From: Mobula birostris
Taxonomy: Eukaryota
Direction: 5' to 3'
Length of the DNA stretch: 64,000 nucleotides
NCBI RefSeq assembly: GCF_030028105.1
Contig: NC_092375.1
Location: forward strand, 33,269,130 to 33,333,129
Shown here piece by piece: positions 1 through 64,000 of the stretch; position 1 is the first letter of the stretch, and each line of letters opens with the position of its first letter. The notes beneath the pieces are model-generated. The model saw only the letters and a list, made by a program, of their open reading frames with translations. It made no database searches and was not told the origin of the DNA. Made by a program: the position numbers and the translations under genes.

Positions 1-815
1 GTCTTCTGCCAAGTGAACACCGGAGGGCAGCTCTGACTCCAACAGGTACGTCTCGCCACATCACTTCCGGCACTTCAGAAGAGCACACCAGTTCCACAGC
101 CTCCTCCCTGGGTGGCTGCAAACGGGCAACAGCACGGCTTGAGGCCTAGTTCTCACCACAACCAGGGCCACAAAGCTCCCCCACTGTCTGCCAACAAATC
201 AGTGAATCAGGCTTGCAGCATACCACATTAACAACATCTGACAGGATCTTGCAATCACAAGAAACGCAACCAGCTGATAAACTACGCGCCTCCTTCGTGC
301 ACCAACTTAAGACTCTCCAACGCAGGCAGTAGAATGACCTGCACCAAGCCTAGCTCCTTCAGTTTCTCCACCAACAAGCAGTACTTCAAACTCCTAATGT
401 CCAGCAAGGTCTTGCGATCATAGAAAATATGTTTAAAAAAGACAACACAACTTTTGGTTGAGCTTATAGAAGCCACTGCCTCCAAGTGAGCCACCATCAA
501 ACTGGACAGCTTCCAGGAAGTGGTCTGAGTATCCAAGCTGAGGGCGGAGGGTGGGGCAGCCTTGTAAGCTCCACAAACATTGATATCAACTGGATCTAAT
601 ATATTCTCTGCTCTGGTTGCAAATTTGACATGCTGATAGAACTTTGGCAGGACTGTTTTTGAGTTGGCATAATTGAAGTCACTACCAACAATGAAGACGT
701 CACTGGGGGGAGTGGCTTCAAGATCACAGAAGATGCCATCGAGCTCCTGCAGTGGTTTCTCAGCACTAGTATGGGAGGGGGTGGGGGGGGGTTGGGGAGG
801 AGGGAGAGATGTAAA
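1..815 (-). mobile_element. Rex1/Babar-type LINE fragments (APE endonuclease piece plus 5' ORF start, rearranged)
   Basis: ORF 282..824 contains VFIVGSDFNYAN and LPKFYQHVKFATRAENILD (Rex1-type endonuclease), joined to YDRKTLLDI, which is typical of the N-terminal part of the same ORF type. Confidence 0.7.
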
Positions 816-1224
816 CAGCAACAATCTATGACACTCTTTTTTTCAAGCGACATAACAAATACCTGTATGATACAATGCTTAACCTATTATAGCCAAGTAA
901 CCTGTAACTACTCAGTCTAACAACACAGTTCATCTGCAGTTCTAACTGATCCAATACCTGCCCGGATACAAATGAAACAGATCCATACAGGGCATTACAA
1001 AGATAGAATTACCATTAAGTATTCACTGTAAAAGTAGAGTTGTAAGTGACAACCATTATTTTAAACATCAACCAAGAAGATCCAGTCAAAACATTTCATG
1101 GCACATTTACAAAGATTCCTTGGGAATTTACCCCAAGTAGTAATTTCTGTTTATTGTCAATAATTTAACAAAGGAATCACAATTTGCACTTTCAAAAGAA
1201 ATAACAAATGATCAATTTACTTAC

Positions 1225-1278
1225 TGCTGCAGCTACTGTTTAGAATAGGGGTTCGGCCAGTTTTGTAAAAAGATGCTG
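1225..1278 (-). other. Candidate 42/54-nt stem-region micro-exon of the host gene
   Basis: NAGNAG acceptor (ttgCAGCAG, 1281-1276). Strong donor CA|GTAAGT at 1224 and weak donor CA|GTAGCT at 1236. Both lengths are multiples of 3 and phase 2-2; the intron from the upstream exon would be 90 nt. Confidence 0.4.
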
Positions 1279-1368
1279 CTGCAATTTTCAATATACACAG
1301 GAGCAGGGGAGCAGTACCCCATCCATACATTATAAATAACACTGATAAGTCGTTGTAGAATAACATAC

Positions 1369-1477
1369 CCCAAGTGTTTAATTTTATCATTAAATATGTA
1401 ATATAAGAACAGGGTTAGAACCATCAGAAACACCATCATCAACTTAATGTATCTCCGCCTCTTCATGCTTCCAAGAA
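1369..1477 (-). CDS. Host gene exon encoding the cytoplasmic tail and signal-anchor of a type II membrane protein, probably a Golgi glycosyltransferase
   Basis: Acceptor cttttccctctttcgtttcag at 1478; ATG at 1466; MKRRRYIK (basic) followed by hydrophobic LMMVFLMVLTLFLYYIF, then NDKIKHLG; donor GG|GTATGT at 1368; sequence appears non-repetitive. Confidence 0.72.
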
Positions 1478-1847
1478 CTGAAACGAAAGAGGGAAAAGAA
1501 ATACTCATCAGGAAATCAGCAAAGCAAAAACTATCAATTACTTGGAAAACCAATACTTCAATCTAATTTTACAATCAACTTTAAAAGTTTAAAATTAGGA
1601 AAGGAAACCAATGGACAGCACACTCAAAATGCCTTAGAAGGTGTTATATTTGAATGCAGGCAGTACATGGAGTAAGGTAGGTGATCATGTAGTGCAGTTG
1701 GAGATTGGCAGGTATGATGTGGGCATCACTGAGTGATGGCTGAAAGATGATCACAGCTGGGAGCTTTAACATCCAAGGATACACATTATATTGTACTACA
1801 GGCATAGGGGATTGGTGGTTTGATTCATTGAAAAACAAATCAAATCC

Positions 1848-3706
1848 TTAGGAAGAGGTGACATTGGACTGGAAGATGTACAATTGTTGTGGGTAGGGTT
1901 AAGAATCTTGGAGGGTAAAAAGACCCTGATGGGAGTTATATACAGGCCTCCAAACAGTGGGCTACAAATTACAATGGGAGATAGAAAATACACGTCAAAA
2001 GGGCAATGTTATGATAGTCATGGGGGATTTCAAAATACAGGTAGATCGGGAAAATCAGGTTGGTGCAAGATCCCAAGACAGAATTTGTAGAATGCAGATG
2101 AAATGGCTCTTTACAGCAGCCTGTGGCTGTGCCCGCTCGGGGATCAGTTATTCTGGATTGGGGGTTGTGTAATGAAACAGTTTTGATTAGGAAGTTTACA
2201 GTAAAGGAACCTTTAGGAGGCAATGATTTATAGCATGATCGAATTCACCCTGCAATTTCAGAGGGAGAAGCTAAAGTCAGCTGTGCCATTATTACAGTGG
2301 AGTAAAAAAAAATTACAGAGGCATAAGAGAGAGAGGAGCTGGCCAAAGTTGACTGGAAGAGTACACTACCAGGGATGACTGCACAGCAGCAATGGCTGGA
2401 GTTTCTGGGAGCAATTCGGAAGGTGCAGGATAGATAAATCCCAAAGAAGGAGTTGTATTCTAAAATCAGGATGACTCAACCACGGGAAGTCCAAGCTAAC
2501 AAAAGAGAGAGGGAAAATAATACAGCAAAAAAAAAGTGGTAAGTTAGAGGAAGAGGGAGCTTTTAAAAACCAACAGAAGGCAACTAAAAAAGCTATGCAG
2601 AGGGTAAAGTTGAAATACGAAGGTAAGCTAGCCAACAATATCAAAGAGGATACCAGAAGTTTTTTCAGATATATAAAGAGTAAGGGAGGTCAGAGTTGAA
2701 ATCGGACCACTGGAAAATGACGCTGGAGAAATAGTAATGGGGGACAAGGAACTTCATTGTGGAATACACTAGCAGTACGCCTGATGTTTAAACTTGTCAG
2801 GGGCAGAAATGAGTGTAGTTGCAGTTGCTATTGAAGGTGCTTAGGAAGCTGAGAGGTCTGAAGGTAGATAGGTCACCAGGTGGACTATACTCCAGGGATC
2901 TGAAAGAAGTAGTTGAAGAGATTGTGGAGGCATTAGCAATGATCTTTCAAGAATCAACAGATTCCGGCATGGTTCCGGAGGAACAAAGTGCAAAGGAAGT
3001 CCTCACACATGATTCCCTAAAGGTTAACTTTTAGGTTGAGTCAGTGGTAAAGAAAGCAAATGCAATGGTAGCATTCACTTCAAAAGGACTAGAACATAAA
3101 AGCAAGGATGTAATGCTGTGGCTTCATAAAGCACTGGTGAGGCCTCATGGGCAGTATTGTGAGCAGTTTTGAGCCCCTTATCGAAGAAAGGATGTGCTGA
3201 CATTGGAGAGGGCTCAGAGAAATTCCATGAGAAAGATTCCGGGACTGAACAAGTTATCATATGAGAGTGTTTGATGGATGTGAGACTGTTCTCAATGGCA
3301 TTTAAAAGAATGAGAGGGGATCGCATCAAAATCTATCGAATGCTGAAAGGCCTCAACAGAATGGATGTGGAGAAGATATTTTCCATAGAGGGGCGTCTAG
3401 GACCAGAGGGCACAGCCTCAGAATAGAGGAACATCCATTTAGAACAGAGAGGAGGAGGAGGAGGAATTTCTTTAGCTAGAGGGTGGTGAAACTACGGAAT
3501 TTATTACCACAGCCAGCTGTGGAAGCCAGGTCATTGGGTGTACTTAAGGCAGGGGTTAATATGTTCCAGATCATTCAGGGTGTGAAAAGTTACAGGGAGA
3601 AGGCAGGAGAATGGGTCTGAGAGGAAAACAGACCAGCCTTGATGGAAAGGTGGAGCAGACTTGGTAGGCCAAATTGACTAATTCTGCTCCTGTGTCTAAT
3701 GGTCCT
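1848..3706 (+). mobile_element. Decayed CR1 LINE ORF2 with internal deletion and 3' UTR
   Basis: GVIYRPPNSG and VMGDF endonuclease motifs, GLKVDRSPG. The sequence jumps after GMVPE (~2980) to the C-terminal region and ends in a CR1 3' tail. Confidence 0.85.
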
Positions 3707-4774
3707 AACGTGCATGGGCAATGAGCAGCCATATTTCCTCACCAGCAGTACATAGCTTCAAAAATTTAGTCCTGCTGTTTATATCCTCAACACAGTTAGC
3801 AGGAAGCAGTGAAATGCCATGCATCAGATTACAACATGTTTAAACTCTATGCTGAAATATTTCACACAGTAAATCATATGATCAGACAGATGGCTCAGAC
3901 ATCTGATCTATCACCACATAAACTACTTGTTTACATTGGTAATTAAAAAAACAAGGCACATACAGTGAATGAAAGAATGGGGAAAAAAATGTATTTATAC
4001 CCTCTGATACTGGACCAGACACTTCAGTCCTAACTGGTTTCAGCCTTAATATGGTTTAGTTACAGAATGTAAAGGATGATTAAGAAAATTAGATTACCAA
4101 AACTTCTGTATAAAGGTCAAATGCATAAATAATAAGTTACAGCAACCTAAATATTTAAAAGGGCTCAATAACATATGACCATGACATTTGCCATTTTAAA
4201 TCATGATTTCCAATCAAACATGTTGTAATCTTTATGGCAAATGTATGATTTGAATAATGAGAGTTCTTAAAAAAAAATAAACTTTAATATGGTGCCCATG
4301 AAATGCTTGGAAAAGATTCAACCAAGTTACCATAAAAGTACTGGTTTTGTCGAACTTAAAGCTGTGACTATATTGCTGATACACTGTTAATTCAATATTG
4401 CGCCCCCCCCCCCAAAAAAACAAATCTCTCTTATTTTACAGATTCAAAGTAACTAACATAAAATATCAATGAAAATCATTTGTGTTACTAGGATTTAAAA
4501 CTACCACTTCAAGTATTTGAATGATTTTGTTTCCTTTTCTCCAATTATTTAAAGTTACTTGATCAATTTCTTCTTTTCATGGAGGTAATACAGACAGACG
4601 ACTTCAAACTAAAGTGAAAGTAGAGAACCTGTGAAGTAATATTACCTCTAGGAAATTTTATTCTTTAGGACAGATTTTTTTTCTTAAACTCAATTAAGTA
4701 TTCACAGAAGAAATAAAACAGAGAAGGCAATACATTTGAATCAGGATAAGAGGAGCAAATGGAGGCATGAGAGA

Positions 4775-4870
4775 CTGTAGATACTGAACTTTGAAGCAAA
4801 AAAATGCCCTGCTGGAAGAGCACAGTGGATCAAAGGGATAGTCAACATTTTAGGTCGAGATCCTGCTTTT
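4775..4870 (-). repeat. Old Penelope-like terminal repeat remnant
   Basis: Degenerate match to the terminal repeat at 10340-10470 (gtcaacattttaggtcgagatcctg vs gttgacgtttcgggccgagaccctt). Confidence 0.45.
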
Positions 4871-5139
4871 GATTCTGATGCAAAATAAAATTGGAGTTGC
4901 CAAAACAAAAGGATTGCAGTCAATATTCTTAAATAACAAAAGGTTGGTGTTATCCAATTATTTGCTTCTTCTAAACATGGTGATCTTTAACATAAAACGC
5001 ATTTAGGCATCATAGTCTGTGTCTGACCCGAAACCATATACTATTCCATCGTGAAGCGAACTCTGATACCTACAAATAAGTTGATCAATTGGATTTCTCT
5101 GCAGGAGAGAAATGGATTATTTCCAAGTTCAGCCTTAAA

Positions 5140-5540
5140 ACTGGAGCGTAGAAGGTTGAGGGGGGACTTGATAGAGGTATTTAAAATTATGAGGGGGATA
5201 GATAGAGTTGACATGGATAGGTTTTTTCCATTGAGAGTGAGGGAGATTCAAACAAGAGCACATGAGTTGAGAGTTAAAAGGGCAAAAGTTTAGGGATAAC
5301 ATGAGGGTGAACTTCATTACTCAGAGAGTGGTAGCTGTGTGGAACGAGCTTCCAGTATAAGTGGTTGAGGCAGGTTCGATGTTGTCATTTAAAGTTAAAT
5401 TGGATAGATATATGGACAGGAAAGGAATGGAGGGTTATGGTCTGAGTGCAGGTCGGTGGGACGAGATGAGAGTAAGAGCTCGGCATGGACTAGAAGGGCC
5501 TAGATGGCCTGTTTCTGTGCTGTAATTGTTATATGGTTAT
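5140..5540 (+). mobile_element. 5'-truncated CR1 3' end
   Basis: LERRRLRGDLIEVFKIMRGIDRV; same family as 38528-40057; ends in a gttatatggttat tail. Confidence 0.9.
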
Positions 5541-5584
5541 AAAAGCAATTGTTAGCCAAGGTCTGAACAATAACCATTCTTGTA

Positions 5585-6291
5585 CAGTCACCCCTCCTTA
5601 TCCGCGAGGGATTGGTTCCGAGACTCCCTGCAGATACCAAAAAACGCAAATACTCAAGTCCCTTATTTAACCTGTCTCAGTGCAGGTGGACTTTAGGACC
5701 TGGGGCAGCACAGGGCCCACCGCCCCCAGTGTTTCTNNNNNNNNNNNNNNNNNNNNNNNNNNNNNNNNNNNNNNNNNNNNNNNNNNNNNNNNNNNNNNNN
5801 NNNNNNNNNNNNNNNNNNNNNNNNNNNNNNNNNNNNNNNNNNNNNNNNNNNNNNNNNNNNNNNNNNNGGGAACGCTAATCTTTAAGTTCTTGAGGCTCTA
5901 GTGCTTTACATAGCCAGCCAGTCATCCCTAGCACGAACACTTCCATGAATTTCAGCTTCTTTCTGCTTTATTGTATGAATGCTCGAGTCGTTCTTACCGA
6001 CCTTACGGCTCACTTCGGAATGCCACATGCCACTTTTCAAAAGATCTAATATTTCTAATTTCTCGGCGAGAGATAGCACTTTACCCTCCCTCTCAGCCTT
6101 TGAGGAATTGCTTTGACCACGTAATTGCTTTTTAGGTGTCATTTTTTCGCAGAAACAAAGTAGTGAACGAACGAAACACGAGGCGAACAATGCTCGAACA
6201 ACGAGTGCTGGAGAGAGAACTTCCAGGTTTTCCCAATTTGCGGTTGGTTGAATCCTCACGTGTGGAACTCGGGGATAAGGAGGGCCAACTG
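5585..6291 (-). mobile_element. Internally deleted Tigger/pogo-type DNA transposon
   Basis: TIRs CAGTCACCCCTCCTTATCCGCG and revcomp CAGTTGGCCCTCCTTATCCCCG; TA on both flanks. HTH_psq-like N-terminus MTPKKQ..KVLSLAEKLEILDLLKSG..SEVSRKVGKNDSSIHTI from ATG at 6142. Confidence 0.88.
5737..5867. other. Assembly gap or masked run (N)
   Basis: 131 consecutive N inside the Tigger-like element. Confidence 0.99.
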
Positions 6292-6518
6292 TACAAAGAA
6301 ATATAGAAAAGCAGTGCCCTCCCTTTCCAATACAAACTTGGTACAGGGGCATACTCTGCTCTCTTGGTTTTATTATACTACTTTAAATCAAAAGAGTACT
6401 CAAGTAGAAAACACCGCTTTAGATTTAAAGGATGGGAGTTAGCAAGTTAACTATATAACTCCAAAATTTATCATTCCTTTAAATGAGGTCAGGGCAGGGA
6501 AGTAATAAACTCACTCAC

Positions 6519-6660
6519 CACTGCATCCCTTAATATGACTTGTTACTGCAGACAGACTTTGCATCATTTCCATCAAAAGAAAATTCAGAGCTATTTCTAC
6601 CTTCTTCCTGTAGGAGTGGTTTCTGATCTCTGCAATTGGACAGGACCTGGACTTTCTATA
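6519..6660 (-). CDS. Host gene exon (142 nt; 5' UTR or N-terminal extension)
   Basis: Acceptor ctctttctgccag at 6661; donor GTG|GTGAGT at 6518. Open frame YRKSRSCP...LLMEMMQSLSAVTSHIKGCS ends in phase 1 and joins exon 1477 in frame (G|TT = Val). Confidence 0.62.
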
Positions 6661-7034
6661 CTGGCAGAAAGAGTGTTTTAAATCTACCCACTCAATTGGT
6701 TCCCTGCTTAACGATATCAGATTATACAATCACATGCTTCCTTACACCCTTCCTACTGTTTACACTTTGAAAGGTTCTGGTGAATCAAGATTGGCTGTGA
6801 TGAAAGGTTTTATCTATCTAGAATGGTTAGTTGCAGCTTAACAGTCTAATTTTAAGTCATTATTCTAGTTTCACGTTGATGAAGACTTTTTAGTTGTGTA
6901 CTTCTATGACACTATAATGAAAATTCTAAAACAACACTATTGCCCTCTATTTATACAGATTAGAAAGCACAAAAAGGACCAGTTGCACTTGAACTCGAGT
7001 GGGGGGAGGAAGAACCAATATGCTTGCTGGCATA

Positions 7035-8815
7035 CGAGGGCAAACTAGCTGATAATATAAAGTAGGAACTGAAAGGGAGGTGAGAGTTAACATTGGACCA
7101 CTGGAAAATAATGTTGATGAGGTAGTAATGGGTACAAAGAAATGGCAGATGAACTTAATGGGTACTTTGATCTGTCTTCACTATGGAAGACACTAGCTGT
7201 ATGCCAGACGTCCACGAGTGTTATGGAGCAGGAGTGAGTGCCATTGCTATTATAAAGGAAAATGTGCTAGGTAAACTCAAAGCTCTTAAGACGGATAAAC
7301 CACCTGTACCAGATGGACTACATTCCAGTGTCGAGTGAGTTTGCTGAAGAGATAACTGATGCATTGTTCGTGACCTTTCAAGAATCACTTGATGCTGGCA
7401 TGATCCCGGAGGACTGTAAGATTGCAAATGTCACTCCACTCTTTAAGGAAGGAAAGAAGGCAAAAGAAAGGAAGTTATAGGCCAGTTAGCCTAACCTCAA
7501 TGGCTGGGAAAGTGTTGGAGTCTATTATTAAGGATGAGGTTTCAAGGTACTTGGAGATTAAAATAAGTCAAAATCAGCATGGTTTCTGTGAAATCTTGCC
7601 TGACAAATCTCTTAGAATTCAAGGAAGTAACAGTCAGGGTTGGACAAAGGAGAGGCAGTGGATGTCATTTACTTAGATTTTCAGAAGGCATTTGATAAGG
7701 TGCCTCACATGAGGCTGCTTAACAGGATAAAATCCTATGGTATTACAGGAAAGATACTGGCATGGATAGAGGGGCAGCTGACAGGCGAGTAGGAATAAAA
7801 GGGACCTTTTCTGGTTGGCTGCCAGTGACGAGTGGTGTTCCTGAGGGAGTCAGTATTGGGACTGCTGTTTTTCACATTGTTTGTCAGCGATTTAGATAGT
7901 AGAATTGATGGCTTTGTGGCAAAGTTTGTGGATGATATGAAGATAGGTGGAGTTTTAGGTCATTCTGAGGAAGCAAGGCAACTGCAGCAGGATTTAGACA
8001 AACTGGAACAATGAGCAAAAACAAAGTGGCAGATAGAATACAGTGCTGGGAAATGTATCGTAATGTATTTTGATAAAAGGAACAATAGTGTGGACTATTA
8101 TTTAAATGGAGAAAAAATTCAAACATCAGGGGTGCAAAGTAGTTTAGGAGTCCTCATGCAAGGCTCCCAGAAGGTTACTTCACAGGTTGTGGTGAAGGCG
8201 GCAAATGCAATGTTGGCATTTATTTCAAGGGGAATAGAATATAAAAACAAGGAGGTAACAAGGATATAAGACACTAGTCAGGCCGCACTTGGAGTATTGT
8301 CAACAGCTTTGGGCCAAGTATCTCAGAAAGGATGTACTGTCATTGGAGAGAGTCCAGAGGAGGTTTACAAGGATGATTCTGCGAATGAAGAAGGGGTTAA
8401 CATATGAGGAGCGTCTCACAGCTTTGAGCCTGTACTCACTGGAATTTAGAAGAATACGTGGGAAACGCATTGAAACCCACCGAATGTTGAATGTATCTTC
8501 TGGTGGGGGTATTCAGAACTAGAGGGCACCACCTCAAAATTGAGGGGTGACCTTTTAGAACAAAAGGAAGGAGGCATTTTTTAGCGAAAGAGTGATGAAC
8601 CTGTAGAATGCTCCGCCACAGACTGCGGTAGAGGCCAAGCCCATAGGTATATTTAAAACGGAAGTTGACAGGTTCCTGATTGGTTGGGGTATCAAGGGAT
8701 ATGGTGAAAAGGCAGGTGTATGGGGTTGAATGGGATCTGGGATCAGCCATGATGAAATGGCAGAGCAGACTCAATGGGCTGAATGGCCGAATTCTGCTCC
8801 TACGTCTTATGGTCT
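7035..8815 (+). mobile_element. Decayed CR1 LINE (RT and 3' UTR)
   Basis: YRPVSLTS, LDFQKAFDKVPH, KFVDD and ERVQRRFTRM motifs with frameshifts; tail cttatggtct. Confidence 0.9.
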
Positions 8816-9464
8816 AAAATACTTAGTTCCCTTTATTAATGTTACTATTAACCTTGACATTATTGGTTTATTTGCTCACTCAGTATTCTAAAATTGTGGC
8901 TTACCAAGGTTATGAATAGTTGCCGCCCAACAGATTCTTTTGATTCCCCTCCCATCTCTTTTCTACCAATGAGAGTACCTCCATTATCTCTGCTCTACTA
9001 ATCAGCCATTTTTTTTCACCAGAACAACAACTTGATCTTCACTGTGCTTCAAACTCCACAAAGTCTTTTTGAAGGACTGTGTCTTCCGGAACTTTATATA
9101 AAATAATATTCACTCACATTTAATTTTGCCTCCTATTGAAAGTTAAAAATTTGAAATCCATCATGACTAAAATCATGCAGACTGATTTTGTTACCTGTTG
9201 TATATTTTCAAGATGGTCAGGATCTAGCAGAGAACTTGAAAGCTAATTTGAGCACATGTAAAATTCTCTTGATACATAAACTGCCTTTCTAGTTTGAAAA
9301 AGTATACACACTTTTGAAGAACAAGATTATTTGTAAATCAATGTTACCAAGATCTATTATTGAAAAAAATTCACTGAATCTGTAATTCTAGACTGTTTGA
9401 CTGAAAATTCGTAAAACTTAACAATCACAGAACCAATATGGCTTTAGTTATGACTGACAAACCC

Positions 9465-9550
9465 AAATGACCCAAAATATTGACTGTCCACTTACCCCTG
9501 TAGATGCTGCCTGAACTGCTGAGTTCCTCCAGCACTGCTTTTTTTTGTGC
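9465..9550 (+). repeat. Old Penelope-like terminal repeat remnant
   Basis: gacccaaaatattgactgt...tagatgctgcctgaactgctgagttcctccagca matches 11120-11185. Confidence 0.6.
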
Positions 9551-10097
9551 TGAATTATTTATCTTACAGTTGAGGACAAAAACAATTGTCTGTCTATTTA
9601 CTCTAGGATTTGAATAGACTTTTTGATCATAAGATCCATTATTTTCTTTTCTGTGTTAATTTTGGGAAGCTCTTGCCCTCTTTGACACCACAACCCTTGA
9701 ATTTCCAGCATAATGCCCCACTTTCTAAATTCATATACAGAGCAGTGGTTAACTTTCCGGACTAGTAGTTCAGATGCCTGGGCTAACAACTCAATGACTG
9801 AATTCAAATTACAACAGTAGCTGTGAAATTTAAATTCAGTTGACCCTTTGGATTTTGGAAAAGTATAACAAAACCAAATTAATTGTCATAAATTTCTACC
9901 TGATTGATTAATGTTTTCCAGATCCTTCTAATGCACACTGACATGGTCCGATTAACCACACAGTTACCAAGAAAGAATAAAACGAGATGGACCACTTGCT
10001 ATACACAAAAGAGCAAATTCAAACATGGCAAAGTCACCTTGAGCCTAGAGGGTCCTCAAATAGCTAGGGTCTCGTGTATAAATTAGGAGAATCAAAA

Positions 10098-10210
10098 ACT
10101 TTCAGATATTGGAAATCTGAAATAAGAACAGAATAGGTTGGAAACACTCAGCAGGTTAGGCAGTATCTACAGAAAGAGAATCAAAAGCTTCCAGTCAAGG
10201 ACTCCTTTTC
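10098..10210 (-). repeat. Old Penelope-like terminal repeat remnant
   Basis: cagatattggaaat...ctcagcaggttaggcagtatct resembles 10354-10420. Confidence 0.55.
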
Positions 10211-10433
10211 TCAAATTGTGGGGGACTTCAGTGTTCCTTACCACCAGCTCCAGCTCTGAAGGACACAGATGTCAGACTGGGACTGCAGTGAGTGAGTGAA
10301 CCCACAACAGCAACCACCTGATTCATTTAAAAACATAAACACGAGGAATTCTGCAGATGCTGGAAATTCAAGCAACACACATCAAAGTTGCTGGTGAACG
10401 CAGCAGGCCAGGCAGCATCTCTAGGAAGAGGTA

Positions 10434-10472
10434 CAGTTGACGTTTCGGGCCGAGACCCTTCGTCAGGACTAA
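10434..10472 (-). ncRNA. Minimal type I hammerhead ribozyme motif, intact core
   Basis: Minus strand reads AGUC-CUGACGA-AGGGUCUCGGCCC-GAAAC-GUC-AACU: both core boxes and the GUC triplet are present, with one mismatch in stem I. Confidence 0.75.
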
Positions 10473-11101
10473 CTGAAAGAAGAGCTAGAAAGAGATTTGA
10501 AAGTGTGAGGGGGAGAGGAAAATGATAGGAGAAGACTACAAAATGTGGTCGAAAAGTTGCAGAGCCGAAGAAATTACAGATGGGGAGCTACAAAATGTGG
10601 TCAAAAAGTTGAAGAGTACAAAATGTACTGCCCACCAGAGAAAGCAGAATCTCCCAGCGGCCACACACTTTAATTCCACATCCTATTCCCATTCTGATAT
10701 GTCCATCCACGGCCTCCTCTACTGTAAAGATGAAGTCACCTTCAGGTTGGAGGAACAACACCGTCTGGGTAGCCTCCAACCTGATGGCATGAACATTGAC
10801 TTCTCAAACTTCCGCTAATGCCCCACCTCCCCCTCGTACCCCATCTGTTATTTATTTATATACACACATTCTTTCTCTCTCTCTCTCCTTTTTCTCCCTC
10901 TGTCCCTCTCACTATACCCCTTGCCCATCCTCTGGGTTTTCCCCCCTCCCCCTTCTCCTTCTCCCTGGGCTTCCTGTCCCATGATCCTCTCATATCCCAA
11001 CTGTCCAGCTCTTGGCTCCATCCCTCCCCCTCCTGTCTTCTCCTATCATTTTGGATCTCCCCCTCCCACTTTCAAATCTCTTACTAGCTCTTCTTTCAGT
11101 T

Positions 11102-11138
11102 AGTCCTGACGAAGGGTCTCGGCCCAAAACGTTGACTG
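11102..11138 (+). ncRNA. Minimal hammerhead motif, mutated core
   Basis: AGUC-CUGACGA-AGGGUCUCGGCCC-AAAAC-GUU-GACU: GAAA>AAAA and GUC>GUU, both CpG-type transitions. Confidence 0.65.
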
Positions 11139-11958
11139 TACTTCTTCCTAGAGATGCTGCCTGGCCTGCTGCGTTCACCAGCTACTTTGATGTGTGTCAC
11201 CTGATTCATTAGTACTTTGCTGGTCTAAGTCCCAAAAATCGCCACAACACTGCAGGAGTACCTTCAACACAAGAACTGTAACAGTTCAAGGCTGCAGCTC
11301 ACCACCACTTTCTCAGGGCAAAAATTAAGGGCCTTGCAAGATCCTGAAAAAAAGCCCTAGTTTTCAATGATAGTATCACTTTAACTGTCATCTTTTTACT
11401 GGCATTACCAGGGTTAATACTAATTTTGTTTTGCATTTAAGGTACATTTTCCTTTAGTCTTATACTGTTCCTTCTCTCTGTAATTATGCATGATATTTTA
11501 TTTAGCAAATGAAGTGCATCTGCCTTAACGGTGTACACCAATCCAGTAACATCGCTAAATACACGAATGTCTGCCAACTTATCCATCACACAGTTTACAA
11601 TATAAAACTCTGTCTCATCACATTGTTAGTCAGTCTTATCCAAATTAGAAGCCTTGGTTTTGGTTGATTTTATGTGACAAGATATAATGAAAAGCTTGAC
11701 TGACAGACTGCTTATACAGATCAGAATCATTACACAGTGCATCAAGCTAAAGCAATAACCATGAAGAATGAAGTGTAAAAGCTACAGAGAAAGTGCAATG
11801 CAGGTAAACAACGAAGTGCAAGATCGTAACAAGGTAGATTGTGAAAATGAAAGTCCATTTTATCGTACAAGAGATCTGTTCAAGAGTGGGAAAGAAGTGG
11901 TCCTTGAGCTCAGTGGAATATGCCTTCTTCTTTTGTATCTTCTACCCAATGGGAGAAG

Positions 11959-11997
11959 GGAGAATGGAGAACAGAGAACGGAGAATGGAGAACGGAG
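11959..11997 (+). repeat. 7-bp tandem repeat (GGAGAAY) x~5
   Basis: ggagaatggagaacagagaacggagaatggagaacggag. Confidence 0.8.
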
Positions 11998-12475
11998 GAT
12001 GCACAGGCTGGGTAGGGTCTTTGATTCCACTAGCTTCTTTACTGAAGTAGGAAGTATAGTCCGTAAAGGAGACGCTGGTTCCTATGATGTGCTGTGTCCA
12101 CAATTCTACACAATTTACATGCCATTATGCATCCAGACAGGATGCTCTCTATGGTGCACCAATAAAAATTGGTGTCAATGGAGACATACCAAATTCCTTT
12201 CGCTTCCTGGTGATGACGTCAATGTGGTTTGACCAGGACGCATTATGAGTGATGTCCACTCCTAGGAACTTGAAGCTCTCAGACTCAACAATGTAGATAG
12301 CAGAGTGTGCACTGACCCCTCTTCTTGAGGTCAATGACCATATTTTGTGTTTTGCCGACATTGAGGGAAAGGTTGTTGTCATGACATCATGTCGTTAAGC
12401 TCTCTATCTCCTTCCTGTACTCTGACTCATCGTTAATAGAGACATGACCTTCTTCGGTTGTATCATCTGTATATG

Positions 12476-12554
12476 GGGTGGGTTTCCAACCTGGGGTCTG
12501 CAGACCCCTTGCTTAATGGTATTGGTCCATGGCATAAAAACATTGGGAACCCCT
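12476..12554. mobile_element. Short hAT-Charlie-type MITE inside the Rex LINE
   Basis: Ends gggtttccaacctgggg ... ttgggaacccctg (CAGGGGTTCCCAA-type TIR); interrupts the YxDD region of the LINE. Confidence 0.6.
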
Positions 12555-12757
12555 GCAGTGTAGATGGAGTTAGAACAGAATCTGGCCAAGCATCCAGGGT
12601 GCAGGGTACGGGGGCTTAGGACACAACTTTGTGGAGCAACATTGTTTAAAATAATTATTTCAGAGGTTTTGCTGCCTGTCCTTACTGAATGCGATCTGTT
12701 GGTCAGCAAGTCAAGGTTCCACTTGCACAGAGAGACATTGACTCCTAGGGTCTAAGA

Positions 12758-13210
12758 CATGGATAGGCCACCTACGGTGGTATTTTGACCGGCCCGCGAG
12801 CAAATATTGGGATCCTATGCTTATCCGGCCCACGAGCAATTTTTCCTCATTCTGAGTGTTTCACACGACCACACTGATGGACATGCATGGCGTCTTGTTA
12901 CACTGGCCCCATGTTCCGTTTTGTTCTAAACCAAACACTGGTATATACGAATGACGGGAAGGCAGACTACCCTGTTAATATGTATTAGATACTCTCCGTG
13001 CATGCGCAGGTTTTCAGATGGGATCATTCAAATTTGTAAACAGAAACAGCGTCACTGTGTTTCAACAAGAAATCCACGCTAACTATCCAGATATTTACGT
13101 GTGCTACGATACTTGTTGAATAACTCGTGTTTCGAAATAAAATCAAAGAAAAAAATTCCATTGGCAACGATTGCAAAACGCAGAAAGGTAGACGCTGAGT
13201 GCCGAAAAAG
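12758..13210 (+). mobile_element. hAT-Charlie/SPIN-type transposon 5' fragment
   Basis: TIR-like catggataggccacctacgg; subterminal ccggcccgcgagcaa repeats; transposase N-terminal motif AKRRKVDAECR. Confidence 0.7.
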
Positions 13211-13826
13211 CAGTGAAAATGAAGGAAATACCCGTGCCAGTCTCACCAGAATGAGATGGAACCACTCAGGAGTGGACCCAGAGGGCCAAGAAGAAACTGA
13301 TTTTTGCCTTTCAATATTTATGCTTAAAAAAAAAAAATCCTTTCACTTTTTCCTGCATCACAAAATTTATCCCAAATGTCCCCAATTTGAAGGCAACTTA
13401 AAAGATCAAACGTTTCTCTTGCCAAAGATTCTTCTGGACCATTCCAGAATTTTTGTTTTTTATTTATTCTTATCATTTCTCAGTCCCAAGTGCCTGCTAG
13501 CTGCTCCCATGCCCCTTCAACACTAACACATTCACTCCATTGCCTGGATCTGCCATAACAAAAGCAAAGTTCATTTACTTGTATCCAACGGCACATCCAT
13601 ACAGTCTGCTTTGCTTCCTAGTACAGGTCCTCCACTGCTTACAACAGGCTTCCAATCCCACGAACTGTCCACAAAACCAGCAGTTTGCAAGTCCAAAATG
13701 CAGGCACAGAGTTCCCACAGGCAGCCCCACAACGGTCAATAAATCCTCACTGCCTGGTCTCCCAGATTCTTGTTCGTATGTATGGCCTACATACAAGTCT
13801 ACCGTTCATAAGCTGGGGAAGACCTA

Positions 13827-13883
13827 CAGTACTGTGGAAAAGTCCTTGGCTCATCTATGGAGCTAGACTTTTGCACAGTACTG
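13827..13883. mobile_element. Tiny Tc1/mariner-type MITE
   Basis: TA-CAGTACTGTGGAAAAGTC...GACTTTTGCACAGTACTG-TA. Confidence 0.75.
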
Positions 13884-14300
13884 TATTTGTCAGCATGGAG
13901 TGGACAGAGACTTGGGAAATCTGGCGGGAGTATACAATGTTGGGAATGGTGAGAGTGGAGTGCCGCGAGAGGGGTGTGGGACAGGTGGCAGAGGACTGCC
14001 AGTGGCTGGGGGGGGGGGGGGGTCACAGGGGTTGCAGACACACCCAGCCCTGAGACTCCAGGCAAGGTCATTTGATTCCAAACAATTGGTTTATTGATCA
14101 TTACAGAATGTCTCTCTCGGTGCTTCCTGCTCCCCCCCCTTCCTCTTTCCCCCAACCACAATTCCTCTCTTCCTGCCCGCTTCCCAATCTCAGTCCACAA
14201 TAAAGACCCATATCAGAATCATGTTTATCATCACTCACATGTCATGAAATGTGTGGGGTTTTTTTTGCAGCAGTACAATGCAACAAATAAAATTACTATA

Positions 14301-14362
14301 CAGTAGTACTGTGCAAAAGTCTTAGGCACAGTATATGTGCCTAAGACTTTTGCACAGTATTG
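14301..14362. mobile_element. Tiny palindromic Tc1/mariner-type MITE
   Basis: agtactgtgcaaaagtcttaggcaca-gtata-tgtgcctaagacttttgcacagtatt; TA flanks; same TIR as 13827. Confidence 0.85.
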
Positions 14363-15629
14363 TAGAGTTAGATTGTTAGAATCCAACACATACTGATTCA
14401 CTTTCATATTCCACAAGTACAGTTACTGACAAGCCCACCCATAAGATTTTGATACATTCTTTAGTGCATTGTAAAACATAAATCAGTATCAACCAAAAGA
14501 AAAATATTTCTGCAGACTTAAAAGAAAAATGCATTTCTTGTCCAAATAGTAAAAAACATGCTTTCATTTTTTAAAATTAATCAACATATTTATTGCAAAT
14601 GTAATTTTGTAATTAATTTTTGGTCCAAAAAAAACAGAACACTTCACGAATCAGTACATCATCCTTTCACAGGGACAATACTATTCTTCTCGGTATCATT
14701 TCAGTTTTAGTATGTGTCGTGTTATTCACTTAACATTCAACGTTCCCAAGTGCTCAAATATTGAGGCTGAAGTAATTGATTTAAGTTCTACTCTCTCAAC
14801 TTCAGAGCAGTGTTAAATGATAAAACTGAAGAAACAATTCCAGCATAGTACTAGCAAATCTCTTTGGAATTGTACACAGATTAATCTCAAGTTGATTGTA
14901 AAGGCTGAGCAAAGGTACAGGGCAAATGGCAAAAAGCCCAAATATATACAAATATGGAAAGGCAAATGTGAAAAGGACAAGGGGAAGGACCACAAGAGGA
15001 ATATGTGGGTGGGACAGTGCAGTTAGGCCTTAGAAAATCCTACTGAGAGGAGAGGCTACAAATGACTAATATCAGAAATATGATATAAATCAGAAAATAC
15101 TTACAATAAAATCTTGTAACCTTGTGGCCCTGTAGGTCTAGATTCTCATTGGTGACAAGGGGAGTTCAGCTCCATTACAAATATTGACAAGCCAGTTTTG
15201 AACTTTTAAACAAACATGCAAAATGGAATCCAGCAGGATGATTGCAGTGAGTTCTTGAGGTTAGCTAGTGGTTTGGGAGGTGGGAGGAGGGGTGAAGTGG
15301 GGCTGGGGCAGAAAGACCTGCCCTTTACTGAATTGAAGGGGCACTTGTACAGTAACAATTCTTTGATCAGCTCCAATAAAAGTATAAAATTCAGCATCAA
15401 CTGTTCAAAAAAAGATTTAAAATCAACTGTTGCTTGAAATCCACAAAGAGTGAACAAATTAGTTTGCTTGATTATTAAAATAGAAAATGCTAAGTGCACC
15501 TATGATGGAAGAGATCAAATAGTTAACGTTTAGCTAGTAAATGATTTCCCTCTTAGAGCCTTTTGCACTCCTTTTTTCATACATTTAACTCATTCCCTTT
15601 TAAATGATTTCCTCATGTCTGCTTCAATT

Positions 15630-15915
15630 GTGAAACACTCAGTGCAATGCTGTGCAGCAGCAGCAAGATCAAGGTTCAATTCCTGCCTTTGTCTGTAAAG
15701 AGTTTGTATATTCTGCCCCATGGCCGAGTGAGTTTCCTCCAGCACTCCGATCTCCTCTCACATTCCAAAGATGTACTGTTAGGGAGAGCTGTGGGCACAC
15801 TATGTTGCTGCTGAACGTGTGGTGACACTTGTACAATCCTCACTGATTTGACGAAAAAAGACACATTTCACTGTATCTTTCAATGCTCATGACAAATTAA
15901 GCCAATCTTTAATTT
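15630..15915 (+). mobile_element. tRNA-derived V-type SINE
   Basis: B-box-like ggttcaattcc followed by a V-domain-like ctgtaaagagtttgta..tttcctccagcactccg..cacattccaaaga. Confidence 0.75.
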
Positions 15916-16724
15916 TTATTTTCCGATTTCATTTCCTGTCTTCCCTATTACATAATCTCATTTCAAATCTTTAGTCATGCAACCATTTTTTCCGTGTATC
16001 CTAATTTTGTTAAAATTCTTTGTGAAACGTCTAAAACCTTCAGAAAATCCACATAACGAGTAAATTGTTTCTTTATGAACATTTTCTGTTATGATATCAA
16101 AAAATTCAGTTTAATGAAGTATGATTTCCTTTTATAAACCTGTACTGGATCTCTGTATATTCCTATTGTTCCAATTGCCATTTCTAATTCCATTAATATC
16201 TTTCTCGTATCCAAGACTACAGTAAACTTTTTTTGTTATCACCACCCCTGTGGCCCAACAACAACTGAGGATAAACTCAATCTGAAGATAATTTATTTAC
16301 TTTAACCATGGTCAGCCTTTTAAGTGGCGACGTTCTCCCTATCTATTACCACTATGGCCTCCCATCCGATTAAGATTTTGGCACCATCCTTACAAGGTCC
16401 AGACCAATTCAAAATTCTCATTAAGTATCAATCATGCTATCCCCCTTTATCCATAAATCATTGTATTGGTCCCTACTTAGCCATGCCCCTCTTGCAAACA
16501 CACATATTAGTTACATGCTGACCGAGGACTTTTAGCTCTTGCTTTCACCAAATTTTTCTAGTGTCAGGTCTTAATTTCTTTCTAACTCCCTTCTCCTTTT
16601 ACTAAACCTGTCTCACACCTAAGTTGTTCACTTAATCTGCACCACATCTTGTTTAATAATACACTTTCTCCTTTTTGTCTTTCAGTTTTGACACTGGCTC
16701 CCTTACCCTTCCATCCTAAGGAAG

Positions 16725-17833
16725 CATGGTATCCAAGGGGACATTGCTTTGTGGATCCAGAACTGGCTTGCCCACAGAAGGCAAAGAGTGGTTGTAGATG
16801 GGTCATATTCTGCATGGAGGTCAGTGACCAGTGGTGTGCCTCAAGGATCTGTTCTGGGACCCCTACTCTCCGTGATTTTCATAAGTGACCTGGATGAAGA
16901 AGTGGAGGGATGGGTTAGTAAGTTTGCTGACGACACAAAGGTTGGGGTGTTGTGGATAGTGTGGAGGGCTGTCAGAGGTTACAGCGGGACACTGATAGGA
17001 TGCAAAACTGGGATGAGAAGTGGCAGATGGAGTTCAACCCAGATGTGTGAGGTGGTTCATTTTGGTAGGTCAAATATGATGGCAGAATACAGTATTAATG
17101 GTAAGACTCCTGGCAGTGTGGAGGATCAGAGCGATCTTAGGGTCCGAGTCCACAGGACACTCAAAGCTGCTGTGTAGGTTGACTCTGTGGTTAAGAAAGC
17201 CTACGGTACATTGGCTTTCATCAAATGTGGGATTGAGTTTAGGAGCCAAGAGGTAATGTTGCAGCTATATAGGAACCTGGTCAGACCCCACTTGGAGTAT
17301 TGTGCTCATTTCTGGTCGCCTCACTACAGGAAGGATGTCGAAACCATAGAAAGGGTGCAGAGGAGATTTACAAGGTTGTTGCCTGGATTGGGGAGCATGC
17401 CTTATGAGAATAGGTTGAGTGAACTTGGCCTTTTCTCCTTGGAGTGATGGAGGATGAGAGGTGACCTGATAGAGGTGTACAGATGATGAGAGGCATTGAT
17501 CGTGTGGATAGTCAGAGGTTTTTTGCCAGGGCTGAAATGGCTAACATGAGGGGGCATTGTTTTAAGGTGCTTGGAAGTAGGTACAAGGGGGATGTCAAAG
17601 GTAAGTTGTTGTTGTTTACACAGAGGGTGGTGAGAATGTGGAATGGGCTGCCGACAACGGTGGTGGAGGTGGATATGATAGGGTCTTTTAAGAGACTCCT
17701 GGACAGGTACATGGAGCTTAGAAAAATAGAGGACTATGGGTAACCCTATGTAATTTCTAAACTAAGGACATGCTTGGCACAACTTTGTGGGCCGAAAGGC
17801 CTGTATCGTGCTGCAGGTTTTCTACGTTTCTAT
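16725..17833 (+). mobile_element. 5'-truncated CR1 LINE (RT core to 3' tail)
   Basis: SGVPQGSVLGP, KFADDTK, LVRPHLEYC; tail ttctacgtttctat. Confidence 0.95.
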
Positions 17834-18004
17834 CCCTGTAGAGTGAAGGAATTCCAAGCCTGTTCTTGGAACAAATTGAAAATGTTTGATTGGGTTTCTA
17901 TCCCAACCATATGCAAACTAGTCCCTTTGAAGTCAGATCTTCTCCAGTTAAAGAAATTCTGTTCAAACTCCCCTTGCCCTTCTCCATTAATAATCTAAGC
18001 CTTA

Positions 18005-18290
18005 CTCTGTGATCTCCGTTCGCAAGTGAGTGCTGTGACAATTTGCCCCGCTGTGTGATACACAGAGGCTGAGGCTGTGACTTCGAGTCTATGGACTCAC
18101 TTTCATTCTGAATGATACTGCTTGCTTTTATTGTTTGCACAATGTGTGTGTTTTTGTTCCTCTCTCTGACCATTGGGTGTTTGTTAGTCTTTTTTTTAAA
18201 AAAGGAGTTCTTGTTTTGTGGCTCCCTGTAAGGAGACAAATTTCAAGGTTGTACAGTTTATACATACTTTGATAATAAATGGACTTCGAA
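18005..18290 (+). mobile_element. Old non-coding retroposon fragment ending in a Rex-type 3' UTR
   Basis: 3' end ..tactttgataataaatggacttcgaac resembles the LINE end at 43940-44020. Confidence 0.5.
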
Positions 18291-18674
18291 CACGCACACA
18301 CGGTTCTCAGAAGCACATACAGAAAATTCACAGGGCTGTAAACACCCAAAGAGGACTGTCTTGAACACACTTCCACAATTGTTCCTCTTTGACTTTTGCT
18401 GCATTTCTCCTGCACTCCCGTTACTTGGAGGCAACAGAATACTGCGGGCAAGATGAAAGCCACACCATTTCCTTTACTTCCATTCCCCCCAAAAAAACTA
18501 CTTATTTCAAAAGAACATTATATGTAGCCAGAACCTTATCTCTGTGTTAAAAGCAGTTCCGTTAAATTGAACAGGGGAGTCAGGGAAGAATATTACATCA
18601 GGCAATGGAAGATTGAGAGCAAAATAAAGCACTTAGTTATTTTCGTTTATTGTTTTTAATATTTTAATTTTCAG

Positions 18675-18868
18675 AGGTACAGCACTGCAACAGCCCATGT
18701 AACCAATTAATCTACTAACCTGTATTCTGGAATGTGGGAGGAAATCCGACCACCCAGAGGAAACCCACACAGAATGTGCAAACTTCTTACAGCTGGTGAC
18801 GGAATTGAACCCGGCTCGCTGGCACTAACAATAGCATTACGCTAAGCACTACGCTGCCGTGCTGTCCA
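18675..18868 (-). mobile_element. tRNA-derived V-type SINE
   Basis: Revcomp has A-box-like cggcagcgtagtgcttagc, B-box gggttcaattcc and V-domain gggtttcctctgggtggtcggatttcctcccacattcca. Confidence 0.8.
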
Positions 18869-19411
18869 ATTTGTGAAAAATATTGAAAAAAGACCACGCT
18901 GCTCACTATCCAGTCGTATTATGCAATGAGTTTACTGCTTGGCTGTTCCTGCTGCCATAAATAATTTGCATTGGGCTATTGCGCCAGGGGTCATGCAGTT
19001 ATCCAGTACCTCAGTGAAATATACAGTTACTTTTGCAAACTATAAGAAACAGTGGGCCTTTTGAGCAAGGTAGGCACCCAAACCAAGTCAAATTCGATCA
19101 TAACCTGATGGCCATGAACTTCTCAGGCAAGGAGGAGGGGCTTATTTCTGTGCAGGCACCTGAGTACACTGGCAAACTCTGAGTTTAATTCTCTTTACAA
19201 TTAGTGATTCTTCAAACACATTACCAAGGCTTCTATGTATAGAAGCATTTCATCATCTCAATAGACTTATTCTGCATCCCCTTATTGTGTGATGTCGACT
19301 GGGCCCATGCAAATATTTGTATTACATGTAATTATAGATGAACACATTTAAAATTTAAATCTCATCTACACTACTGTAATTCAACCTTATTTGGGAAATG
19401 TCATGCAAAGT

Positions 19412-20079
19412 TGTAGCAGTTATAGCATGAACATGCATTCTGTATTGCACAATAATGAGTGCACTTACAACAGTAAAGGAAGTAAGGAATTGAGGATATA
19501 AAAAAATAATTTTGAATCTATGTAACCTCTGGCTAAAAGAATAATTGGGACTGAATAGGAATTTTTGAATTGAAGCAAACTCTGTCTTCAGCAGTTAGCT
19601 AAAACTGGCTTATACTAGTTCTCCCTTGGTTTGCAGAGCCATTGAGAGTTTGCTAACATTGTACATTGTACCCTTGTTTGAGTAGGGAGAGGAGGACTCA
19701 CCAATAAGGACAGGAATGAAGATCCATCTGTAATTAAGTCAAGGCCTAGCAAAGGGAATAACTGAAAAGGACTGGACAGCACGTCCATCTGTAATTAAGC
19801 CTTGATCTAGTGGACTCTCTTATCTGTAACTAAGTTTCTCACCAACAGGCTTGGTGGGCGTACCAGTTCAAATGACATCTTGCAACAGTAATGTATGGGG
19901 CTTACCGTGTATAAATATAAGGCTGTAACCTGACTAAGTGGGCCCACTTGTCAGATGGTGGCAGTACTTACGTGCCTTCCCTCTGACAAATGGGTCTCAA
20001 ACTCCTGCAGGAGGGTGCGCAATGAACTTGTAACTTAAGAAGTTGATCTCCCGAGTTTCATTCAGATTCAACTTTAACA
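19412..20079 (+). mobile_element. Probable solo LTR
   Basis: TG...TTAACA ends with an imperfect 5-bp flank (aaagt/gaagt); repeated tccatctgtaattaag motif; TATAAA at 19910; hairpin 19941-19996. Left boundary uncertain. Confidence 0.6.
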
Positions 20080-21877
20080 GAAGTTATTAAATGAAAGAAC
20101 ACAAAAATACATATATTTCCTAAAATATCATAAATTAGTTAGCGTGCCTAAGGACTGATAAAGCAAAAAGTTTCATAATGTATGTCAGTGATAATAAATA
20201 CGATTCTAAAACAGCTAGTCTAATATTTAGATTCAAGATGGGTGAAATAAATCCAAGGAATGATAAAACTCACATTTTCAAAAATATTTCAAGACTAATG
20301 AATAACGTTTGAGAATGTGATCCGGAGACAAGCATCAGAATGGATTATTGAATGGCTTCAAGTCTAAAAACAGTATGGGAGTAAGGAGGAGCTATTTAAG
20401 TACAAGGAAGTGGGTGGGAGTGTTCTATTGGGATTGAGACCACTGTTGTTCACAATTTATAGTCATTAAGTCAAAGAGCACTGCAGTACAGAATATGCCT
20501 TTGGCCAATCTAATCCATGACAAACTGCTATTCTGTCTCATCTCATTTATCTGCATCCGAACTATAGCTCACTATACACCCTCAAAACTATGTACTTACC
20601 CAAACACCTCTTAAGTGTTGCAACAAACCCACATCCACCACTTCTGCTGGCAGCTTGTTCCACATTCCCACGACTGACGTTCCTCCTCAGGTTCCTCCTA
20701 ATATTTCAGCTGTCACCCTTAACCTATGACCTCTATAGGCCTCAAAGTTTTGTACACCTCTATCAAATCTCCCCTCATTCTCTTACTCTCCAGCAGATAA
20801 GGTCTTACTCTATTCAATCTGTCCTCACAACTCAGGTCCTCAACTCTCAGCAACATCCTTGTAAATTTTCTCTGTATCTTATTGACATCTTTCCTGTAGG
20901 TTGATGACCAGAACAAATACTGCATATTTGGCCTCAGCAACATCTTGTACAACTTCAACATAACATCCCAGCTCCTGTAGTCAATGCTTTGACTTATGAA
21001 GGCCAATAGCTCTCTCTACAAACCCATCTACCTGTGACGCTACTTTCAAGGAACTATGGATATGTACTCTCAGATCCCTCTGTTCACCATGTAAATCCTA
21101 CTCTGGTTTATCCTCTTCACACTTTTTGTATTAAATTCCATCTGCTATTTTTCAGCACGTCTTCTAGCTGGTCTAGACCCCAGTGCAAGCTCTGCGAGCC
21201 TTCCTCACTGTCCTCTACACTGAAAACCTTGCTGTCATCACAATTACGCTGATCCAATTTACCACATCATATTCCCCATCTCTTTGGGCTCCACAGGAAA
21301 ACGACCACCACTGATCTTCAGGTAGACCAATTTTGCCATCCTTTTGCTCTGAATATCACTGTAGATGTTACTGGGATTCTTCTTTACCATATTTGACAAA
21401 GCAACCTCATGCCTTCTTTTAGTCCTCCTGATTTCCCTCTTACATGTTCTCTTGTATTTCTTATACTCCTCATGAAACACCTCATTTGTTCCTTGCTGCC
21501 TATACTGCTGGGCATCTCATCCTTCTTCTTAACTAGGGCCCCCAAAATACTTTGAAAACCAAGGTTCCCTAAACTGGTCAGACTTGCCTTTTACTCTAAA
21601 TAAAACATAAAGCACAAACTCCATACTCACAATATTTCACTTTTGAGGGCAAAGTCCTTTCTGATGTCATCAAAATTGGCCTTTCTTCAATTTTGAATCT
21701 TAACCTGAGGACCAGTCCTATCCTTCTCCATAATTAACTTAAAGCTACAGCAATGATGTCCACTAGATCCAAAGCATTTCCCTACACATACTTCTATCCC
21801 CTGCTCTGTTGCTTATATTAATAAGAGATCCCATATCACACCTCCCCATATTGATCAAGGCAACTTCTGTGAGTACA

Positions 21878-22497
21878 GTGGGAGGAGAAGATGGCGGCGC
21901 GCCAGTGTGTGCGCAGCCCTCCGGTGAAAAATGATATCGTATCTGTGAAAAAGGGGCCGTGGACAATTCTGATTTGATGGAGAATGGACATGAAAGCACA
22001 GAGGAACATCTGGAGAAATTTCTGAAACGCCCGTTCGCTGCTGTTGTTACTGTGTGGTTGGGAATCTTTCGGAGGGTAGGCCTCAAAATCCCCGGCCTTG
22101 CCTGCTTTTGGCGACCGAGAAGGAGGTCGAATCATTTGGACAGAGATGGTGCTCAGTACTCGGCGTCGGAGAGCTGACCAGAGCTCGAAGTTTTCAGATG
22201 ACTCAGAGTCGGATTGTGGTCGGCATGGCAGGGAGAGTTTTTCTTCCTTCTCCCGTCTGCGTGAGATGTGGGACATTTGAGAAACTTTGAACTTTACTGT
22301 GCTCACGGACTTCTTCATCAAGTTATGGTATTGTTACACTGTTTGTAACTATATGTTATAATTATGTGGTTTTGTCAGTTTTTTCAGTCTTGGTTTGTCC
22401 TGTGTTTTGTGATATCGTACCGGAGGAAATAATGTATCATTTCTTAATGCATGCATTACTAAATGACAATAAAAGAGGACTACGTGTCTTCATAATC
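21878..22497 (+). mobile_element. Non-autonomous non-coding retroposon, copy 1 (full length)
   Basis: Head ggaggagAAGATGGCGGCGC; AATAAA plus GAGGAC..GTCTTC hairpin and ataatc tail; homologous to 26996 and 46781. Confidence 0.85.
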
Positions 22498-22572
22498 ATT
22501 TGACAAACACTTATCCCATTCAGTCCATTTACAGTGTGGGAGTCCCAGTCAATGTGAAAAAGTTAAAATAAC

Positions 22573-22626
22573 GGGGCCGGCTGGTGGCACAATGACATTG
22601 GCGCCGGACCCGGGAGCGGAAGTTCG
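22573..22626 (+). repeat. tRNA-like SINE head fragment
   Basis: ggggccggctggtggcacaatg (A-box-like) ...gttcg, truncated at the B box. Confidence 0.4.
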
Positions 22627-25600
22627 TTTCTGTCTTTATAGGTACATTTAACATCTCCTTTCCTCATTGCGCTCCATTAGCTGCCCTTGATCTCCGATTT
22701 CCATCCTCCTGCAACTCAAGTTTAAAGCACACCCCCCCCCCCCCGCCAAGACAGCACCAGCAAATCTTCCTGCAAGGACACTGGTTCCCCTCAAATTCTG
22801 AAGCAAACCATCCCATTTGTATAGGTCCCACCTTTCCTTGAAGAGCTCCACGAAACAAATTATCTGAGCCCTCCCTCCTGAACTCTTTCCTCAAAAATGT
22901 GTTAAACTGATCTTTGTATTTCTGGCACACTAGTACTTGGCATGGGCAGCAATACCCTGGAATCACCACCCTGGAAGTCCTGTCCTTGAACTTAGCACTA
23001 ATCTGACTGAACTCACTCCACAGGACTTCCTCACCCTTACCTTTCCTGTTTATGTCATTGGTACCAATATCCTGTGGCTGCTCACCCTCTCATTTAAGAA
23101 TGCCATAGACTCCATCAGAGATATCCCTGACCCAGTCACCTGGGAGGCAACATACCATCCAGGAATCTTGTTCTATACTCCAAGCCAATGAATACCCTAT
23201 CATTATTCCTCACCTCTTCTACCCCCTTTCCTTCTGAATCATAGAGCCAGACTCAGTGCCAGAAACCTGACTGCTGGGGCCTTCCTCTGCCAGGTTGCCC
23301 CCCAAAATAATATCCGAACAATAAACTTGTTATTGAGGGGTACCCTGCACTAGCTGCCTAATCGATTTTTCTATCCTGATGGTCACTTATTTACCTATGT
23401 CCAGCACCTTAGGTGTAACTTCCTCCCTGTACCTCCTATCGATTAACCCTTCCACCTCCTGAATGGAAGGTCATCTATCTCCCGTTCCCTAATGCAGTCT
23501 GTAAGCAGCTGCAGCTCGAATGCAAATCCTCCAGGTACTTGCAATCAAAATATTGGCAACACAGCATTTTCCTTAAACAAGTTAGAAGGTGAAGGAAATA
23601 TAAATGTGTCTATAAATAGCTTCACAATGTTAAACAGATTTACATTACCATCCTGAACCAAACACAAACTGAACAATCCAAAAATTTCAGAACAAGTGTC
23701 AGATACTGTACAACCAAAGTTGAGAGGTAGAAGTGCTTTCATGGCTTATACACGTTTTTTGGGCATAAAACATGATAACCTAACAGTTCTTCCACCAGCA
23801 GCGAACATTACATTGATGGCACTTCACCTTAATGACCCTCCATGTCTATCTAAACCCTTTCCCAAACCCCACCACCGGAATTTCATTCCCTCCCCCATCC
23901 TGGTCCGGGTGATGAGCACCTTTCAAAAGGACACCATCAGAAGCCAAGGTCTTGCTCCAAAATTGTACACTAGATCTAAGAGCTGAGGTCAGCCCATCCA
24001 GATTTTCCATCAATTTGGACAGACTAATAGCTAGCTGCACCATAGATCTAAAATTCACAGATTGAATACTATACATTTAACCTTGAATCAAACCAAAGGC
24101 AGAATTGGAACACTGCACATTACATACCAGAATCTGAAATAAGGAGAGAACAACATACGTCTGACTAGACCTAACACAAGAAAACTTCAGTTGGTTTCAA
24201 ACTCCTTGCTTTAAATGGCTCCATTATAATTTACTAGAATTTTTGTGAATAGCATCATGTATATACACATTGAATGAAATCCACAGTTCTTTGAGATTGA
24301 TAACTCCAAATACTCTTAATCCATAAGGTTATTTATAACCTTATTTAGGAAAATGATCATTCCCATATCCTGAAACCATAATCCCTTATACATCAAGATA
24401 CATTTGTCTGAGGAAGTGGCCTCTAGCCATCCAATAGTAACAATTAATATACATTTCTCAAAGATTGCTCTTTCACTTCATGAGACAAAATGTCAATTCA
24501 GGATCATGACCCTCCAAAGCTAGGCTTTTCAGTGCTAAAATACAGAAAAGGAGACAGTACATAATGAATAGATCATTTGTACAACATGAAAACCTTAAAT
24601 TAGCAGAAGAGTTTGCTACATCTATACTTCAGTTCCATGTAAACGTAACACAGCATTTGACTTAGCGTAATTGTTGAACCTACATATTAATTTTATGTGC
24701 AGAATCCTCCATATGTCACATCTAGCAAAAAGTTGTTTTTTTTTCCCCCCTTTCCTTCTACTACATGGATTTTTTCCATTATTTGATTATTTGTATTGGT
24801 TGATGCTATTATACTTCAACTACCAACTTCTTCACAATCAGAAGTGTACCATAGCTTTTTACACCCTCCTCGTATGTATTTCCAATACACCCTGGTATTA
24901 CAAGTAAAACTGGACTTAATGAATGTAATTCCCTCATTCAAATCACTGGTATAAATTGCTAACAGCTGAGGTTCAAGCACTAATTTGTGGAATTTCTTTG
25001 GTTACACCTTACTAATTGAGGAAGATGGAGGGATATGGATATTCTGAAGGTAGGAGAGATTAGTTTCTGGGGTTTTTTGATCCACTGGTTACTGGTTCAG
25101 CACAACATTGTGGACCAAGGGGCCTGTTGCTGTGCTCTACTGTTCCCTATTTGATGTAATCTGAAGATTTCTAGTATTCTTCCTTAAACAATCCTTAATC
25201 CATGATGATGATTTATTAATTACAAACCCTTGAATCCCAGTATTATTCTTAGCCACCTGATTTTTAACATTTTATCAAATGCTGGTTTAAAAATCCAGAG
25301 GTATGTATTTATTCTTCTCGGTCCATTTTCTTCTTTTTTTTTTGAGGGGGACTTCAACTATCCAACTCCTCGGATAGATGTAGTTTCATGAAAAGCAAAT
25401 AAAATCTGATTGTCCAAAATTAAACCAAAATAACATAAATGTACTTTTCCCAATATAAAAACCCACTATTTTTTTTTGCTGAATTGACCATTGAAGTCCT
25501 CAGCCTCACCCTAATATGTAGTCCACCAATATTCTTGACCAGAACCGGCAGCGCAAAAAAAAATTGTGTTGGATGTGGATGAATAGTGAAAGTGGAAGTT

Positions 25601-25749
25601 GAGTAGTAGCATGCATTTCACAACAGAGTCTAGCAGCTTTTCAATTATTAATGATGAACTAAACTGCTTTTTCTCTGATTCCTCTTTCCATCATTTCTTG
25701 GGTTACAGTATTATAATTGCTATCTTTCACTTCACTGGACTAATTTAAA

Positions 25750-26233
25750 ACCAGATTGATTCCTGGGATGACAGGACTTTCATATGATGAAAGACTGGAT
25801 CGACTAGGCTTATACTCACTGGATTTAGAAGATTGAGGGGAGATCTTATTGAAACGTATAAAATTCTAAAGGGATTGGACAGGCTAGATGCAGGAAGATT
25901 GTTCCCAATGTTGGGGAAGTCCAGAACGAGGGGTCACAGTTTGAAGATAAAGGGGAAACCTTTTAGGACCGAGATTTGGAAAGACTTCTTCACACAGAGG
26001 GTGGCGAATCTGTGGAATTCTCTGCCCCAGGAAACAGTTGAGGCCAGTTCATTGGCTATATTTAAGAGGGAGTTAGATATGGCCCTTGTGGCTAAAGGGA
26101 TCGGGGGTATGGAGAGAAAGCAGGTACGGGGTTCTGAGTTGGATGATCAGCCATGATCATACTGAATGGCGGTGCAGGCTTGAAGGGCCGAGTGGCCTAC
26201 TCCTGCACCTATTTTCTATGTTTCTATGTTTCT
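25750..26233 (+). mobile_element. 5'-truncated CR1 3' end
   Basis: RGDLIETYKILKGLDRL..FFTQRVANLWNSLP; (TTTCTATG)n tail. Confidence 0.93.
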
Positions 26234-26889
26234 TTAATTTTCAGAATGGACATAGTTTTGTCAGCATGTAAGAATTGAATGAAAATCAATATATCCTTGT
26301 TTCTGCACTCCTTAATCGCAAAAAATTACCTCCAGGGTATTGACTACATTCAAAGGGGATGTTAAATATAGTACAGAAATATGTGTCTTCACATCAATTA
26401 CATCCTTGTTTTCATTAGCCTATGCTTTCTCCCATAATATCCATCATGTTCTACTTTTTTCTGTGAAGACAGAGATACAGAACATTTGTTTAATGATTCT
26501 GCCCTCTTCTTATTAATACTTCTCCATAAAGGATCCATACTCATTTTAGATCATCTTTAATTTTCACATTTCTCAAAGTTCATACAAATCTCCCTCTATA
26601 TTTCTAGATAATTTTCCATTGTATTTTTATCTTACCATTTTCTTGCCCACCTTTTGCTAATTTTACAAAATTTCCTGCAAGATTCTGGCTTATCATTTTG
26701 AATAACTTTCTTCTGCCACACAGTCAATTCCCAGCACCACCCACACAAGCTTGATGAACAGACATCTGTTTACTTTTATTTGAATAAACACAAAAATTTG
26801 AGCCTTCGCAGTCTCTGGGCTAGAGGATTTCATCGCTTCAGAAATTCACAACTAAATCCATAAATGCCTCAAGATTATTTAATATAATT

Positions 26890-28310
26890 TCCTGTACACA
26901 AGTATAAAGGGGACAAAATAATTGTCGGTCTGTATCTGATGCAGCACAGAAAAAGCACGATAAGATTTTAAAAAAACACAAGTATAGATACACAAGGAGG
27001 GGAGGAGAAGATGGCGGCGCAACGCAGTGCGCGCAGCCGCTCCGGAATGATATCGGTATTTGTTAAGTAGGTACCGTGCACAATCCTGATTTGATGGAGA
27101 CAGACGTGAGAAGCACTGAGGAACATCTGGAGAAACTTCTGAAATGCCCGCTTCGCTGCCGCTGCTACTGTGCGATCAAGAATCTCCGGAGGGGAAGGCC
27201 CAAATCCTCGGCTTTACCTACTGCCTGTTGCCGGGGCCGGGGTTGAAGCGCTCAGCAGAGATGGTGCTCGGTGCTCGGTGTTGGAGGGCTGGTCAGAGGC
27301 TCGAAGTTTTCAGATGGACTCAAGAGTCGGCTGCTTCCAGGGTGCTGCATCGGCAAGTTTGTGGCACTGGAAGTTCATGGCAGGGAGAGTTTTTCTTCCT
27401 TCTACTGCCTGCGTGAGATGATGGGACTTTGAGAGACTTTGAGACTTTTTTTTACCGTGCCCATGGTCTATTCTTTATCAAATCACGGTATTGCTTTGCA
27501 CTGTTGTAACTATATGTTATAATTATGTGGTTTTTGTCAGTTTTTTTAGTCTTGGTTTGTCTTGTGCTTCTGTGCTATCATTATGGAGGAACATTGTATC
27601 ATTTCTTAATGCACGCATTACTAACTGACAATAAGAGGACTGTGTGTCCTCATAATCTAATCTAATATAGATTAAATGTGTGTTGATAAAGTGATGCCAG
27701 GCTGTACACAAGGTAGCTGACAGGAAATAACAAAATAGTGGTGGAGTTAGTGGGTGGAGGTGTTTTTTCAGCCTTATTGCTTGGGGAAAGTAACTGATTT
27801 TGAGACTGATGGTTCTGGAGTAGATACTATGCAGCGCACCGCCCCCCCCCCCCCGACCCCATGGCAGTGGGACAAAAATCCATGAACAGGGTGGGTGGGA
27901 TCCTTCATGATGTTACTGGCCCTTTTCCGGCACCTTGCCGTATATTCGTCCTCGATGGTGGGTGGACTAGTGCCAGTAATGCACCAGTCAATTTGGGCGA
28001 CCTATTGTGCAGCCTTCCTGTCTGCAGCAGTACAGTTTCCTTATCAAGCAGTCACGCAGCTTGTCACAGTGCTCGTGTTTGAATATCATAGAATGAAATG
28101 ACTGTCGATGAGAAAAACCTCTTTAGAAAATAGAGGTGTTAGTGACCTTTCTGTGTAGGATGTCTCCTGAGACCATGAGAGGTTGTGTGTGATGTACGGT
28201 CCCATGAGTTTGAAACTGCTTGCATTTTCCACTGCTGTACTGCCAATGTAAATGGGGAGAGCTCTCTTGAAGCTGATGAACATCTCTTTTCCTGAACTGT
28301 GCCCCCGATC
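26890..28310 (-). mobile_element. Decayed Rex1/Babar-type LINE 3' part, interrupted by retroposon copy 2
   Basis: PIYIGSTAVENASSFKLMG.YITHNLSWS motif at 28086-28283. Confidence 0.65.
26996..27666 (+). mobile_element. Non-autonomous non-coding retroposon, copy 2 (second subfamily)
   Basis: Same head and 3' end as copy 1, (TAATC)n tail, divergent middle. Confidence 0.85.
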
Positions 28311-28838
28311 TTACCCTCCTCAGCTTGGGAAATCATGCTCCCAGCCTCTAGTCTGAAAAGCTACTACCCTCTGCAGCTTTTTCCCAATCCCCTGCATTGG
28401 AACCTCAGTACCAGGCAGTGATGCAACAGTCAGAATGCTCTCAACCGGTCACAAATTTGCTAGAATCTTCAGTGATAGACCAAATAGCCTCAAAACTCTT
28501 ACCACATAATCAATATTTTGAGCCCAGGATGGCTCCTCCGAGATGCTGATGCCCAGAAACGTGGAGCTTCCCACCCTTTCCCCTGCTGACCCCTCAATGA
28601 GGACCGGTGAGTGTTCTCCCAACTTCCCTTTCCTGAAGTCCACAATCAATTCCTTGGTCTTGCCGACTTTGAATGCAAAGGTGCTGCTGTGACACTACTC
28701 AACCAGCTGATCTACCTTGCTCCGGTATGCCTCCTCAGCACCATCAATGATTCTGCCAACAGTGGTATCATCAGCAAATTTATAGATGGCATTTGAGCTG
28801 TACTCAGCCATGGTCACGTGCTTCGGGGTAGAGCAGAG

Positions 28839-29786
28839 CAGCGGTCCCCAAACACGAGGCCGCAGAACAGGTGCTACCGGGCCGTGAGTAAACGATAGGA
28901 GTCAGCTGCACCTTACCTCATTCCCTGTCACACACTGTTAAATTTGAACATAGGGTTGCCAACTGTCCCGTATTTGCCGGGACATCTCGTATATTGGGCT
29001 AAATTGGTTTGTCCCGTATTTCCCCCGCCAAGGCAGAGCGTTCCTATGAAACCTTTCGTGCCGAAATGGCGTGAAGCAAAGAAGCAATTACCATTAATTT
29101 ATACCTTATATGATCTGAAGGTCACTAGTTCAAGCCTCAGCTGTGGCAGAGTGTTTGTGCCCTTGAGCAAGGCACCTAATCACACATTGCTCTAGTGTCT
29201 GTGCGAGGAGTGGCGCCCCACACAGACTTCCAATCTGCGCCTTATAAGGCATGAAAATGCATGTAAGGTCTGAGTCGACGTTCCCTCCCTCCCCTATATG
29301 GGAAAAATTTTTGAGCGTTCCCAGTCCCAAAAAATAACCTAACAAATCATACCAAATAACACATAAAACCGAAAATAAATAACACTAACATACAGTAAAA
29401 GCAGGAATGATATGATAAATACACAGCCTATATAAAGTAGAAATAATATGTGCAGTATAGTCGGGAAGATGAAGGCAAAACTGATTTGTGGGAAAAAAAA
29501 ATCGGCACGTACGCGCATGCGCACGTCACACGCATGCACACACAGAGCCCGCGCAAGGCTTTATGGTCATGGTAGTCTTTCCTGGGGTAACGTGTCCCGG
29601 GATTTGACTGCTACTTTTGTCCCTTATTTGGGAGTGAGAAAGTTGGCAACCCTAACTGTAAAAGACATGTTGAGATGAGCTTAACCCTACTTGAACACCC
29701 CCCCGCCCCCCCCACCGCTGGCCAGTCCGCAAGAATATTGTCAATATTAAACCAGTCCACAGTGCAAAAAAGTCTGGGGACCCCTG
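28839..29786. mobile_element. Non-autonomous hAT element with 8-bp TSD
   Basis: TIRs CAGCGGTCCCCA and TGGGGACCCCTG; TSD GAGCAGAG (28831-38) and GAGTAGAG (29787-94). Confidence 0.85.
28951..29654. mobile_element. Nested hAT-Blackjack-type element containing a SINE fragment
   Basis: Perfect TIR TAGGGTTGCCAACT / AGTTGGCAACCCTA; internal SINE-like piece (agttcaagcc..gtgcccttgagcaaggcacctaa) at ~29110-29260. Confidence 0.8.
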
Positions 29787-30124
29787 GAGTAGAGCACTGG
29801 GTTAAGTGCACATCCTTAGCATATGCCTTCACAATTGCTCATTTTGAACCACGAGGCTCCCTCAGGAGGACTGGCATGTCCATCACTTCTCCAAAATTAG
29901 AGATCGGTAGTGAAGTACTAGTCTTGCCACGTAACTTCCCACTTAAAACTGGCAGGTTCATTAACTTATTGATTAAATTTGAGTAAATGGAGATGCATAG
30001 GATCAGGGGTGTGTCTGTCCCGGCAGTTACTACTGTTATTCTGCAATGGGCTGCACTCATTGTACCACAGAGGAATTCAACACACTTCACTGAGCAGCCA
30101 CAACACTCAAATAAGCCTATCCAA

Positions 30125-30825
30125 AAGCAGAATCTGGCTTATTGTCATTGACACATGTTGTGAAATATGTGGCTTTGGAGCAGCAGTACATTGCAACACA
30201 AAATACTATAAATTACGATTAAGAAATGTGTTTTTTTAATAAATAGTGCAAAGAGAGAAAAACAGTCAGGTACTGTTCATGGGTTCATTGACTGTTCAGA
30301 AATCAGATGGTAGAGGAGAAGAAGCTATTCCTAAAATGTTGAATGTGAGTCTTCAGGCTCCTGTTACTCCTCTCTGATGGTAGAAGTGAGCAGAGGGCTT
30401 GTCCTAGGTTCCGGGTGTCCTTGATACTGGAGGACATCTTTCTGAGGCATAGCTGTGCTCCTATTTCTTCTGTTCTTATTTAGTCTTTTGAAGGTGAACT
30501 TGATGCCAATAATGGAAATGGCTGAGTCTACAACCCCCTACAGTTTATTCTGACCCCTCCGTACCAGGTGGTCATCCAACCTGTTAGAATGCTCTCCTTA
30601 GTACATCTGTAGAACTTTGCTAGAGTCTCTGGTAACATACCACATCTCTTCTAACTCTTAAGGATATATAGCCACTGGCATACCATCTCCAGGAATATGT
30701 TGGGCCCAGGATAGATCTTCAGAGATGTTGGCACCCAGGAACTTGAAACTGCTCACCCTTTGCATTGCTGACCCCTTGAAGAGGACTAGTGTATGTTCCT
30801 CAACTTCAACTTCCTGATACCCACT
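30125..30825 (-). mobile_element. Decayed Rex1/Babar-type LINE 3' part
   Basis: Revcomp encodes [22 protein letters not shown]; Rex-type 3' UTR. Confidence 0.7.
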
Positions 30826-31448
30826 AGCAGTGCCCCATGGGCAATCTCTGCATCCTGCTTCTATAGTTCAGTCCACACAGGTGTACAGCAATAAGACCTC
30901 TTGACTGTTTAATTAAATGTCAGTGTAGGACAACGAATTTGACTCAGTTCCTGGCACAGCAGCACCTTGTTCAGACGGATGCACTCCAGTAACTATGAGT
31001 GCCGTAATGAATCAGTTTTCTGCAAAGCACTGCCAAGTGCAGTACCAGAATGCTAGGGGTTCTCATTAATACTCCAGTAACTTTACAGCATTAATACTGC
31101 AGTATTAGGATAATGATAACATCACATGAGAAAGAAATCATCGCCGTCCTACTTCATCTTTTCCATTCCACACATTCCGCAGCAATCTGCAAACACTTCC
31201 AGCAGATGTTGGGCTCTCAACCTCAGCAAGTAGTAAATGGTTGGAAACTGATACTTAAAATAGACGGCCGCTAAACGATAAATGTTTCTTCCTAACAATT
31301 TCTCACTCTTGCCAGAAGCAGACTCTGTCAACAACGTGCAAGATGTTGCCCTGAGACCCCAGATCCTGCACTTTTCTGCAAATAATCTCATCTTCTGGAG
31401 ACAATCTGGGAACATTGTTAAATACAAGTCCCAGGGATCTGTACTTAC

Positions 31449-31506
31449 AACAGCAGATCTAGTCTCTGGGGAATTCACAACCTTGTCTCCCGACCTCCGT
31501 TTCAAA
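31449..31506 (-). other. Candidate 58-nt upstream exon of the host gene
   Basis: Acceptor cttttgttttccaag at 31507; donor GTT|GTAAGT at 31448. Open as LKRRSGDKVVNSPETRSAV, ending in phase 0, which matches exon 6660. Lies in an apparently unique island. Confidence 0.5.
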
Positions 31507-32249
31507 CTTGGAAAACAAAAGCTACATACCTTGGTGGCACAGTCACACACTCAGAATTGCTGCCTCCTCATGTTCCACAGGTCCATGCTTGATCCGAGCC
31601 CAAATACTGTACTGTATTTATATTACAATTCCCATTCCTGTTCTGACATGTTTGATTAAGGCCTCCTCTTGTGCCACGATGAGGACACTCTGATTGTGAC
31701 TCAAGAGGCAGAAGTTAAAATAGATGAGGGATTGACAATGCCAATCAGGGACAGTATCACAGCTGTACAAAGGAAGGACATTGTGGAGGGGGTCATCTGC
31801 TAAATCAGTGTGAGTGGAAGTCAGAGACAGACAGGGAGCAATCACTCCACTGGAAGTAAATTATAGGCCCCCACAATGGCAACAGGAACACGAAGGGACA
31901 GATCAGTAGGCAAATTTTGGAAAGGTGTAAAAATGACAGGGTCTTATCACAGGTGACTTCAATTTCCCTAACATCGATAGGTACCTCCTTTGTGGAAGTG
32001 GTTTAGTTGCGGCAGAAGGGTACCTTACAAAATATGTCGACAGGACAGCTACAGGAGAATCCATACTGGATTTGGTACTAAACAATGATCAGATGTAAAA
32101 TCTCTCGGTGGGTGAGCATTTCAGAGATAGTGACCATACTCCCTGACCTGTGGCATTGCCTTGAACAAGGTTAGGAGCATAATGCACAGGAAAGCATTTA
32201 ATTGAGGGAGGGCTAATTATGTTGCTATTAAGCAGGAAGTTTGGAGCTC

Positions 32250-33615
32250 TGCATCATTGCAAAGTGCTTTGAGAGACTGGTTCTATCACATCTGAAATCC
32301 TGTCTGCCCACTACTCTGGAACAGTTGAGGCCAGTTCATTGGCTATATTTAAGAGGGGGTTAGATATGGCCCTTGTGGCTAAAGGGATCGGGGGTATGGA
32401 GAAAAGGCTGGTACAGGGTTCTGAGTTGCATGATCAGCCATGATCATACTGAATGGCGGTGCAGGCTCGAAGGGCCGAATGGCCTACTGCTGCACCTATT
32501 TTCTATGTTTCTATGACCCCCATCAATTTGCCTATCGTACCAACAGGTCAACAGAGGATGCCATCTCCACGGCACTTCACTCTGCCCTGACCCACCTGGA
32601 CAGCCCCAACTCTTACATCAGATTGCTGTTCGTTGACTTTGGTTCAGCATTCAATACTGTGATCCCCTCCAAGCTGATCACCAAACTTCACCAGCTTGGT
32701 ATCAGCTCATCCCTCTGCAATTGGACCTTGGACTTTCTGACTAACAGACCCCAATCAGTTAAGTTAGACAACCTCTCCTCCTCCACTCTCACCCTGAACA
32801 CCGGCGTGCCTCAAGGCTGTGTGCTGAGCCCTCTTCTGTACTCCCTTTTCACCTATGACTGCGTTCCTGTACATGGTTCTAACTCCATAATCAAGTTCGC
32901 AGACGACACCACGGTGGTTGGCCTGATCAGAGGGGATGACGCGATGGCCTACAGGGACGAGGTCCAGCACCTGGCCGTGTGGTGTGTTGACAACAACTGG
33001 CCCTTAACCCATAAGACCAAGGAGATCATTGTGGACTTCAGGCATGCTAGGAGCCACACTCACGTCCCCATCTACATCAACGGAGCTGTAGTGGAGCGTG
33101 TATCAAGCTTCAAATTCCTTAGTGTCCACGTTTCCAAGGATCTCACCTGGTCCCTGAACTCCTCCACCCCTTTCAAAAAGGCGCAACAGCACCTTTACTT
33201 CCTGTGGAGCATCAAGAAAGCTCACCTCTGTCCCAGGATACTGACGGATTTTTACCGCTGTACCATTGAGAGCATACTCACCAACTGCAGCTCAGTGTGG
33301 CATGGCAATAGTCCCGTATCAGACCGCAAAGCACTCCAGCGTGTGGTTAAAACTGCCCAGCGGATTATCGGCACCCAATTGCCCATTATTGAGAACATCT
33401 ACCAAAAAAGCTGCCTGGGCAGGGCAAAAAGCATTATCAAGGATGCATCTCACCCTAACCATGGACTTTTTACTCTCCTCCCATCCGGTAGGCGCGACAG
33501 GAACCTCTGCTCCCACACCAGCAGGCACAGGAAGAGCTTCTTCCCTGAGGCTGTGACCCTGCTGAACCTCACATCATAGCGCTAAGCAATATTGGACCCA
33601 TATTGTACTGTCTCA
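32250..33615 (+). mobile_element. Rex1/Babar-type LINE, 5'-truncated, RT frame open
   Basis: IIAKCFERLV..LPTTL|[41 protein letters not shown], to a natural stop at 33579. Confidence 0.93.
32320..32515 (+). mobile_element. Short CR1 3' end inserted into the Rex RT
   Basis: Nearly identical to 26033-26233; splits the TTL/DPHQF codons. Confidence 0.92.
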
Positions 33616-35150
33616 GTAGGGTGAAGGAACCATGGTTGAAAAGAGAGGTGGGAAATTTAGTCAAGAGGAGGAAGCATACTCAAGGTTTAGGAAGCAAAGA
33701 TCAGAAAGGGCACTGGAAAGTAATAAGGCGGGAGGGAGCTTAAGAAGTGATTTAGGAGCAATAGAATGGGACATGAGAAGGCCTTGATGAGGAGGATCAA
33801 AGAAAACACCAAGGCAGTCTAAATGTACGTTAAGACAATAGAGTGACTAGAGTGAGAGGAAGACTAATAAGTGATAAAAGAGGAAGCATGTCTGAAGACA
33901 GAGGAGTTCAGGAGGTCCTCAATGAATACTTGATGAATATGGGAGTTTTGAAAAACGTTAGGATAGACAGCTCCCCAGGGCTGAATGGGATATACCCCCA
34001 GGTTACAATGGGAAGCGAGGGAAGATTTTGCTGTACCGTTGGTGACGATTTTTGCATCCTAATTGTCCAGTTGAGTACCTGAAGATTGGAGGATAGCAAA
34101 TGTTCAAGAAATGTAATAGCATTAACACTGAGAATTATAAGCCAGTGGTGGGCAAATTATTGGGAGTATTTTTAGTAACAGGATTGACAAGCATTGTTTG
34201 ATTAGGAATAGGCAGTACAGCTCTGAGAGGGGCAAGTCGTGCCTCACAAGCCTGACTGACTTTTTCAAGGAAGTGACAAAACAAATTGATGAAAGCACAG
34301 GAGTGGATGGAGTGTATTGGATATTAATAAGGAGCTTGATAAGATTCTCCACAGTAGGCTCAGCCACAATGCCGGAAGGCATACAATTCAGAGAAACTTG
34401 TGTGTATTCAGAATTGGCTTGCCCACAGAAGGCAGAGGTGATAATCGATGGAGTGCATTTTTTCGCTGGTGATCATTGACTAGTGGATCTGTTCTGGGAC
34501 CCCTGCTGTTTATAATTTTCATTAGTGACTTAGATGAGGGAGTGGAAGGGTAGGCTAGTAAGTCTGCAGCTGACACGGCAGTTGGGGCAGCTGTGAATAG
34601 TGCAGAAGGTTGTCATAGGTTACAATAAGACATTGATAGGATGCAGAGTTGGGACTGAGAAGTGGCAGATGGAGTTCAACATAGAAAAGTGTCGAGTTTT
34701 TCACTTGGAAAGATTAAGGTTGAAGGCAGAATACAGGGTTAGTGGCAGAATTCTTAGTGTGAAGGAATAAAGGGATCAAAGGTATCTTATGGTCCATTGC
34801 CATATATCCCTCAAGGTTGCCACGCAAGTTGATAAGGTAATTAAGACATATGGTGTGTTGGCCTTCAATAGTCAAGGGATTCAGTTCAAGAGCCGTGAGG
34901 TAATATTGCAACTCTATAAAATTCTGGTCCGACCACACTTGCAGCATTGCGTTCAGTTCTGGTCTCCTCGTTATATAGAAGCTTTAGAGAAGGTGTTAAG
35001 AAGATTTACCAGGGATGCTGCCTGGATTAGAAAGCATGTCTTATGAGGAAAGGCTGAGCAAGCCTTGAGAGGGCTTTTCTCCCTGGAGCGAAGAAGAATG
35101 AGAGGTGATTTGATAGGTTTATAAAATGATAAAAGGCATAGACAGAGTGG

Positions 35151-36470
35151 AGACCATAAGACTATAAGACCATAAGACAAAGGAGCAGAAGTAGGCCATT
35201 CGGCCCATTGAGTCTGCTCTGCCATTTTATCATGAGCTGATCCATTTTATCTTATTTAGTCCCACTGCCCCGCCTTCTCACCATAACCTTTGATGCCCTG
35301 GCTACTCAGATACCTATCAATCTCTGCCTTAAGTACACCCAATGACTTGGCCTCCACTGCTGCCCGTGGCAACAAATTCCAGAGATTCACCACCCTCTAA
35401 AAAAATTTCTTCGCATTTCTGTTCTAAAAGGGCACCCTTCAATCCTGAAGTCATGCCCTCTCGTACTAGACTCCCCCATCATGGGAAACAACTTTGCCAC
35501 ATCCACTCTGTCCATGCCTTTTAACATTCGAAATGTTTCTATGAGGTCTCCCCTCATTCTTCTGAACTCCAAGGAATACAGTCCAAGAGCGGACAAACGT
35601 TCCTCATATGTTAACCCTCTCATTCCCGGAATCATTCTAGTGAATCTTCTCTGTACCCTCTCCAACGTCAGCACATCCTTTCTTAAATAAGGAGACCAAA
35701 ACTGCCCACAGTACTCCAAGTGAGGTCTCACCAGCGCCTTACAGAGCCTCAACATCACATCCCTGCTCCTATACTCTATTCCTCTAGAAATGAATGCCAA
35801 CATTGCATTCGCCTTCTTCACTACCGACTCAACCTGGAGGTTAACTTTAAGGGAATCCTGTACGAGGACTCCCAAGTCTCGTTGCATCTCAGAACTTTGA
35901 ATTCTTTCCCCATTTAAATAATAGTCTGCCCGTTTATTTTTTCTGCCAAAGTGCATAACCATACACTTTCCAACATTGTACTTCATTTGCCACTTCTCTG
36001 CCCATTCTTCCAATCTATCCAAGTCTCTCTGCAGACTCTCTGTTTCCTCAGCATTATCGGCCCCTCCACCTATCTTCGTATCATCAGCAAACTTAGCCAC
36101 AAAGCCATCTATTCCATAATCCAAATCGTTGATGTACAATGTAAAAAGATGCGGCCCCAACACTAATCCCTGTGGAACACCACTGGTAACCGGCAGCCAA
36201 CCAGAATAGGATCCCTTTATTCCCACTCTCTGTTTCCTGCCAATCAGCCAACGCTCTATCCACGTATGTAACTTTCCTGTAATTCCATGGGTTCTTATAT
36301 TGTTAAGTAGCCTCATGTGTGGCACCTTGTCAAAGGCCTTCTGAAAATCCAAATATACAACATCCACTGCATCTCCCTTGTCTAACCTACTGGTAATTTC
36401 CTCAAAAAATTGTAATAGGTTTGTCAGGCAGGATTTTCCTTTAAGGAATCCATGCTGAGTTCTGCCTATC
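35151..36470 (-). mobile_element. Young 5'-truncated CR1, RT frame open
   Basis: QHGFLKGKSCLTNLL, YLDFQKAFDKVPH, GVPQG and KFADDTK without stops over ~360 codons; (TCTTATGG)n tail. Confidence 0.95.
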
Positions 36471-36879
36471 ACAGATTGAGCAAGAACCTTTTTCTCAAGG
36501 CAGCAATAACTAATACAAGAGAACATACTTTAAGGTGGTTAGAGGAAAGTAGAGGGGGATTTCAAAGGTAGTTTTTTTCTTTACACACAGAGAATGGTAT
36601 GAGCATGAAACACACTGCCAGGGTGATAGTAAAATCAGAAACATTAGAGATATTTAATAGGGTCTAAAAAGGCATATGAAAGAAAATGGAGGGCTATGTG
36701 GGAAGGAAGGGATAGATTGATCTTGCTGTAGGTTAAAAGGTCTACACAACAGCATGAGCTGAAGAACCTGTACTGTGCTGTACTCTAAAGTCATAGAGCA
36801 CTAGAGCACAGAAACAAATGCTTCAACCCAGCTTGTCCATGCCAAACTGCTATCCTCCAAAGATCCATCGACCCACACC

Positions 36880-37290
36880 TGGACCATAGCCCTTCTGAGA
36901 TCACCACCCTGGAGATCCTTATTACCTACCTCCCTGAACTCACTTTGTAGGACCTCATCGCCCTTCCAGCCTATGTCACTGGCACCAACATGGATCACAA
37001 CCTCTGGCTGCTCACACGCCCCCTTAAAGAATGCTATGGTCTTGATTCAAGATATCCCTGACCCTGGCACCTTGGAGGCAACATACCATCTGGGAATCTT
37101 GTTCTTGTCCACAGAACTTCCTGTCTGTTTTCCTAACCAATGAATCCCTATCACCACTGCTCACCTCTTCTCCACCCTTCCCTTCTGAGTCACAGAACCA
37201 GATACAGTGCCAGCAACCTGGCTGCTGTGGTTTTTCTCCGCTGGATCGTCTCTGCCCCTCCTCGAGTATCCAAAACAACATACTATTTTT
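36880..37290 (-). mobile_element. CR1 ORF1 SGNH/GDSL-esterase fragment
   Basis: DSLVRKTDRKFCG..MVCCLQGARVRD and IHVGASDIG motifs. Confidence 0.8.
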
Positions 37291-37724
37291 ATACTGTAAG
37301 TGTCCACAACAATATACACTGTTCTATGCTCCTTAATTGTAATGGCAATATTATTTATAGCAGCAGACAGCAGTCATCAGCTAAAGTTAAAGGTGATAAC
37401 TTTTCTACCTTCACCTTCAAATACTGTACATTTAACTTACGACTCTTTAAATATGAAACCTTTGATTGAAAATACACTGTTACAGATGATACATTTCTGG
37501 TCACAGATTGACTTCTTTATTGAGTTATAGTACAATTTTGTGGATACTCATGATGAAGCCCAGTTACCTGGGCCATTCTCTACTTCTGTAAACCACAAAC
37601 GGACTTTTTAAAATTAATATTTGTACTTTTAAAAGTGCAATACAACTTTCAATATTTCAGCCATAGAAATATGATACTGGCTGACCTTGCAGTTTGACTG
37701 AAAGTGTTTAGAGTAAACATTTTA

Positions 37725-38015
37725 CAGTCATGGAGTTGTACAGTAAGACAGCACGCCATTCAGCCTAATTTCTCCCCACCGATCAAGATGTCTTTCCAAG
37801 CTACTCCCACTTGCCCATACTCCTCTAAACCTTTTCTATCTAGGTATCTGTCTAAATGTATTCTAAATATCGCAATTGTATCCATCACTGCAGCTTCTTT
37901 TAGCTATTTGTTCCATATACCCACCGCCATGTGTGAAGTAGTTTCTCGGGTACCTTTAAAATCGTTACCCTCCCTCCTTAAACCTGTGCCCTCCAGTTTT
38001 AGACTCCCCTACACT
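37725..38015 (-). mobile_element. Old CR1 3' end
   Basis: Revcomp of tctaaaactggagggcacaggtttaagg and tggaacaaatagc..tttagacagataccta patterns shared with other CR1 tails. Confidence 0.65.
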
Positions 38016-38074
38016 TGGGGGATGGGAGAAGACAATAAATGGAGAGCAGGGTTATTAACAACGTTGGTAAACAG

Positions 38075-38525
38075 AGATACTGTATCTAGAGTCCAAGTAC
38101 ATGATCAAACAGGTTGTTAGGACAGTAAAGAAGGCTTTTGGGTATATTTGCCTTTATTAGTCAAGACACTGAGTTCAAGAGTTGCAACTTTATAAAATGC
38201 TGATTAAGCAACATTTAGAGTATTGCATTCAGTTCCAGACACTTTATCACAGGAAGTAGTGGAGGCTTTGGAGAGTGCAGAGGAAGTTTACTATGATGTT
38301 GCCTGGTTTAGAGCATATCCTATGAGAGGAGGTTGGAAAAGCTGTTTTCTCTAGAATGTCAGAAGCTGAGGGGAAATTTGAGAGAATTTTATAAAAATTA
38401 TGCAAGACAGCCAGTAACTTTTTCCCCAGCACTAAGATGTCCAGTGTATTTAAGGTATACAAGAGGTATGCAAAGTAACCATTTTCTAAAAAAAATAGTG
38501 GTGGAGGCCCAGTAATGCCAGCAGT
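38075..38525 (+). mobile_element. Old CR1 C-terminal fragment
   Basis: Degenerate LEYCIQF, ALERVQRKFTMMLPGLE and LFSLE motifs. Confidence 0.7.
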
Positions 38526-38527
38526 GG

Positions 38528-40057
38528 TAACCATATATAACCATATAACAATTACAGCACGGAAACAGGCCATCTCGGCCCTTCTAGTCCGTGCCGAATT
38601 CTTACCCTATCCTAGTCCCACCGACCTGCACTCAGCCCATAACCCTTCATTCCTTTCCTGTCCAAATATCTATCCAATCTAACTTTAAACAACAACATAG
38701 AACCTGCCTCAACCACTTCTGCTGGAAACTCGTTCCACACAGCTACCACTCTCTGAGTAAAGAAGGTCCCCCTCATGTTACTCCTAAACTTTTGTCCTCT
38801 AACTCTCAACCCATGTCCTCTTGTTTGAATCTTCCCCACTCTCAATGGAAAAAGTCTAACCACGTCAACTCTATCAATCCCCCTCATAATTTTAAACACC
38901 TCTATCAAGTACCCCCTCAACCTTCTACGCTCCAAAGAATAAAGACCTAACTTGTTCAACCTTTCTCTGTAACTTAGGGGATGAAACCCAGGCAACATTT
39001 TAGTTAACCTCCTCTGTACTCTCTCAATTTTATTGACATCTTTCCTATAATTCGGTGACCAGAACTATACAGAATACTCCAGATTTGGCCTTACCAATGC
39101 CTTATACAAATTCAACATTACATCCCAACTCCTATACTCAATGCTCTGATTAATAAAGGCCAGCAAACCAAAAGCTTTCTTCACCACCCTATCCACATGA
39201 GATTCCATCTTCAGGGAACTATGCACCATTATTCCTAGATCCCTCTCTTCTACAGCATTCTTCAATGCCCTACCATTTACCATCTATGTCCTATTTTGAT
39301 TAGTTCTACCAAAATGTAGCACCTCACATTTTTCAGCATTAAACTCCAACTACCATCTTTCAGCCCACTCTTCTAACTGTCCTAAACCCCTCTGCAAGCT
39401 TTGAAAACCTACCTCATCACCCACAACTCCACCTACCTTAGTTTCATCTGCATACTTACTAATCCAATTTACCACCCCATCATCCAGATCATTAATATAT
39501 ATTACAAACAACATTGGACCCAGTACAGATCCCTGAGGCACACCACTACACACCGTCCTAAAATCTGACACACAGTTATCCACCACTACTCTCTGGCATC
39601 TCCCATCTAGCCATTGCTGAATCCATTTTACTACATCCATATTAATGCCTAACGATTGAACCTTCCTAACTAACCTGCCGTGTGGAAACTTGTCAAAGGC
39701 CTTACTGAAGTCCATATAGACAACATCCACCGCCTTACCCTCGTCAACTTTCCTAGTAACCTCATCAAAAAATTCAATAAGATTTGTCAAACATGACCTT
39801 CCATGCACAAATCCATGTTGACTGTTCCTAATTAGACCCTGTCTATCCAGATAATTATATATATCTCTAAGAATCAATTTACCTACCACTGACGTCAAAT
39901 TCACAGGCTGATAATTGCCAGGTTTATTCTTAGAACCCTTTTTAAACAATGGAACCACATGAGCAATACGTCAATCCTCCGGCACCATCCCCGTTTCTAA
40001 TGACATTTGAAATATTTCTGTCAGAGCCCCTGCTATTTCTACACTAACTTCCCTCAA
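38528..40057 (-). mobile_element. 5'-truncated CR1 LINE
   Basis: PGNYQPVNLTS, QHGFVHGRSCLTNL, YMDFSKAFDK, KYADETK; (TATATGGT)-like tail. Confidence 0.95.
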
Positions 40058-40840
40058 AAGAAACAGAAGGGGAGGGGAGCCCAGCGGGTGGTGAGCAGGC
40101 AAGGAGTTACAGTGAGAGGGACAGAGGGAGAAAAAAAGAGAGAAAAAAGGGGAAAATAATTAATTAATAAGGGATGGGGTGTGAAGGGGGGGTGGGGCAT
40201 TAACAGAAGTTAGAGAAGTCAATGTTCATGCCATCAGGTTGGAGGCTACCCATTCGGAATATAAGGTGTTGTTCCTCCAACCTGAGTGTGGTTTCATCTT
40301 TACAGTAGGGGAGGCCGTGGATAGACATGTCAGAATGCGAATGGGATGTGGAATTAAAATGTGTGGCCACTGGGAGACCTTGTTTTCTCTGGCAGACAGA
40401 GTGTAGGTGTTCAGCGAAACGATCTCCCAGTCTGTGTCAGGTCTCGCAAATATACAGAAGGCCACATCGGGAGCACCGGACGCAGTATATCACCACAGCC
40501 GACTCACAGGTGAAGTGTCGCCTCACCTGGAAGGACTGTCTGAGGCCCTGAATGGTAGTGAGGGAGGAAGTGTAAGGGCATGTGTAGCACTTGTTCCGCT
40601 TACAAGGATAAGTGCCAGGAGGGAGATCAGTTGGAAGGGATGGGGGGACGAATGGGCAAGGGAGTCGCATAGGGAATGATCTTTGCGGAAAGCAGGGGGG
40701 TGGGAGGGAAAGATGTGCTTAGTGGTGGGATCCCGTTGGAGGTGGCGGAAGTTACGGAGAATTATATGTTGGACCCAGAGGCTGGTGGGACAAGGGGAAC
40801 TCTATTCCTAGTGGGGTGGCGGGAGGATGGGGTGAGATTA
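40058..40840 (-). mobile_element. Penelope-like element, GIY-YIG endonuclease region
   Basis: PCKRNKCYTCP..FTCESAVVIYCVRCSRCGLLYI(C)ET (CCHH plus GIY-YIG), followed by the same C-terminus as 10640-10818. Confidence 0.92.
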
Positions 40841-40939
40841 GATTAATTAGGGGTCATTGATTTAACTCACTCAGCACAAGATAGTGGGCCAGAGGGCTCC
40901 TCCTGTGTTGGTACAGTTCTATGTTTTATTACTGTATAG

Positions 40940-41300
40940 TATTTTCCCTGGAGTAAAAAAGGCTGAGGGATTGACATGATAGGTATATAAAATTACCAGA
41001 GGCATAGATAGGGTAGATAGTCAGGGTCTGTTTTCCACAATGGGGGCATCTTAAACTAGAGGCTACAGGTTTAAGGGGGAGAGGTTTTGACAGGGATCTG
41101 AGGTGTAAATTTTCCGACACGAAGAGTATTCGGTGCCTGAAATGAGCTGCCAGAGGGAGTGCAAGCACGTATGTCCCTGTAAGAGCAAGGCAGAGAGGGA
41201 AATGTTATAAATGCAGGCAAACGGGATTAATATAGACAGGCTTGCCGGTCGGCATAGACGTAAATGGGCACGAGGCCCTGTTTCCGTTTATAATAAATTA
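40940..41300 (+). mobile_element. CR1 3' end at the edge of the CpG-rich region
   Basis: ttttccctggag..ggctgaggga..gcatagatagggtagatag..actagagg pattern; retains more CpG than other old copies. Confidence 0.7.
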
Positions 41301-42790
41301 TGACTGCAAGATCCTATTCCTGGACCTCCCCACCTCAAAAAAATTACTGCCTCAGATTAAAGAAAACTGAAAGTAGTCTCAAAGATTGTTAGAAAAAGAT
41401 CGCAGGTCAACATTCCAAAGACGGTATTCAGCAACAAAAATAAAACAGTTAAAGAAAAATAAAGACAATACCGTTATAAAAAGAACTTACAAGTCTATTT
41501 CAAAATGAGTGGAAAATAAGTTGAAGAAATGCACCTTGCAAATTGGCCATTTACTGACCAATTAAAATTACTGTATGCTGCCGTACCAAACGTAAATGCG
41601 CAAAACAAGCATGATTTCACTATTTATTCTCTGCCTGCGTTGTCTCAATCTCGAAACTCCCACCACGGTCCCAGAGGGCGAAGGGTTTCTGCAGGCGAAA
41701 TCGCGGCCCTTGATTTCACCAAGATGACAAATAAGCAGCCACCAAAGTCGGTACTTTTGGTTAAAAACTACCCAAAAACCTGTGTAAATGGTGGAGAAAA
41801 GCAACGTTGTGCTTTGCTTACAAACTTATCGTTTTCTTTTCCAAAAAGTGCGAGTTTTTACAAACAATTTTTTTAAACTTTAACAAATTAAAATCATATT
41901 TACCTTATCGTTATTTCCTATAAGCTCTTAATTTCATCACCCACGAAAACAAGCGTTTCTGATCAACCATTTCTAACTGGTCTTCTGAAGTCTTTAGCAG
42001 TGAAAACCGATGATAGGAGATAACAAATCCCAAGTGTTAAAGGGCTCATACCTACCCAAATTATGTTGCCGACAAAAAAAAATTGTGTACTTCAAAGCAA
42101 AGTTCAGAGTGACTTGCACAACTATGATGTTTGCTGCCAGGAATTCTAAAGTTGCGAAAAACTCTAAATTTGCCTTTTTTTTATTCGTAGGATTCCATCC
42201 ATGCCACCCTTTATGCTCCGATTAACCCTTTCCCGCCCGTTCTTAAATGACTCCAGGGTTTTTAGCTTCACTGCCAGCTGGTTCTATACATTGATCTTAA
42301 AATATATTATTTCCTCGAATTTGCGTTCAGTTGTTTTAAACCTGTGTTTAATTCCTTAGGTAGTTTTACTTTAAGGTTGGTGGGTACGACGACCTTAAAA
42401 GATTGTGTCATGTGGCTATATCACGTTACATTTTTGAGCTACATTTGTCCTTTAGTTACTCAACTGACTGCCGTGTACGTAGTGTAAATTCATGTGATAA
42501 ATAATTGAGAACACAGTTCAAGACACCCACAAATTTATATCGAAACAGTTATCCAGATCTACGACCGTTTAATCTGATGTAACTCTGTACCTTTAATAAT
42601 CTGGAGTGACTCCTTTACATTGTAACTAAAGTGCGTGAAACCCCAGTTTTTTACTCTAATAGTGAGAATGATCCATGTGCTTTTATCTGAAAAGTCTCTA
42701 AAATTTGAATTATGGTTTGTTTTAGTGTACTCTCACCAGAATTGCACACACGTCGGTGGTACTGGTCTAGCACATAGGATTCACAGCTTT
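41170..42790 (-). promoter_or_regulatory. CpG-retaining, largely unique region; putative promoter and first exon(s) of the minus-strand gene
   Basis: Visibly more CpG than other unique AT-rich tracts; GC box CCGCCC at 42233; DR1-like AAAGCAAAGTTCA at 42094-42106; minus-strand donors AG|GTATGA (42051), AG|GTAAAT (41903) and GTAAGT (41490). Confidence 0.55.
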
Positions 42791-42914
42791 TGATTTCAGA
42801 CATGGTATTGATCGGCTGTGGTAAGGGGAAATTTAAATTCATGTCATTAAACAAAGAAGGATCCTTCTTTCTTTGTAGTTATATCAACAATAACGATTAT
42901 GAAACTATCCGATT

Positions 42915-43050
42915 AGGGTCCTGATGAAGGGTCTCGGCCCAAAACGTCGACTGTACTCTTTTCCGTAGATGCTGCCTGGCCCGCTGAATTTCTCCAGCAT
43001 TTTGTGTGTGTGTTGTTTGGGTTTCCAGCATCTGCAGATTTTCTTTTGTT
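42915..43050 (+). mobile_element. Penelope-like terminal repeat with hammerhead motif (GAAA>AAAA)
   Basis: GGUC-CUGAUGA-AGGGUCUCGGCCC-AAAAC-GUC-GACU, then agatgctgcctggccc...ccagcatctgcag. Confidence 0.85.
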
Positions 43051-43204
43051 TGTTAATGTTGGCGCTGGAATGTGTAGCGACACCTGTGGGCTGCACGTAA
43101 AACGTTTGTATTCGCCAAGTAGAAGAGTCAGCTAAAAGCCCTTTAATACCAAGGGTTTCGTATCTCCTGTCATCCAGTTTGCTGCTTAGCGGACAAATCT
43201 TTGG

Positions 43205-44540
43205 CCATATCTTAATCCTCCCCTGTCCACGTATTTTAACCATTGCAATTGTACCTATCTCTATCACATTCTCATGCAGCTTGTTCCACATAACACATCC
43301 TCTGTGTGAAAAAACTTGCTCCTCAAATCCCCTTTAGATCTTTCCCCTCAGTTTAAACCAATACTATCTAGATTTAGAATTCCCTCCCCCAGTAAAAGAC
43401 TATCTACTGTATCTATACTCCTCATAATTTTATAAATCTCTATATGTAAGATACTGTACTCCAAAAAGTTCTGGATATAGCCCAGTCCATCCCTTCCCAC
43501 CATTGAGCACATTCACACAAAATGCTGTCACAGGAAAGCAGCATCCATCAAATGGGACCCCCCCCCCCCACCACCACCACCACCACCACCCAGGACATGC
43601 TGTCTTCTCGCTGCTGCCATCAGGAAGAAGGTACAAGAGTCTCAGGACACAGAGGTTCATGAATGGTTACTATCCCTCAACTCTCAGGCTCTTGAACCAG
43701 TGGGGATAACATCACTCAACTTCACCTGCCCCATCATTGAAATGTTCCCACAACCTGTGGACTCACTTTCAAGGACTCTTCGTCTCATGTTCTCAATATT
43801 TATTGCTTAGTTATTTTTTTTTTTTTTGGTTTTTGTATTTGCTCAGTTTGTTGTCTTTTGCACACTGGTTGAACACCCAAATTGGTGCAGTATTTCATTG
43901 ATTCTATTATGATAATTGTTCTATTGTGGATTTATTTAGTATACTTGCAAGAAAATGAATCTCAGTTGTATAATGTGACACATACTGTATGTACTTTGAT
44001 AATAGATTTACTTTGAACTTCAGCCTCCCTCACTCCAGGGGAAACAGTCCTAGCCTAGCAAACCTCTCCTTATAGCACAAGTCCTCCTGTTCAGGCAACT
44101 TCATTGTGAATCTTCCCCATACCATCTCTAGTTAAAGCACATTCTTCCCATAGTATGACTATCAGAGCCCCTGAGTTTTTCTGTTGAAGAACACTCCATA
44201 GGGCCCTGCCGTTCACTGTGTATATCCTATTAAAACACATCACTTCACACTTATCTGAGTTAAATTCCACATGTCTACTTTCCCAGTTGATCAAGTTCTC
44301 TGCCCATTGTAGGACACCTAGCACTGGTCCCTGCAGCACAATGCTGGTTACAGGCCTCCAATCTAAAAAAAACCCTCTGCTACCCTCTAATTCCTTCTAC
44401 AAAGCTTATTCTGTGCCCAGACTGGCTAACTGACTCTCGATCCTATGCAATATCATCTTCCAAGACTAGTCAACCAAGACCTTGCTAAAATCTAAGCAAC
44501 ACACATGAAGACTTTGTGAGACATGATATCCCACTCACAA
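43205..44540 (-). mobile_element. Old CR1 split by a Rex 3' end
   Basis: WNKLHENVIE, EFNSDKCEVM and QGPVLG motifs on both sides of 43480-44020. Confidence 0.7.
43480..44020 (+). mobile_element. Rex1/Babar-type LINE 3' end containing a (CAC)n expansion
   Basis: HPGHAVFSLLPSGRRYKSLRT..YYPSTLRLLN plus 3' UTR ending tactttgaactt. Confidence 0.85.
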
Positions 44541-45153
44541 TGTTCACATTCATGAGAATGCTGGGTCCTGTTTAACAAGAACTCTCTTAAAAAGTTTAGC
44601 CAGAGACAAGAGCATGCTATTGTGTGCTTCAGCTATAGGGGGAAAAATATCAAGACAGTAATAGTTATAGTGATTTCAGAAGATATTTTAGTGGTTGCAG
44701 ATATGATTCTAGGATAAAATAGGATTCTAGGATAGGATAGATGTGGTTCTAAGATATTTTAGCAGTTGCAGATATGATTCTGGACTCCCTGGTAAATTTC
44801 AGACATGGTTGTACCAACGTGGTCTTCTACCAAGGCTGCTCTGGCTTTTCTCAGTATATGAGTTCCCCATGACCACTGTAGAAGGCATCAAGAGGAAAGT
44901 CAACGTGCACCTGCCGAGGTGGCTGGAGATCCCCCCAAGTTTTTCTTCAGTGGGGCTCTACATAAGATCAGGCCGGCTACGGCTCCCGTTGTCATCGGTA
45001 AGTGGGGGAGTTCAAGGTGCAAAGTTTAGAGTTGTGTTAACACTGAGGGGCTCCGATGACAAGCTAGTAAAACAAGTAGGGTCACAACAAGATTGGGTCA
45101 AAAGTGGGCCACAAATTCGGCCACAAACCAGGCCGTGCGTGGGATGGTAAGGC

Positions 45154-46240
45154 AGAACCCAGGCTGCAAAAATAGGGGACAAGCTCTCCTCTACAATCAC
45201 TCTGAGCACCGGTGCCCCACAAGGCTGTGTACTCAGAACCCTACTGTACTCACTCTACACCCATGATTGTGTAGCCAAGTTTCCATCAAACTCAATATAT
45301 AAGTTTGCTGATGACACAACAATTGTAGGCCGTATCTCAGGTAATGATGAGTTTGAGTACAGAGAGGAAATTAAGAACCTGGTGGCATGGTGCGAAGACA
45401 ATAACCTATCCCTCAACGTCAGCAAGACGAAGGAATTGGTTGTTGACTTCAGAAGGAGTAGCGGACCGCACGACCCAATTTACATCGGTGGTGCGCAAGT
45501 GGAACAGGTCAAAAGCTTTAAGTTCCTTGGGGTCAATATCACAAATGACCTGACTTGGTCCAACCAAGCAGAGTTCACTGCCAAGAAGGCCCACCAGCAC
45601 CTTTACTTCCTGAGAAAGCTAAAGAAATTTGGCCTGTCCCCTAAAACCCTCACTAATTTTTATAGATGCACCGTAGAAAGCATTCTTCTAGGGTGCATCG
45701 CAACCTGGTATGGAAGTTGTCCTGTCCAAGACCGAAAGAAGCTAGAGAAGATCATGAACACGGTGCAGCACATCACACAAACTAATCTTCCGTCCTTGGA
45801 CTCACTTTACACCGCACGCTGTCGGAGCAGTGCTGCCAGCGTAATAAAGGACACGACCCACCCAGCCAACACAGTTTTTGTCCCTCTTCCCTCCGGGAGA
45901 AGGCTCAGGAGCTTGAAGACTCGTATGGCCAGATTTGGGAACAGCTTCTTTCCAACTGTGATAAGACTGCTGAAAGGATCCTGACCCGGATCTGGGCCAT
46001 ACCCTCCAAACATCCGGACCTGCCTCTCGGTTTTTTTTTTTGCACTACCTTACTTTCCATTGTTCTATTTTCTGTTTATGATTTATAATTTAAATGTTTA
46101 TATTTTCTAATTTTTACTCTTTTTAATATTTTTAATATTTAATATTTGTACTCCAGGGAGCGGGAAGCGCAGAATCAAATATCACTGCGATGATTGTACG
46201 TTCTAGTATCAATTGTTTGGCGATAATAAAGTATAAAGTA
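45154..46240 (+). mobile_element. Young Rex1/Babar-type LINE inserted in Hero
   Basis: GAPQGCVL..YKFADDTT..SFKFLGV..PSGRRLRS; (GTATAAA)n tail; TSD TAAGGC at 45148-53 and 46241-46. Confidence 0.93.
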
Positions 46241-46780
46241 TAAGGCCTCGGTTCTGCACACTTCCAATGACAGGGGAATGCGAGTGCCAGGGATAGGCGA
46301 GACATGGTCCAGGCAGAGGTACGGAACCGCAACGATGAAAGGTAGTTATTGAAAGCAGTGGAGTTGGGGTCGCAGTGCATCTGGACAAAATGGAATCTTC
46401 CCAAGTGCAAGGTGATTTGGGCAGAACTTTGGAGACTGGAGCCCTTCCACATTTCTTTCCTCCTCCAGCCCATCTATCACACTCTCCCTACACCATCACA
46501 GCTGCACATATGCGGTCTGAGCGATGACTCTAACTGCAAGCTTTACGGTCAACGGGGTTCACTGACACACATTCTGTCAGGATACAGAACAGCTTTAACA
46601 TGAGGACAGTATAGGTGGTGACACAACAAGGTCCTGCTGTCCCTTGCTGACACACTGGAGCAGGAGAGGTGTAAAAAGAGACCAGCTGGCAGAGAGGCAA
46701 ACAGTCATTTTCATCAAGGAGAGGGCCATGGCAGTCATATCAAAGAGGCCTAAATCCAACATGCTGCAAACTGCCAAATC

Positions 46781-47100
46781 GGACGACTCGGAGTCGGACT
46801 GTGGTTGGGTATGGCAGGGAGAGTTTTCTTCCTTCTCCCGTCTGTGTGAGATGTGGGACTTTCGAGAGACTTTGAACTTTTTTTACTGTGCCATGGCCTG
46901 TTCTTCATCAAGTTATGGTATTGTTGCACTGTTGTAACTACGTGTTATAATTATGTGGTTTTTGTTAGTTTTTCAGTCTTGGTCTGTCCTGTGTTTCTGT
47001 GATATCACACCGGAGGAATATTGTATCATTTCTTAAAGCATGCATTACTAAATGACAATAAAAGAGGACAGCGTGTCCTCATAATCTCATCTATTCTAAT
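46781..47100 (+). mobile_element. Non-autonomous retroposon copy 3 (5'-truncated) inserted in Hero
   Basis: Matches 22197-22497; TSD CAAATC at 46775-80 and 47101-06. Confidence 0.88.
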
Positions 47101-47526
47101 CAAATCATGGGAGGCAAGTGTCAATGTGGTGAGGAAGCTGCAGTTCCCAGAAGTAGTGCAAACCACACCTTGATCAGATATCGTACTGTGGTCCACCAAA
47201 GACAAGAAAATCATCTGGTGGAGCTCACAGTACCATGGGAAGAAGAATGTGAGGAGGCTCATGAGAGGAAGGCACTAAATTACTAGTCCATAGTCCAGGC
47301 ATGGCATGGCTATTCCCCATAAAGATTGACTGTAGTGGGTTCCTGGAAAGGTCAATATGGAAGTTGCTGTCTGCACTGGGCCTTGATGGAAAGAACAAGA
47401 ACCAAGCAGCTCACAGGATGGGGGAGGAAGCAGAAAGAGCCTTGTGCTGGATATGGAGCAGGTGAGAGGAGTTGAGCTGGAAGTCAGGAGCAGGCGGGCA
47501 GTGACTTGGCCACCACTGCTGACTCG

Positions 47527-47595
47527 CCAACTGGAGAGTGTAGTAGTTAAGGGTCAGAACACTCAGTGAAGTTTGGGCACCACCTGATGATATCT
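47527..47595 (+). ncRNA. Putative non-circularly permuted hammerhead-like RNA in the Hero 3' UTR (decayed core)
   Basis: GAGUGU-A-GUAGU ... GGGUC-AGA-ACACUC ... ACCAC-CUGAUGA-UAUCU: three stems close around hammerhead core positions, but the GAAA box reads AGAA. Confidence 0.5.
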
Positions 47596-47699
47596 GCCCC
47601 GGCCAACAGCTATGGTTACCTCATCAAGTAACTGAAGAGAGCACCCCAATGTATGCTGCAAGCAAGTTACCACCCTATTGCCTCCTTTCAGCTTCAAAA

Positions 47700-48625
47700 A
47701 TACCACTGACTGGCTATGAGCATCATTGTCTATTATCAGTGTCAATATAACTTGAAAAAGGGATGAAGTCCTGCAGCATTTATAAGGCATTAGGTATAAG
47801 ATTTAAAAGCTGTATTTCTCAGGTAATAACCTGTGGATTACTTGTGCACAACAGCATTTGGAAAAAGAAGTAGGAGCAGCTGAATGGTAAGAGTGATGAT
47901 ACAAAGTGAGTGCTTTAAATTGATGAGGAATTGGGTCCAATTCAGGGAAAGTGAGTTGCACCTTACTAATGTCATCATGGGCAGATTTGTAGGTTTAAAT
48001 TATCCAGTTATGACAAGCTGAACATTGGTTCAGAAGACAGAAAAGGAGAACTCCAAATGGAAGGCAGAAAACTGGTAAGAGCCAAAAGGCAGGGCAAGGA
48101 AAGTATGAAAAATAAGCACAAAGAAAATAAGTAGGGAGATGCTTAATAATATATGTGAAAATGCAAGACCTATAGCAGATCAGAAAGATGACCTGAAGAT
48201 GCAGGTGGAAATTAGTCAGTTAGGGGTACACCAATGTGAAGGAATACACAATAATTGGAAGGTTACTGATGGACAGAAATACTTTGGGATATATGTCCAC
48301 AGATTCTTGAAGGTAGAAGGACTAGTATATAAAATGATTAGGATAGCGTGTAGGATGCTTTCCTTTGTTAGCTAAGCCATAGAGTACAGAAGCAGAAATA
48401 CTATGTGAGCAGAGAATACAATACTTGTTAAATCACTTGATTACTAAGCACAGTTCTGATCAATGTATTTCTAGGGACTCGCTGTAGAAATTTTTGAGAA
48501 GATTTATGAAGATGCTGCCAGAAGTGAACAGCTTAAGCTGTGGAAAAAAGATTAGAGAGGCTTAGAGTTGTTTTTCCTTGCAACTCAAGAAGCAGCAGTG
48601 AGACTTGATAGAGGTTTATACCCTG
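47700..48625 (+). mobile_element. Very old CR1 fragments
   Basis: FGIYVHRFLKVEG..KMIRIACRMLSFVS..IEYRS pattern. Confidence 0.55.
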
Positions 48626-49055
48626 CAGATTTGTCAAACTTCCTACCCTTTAAGACATCCAACATCTCCTCAACTCTAAGGTGGACCATCTCTATAATTT
48701 TCCTGTTTGTGAAATCTTCATATCTTTCTCCACAGTAAAAATGGAGGCGGATCTTAATCAGCTCCTGCAAGGGCCCTTTGGTTTTTGTGGGGCCCTATTC
48801 GCTACCTAGTTACTTTTTTCCCTTTAATATTTGTAAAATATCTTTGGATTTCCTTAATTTTCTCTGCCAAAGTTATCTCATGCCCCTTTTCATCCTCTAT
48901 GCTTCCTTCTTCAGTACACTTCTGATCCCTTGTACTCCTCCAGGGATTTACTTGATCCTATGTGACCAATACCACCTTTATCCTTGCCATGGCCTCAATA
49001 TCCCTCGTCATTCAGGGTGTCCTATTCCTACCATCCTTGTTCTTCACTCTAACAC
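48625..49055 (-). mobile_element. Old CR1 ORF2 fragment
   Basis: EEMLDVLKGRKFDKSAG motif. Confidence 0.6.
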
Positions 49056-49059
49056 ATGA

Positions 49060-50200
49060 TTGAGCATTTGAGACTGGCGAGATGAATTTGCCATCTGCTG
49101 TAGACTCTTGCGCAGGCTGTTAACTCAGATTGTGGACTCAGTTCTGACTTGTGAATTGTAAAAGTTGAAAATAGTTCACAGGAGCAAAGCCCTGCTGTAA
49201 CCTTGGGGAGGACTTGTTGATCATAATTTCTTCTGATTGTAAAGCTGAAAGTTGGGTGGATGGTGGCTTCCTTTCCGCATACTTTATGTATAACCCCAGC
49301 CAAAGGATTGCTTATCAGATGATGAAGAGATTGTTGAAGTCAATGTGGTTTCTTGCTTGATCAACTTATCTGTGAAGTCAGTATATCCGATACCGGAATG
49401 TCAAGTTGCACACATGCATTGTCAGCATCTGTGTTGGGAAGATGCTCAGTCTCTGCCTTAAGAAGCAACAGTTACTATTTTCTTGTTAGGTTTGCAACAA
49501 CATGAAACACCCCTGAACGGGTACTTAACCTATTACCTAGGAAGTCCTGAAAGTAGAGGATGTCTGCGATTGGAATCCACTACAGTGAAAGAGTATTTTC
49601 TTGATGGAAAACATACAGTTCATGGGTTGCCATCCTCCACACTCGTCACTATCACCCTGATAATGTTGCAGATGCTTTGGACACTTGCTCCAGTGGCAGT
49701 TAGGACTTCTGTGATGGAGCAAGCTGCATAAGGGTTTGAGATGAGTCACAATACACAAATCACCAGAGAACAGGGGAGAATATGTAGCTAATATTGCCCG
49801 TGCCCTGATGGTCATTCTTGGGTGGCTGCATCAAGCTATGTATACAGCTGAAGTATGCAGACACTACACACTGAGGTTGTACCCATCCCGGTTTTGAAAA
49901 GGATAGATTTGGCCTCTTTGTTGTGCTACGTTTCATTCTGTTCGTCTTTGCCACGCTAACTTAAGCAAAATATCTTTGACCACGAGTCTGGCTGGTATCA
50001 GTCAGGATGGAACACGCTGAATGAAGCCTGTTGCAGTCAATGCAAATACTTTGTGGTGGAGAATTGTAGCCTAAGATCCTGCTGCCATAAGATACAGAGG
50101 GGTTGGGTCTGTTATTCAGGCCCTGCAACACATGAAGGATGTATTATCCAAACAGACCACTGGAGTGGCATTGGTACTTCGTATATAGTACATATAGCTT
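49060..50200 (+). mobile_element. Possible highly decayed RTE-type LINE
   Basis: Scattered remnants in the expected order (SDCG, ..VAD, EQAA.., IKLCI, VVPI); no continuous frame. Confidence 0.3.
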
Positions 50201-50289
50201 AAGTTGATGACACTACAAATGTCTAGAATTGAAAATGCACTGTAGACTGGACAACACAATGAATGTCAAAAAGTCATGCACTTTTTTAT

Positions 50290-50490
50290 TTCTAGAATAA
50301 GCGTTATTGTTAGAAATGCTCAGCAAATCAGGCAGTATCTGTGGAATGAGAAACAGAATCATTATTTCAGTTAAGGATCCTACATCAGAAGGATTTCTTT
50401 CCACACATTACCTGTCCTGCTATACGTTTCCAGCATTTGTTTTCTTGTCTTTACTTCACATTTTCAGTATCTGCAGCGCTTTGATTTGAC
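50290..50490. repeat. Old inverted pair of Penelope-like terminal repeat remnants
   Basis: gaaatgctcagcaaatcaggcagtatct... followed by tttccagcatttg..ttcagtatctgcag. Confidence 0.5.
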
Positions 50491-50777
50491 GTCTCAGCTC
50501 ATACCCTTTGGATGAAGATCCTCCATCTAAAATATTAGCCTATTGCTATGTTGTCATCTATATCAAAGATTCAGTGGTGGCTGGTCAGGTCCAGCCTCTG
50601 GGGCTGAGTTGGACTATGGCCAGTCACTGCGAGGGATTCTTTAGAAAGGGCAAATAAAAAATATGGTGGCCTAAGTGGAACAGCCATTCTTGGAGAGATC
50701 ATTGTTGTGTGGAGCCAGTGTTAGAGTGGCTTTTGCTCATCGATTTGAGCAAGGTACTATAAGTATCTGATAACGTT

Positions 50778-52970
50778 AGGACACTCAAAGCTGCTATGCA
50801 GGTTGTCTCTGTGGTTAAGAAGGCATACGGTGCATTGGCCTTCATCAATCAATAGACAATAGACAAGAGGTGCAGGAGTAGGCCATTTGGCCCTTCGAGC
50901 CAGCACCACCATTCACTGTGATCATGGCTGATCATCCACTATCAGTATCCAATTCCTGCCTTATCCCCATAACTTTTGATTCCGCTATCTTTAAGAGCTC
51001 TATCCATCTCTTTCTTGAAAGCATCCAGAGACTTGGCCTCCACAGCCTTCTGGGACACAGCATTCCATATATCCACCACTCTCTGGGTGAAAAAGTTTTT
51101 CCTCAACTCTGTTCTAAATGGCTTACCCCTTATTCTTAAACTGTGGCCTCTGGTTCTGGACTCACCCATCAGCGGGAACATGCTTCCTTCCTCCAGCGTG
51201 TCCAATCCCTTAATAATCTTATATGTTTCAATAAAATCCCCTCTCAGCCTTCTAAATTCCAGAGTGTACAAGCCCAGTCGCTCCAATCTTTCGACATATG
51301 ACAGTCCCGGTTAATATGAATTAACCTTGTGAACCTACACTGCACTCCCTCAATAACAAGAACGCCCTTCCTCAAATTTGGAGACCAAAACTGCACACAG
51401 TACTCCAGGTGTGGTCTCACCAGGACCCTGTACAGCTGCAGAAGGATCTCTTTGCTCTTATACTCAATTCCCCTTGTTTGTGAAGGCTAGCATGCCATTA
51501 GCTTTCTTCACTGCCTGCTGTACTTGCATGCTTGCTTTCAGTGACTGATGTACAAGAACACCTAGATCTCGTTGTACTTCTCCTTTTCCTAACGACTCCA
51601 TTTAGATAATAATCTACCTTCCTGTTCTTACCACCAAAGTGGATAAGCTCACATTTATCCACATTAAACTGCATCTGCCATGCATCTGCCCACTCACCCA
51701 GCCTGTCCAAGTCACCCTGCATTCTCGTAACATCCTCCTCACATTTCACACTGCCACCCAGCTTTGTGTCATCGGCAAATTCGCTAATTTTACTTTTAAT
51801 TCCCTCTTGTAAGCCATTAATATATATTGTAAACAGCTGCGGTCCCAGCACTGAACCCTGCGGTACCCCACTGGTCACCGCCTGCCATTCCAAAAGGAAC
51901 CGGTTAATCGCTACCGCTTGTTTTCTGTCAGCCAGCCAATTTTCAGTCCTTGTCAGTACTCTGCCTCCAATACCATGTGCCCTAATTTTACCCACTATTC
52001 TTCTATGTGGGACTTTATCAAAAGCTTTCTGAAAGTCCAGGTACACTACATCCACTGGCCCTCCCTTGTCCATTTTCATAGTTACATCCTCAAAAAATTC
52101 CAGAAGATTAGTCAAGCACAATTTCCCCTTCGTAAATCCATGCTGACTCGGACGGATCCTGTTATTGCTATCCAGATGTGTTGTAATTTCATCTTTATAA
52201 TTGACTCCAGCATCTTTCCCGCCACCAACGTCAGGCTAACCGGTCTATAATTCCCTGATTTCTCTCTTCCTCCCTTCTTGAAGAGAGGGACAACATTAGC
52301 CACCCTCCAATCCACAGGAACTGATCCTGAATCTATAGAACATTGGAAAATGATTACCAATCGTGGGATTGAGTTCAAGAGCCGAGAGGTAATGTTGCAG
52401 CTATTTAGGACCCTGGCCAGACCCCACTTGAGTACTGTGCTCAATTCTAGTTGCCTCGCTATAGGAAGGACGTGAAAACCATAGAAAGGGTGCAGAGAAG
52501 ATTTACAAGGATATTGCCTGGATTGGGGAACATGCCTTATGAGAATAGGTTGAGTGAACTCGGCCTCTTCTCCTTGGAGTGATGGAGGATGAGAGGTGAC
52601 TTGATAGAGTTGTACAAGATAATGAGAGGTATTGATCATGTGGATAGTCAGAGGCTTTTCCCCAAGGCTGAATTGGCTAGCACGACAGGGCATAGTTTTA
52701 AGGTTCTTGGAAGTAGGTACAGAGATGTCAGGGGTAAGTTTTTTGCGCAGTGAGTGGTGAGTGCGTGGAATGGGCTGCCGGCGGCGGTGGTGGTGGAGGT
52801 GGAAACGATAAGGTCTTTTAAGACACTACTGGATGGCTACATGGAGCTTAGAAAAATAGAGGGCTATGGGTAAAGCCCAGGTAGTTCTAAGGTAGGGACA
52901 TTTTCGGCACAGTTTTGTGGGCCAAAGGGCCTGTATTGTGCTGTATGTTTGCTATGTTTCTATGTTTCTC
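50778..52970 (+). mobile_element. CR1 3' part (same family as 16725) split by an antisense CR1
   Basis: 50778-50850 and 52358-52970 join to match 17154-17833. Confidence 0.9.
50851..52357 (-). mobile_element. 5'-truncated CR1 LINE
   Basis: GNYRPVSLT, YLDFQKAFDKVPH, FADDTK; (TCTATTG)n tail; TSD CAATC at 50846-50 and 52358-62. Confidence 0.95.
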
Positions 52971-52999
52971 TTTTTCTGTTTTATTCATAAAAGTGTAGT

Positions 53000-55890
53000 G
53001 AGAATGGCTCTGGGGCAATGTTTTGTTCTGTATGTGAGATGTGAGGATTATGGGAGACCTCCAGCTTCCTGGATAGCCACATTTACACCAGGTACGCTGA
53101 GCTGCAGCTCCTCAGAGAATGAATTAAGGAACTGGGGCTGCAGCTCAATGATATCTGGCTCATAGAGGAGAAAGAGAAAGTGATAGATAGGAGCTACATG
53201 GCTGACAAGGGATATCAAAGCCAACATAAAATCAAAAGAGAGGTAGCATAATAGGACAAAAATTAATGGGAAGTTAGAGGATTGGGAAGCTTTTAGAAAC
53301 CAACAGAAGGCAACTAAAAAGTCATAAAGAAGGAAGAGATGGAATATGGAAATAAGCTAGCCAATAATATTAAAGAGGATACCAAAAGTTTCTTCAGAAA
53401 TATAAAGAGTAAAAGAAAGACGAGAGTAGATATTGGAACACTTGAAAATGATGCTGGAGAGGTAGTAATGGGGGGGGGGACAAGGAAATGATGGATGAAT
53501 TGACTAAGTATTTTGGGACTGTCTTCACTGTGGAAGACACTAGCAGTATGGTGGAAGTTCCAGAGTGTCAGGGGACAAAGTGAGTTCAGTTGCTATTACT
53601 AGAGAGAAGATCCTTGGGAAGGTGAAAGGTCTGAAAGTAAATAAGACACCAGGACCAGATGGTCTACTGAAGAAATTGTGGAGGCATTAGTAATGCTCTT
53701 TCAAGAATCACTAGATACTGGCATGGTTCTGGAGGACTGGAAAATTGCAAATGTCATCCTACTCCTCAAGAAGGGAGAAAGGCAGAAGAAAGGAAATTAT
53801 GGGCCAGTTACTCTGACCTCAGTGGTTGAGAAGATGTTGGAGTCCTTGGAGGTAGATGATAAAATCGGCCAAAGTTAGCATGGTTTCCTTAAGAGAAAAT
53901 CTTGCTGACAAATTTGTTAGAACTCTTTGAAGAAATAACAAGCAGGATAGGCAAAGGAGAATTGGTTGATGTTGTGTACTTGTACTTTCAGAAGGCTTTT
54001 GACAAGGTGCCACACATGAGCCTGCTTAACAACTTAAAAACCCATGGTGTTACAGGAAGAATACTAGCATGGATTGAGCATTGGCAGGAAGCAAAGAATG
54101 GGAATAAAGGGAGCCTTTTCTGGTTGGTTACCAGTGAATAGTGATGATTCACAGGTATCTGTGTTGGGAGCACTTCTTTATAAATTATATGTCAATGATT
54201 TGGATGAAAGAATTGATGGGCTTGTGGCCAGGTTTTCAGATGATACATGCATAGGTGGAGGTGGAGGTTTGAGGAAGCAGGGATGCTACAAAAGGACTTT
54301 GACAGATTAGGAGAATGGGCAAAGAAGTGGCAGATAGAATATAGTGTCGGGAAGTGTATGGTCATGCACTTTGGTAGAAGAAATAAAAGTGTAACACAAA
54401 CTATTTTCTAAATAGAGAGAAAATTCAAAAAATCTGAGCTGCAGAGGGACTTGGGAGTCCCGTGCAGGATTCCCAAAGGTTAATTTGCAGTTTGAATCTG
54501 TGGTGAGGAAGGCAAATGCAATGTTAGCATTAATTTCGAGAGGTTTAGAATATAAAAGCAAGGATGTAATGTTAAGACCTTTTAAGGCACTGATGAGGCC
54601 TCATTTGGTGTATTGTGAACAATTATACTTTCTACTTTATACTGTCACCAAACAATTGATGCTAGAATGTACAATCATCGCAGCAATATTTGATTCTGCG
54701 CTTCCCGCTCCCTGAATTACAAATATTAAATATTTAAAATATTAAAAATAGTAAAATGTAGTAAATATTAAAAATTTAAATTATAAATCATAAATAGAAA
54801 ATAGAAAATAAAGTAGTGCAAAAAAACCAAGAGGCAGGTCCGGATGTTTGGAGGGTATGGCCCAGATCCGGGTCAGGATCCTTTCAGCAGTCTTATCACA
54901 GTTGGAAAGAAGCTGTTCCCGAATCTGGCCATATGAGTCTTCAAGCTCCTGAGCCTTCTCCCGGAGGGAAGAGGGACAAAAAGTGTGTTGGCTGGGTGAG
55001 TCGTGTCCTTGATTATCCTGGCAGCACTGCTCCGAAGGCGTGCGGTGTAAAGTGAGTCCAAGGATGGAAGATTGGTTTGTGTGATGTGCTACGCCATGTT
55101 TATGATCTTTTGCAGCTTCTTTTGGTCTTGGACAGGACAATTTCCATACCAGGTTGTGACGCACCCTAGAAGAATGCTTTCTACAGTGCATCTATAAAAA
55201 TTAGTGAGGGTTTTAGGGGACAGGCCAAATTTCTTTAGCTTTCTCAGGAAATAAAGGCGCTGGTGGGCCTTCTTGGCAGTGAACTCTGCTTGGTTGGACC
55301 AAGTCAGGTCATTTGTGATATTGACTCCGAGGAACTTAAAGCTTTTGACCTGTTCCACTTGCGCACCACTGATGTAAATTGGGTCGTGCGGTCCGCTACT
55401 CCTTCTGAAGTCAACAACCAATTCCTTCGTCTTGCTGACGTTGAGGGATAGGTTATCGTCTTCGCACCATGCTACCAGGTTCTTAATTTCCTCTCTGTAC
55501 TCAAACTCATCGTTACCCGAGATACGGCCTACAATTGTTGTGTCATCAGCAAACTTATAGTTTGGGCCCCTATCCAAGAAAGGAGGTGATAACATTGGAG
55601 AGAGTTCAATGGACGTTTAAGAAAATGATTCTGGGATTGAAATGGTTATTATATGAACAACATTTGATAGCTCTGAGCCTGTACCCACTGGAATTCAGAC
55701 AAATGAGGGGAGATCTCACTGAAACACATGGTATATTGAAAGGCCTCGACAGAGTAGATTTGAAGAGGATGTTCCTTATGGTGGGTGAGCCTAAGACCAG
55801 AGGATACAGCCTCAGAACACAGGGATGTCCACTTAGAATAGAGATGAGGAAGAATTTCTTTAGCCAGAGAGCGGTGAATCTGCTGAATGT
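53000..55890 (+). mobile_element. Decayed CR1 (ORF1 piece, ORF2) split by a Rex LINE
   Basis: EDWKIANV, YFQKAFDKVPH, RFSDDT, MRPHLVYCEQ|FGPL.., resumes at 55559. Confidence 0.88.
54622..55558 (-). mobile_element. Young Rex1/Babar-type LINE, near-identical to 45298-46240
   Basis: YKFADDTTIVGRISGND..; same 3' UTR and tail. Confidence 0.94.
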
Positions 55891-56184
55891 TTAGTAAAGT
55901 GAAGTTAGTTATGGACTGTTATTGTGAAAGTGTGTTTATATGAATATGGTCTGTTAAAGGGAAATTAAATGAAGAAGGGGGAAGTGTAATGTAAGGGTCT
56001 ATTTCTTTTTGCACAATGACTCCCCTTAGCACTAATTATTGAATGATAACTACACATGTGCAGTGATCCGTTGTTCTCTCTGCAAAGTGAATATACACAT
56101 AAACTTCTCCAAGTGTGTGCTTTTATTTTTTTTTGATATGTAGTTGTACAGACACAACACTATCTGTGCCCCCATATAATTGTA

Positions 56185-56342
56185 TAAACCTTTATCAGAT
56201 TTCCTTTCATCTGTGACAACAGAATCCAAGTGTGTCCCACCTCCCCTTATTTTAACCCAGGCAGCATCGAGGTGCATCTCTTCTGTACCCTCTCCAAAGC
56301 CTCCACAATCTTCCTGTAATGGGGCAGCCAGAACATGACACA
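56185..56342 (-). mobile_element. Old CR1 fragment
   Basis: Revcomp FWLPHYRKIVEALERVQKRCTSMLPG. Confidence 0.6.
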
Positions 56343-56500
56343 AAGTATTTTCAGCATTTTCTGCATTTGCTGCTTTATGGAACAGAGCCTGTTTTAAACT
56401 TCAAACACAGGGGAGGATGATAAACTGTCCTAAAATGAAATTGCTGTCCATACCACAGAGTCAAACGGTACAGAAACAGACACTTAGCCTTGTCCACGTG

Positions 56501-58242
56501 TGTAGTATATTTAATATATCAGTAATATCTGAGTAATATTGTAAATATATTGTTTGATTAAACATTCTTTGTTCACATAATTCATTAGTAAAAGAACATG
56601 AATGACATATGTCATTACGCCACCACATCAATGTGAGACCCTTGCTAAAGTAAAATGAAGTTGACATGTTTTTCCAGGCTCCTGTGTTTTTCTTTGCAAG
56701 GGGAGAGAGACACTCAAGTTCTTTTTTTTAAAAAAAGCACAGCATGCATTTCTTCAGAAAAGAAGAGAGACATTTGAGCTAATGAAGGGCAGAAAATGGA
56801 TGAAGTCCTCAGGTTTATAAACAGTGAATACTGGGTAATAAAAATATTAAATAACAGAAATGGCTGGTTACATTGAAAAGGTAGACAGGTTTGATTGTAT
56901 AACAGGTAATTGGGTGATGTATACTGCATGAATTGAGCAGTATTTTGAAATAGCCAATACAAAATGAGTGCAAGTGTTGCTGAGTATCATAGGTGGAAAA
57001 GCTTAGAGGTTTAACTGTGCCAACCACACCAGTCGAAATGAGCTTTGCTGATATCGTGAACAGATTGAAGGAACATTTAGAACCAAGACCATTGTTGATT
57101 TAGAATGCTTTAGGTTTCATAAGCAGAATCAATAGGAAGGAGAATGTATTTCAGCTTACATGGCTGAGTTGAAGAGATTGTCCGAGCATTGCCTGTTCAG
57201 TAATGGGCTTAATGATGCACTGACAGATTGTTTAGTTTGTGCAATCTTACAAGAAAACATTCAAAAATGGCTCCTAACTGAAGCACAACTCACATTTACA
57301 AGAGCAGTTGAAATTACTGTATCAATGAAAACAGCAGTCAGAGTCGCAAGTGAGTTGTAGTCGGGAATGAAATTGAGCTTGAACAAAATTGCAACATCTT
57401 AACAGAAACCTGCATGGGGCAGGGGCACAATTACACCAGACCAATGCAAGTTTAAAGGCGAAACTTGGAGAAAATGCAACAAATTAGGACATATTCAAAG
57501 AGCATGTCAGGCAGACAAAAATAGACAGCACAGGGAAGAGAGGAAGATGAAAAAGTCGATTTGCAGTTTCAAGAAGAGCACTAATCTGCCTGCTTTTGAT
57601 GAATGATGAGTGTGACATAGGGCTGAGTAGCCTTAAGATTTACAATGTGAAAACTAATAGGAGACAAGCAATATGGTTTACACCAGAAGTGAACGGCACA
57701 TTAATTGAAATGGAAATGGACACTGTCTCAGCTGCTTCAGTCATTCCACAAAATGAGTTTCAAAGATACTGAACTGAAGCCTGCAGATTTCCAACTTATA
57801 CTGGAGAAAAGCTAACTTCAGTGGAAATGGAATTCGTAACAATGAAATACAACAACCAACAAGCCACATAAGGCTTCGAAGTGGTAAAAGTAGAAGGGCC
57901 AGCATTGTGGGGCTGTGATTAGCGGAGACAACTACAACTTGATTGGAGATCCATACACAATTTGCATGCCACACCCCCATAGCGGTGTTCAAGGATGGCA
58001 TTGGAAAATACAAACATATCAAATGTAAAATAGATTTAAATGAAAATGCTACACTCAAGTTTTACAAAGTCTGTCTAGTTCCTTATACCATCCATGATAA
58101 AGTAGCCAATGAGCTAGATCGTATGGAGGCTGAAGGAATTCTTTCCAAGGATGAGTGGAGCCCCTGGGTAATGCCAGCAGTCCCAGTCGCCAAAAGGAAT
58201 GGGTCTGTTATGGTCTGTCATGATTTTAAGGTCACCATCAAC
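56501..58242 (+). mobile_element. Gypsy LTR retrotransposon (Mag-like) 5' part: LTR remnant, gag, protease, start of RT
   Basis: IEQYF..AN, FRFHKQNQ.EGE.ISAYMAELKRLSEHC.F, CX2C-type knuckle remnants, MEMDT, LDRMEAEGIL..SPW..PAVPVAKRNGSV.VC.DFK. Confidence 0.85.
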
Positions 58243-61200
58243 TTTTCCTCTGAGCCGCACCCTTTCTAGTCAACCAGGTACTATGATGACATGAATCCAT
58301 CAACCAGTGATCCGTGTACACTGGACCACCTTCCAACATCCTGGATTCTGGAGATGCAGGTTCAGATGGATTGGTTGGTCTATGGACAACAGGCTTGAGG
58401 CAGGACACTCAATGTGATCCTGAGCAACATTGGCAGCTGGAGATGATAAGTGACTGGACTGATGTGTTGGGTGATCTTGAAGGGACTGATGAAACAGGAC
58501 ACGAGCTTGTGGGAGTCCGTGCACAGGTATAGATATCAGGTGGGCAGCCAGGCACTGTCTTCAGGCCAGAGTAGTCTGGCTGGGCACCAGTTGTGGTTGA
58601 CCTGGCAACTGTAGGCATAGTCGGCAGCTAAGATGGCCCTCCTTGCCCTCTTTCAAGTATTCCAGCATCGGCAAACCAGGACCCTGGTAAATGGGACCTC
58701 CACAGTTTGCTCCTCCATAGGGTACCTCGGGGATTGGAAGGAACAAAGGATGGAAGAGGAGGTGTAGATTGTGGGACAATTCTGCCCAAAGCAGATATTT
58801 CTTCCATGTGGAAGTGTTAGAGGCAGCAAAGCATCGTAAAAACTTCTCCACTTGCTGATTGGCTCTTTCCGACTGACTATTGGCCTGCTGATGATAGCCA
58901 GAGGACAAACTCACTGAAATGAGGAAGAGGGAGCAGAAGGCATACCAGAAGCGGGAGAGGAAGTTTATGCCCCGGTCTTTCACAATGTCCCGAGGGAAAC
59001 TTTGGAGGTAAACTACATGTTGGAGAACCAGATCCACCATCTTAGAAGCTGATGAAAGTTTGGAGATGGCAATGAAGTGGGCAGCCTTGGAGAACTGATC
59101 CAACAATATCATGATCACCCAACAAAAGGTGGCAAATATGTGATGGAATTTATAGCAATGTAGGACCACAGGCATCAAGGGATTTGGTAGAAGCCGTGGG
59201 ACCCAAAGGGCTGCTGGTTGGAAGAATTGGATTGGGCACAAACTGATGTACATTTGTGATCATTGTGGGCCACCAGAACAAGTGTTGCAGTAAATCCAGG
59301 GATTGTTTTGCACCTGGATGGCCAGAGAAGAGTCAGGAGTGAGCCCACTGGATTGCTTCAGAGAGCACAATGGCCAGCACATACGTTAACTGTGTCAGCT
59401 AGAGCAGGCTCATACTGTAGGGCCTGATGTATCGATTTCCCAAGCTCCCAGATGATTGGAGTGAGGATCTTTGAAGATGGAATGAGGGGCTGAGGGTCAA
59501 TCTTCATTTCTGCTGGATTGAACTGTCATGACAGTTCAGGACTCAGAACTCAGAACTAGGCAGAACTCAGCATGCTTTCCTTAAAGGAAAATCCTGCCTG
59601 ACAAACCTATTACAATTTTTTGAGGAAATTACAAGTAGGCTAGACAAGGGAGATGCAGTGGATGTTGTATATTTGGATTTTCAGAAGGCCTTTGGCAAGG
59701 TGCCACACATGAGGCTACTTTACAAGAGCCCATGGAATTATGGGAAAGTTACATATGTGGATAGAACATTGGCTGATTGGCAGGAAACAGAGAGTGGGAA
59801 TAAAGGGATCCTATTCTGGTTGGCTGCCGGTTACCAGTGGTGTTCCACAGGGGTCCGTGTTGGGGCCGCTCTTTTTACGTTGTACATCAACGATTATGGA
59901 ATAGATGGCTTTGTGGCTACGTTTGCTGATGATACGAAGATAGATGGAGGGGCCGGTAGTGCTGAGGAAACAGAAAGTTTGCCGAGAGACTTGGATAGAT
60001 TGGAAGAATGGGCAAAGAAGTGGCAAATGAAATACAATGTTGGAAATTGTATGGTTATGCACTTTGGCAGAAGAAATAAATGGGCAGACTATTATTTAAA
60101 TGGGGAGAGAACTCAAAGTTCTGAGATGCAACGGGACTTGTGAGTCCTCATGCAGGATACACTTAAAGGTTAACCTCCAGGTTGAGTCGGTGGTAAAGAA
60201 GGCAAATGCAATGTTGGCATTCATTTCTAGAGGAATAGAGTATAGGAGCAGGGATGTGATGTTTATGCTCTGTAAGGTGCTGGTGAGACCTCACTTGGAG
60301 TACTGTGGGCAGTTTTGGTCTCCTTATTTAAGAAAGGATGTGCTGATGTTGGAGAGGGTACAGAGAAGATTCACTAGAATGATTCCAGGAATGAGAGGAT
60401 TAACATATGAGGATCATTTGTCCGCTCTTAGACTGTACTCTTTGGAGCTTAGAAGAATGAGGGGGGACCTCATAGAAACATTTCGAATGTTGAAAGGCAT
60501 GAACAGAGTGGATGTGGCAAAGTTGTTTCCCATGATGGGGGAGTCTAGTACGAGAGGGCATGACTTAAGGGTTGATGGGCGCCCATTCAGAACAGAGATG
60601 CTAAGAATTTTTTTTAGCCAGAGGGTGGTGAATCTGTGGAATTTGTTGCCACGGGCAGCATTGGAGGCCAAATCACTGTATGTATTTAAGGCAGAGATTG
60701 ATAGGTATCTGAGTAGCCAGGGCATCAAAGGTTATGGTGAGAAGGCCGGGGAGTGGGACTAAATAGGAGAATGGATCAGCTCATGATAAAATGGCAGAGC
60801 AGACTTGATGGGCCGAATGGCCGACTTCTGCTCTTTTGTCTTATGGTCTTATGGACAGGGTGTCTTGGAGCTGGTTCAGTAGGAGATAGTGAAGTTGAAT
60901 TGCTCGAAGAGGACAAGTGAGCTTGATGTGGGTTGAGTTGGTGGGTCTGTTGTATGGATATGAAGTTCTGGTGGTTAGTCCAGATCAGGAAGAGTTCGGT
61001 GTTTCCCAATAGCCAACATCTCCTTTCCTCCAAGGCCTATTTAATGGCGACTTATTCCATCTCCTACTCTACAACAGCGGTGTGTGGGATTGAACTTGTG
61101 CGAGAAGGCAGCACAGGGTGTATCTTCTCATCCAATCTTCGACGGGAGAGGATGGCCCCAGTGCCCACATCAGGTGCATCCACCTCTACCACAAAATGTA

Positions 61201-61925
61201 TGGAGGGATTTGGATGGCGGAGAATGAGTGTTGGTGAAACATTTCTTGAGCTCTTCAAAAGCAGTAGCAGACCAAGTTATCCAAGAGTAGGTAAGAGGAG
61301 CAGTGATTTGGGTGTAGTTTCTGATGACATGGCAGTAGAGGTTGGAGAAGCCCAAGAAATGCTATAGCTGTAAGAGGGAGCGTGGTCGGGGCCAACCAAC
61401 AACAGCAGTCATTTTCTCTTGGTCCATGGTTATGCCTTGAGGTAGTTCTCTAACTTTCAGTACAGCTTGTTTTCAAGGAGATGCTGAAGCACTGAACAGA
61501 TGTGACAAATGAGGTCTTGGGGGTCTTTGGAGAATATGAGGATGTCATTGAGGTAGATGAACACATAACTGTGTAGCTGGTTCTGGAGGATCTCATGAAT
61601 GAAGGCTTGGAAAATGGCTGGGCTGTTGAAAGATCCGGAAGGCATCACCAAGTATTTGTAGTGACCAGTGGGTGTTATAAGCACTATCTTCCAGTCATCC
61701 CCTAGGATCAGGTTGTACACACTCCATAGATCCAGTTTGATGAAGATCTGGGCCCCACAGAGTGTTTCAATAGCACTATCCATCAAATGGAGGGGGTAGT
61801 AGTTCATGGTGATTTTGTTGAGTCCATGGTAATTAATGCAGGGACAGAAACCCATATCTTTCTTTATGACAAAGAAGAATCCTGCACCAGCTGGGGACTT
61901 GGATGATTGAATGAGGCTGTGTTGT
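58243..61925 (-). mobile_element. Chromoviral Gypsy pol remnant (RT, RNase H, integrase, chromodomain), split by a CR1
   Basis: CINYHGLNKIT..KLDL..YLVMP..YLNDILIFS; [15 protein letters not shown]; DQFSKAAHF..GYHQQANSQSERANQ; YLVD*KGCGSEE at 58243-58282. Confidence 0.9.
59535..60853 (+). mobile_element. Young 5'-truncated CR1, same subfamily as 35151-36470
   Basis: Near-identical RT and tail; TSD GACAG at 59530-34 and 60854-58; slippage filler (ACTCAGA repeats) at the 5' junction. Confidence 0.95.
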
Positions 61926-61934
61926 AGCAGCTCG

Positions 61935-62480
61935 GCTTTCCCATAAATATCATCTCGGTCTACAAACCCCCTAATGAACCATTCATGTGGCCACCTAACC
62001 TAGATCTCCAGGACTAAATGTACCTCACTATTGGTGACTTCAATAGCCATAGCACCAACTGGGGATATGAAAATGACGATGCAAATGGAGAAGAAGTTGT
62101 ATCATGGGCTCTAAACAACAGCCTTGAGCTACTGTACGAGTCAATGGACACCCCTACCTTCACAAGTGCCAGATGGAGAAAAAGGATACAACCTAGACCT
62201 TTGTTACCTCGGCAAACTCCAACCTCTTCACATGAACAGTCCTCCAACATATACCCAAATCCCAACACCATCCAGTCCAGATAGAAACCCTTCCAGTTCT
62301 GAGATCTGTACCATCAAAGTACCTACCAAGATTTAACCTGAGAAGAGCAAATTGGACATCTTTCGCAGAATCCCTTGATCAACGTATCGATACCATACTA
62401 CCAGAACCTGATCATTATGATGAATTTGTCCACCTATCTGGAAAGTAGCGCAGCTAGAGACTGCATGTGGAAGAAAAATA
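61935..62480 (+). mobile_element. Ingi/Vingi-like (I-group) LINE endonuclease fragment
   Basis: IISVYKPPNEPF..IGDFNSHSTNWGY..NGEEVVSW..TFTSARW..GYNLDL..FNLRRANW. Confidence 0.65.
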
Positions 62481-62489
62481 GTAAGACAT

Positions 62490-62976
62490 TGTGACGAACA
62501 TTAAGGGGTTAATGACCTTTTTCTAGTATGTGAATTCAAAGCCTGTAATCACTTATCTGCAACTAATGTACACTGTGTGACTGAAATATGCTTTGTAGAC
62601 GGGATGGGAAAATAACTATGTCTGTGTTTCCTTGTTCTAAGAATGATCACATGTCTGCGCTTGGGGAAGCCTGATAGACTGTCCTGAGAACTAACACTTA
62701 AGAAAATGTATAACCTTTCAAGGACATATTGTGCAGCTTCGCTATTCTGCAGAATTGTAGTTTAGGTTCCTCCTTACAGTTTTGAGTGCTTCTTGTCACG
62801 TACGTTTTAGAGGTATAAATAAGAGTGTACTCTATTGTTAAGCAGAGTTCCAAGATCCCGCTTTTAGGTGCTTGGGATCTCCATGATATCATGTAAATAA
62901 AATCCTTTGGTCTGAAACAACTCTCTGAGTCAGCCTGATCTATTTTGCCTGATGCTCCTGAGATTTATCCGCAACA
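62490..62976 (+). mobile_element. 5' LTR of an endogenous retrovirus-like element
   Basis: TGTGACG...CGCAACA ends; TATAAA at ~62813; AATAAA at ~62896; immediately followed by a PBS. Confidence 0.88.
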
Positions 62977-62979
62977 GTT

Positions 62980-62997
62980 TGGCGACAAGGATGGGAT
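62980..62997 (+). promoter_or_regulatory. Primer binding site complementary to tRNA-Ser(GCU)
   Basis: TGGCGACAAGGATGGGAT; one mismatch to the recalled vertebrate tRNA-Ser(GCU) 3' complement TGGCGACGAGGATGGGAT. Confidence 0.85.
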
Positions 62998-63122
62998 CCT
63001 CTTAAGCGTCTGCTTCCTCTTAAGTTGGAGGGGAATTTTGAAAAGGTGCTAGTTAGCAGGATCCAAAAAAGAACCCAAGGCGGAAAAGGCAGAAAGATGC
63101 CTTTAAAGTTGGGAAGGAAAAT

Positions 63123-63290
63123 CAGTCTCCCAGCTGAAAGGGGGAGACTGGTGGCCTGTCTCCTAGCTGAAAGGGGGATGGTGGGGGGGGCGTAGGCAAA
63201 TCAGTTTCCTAGCTGAAAGGGGGAGACAGGTGCCCTGCGCCCTAGCTGAAAGGGGGGCGGTGGACTCGTGGGAGTACCAAGGTAGCTACC
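63123..63290 (+). repeat. Four repeated stem-loops plus a 10-bp palindrome in the ERV leader
   Basis: AGCTGAAAGGGGG four times, each flanked by complementary arms; GGTAGCTACC at 63281-63290. Confidence 0.8.
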
Positions 63291-63476
63291 AATTTATTCT
63301 GTGACCGAAGTCAGAGACTTGTGAAAAGACAGAGGAAACACACCAGTGAGTGCTCATTGTGTACATAGTGTGTATAAAGAAACGTTGTGCTGTCTTAACT
63401 GAAATTGAAATCCTAAACAGGAAAAACGGGAAGTGCGAGCAGTCTATCAGCTGGCACTGACCTTGCTAATAAATGA

Positions 63477-64000
63477 TTATATGAATAAATGATTAATGAT
63501 TATCTTCGTCAAATGAATCGGGTTCCAGTCACCGAAAGATGCCCCGTCTTCGCTCAGTTTTATAATTGCTTTAATCTCATCTTCTTTCCATTGTTTTGCT
63601 ATCCTATTTTGATTGTCCCCTGACTCCTCAGAGTTTGACATCTCATACCTCTGTTTTCTTTTCTTACTTTTCACTCCATTCCTCTTTCCCGCCACCCTCC
63701 ATCTCTAACTCACTTCCACTGTCCATCGACCAGCAATTCATCCTGCAGGATACTTTCTTTATCAACTCAGCAGTTGTGGCCTCCACGTTCTTTCACCTCC
63801 CAACTCAAAACTCTTCTCCTGCCATCAGCCTTATAAAGCTGTCTCCTTTTACACTCCCTTCGCTGTTCTAACTGGCTGACATCCACGTGCTTGTGCAGTC
63901 GTGCCTCCATCAAACAGCTGAAGAAATAACCGTCCCCTTTTAAATTCCTCTCGCTGTTCTAACTGGCTGACGCCCACACGCTTGCACAGTCATGCCTCGA
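63477..64000 (-). mobile_element. Nimb/I-type LINE 5' end: tandem-repeat 5' UTR and ORF1 start
   Basis: ORF1-like IKAIIKLSEDGASFGDWNPIHLTKII; ~91-bp tandem unit (tcgctgttctaactggctgac at 63860 and 63951). Confidence 0.6.

What the first reader, a model, noticed from the sequence alone, without database searches (positions are those of the whole stretch)
47527..47595. Hammerhead-like RNA with swapped (non-circularly permuted) strand order in the Hero 3' UTR
Seen: all three hammerhead strands are present just after the ORF, but in the order S1-S3-S2. Stem III is GAGUGU (47536-41) with ACACUC (47559-64), and the cleavage triplet would be GUA (47540-42). Stem I is GUAGU (47543-47) with ACCAC (47579-83, 4 of 5 pairs), followed by an exact CUGAUGA (47584-90). 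Stem II is GGGU (47551-54) with AUCU (47592-95). An extra helix CCAACU/AGU(U)UGG would clamp the long linker. The GAAA box reads AGAA, consistent with decay in this dead copy. Knowledge: normal types I-III are circular permutations, and stems I and II lie side by side, so a 3-nt link between them is plausible. I recall similar motifs in fish Hero 3' UTRs and reports of rearranged hammerhead-like RNAs, but cannot verify either here. Inference: a pseudoknotted ribozyme-like module that defines the RNA 3' end or is the RT recognition element.
Basis: partly seen in the sequence, partly recalled or inferred. Interest (0 to 1): 0.85.

Follow-up and report, generated by a model that had tools for sequence, protein, structure and literature searches.

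The report
Rearranged hammerhead-like RNA in retrotransposon tail
Right where the gene of a dead jumping element ends lies a worn-out copy of a strongly conserved, knotted RNA fold that carries every hallmark of a hammerhead self-cutting RNA in an unusual strand order, a form not yet described in animal genomes.

Summary
This copy is decayed, but the motif is real. A covariance model built from relatives finds it at 47484-47608 (89.5 bits, E 2e-23) and in 72 of 80 related loci, always just after the reverse-transcriptase/endonuclease ORF.

Six helices covary: 88.8% of cells pair against 32-43% with slid partners, and 0 of 500 shuffles reach this. The unpaired letters are the hammerhead core: CUGAnGA, GAAA, and U-H with no G at position 17. 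All three are intact in 41 of 73 hits.

The window reads AGAA. In other copies of the same genome, about 90% of contig depth has A at 47557 and about half has G at 47556.

The true partner is upstream, GACUC 47521-25. CUGAnGA runs instead into a helix made with the last codons, so stem II sits in a four-way junction.

This is a new variant of the type-SGC permuted hammerhead (Eckert 2023). No cleavage test was possible, and no paper in the held library describes it. First readers flagged the same motif in five other windows of this genome.

The parts
47107..47504 (+). C-terminal endonuclease-like part of the retrotransposon ORF. In this copy it is broken by a frameshift near 47285-47300 and an in-frame stop at 47463-65. 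The family's stop codon is TGA 47502-04.
   Evidence: phmmer gave 95 relatives at E<=1e-3, and intact ones end ...SWKxxxxGQ*. The stop lies in P0 columns in 35 of 72 loci.
47487..47496 (+). P1, 5' strand (GGAGCAGGCG), made of the last sense codons. It pairs with 47591-47600.
   Evidence: All 10 pairs show changes on both sides, with 78.2% of cells paired. MFE folds of three intact relatives recover it. In this copy 8 of 10 pairs remain, read.
47497..47520 (+). P0 hairpin: GGCAGTG 47497-503, loop 47504-13, CACTGCT 47514-20. It holds the stop codon.
   Evidence: 95.7% of cells are paired, and 5 of 7 pairs change on both sides.
47521..47525 (+). Stem II, 5' strand (GACTC). G47521 is G10.1. It pairs with 47551-55.
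   Evidence: On A3, 92-93% of cells are paired. On A4 the figure is 92%, and this helix was not in the model's structure. Nine distinct fully paired 5' strands were found.
47527..47532 (+). Helix IV (clamp), 5' strand CCAACT. It pairs with 47571-76.
   Evidence: All 6 pairs change on both sides, with 86.9% paired. Eight distinct fully paired 5' strands were found.
47536..47542 (+). Stem III strand of block S (GAGTGT, U16.1 = 47541) plus H17 = A47542. The predicted cleavage is between 47542 and 47543.
   Evidence: Stem III is 93.7% paired. Position 17 reads C 37, U 20, A 12, G 0, with 4 gaps, in 73 hits.
47543..47547 (+). Stem I, 5' strand (GTAGT). A47545 breaks a pair.
   Evidence: All 5 pairs change on both sides. 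At 47545 other copies of this genome read G in 1942 of 2013 depth (run X1).
47548..47550 (+). Three-nucleotide link (TAA) from stem I to stem II.
   Evidence: The link is 2-7 nt long in the 49 rows of A3.
47551..47555 (+). Stem II, 3' strand (GGGTC). C47555 is C11.1.
47556..47559 (+). Place of G12-A13-A14-A15.1. It reads AGAA here, so two core letters are wrong.
   Evidence: GAAA is present in 57 of 73 hits. In same-genome copies, 47557 reads A in 517 of 580 depth and 47556 reads G in 292 of 573 (X1).
47559..47564 (+). Stem III strand of block G (ACACTC).
47571..47576 (+). Helix IV, 3' strand (GTTTGG). T47572 breaks a pair.
   Evidence: At 47572 other copies read G in 458 of 519 depth (X1).
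47579..47583 (+). Stem I, 3' strand (ACCAC).
47584..47590 (+). CUGAUGA box (C3 to A9), intact in this copy.
   Evidence: CUGAnGA is present in 59 of 73 hits. The n position reads U 43, A 14, C 7, G 2.
47591..47600 (+). P1, 3' strand (TATCTGCCCC), directly after A9.
   Evidence: At 47591 other copies read C in 342 of 404 depth (X1).
47601..47665 (+). Rest of the 3' UTR, with a hairpin at 47614-19/47628-33. The element ends near 47665.
   Evidence: The hairpin is read from the sequence only. Summed contig depth falls to about 6 after 47674, and loose ends sit at 47662 and 47665.

Best explanation
**What it is.** The stretch 47487-47600 is a decayed copy of a conserved RNA domain. The domain sits at the boundary between the ORF and the 3' UTR of a family of non-LTR retrotransposons. 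These elements carry a reverse transcriptase, a zinc knuckle and a C-terminal restriction-like endonuclease ('Hero-like').

**The fold in intact members.** Six helices form. The unpaired letters between them are exactly the hammerhead catalytic core, each next to the right helix:
- U16.1-H17 lies between stem III and stem I.
- GAAA lies between stem II and stem III, with a G10.1-C11.1 pair.
- CUGAnGA follows stem I.

**The strand order.** From 5' to 3' the order is: P1-5', hairpin P0, stem II-5', clamp-5', block S, a 2-7 nt link, block G, clamp-3', stem I-3' with CUGAnGA, then P1-3'.

This is the cyclic order of the type-SGC permuted hammerhead, but opened between A9 and G10.1. After A9 the chain enters P1, a helix made with the last codons. 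Stem II is reached from the other side through hairpin P0, which holds the stop codon. The core, P1, P0 and stem II thus meet in a four-way junction.

**Shown:** the fold, the core letters and the decay of this copy.

**Inferred:**
- Intact members cut themselves after H17 (window 47542|47543).
- P1, P0 and the stem II strand lie in or within about 20 nt of the last codons. A ribosome finishing the ORF should therefore keep the ribozyme unfolded, so cutting, or protein binding to the fold, would wait until translation of that RNA has stopped.

**This copy.** It cannot cut. G12 and A13 are changed, and stem I, the clamp and P1 each carry mismatches.
For: - **Position and recurrence.** The model hits the window at 89.5 bits, E 2.3e-23. 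It hits 72 of 80 loci fetched by protein similarity alone, each just after the ORF.
- **Covariation, A3.** 88.8% of cells pair against 31.9-43.3% for slid partners. 32 of 39 pairs change on both sides. The score is 0.457 against 0.057-0.113, and 0 of 500 shuffles reach it.
- **Covariation, A4.** Stems I and II were left out of the model's structure, yet 91.2% of their cells pair against 20-43% slid.
- **Distinct haplotypes.** There are 5 to 11 distinct fully paired 5' strands per helix.
- **Core letters in 73 hits.** CUGAnGA is present in 59, GAAA in 57, U-H in 63, and all three in 41. Position 17 is never G and n varies freely.
- **Independent hint.** Gene calls that read through the UTR show L-[M/R/T/K]-T, which fits CUG-AnG-AC.
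- **Same genome.** Most contig depth carries the pairing or core letter where the window differs, at 47545, 47557, 47524, 47572 and 47591. About half carries G at 47556.
- **Folding.** MFE folds of intact relatives recover P1 and P0, with z-scores of -2.6, -4.1 and -1.3. The window copy scores z = +0.13.
- **Published topology.** Eckert et al. 2023 validated by experiment a hammerhead with S-G-C order, a link of about 3 nt and a clamp helix (sections read).
Against: - **No cleavage evidence.** Only assembled contigs were on offer, and these cannot show RNA ends.
- **Intact template.** Contigs from runs guessed to be RNA span 47542/43 uncut. All genomic copies carry the part downstream of the cut, so the RNA that gets copied is intact.
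- **No precedent for the branch.** A break of the chain between A9 and G10.1 has no precedent that I could find. [quoted passage not shown]
- **Rfam.** No hammerhead model matches, either in the window or in 7 intact loci.
- **Penelope-like precedent.** In a Penelope-like element, hammerhead cleavage was not needed for insertion in vitro, and no RNA-seq ends were seen at the site (passages read).
- **Selection caveat.** The A3 rows were picked with a CTGA.GA-plus-GAAA filter, so core invariance there is circular. Only the A4 tally is unbiased.
- **Translation coupling.** This is inference from positions alone.
Confidence: 0.7

Rival explanations
1. The fold is real but is not a working ribozyme. 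It would be the 3' UTR handle that the element's own reverse transcriptase grips for target-primed reverse transcription. It keeps a hammerhead-shaped core only as architecture, or cuts only with protein help and without consequence.
For: - R2-type enzymes bind a pseudoknotted 3' UTR RNA (abstract of PMC12222951, seen in the listing).
- In a Penelope-like element the hammerhead is protein-assisted and dispensable for insertion in vitro.
- The domain sits within about 165 nt of the element's 3' end, and copies are made from uncut RNA.
Against: - Every catalytic letter is kept, not just the helices. G12, A13, A14, C3 to A9 and a non-G at position 17 are all conserved, while n varies freely.
- A mere scaffold would not need all of these.
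- The two roles do not exclude each other.
Confidence: 0.22
2. The hammerhead resemblance at 47527-47595 arises by chance in a random stretch of a dead repeat.
For: - CTGATGA is common: 15 in the window.
- The helices are short.
- The GAAA box is wrong in this copy.
- Folding energy is no better than shuffles, z = +0.13.
- There is no Rfam hit.
Against: - The same arrangement is found in 72 of 80 loci that were chosen by protein alone.
- All helices covary.
- The loose descriptor hits 0.015 times per shuffled window.
Confidence: 0.01
3. The conservation after the stop codon reflects protein coding, through a longer ORF or read-through peptide, and not RNA structure.
For: Some gene calls run through the region, and their tails look alike (P0001, P0008, P0012).
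Against: - Those tails are in different frames.
- Intact relatives stop inside P0.
- The changes are paired across helices.
- The one freely varying letter, n, changes the amino acid (M, R, T or K).
Confidence: 0.02

Closest known systems
Type-SGC (HRIMA-1) non-circularly permuted hammerhead ribozymes, Eckert, Friedrich, Weinberg & Weinberg, NAR 2023 (PMC10085705; abstract, section 13 and passages read)
   Same: - The block order is S, G, C.
- A short link runs from stem I to stem II: 'typically three nucleotides' there, 2-7 nt here and 3 nt in the window.
- A helix ties the far sides of stems I and II together.
- The same core letters are conserved.
- The core holds at least two pseudoknots.
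   Different: - There, stem II's 5' strand follows CUGAnGA directly. Here it lies upstream of block S.
- Here CUGAnGA runs into an extra helix, P1, made with the ORF's last codons.
- Hairpin P0 completes a four-way junction here.
- Theirs were found in metatranscriptomes, and none came from genomes of known organisms except one weak type-GCS candidate. Here the motif is DNA-encoded in animal retrotransposons.
Classic hammerhead ribozymes, types I-III (Rfam hammerhead families)
   Same: The core letters match, and each is placed correctly relative to stems I, II and III. The pairs G10.1-C11.1 and A15.1-U16.1 are kept, and position 17 is never G.
   Different: - The strand order is not a circular permutation of the classic form.
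- The chain is interrupted at A9/G10.1.
- No Rfam 15 model matches at E<=1 (7 intact loci) or E<=10 (window).
Hammerheads of Penelope-like elements and retrozymes (Cervera & de la Pena 2014, cited; PMC11167929 passages read)
   Same: A hammerhead-type motif is carried by a retroelement and overlaps an ORF boundary. Its role in the mobility cycle is unclear.
   Different: - Those are minimal classic-order motifs in pseudo-LTRs, near the start codon.
- Their retroelement class has a GIY-YIG endonuclease.
- Here the motif is a permuted form at the stop codon of an element with a restriction-like endonuclease.
HDV-like ribozymes of R2 and other non-LTR retrotransposons (Eickbush 2010 and Ruminski 2011, cited; not read)
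   Same: A self-cleaving ribozyme belongs to an R2-group non-LTR element, and the cut lies near the ribozyme's own 5' side.
   Different: The ribozyme class differs. Those sit at the 5' end and free the element RNA from a co-transcript, whereas this one sits at the ORF/3' UTR boundary.

Membership tests
Hammerhead ribozyme (core definition) | CUGAnGA directly 3' of the stem I strand | tested here: met
   Window 47584-90 is intact. The box is present in 59 of 73 model hits, and n varies: U 43, A 14, C 7, G 2.
Hammerhead ribozyme (core definition) | GAAA between stem II and stem III, with C11.1-G10.1 and A15.1-U16.1 pairs | tested here: inconclusive
   The family meets it: GAAA in 57 of 73 hits, G-C at 10.1/11.1 in 40 of 49 rows, and U-A at 16.1/15.1 in 42 of 49. 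The window copy does not meet it, since it reads AGAA at 47556-59.
Hammerhead ribozyme (core definition) | Cleavage-site U-H (H not G) joining stem III to stem I | tested here: met
   The window has U47541-A47542. U-H is intact in 63 of 73 hits, with no G at position 17.
Hammerhead ribozyme (core definition) | Stems I, II and III supported by covariation | tested here: met
Hammerhead ribozyme (core definition) | Chain continuous from A9 into the stem II strand (10.1) | tested here: not met
   The nucleotides after A9 pair with the ORF end as P1. They do not pair with the strand before GAAA. G10.1 comes from upstream, at 47521.
Hammerhead ribozyme (core definition) | Site-specific self-cleavage | not testable with these tools
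   Only contigs were available, and there was no bench.
Type-SGC permuted hammerhead (Eckert 2023) | Blocks in the order S, G, C with a short stem I to stem II link and a clamp helix | tested here: met
   The order was read. The link is 2-7 nt. The clamp is 86.9% paired, with 6 of 6 pairs changed on both sides.
Type-SGC permuted hammerhead (Eckert 2023) | Block C uninterrupted: stem I strand, CUGAnGA, then the stem II strand | tested here: not met
   The paper's assumption was read.
Hero clade of R2-group non-LTR retrotransposons | Reverse-transcriptase phylogeny placing the element in Hero | not tested
   No named Hero reference was available. Shown only: RVT_1 in longer relatives, a CX2C...HX4C knuckle, and RPD / ELTVPWE / ERK..KY motifs seen by eye in A1.
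Rfam hammerhead families | Match to a curated covariance model | tested here: not met
   There was no match in the window at E<=10 or in 7 intact loci at E<=1. A permuted form is expected to miss.

The most novel reading that the evidence does not exclude
Intact members are active ribozymes of a hammerhead topology not described before. The topology has the SGC-class order opened between A9 and G10.1, with stem II set in a four-way junction whose other arms are the last codons and the stop-codon hairpin. These would be the first non-circularly permuted ribozymes encoded in animal genomes. They are kept in retrotransposons whose relatives come from fish, amphioxus and bivalves. Their folding, and hence cutting, would be gated by the ribosome leaving the ORF.
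Probability: 0.45. Interest if true: 0.9.

Novelty: new variant of a known kind. Interest (0 to 1): 0.8.

Why it matters
- **Where such ribozymes occur.** Non-circular permutations of ribozymes were known only from environmental RNA of unknown hosts. If the family cleaves, such forms would also exist as ordinary genomic DNA in animals.
- **What a hammerhead can tolerate.** The core would survive a branch at the A9/G10.1 step. Current search descriptors assume this is impossible, which would explain why it was missed.
- **Retrotransposon biology.** A conserved catalytic-looking RNA straddles the stop codon of R2-group elements. That gives a concrete, testable link between translation, RNA cutting and choice of template.
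- **Annotation.** Model R1, or a pseudoknot-aware successor, marks the 3' end of this family in many animal genomes.

Tried and rejected
- **Rfam.** Rfam at permissive thresholds found nothing relevant, in the window or in intact relatives.
It was tested and rejected.
- **A downstream closing helix.** I first thought a downstream 'CAGU' stretch closed the domain. A closer look showed a local hairpin (P0) plus P1, and only these were tested.
- **A classic type-II reading.** This would be GAAA, then a stem III hairpin, then a stem I hairpin, then CUGAnGA. I rejected it by eye because it leaves 3-bp stems and an A-A clash at 15.1/16.1.
- **The search for related loci.** It found nothing in viral contigs.
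- **RNA ends.** All 24 runs offered are assembled contigs, so RNA ends, strand and level could not be read.
- **Depth profile.** The depth profile was not interpreted, as the tool advises.
- **High-depth RNA-guess contigs.** In X22 and X9 these are mostly one 5'-truncated copy inside a longer transcript. I do not claim that intact copies are expressed.
- **No tandem second copy.** I looked for a second copy of the domain, which would allow unit-length processing. There is one hit per locus, and only a noise hit elsewhere in the window (61152-61257, E 0.82).
- **An earlier four-stem hammerhead.** I had a memory of one in Perreault 2011 (PMC3088659). Term searches in that paper did not bear it out.
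- **Literature for prior description.** The searches were:
  - hammerhead + Hero + non-LTR: 0 papers
  - type-SGC + hammerhead: 1 paper, Eckert
  - hammerhead ribozyme + non-LTR retrotransposon + UTR: 12 papers, none on this by listing
  - Hero + NeSL + ribozyme + retrotransposon: 5 papers, none by listing
  - hammerhead + restriction-like endonuclease: 1 paper
  - hammerhead + non-circular + permut + retrotransposon: 4 papers
  
  The library lacks most subscription journals, and supplements were closed.

Full report
**1. The observation**

The exact CTGATGA is no evidence on its own. It occurs 10 times on the + strand and 5 times on the - strand of the window, and CTGANGA occurs 54 times.

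I wrote a descriptor as loose as the instance. It asks for these features:
- block order S, G, C
- a 6-bp stem III
- at least 4 of 5 pairs in stem I
- a 4-bp stem II with G-U pairs allowed
- at least one of three GAA letters

It hits 0.015 times per window in 200 dinucleotide shuffles, and never with an intact GAA. The descriptor was fitted after the fact, so it counts for little.

Rfam at E<=10 gives four weak, unrelated matches in 46500-48500 and no hammerhead.

**2. The setting**

The stretch follows the C-terminal domain of a broken retrotransposon ORF.
- phmmer with 66 residues (47265-47462) found 95 proteins at E<=1e-3.
- Intact relatives end ...CW[LI]W..R....W(K)xxxxGQ*. The family's stop is therefore TGA 47502-04, not the private stop at 47463-65.
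- Longer relatives carry RVT_1.
- Alignment A1 shows by eye a CX2C...HX4C knuckle and RPD / ELTVPWE / ERK..KY motifs. This fits an R2-group element with a restriction-like endonuclease.
- I could not test the label 'Hero'.
- Sources name relatives from a piranha, an oyster, an amphioxus, a mussel and a gar.
- The copy is also split by two nested repeats.

**3. A first hint from proteins**

Some gene calls read through the stop, and their tails resemble the window's UTR in three frames. Across them the box region reads L-M-T, L-R-T, L-T-T or L-K-T. That fits CUG-AnG-AC with a free n. The GAAA region reads V-E-T or S-K-H, which fits GAAAC. This was only a lead.

**4. Real DNA**

- In 49 of the 80, a CTGA.GA with a GAAA within 60 nt upstream lies about 130 nt after the protein match.
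- 48 of these are distinct in the region, because L032 equals L002.
- By eye they fall into about six sequence groups that differ in every helix but keep the same plan.

**5. The fold**

On the MAFFT alignment A3 (window plus 48 loci) I wrote a six-helix structure with pseudoknots and counted pairs.
- 88.8% of 1830 cells pair, against 31.9-43.3% when partners are slid by 1-3 columns.
- 32 of 39 pairs show changes on both sides.
- The covariation score is 0.457 against 0.057-0.113.
- 0 of 500 shuffles reach any of the five measures.

| Helix | Cells paired | Distinct fully paired 5' strands |
|---|---|---|
| P1 | 78.2% | 11 |
| P0 | 95.7% | 11 |
| stem II | 92-93% | 9 |
| clamp (helix IV) | 86.9% | 8 |
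| stem III | 93.7% | 5 |
| stem I | 93.3% | 10 |

**6. An unbiased set**

The A3 rows were chosen with the two boxes, so their invariance there is circular. To get round this I built covariance model R1 from the nested helices only and searched all 80 loci and the window.
- It hits 72 loci. Three of the eight misses have only 2 nt after the protein match.
- It hits the window at 47484-47608 (89.5 bits, E 2.3e-23).
- One noise hit lies at 61152-61257 on the - strand (E 0.82).

On its alignment A4 there are 73 hits without the noise row:
- CUGAnGA is intact in 59, GAAA in 57, U-H in 63, and all three in 41.
- 62 have letters in both boxes.
- Position 17 reads C 37, U 20, A 12, G 0, with 4 gaps.
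- The n position reads U 43, A 14, C 7, G 2.

Frequent defects are CGAAAC to CAAAAC, plus deletions. These are what dead genomic copies should show.

Stems I and II were not in the model's structure, yet 91.2% of their cells pair on A4, against 20-43% slid.

**7. The anatomy**

Window coordinates are given in the parts list. From 5' to 3' the order is:
1. P1-5' (last codons)
2. P0 hairpin (holds the stop codon; 35 of 72 loci have their first in-frame stop in its columns)
3. stem II-5' (starts with G10.1)
4. clamp-5'
5. stem III strand, then U16.1-H17
6. stem I-5'
7. a 2-7 nt link
8. stem II-3' (ends with C11.1)
9. GAAA
10. stem III strand
11. clamp-3'
12. stem I-3'
13. CUGAnGA
14. P1-3'

In five of the six groups P1 follows A9 without a gap, P0 follows P1, and stem II follows P0. 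In one group, 4 nt separate A9 from P1. Four helical arms thus meet where a classic hammerhead has the continuous step from A9 to G10.1.

**8. This copy and its family in the same genome**

Laying contigs of four runs at 80% likeness shows hundreds of family copies. The table gives the share of summed contig depth that reads a different letter from the window.

| Place | Change | X1 (organism A, DNA) | X5 (organism B, DNA) | What it affects |
|---|---|---|---|---|
| 47545 | A>G | 1942 of 2013 | 3412 of 3490 | stem I |
| 47557 | G>A | 517 of 580 | 1080 of 1198 | core |
| 47556 | A>G | 292 of 573 | 546 of 1198 | core |
| 47524 | T>C | 2158 of 2208 | 5579 of 5697 | stem II |
| 47572 | T>G | 458 of 519 | 1068 of 1304 | clamp |
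| 47591 | T>C | 342 of 404 | 692 of 903 | P1 |
| 47588 | T>C | 259 of 404 | 422 of 903 | the free n |

The remaining depth at 47556 would be explained by CpG decay, which is my inference.

The window copy therefore deviates from its family exactly where the fold or the core needs another letter.

Family depth ends near 47665, so the predicted cut lies about 120 nt inside the element.

MFE folding agrees. Three intact relatives recover P1 and P0 (z = -2.6, -4.1, -1.3). The window copy folds no better than shuffles (z = +0.13).

**9. How it most likely works**

Shown: a conserved knotted fold whose unpaired letters are the hammerhead core in the right places.

Inferred, at about 0.65: intact members cut after H17.

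Inferred from position only, at about 0.2-0.3: P1, P0 and the stem II strand lie within the last codons and the first 20 nt or so after the stop. A terminating ribosome would then keep the fold open, and cutting or protein binding would follow the end of translation.

What the cut is for is open. It would part the ORF from the last 120 nt or so, which carry the 3' end that R2-type enzymes use. It could therefore limit templates, release a short 3' RNA, or be a side activity of a protein-binding fold.

Against a simple end-defining role, copies always include the part after the cut. A Penelope-like element gives a precedent for a hammerhead that is dispensable for insertion in vitro.

**10. Comparison and novelty**

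The plan matches the type-SGC hammerhead of Eckert et al. 2023 in order, short link and clamp helix. It differs in that stem II's 5' strand has moved to the front and the gap is bridged by P1 and P0.

That paper states two relevant things:
- Known hammerhead alignments have no long insertion next to CUGAnGA.
- Its motifs were not found in genomes of known organisms, apart from one weak type-GCS candidate.

Six literature searches found no description of a hammerhead in Hero or other restriction-like-endonuclease elements. A November 2026 paper's introduction lists only hammerhead, HDV-like and twister motifs linked to retrotransposons in general, and cites Eckert for 'alternative permutations'. 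The library is partial and supplements were closed.

The scan's first readers flagged the same idea in five other windows of this genome. I did not see their sequences.

**11. Verdict**

The locus itself is a dead copy. The family motif is a new variant of a known kind and worth bench work.

Noticed in passing
window 45293-46037 and 54820-55564: A 745-nt inverted repeat pair, 95% complementary. The first arm is nested inside the Hero-like copy and holds a 200-aa ORF (45382-45984) with RVT_1 and ALKBH8_N hits. This is a fragment of another LINE family.
   Followed up: partly
window 46969-47064 (also 22380-22475, 27542-27637): A second nested repeat, 85% like its reference copy, splits the endonuclease-like domain of the copy.
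   Followed up: no
window 47614-47633: A further hairpin in the 3' UTR (GGTTAC / GTAACT), downstream of the ribozyme-like domain. Group-A relatives show a hairpin at the same place with other letters. It was not tested for covariation.
   Followed up: no
window about 47445-47665, in runs X22 and X9: Runs guessed to be RNA, from two organisms, each hold a high-depth contig of about 1.7 kb. It is made of a 5'-truncated family copy plus the same flank beyond 47665. Its C box differs at 47587-89. This looks like an old copy sitting inside a host transcript shared by both species.
   Followed up: partly
loci L007, L031, L060, L066, L071, L074; window 47588-89: The commonest core defects are CGAAAC to CAAAAC and CUGACGA to CUGACAA. 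Both are CpG-to-CpA changes, as expected for methylated dead copies.
   Followed up: partly
L002:1849-1973 and L032:1850-1974: These two identical loci carry a second exact CTGATGA, in the linker between stem III and the clamp. It overlaps the clamp strand.
   Followed up: no
loci of group D (e.g. L053:1738-1865): In this group 4 nt separate A9 from P1. In addition, GAUC after the box can pair with the stem II 5' strand GAUCC in the MFE fold. This is a possible alternative, inactive conformer.
   Followed up: no
window 5737-5867: A run of 131 N, either an assembly gap or a masked stretch. It was left alone.
   Followed up: no
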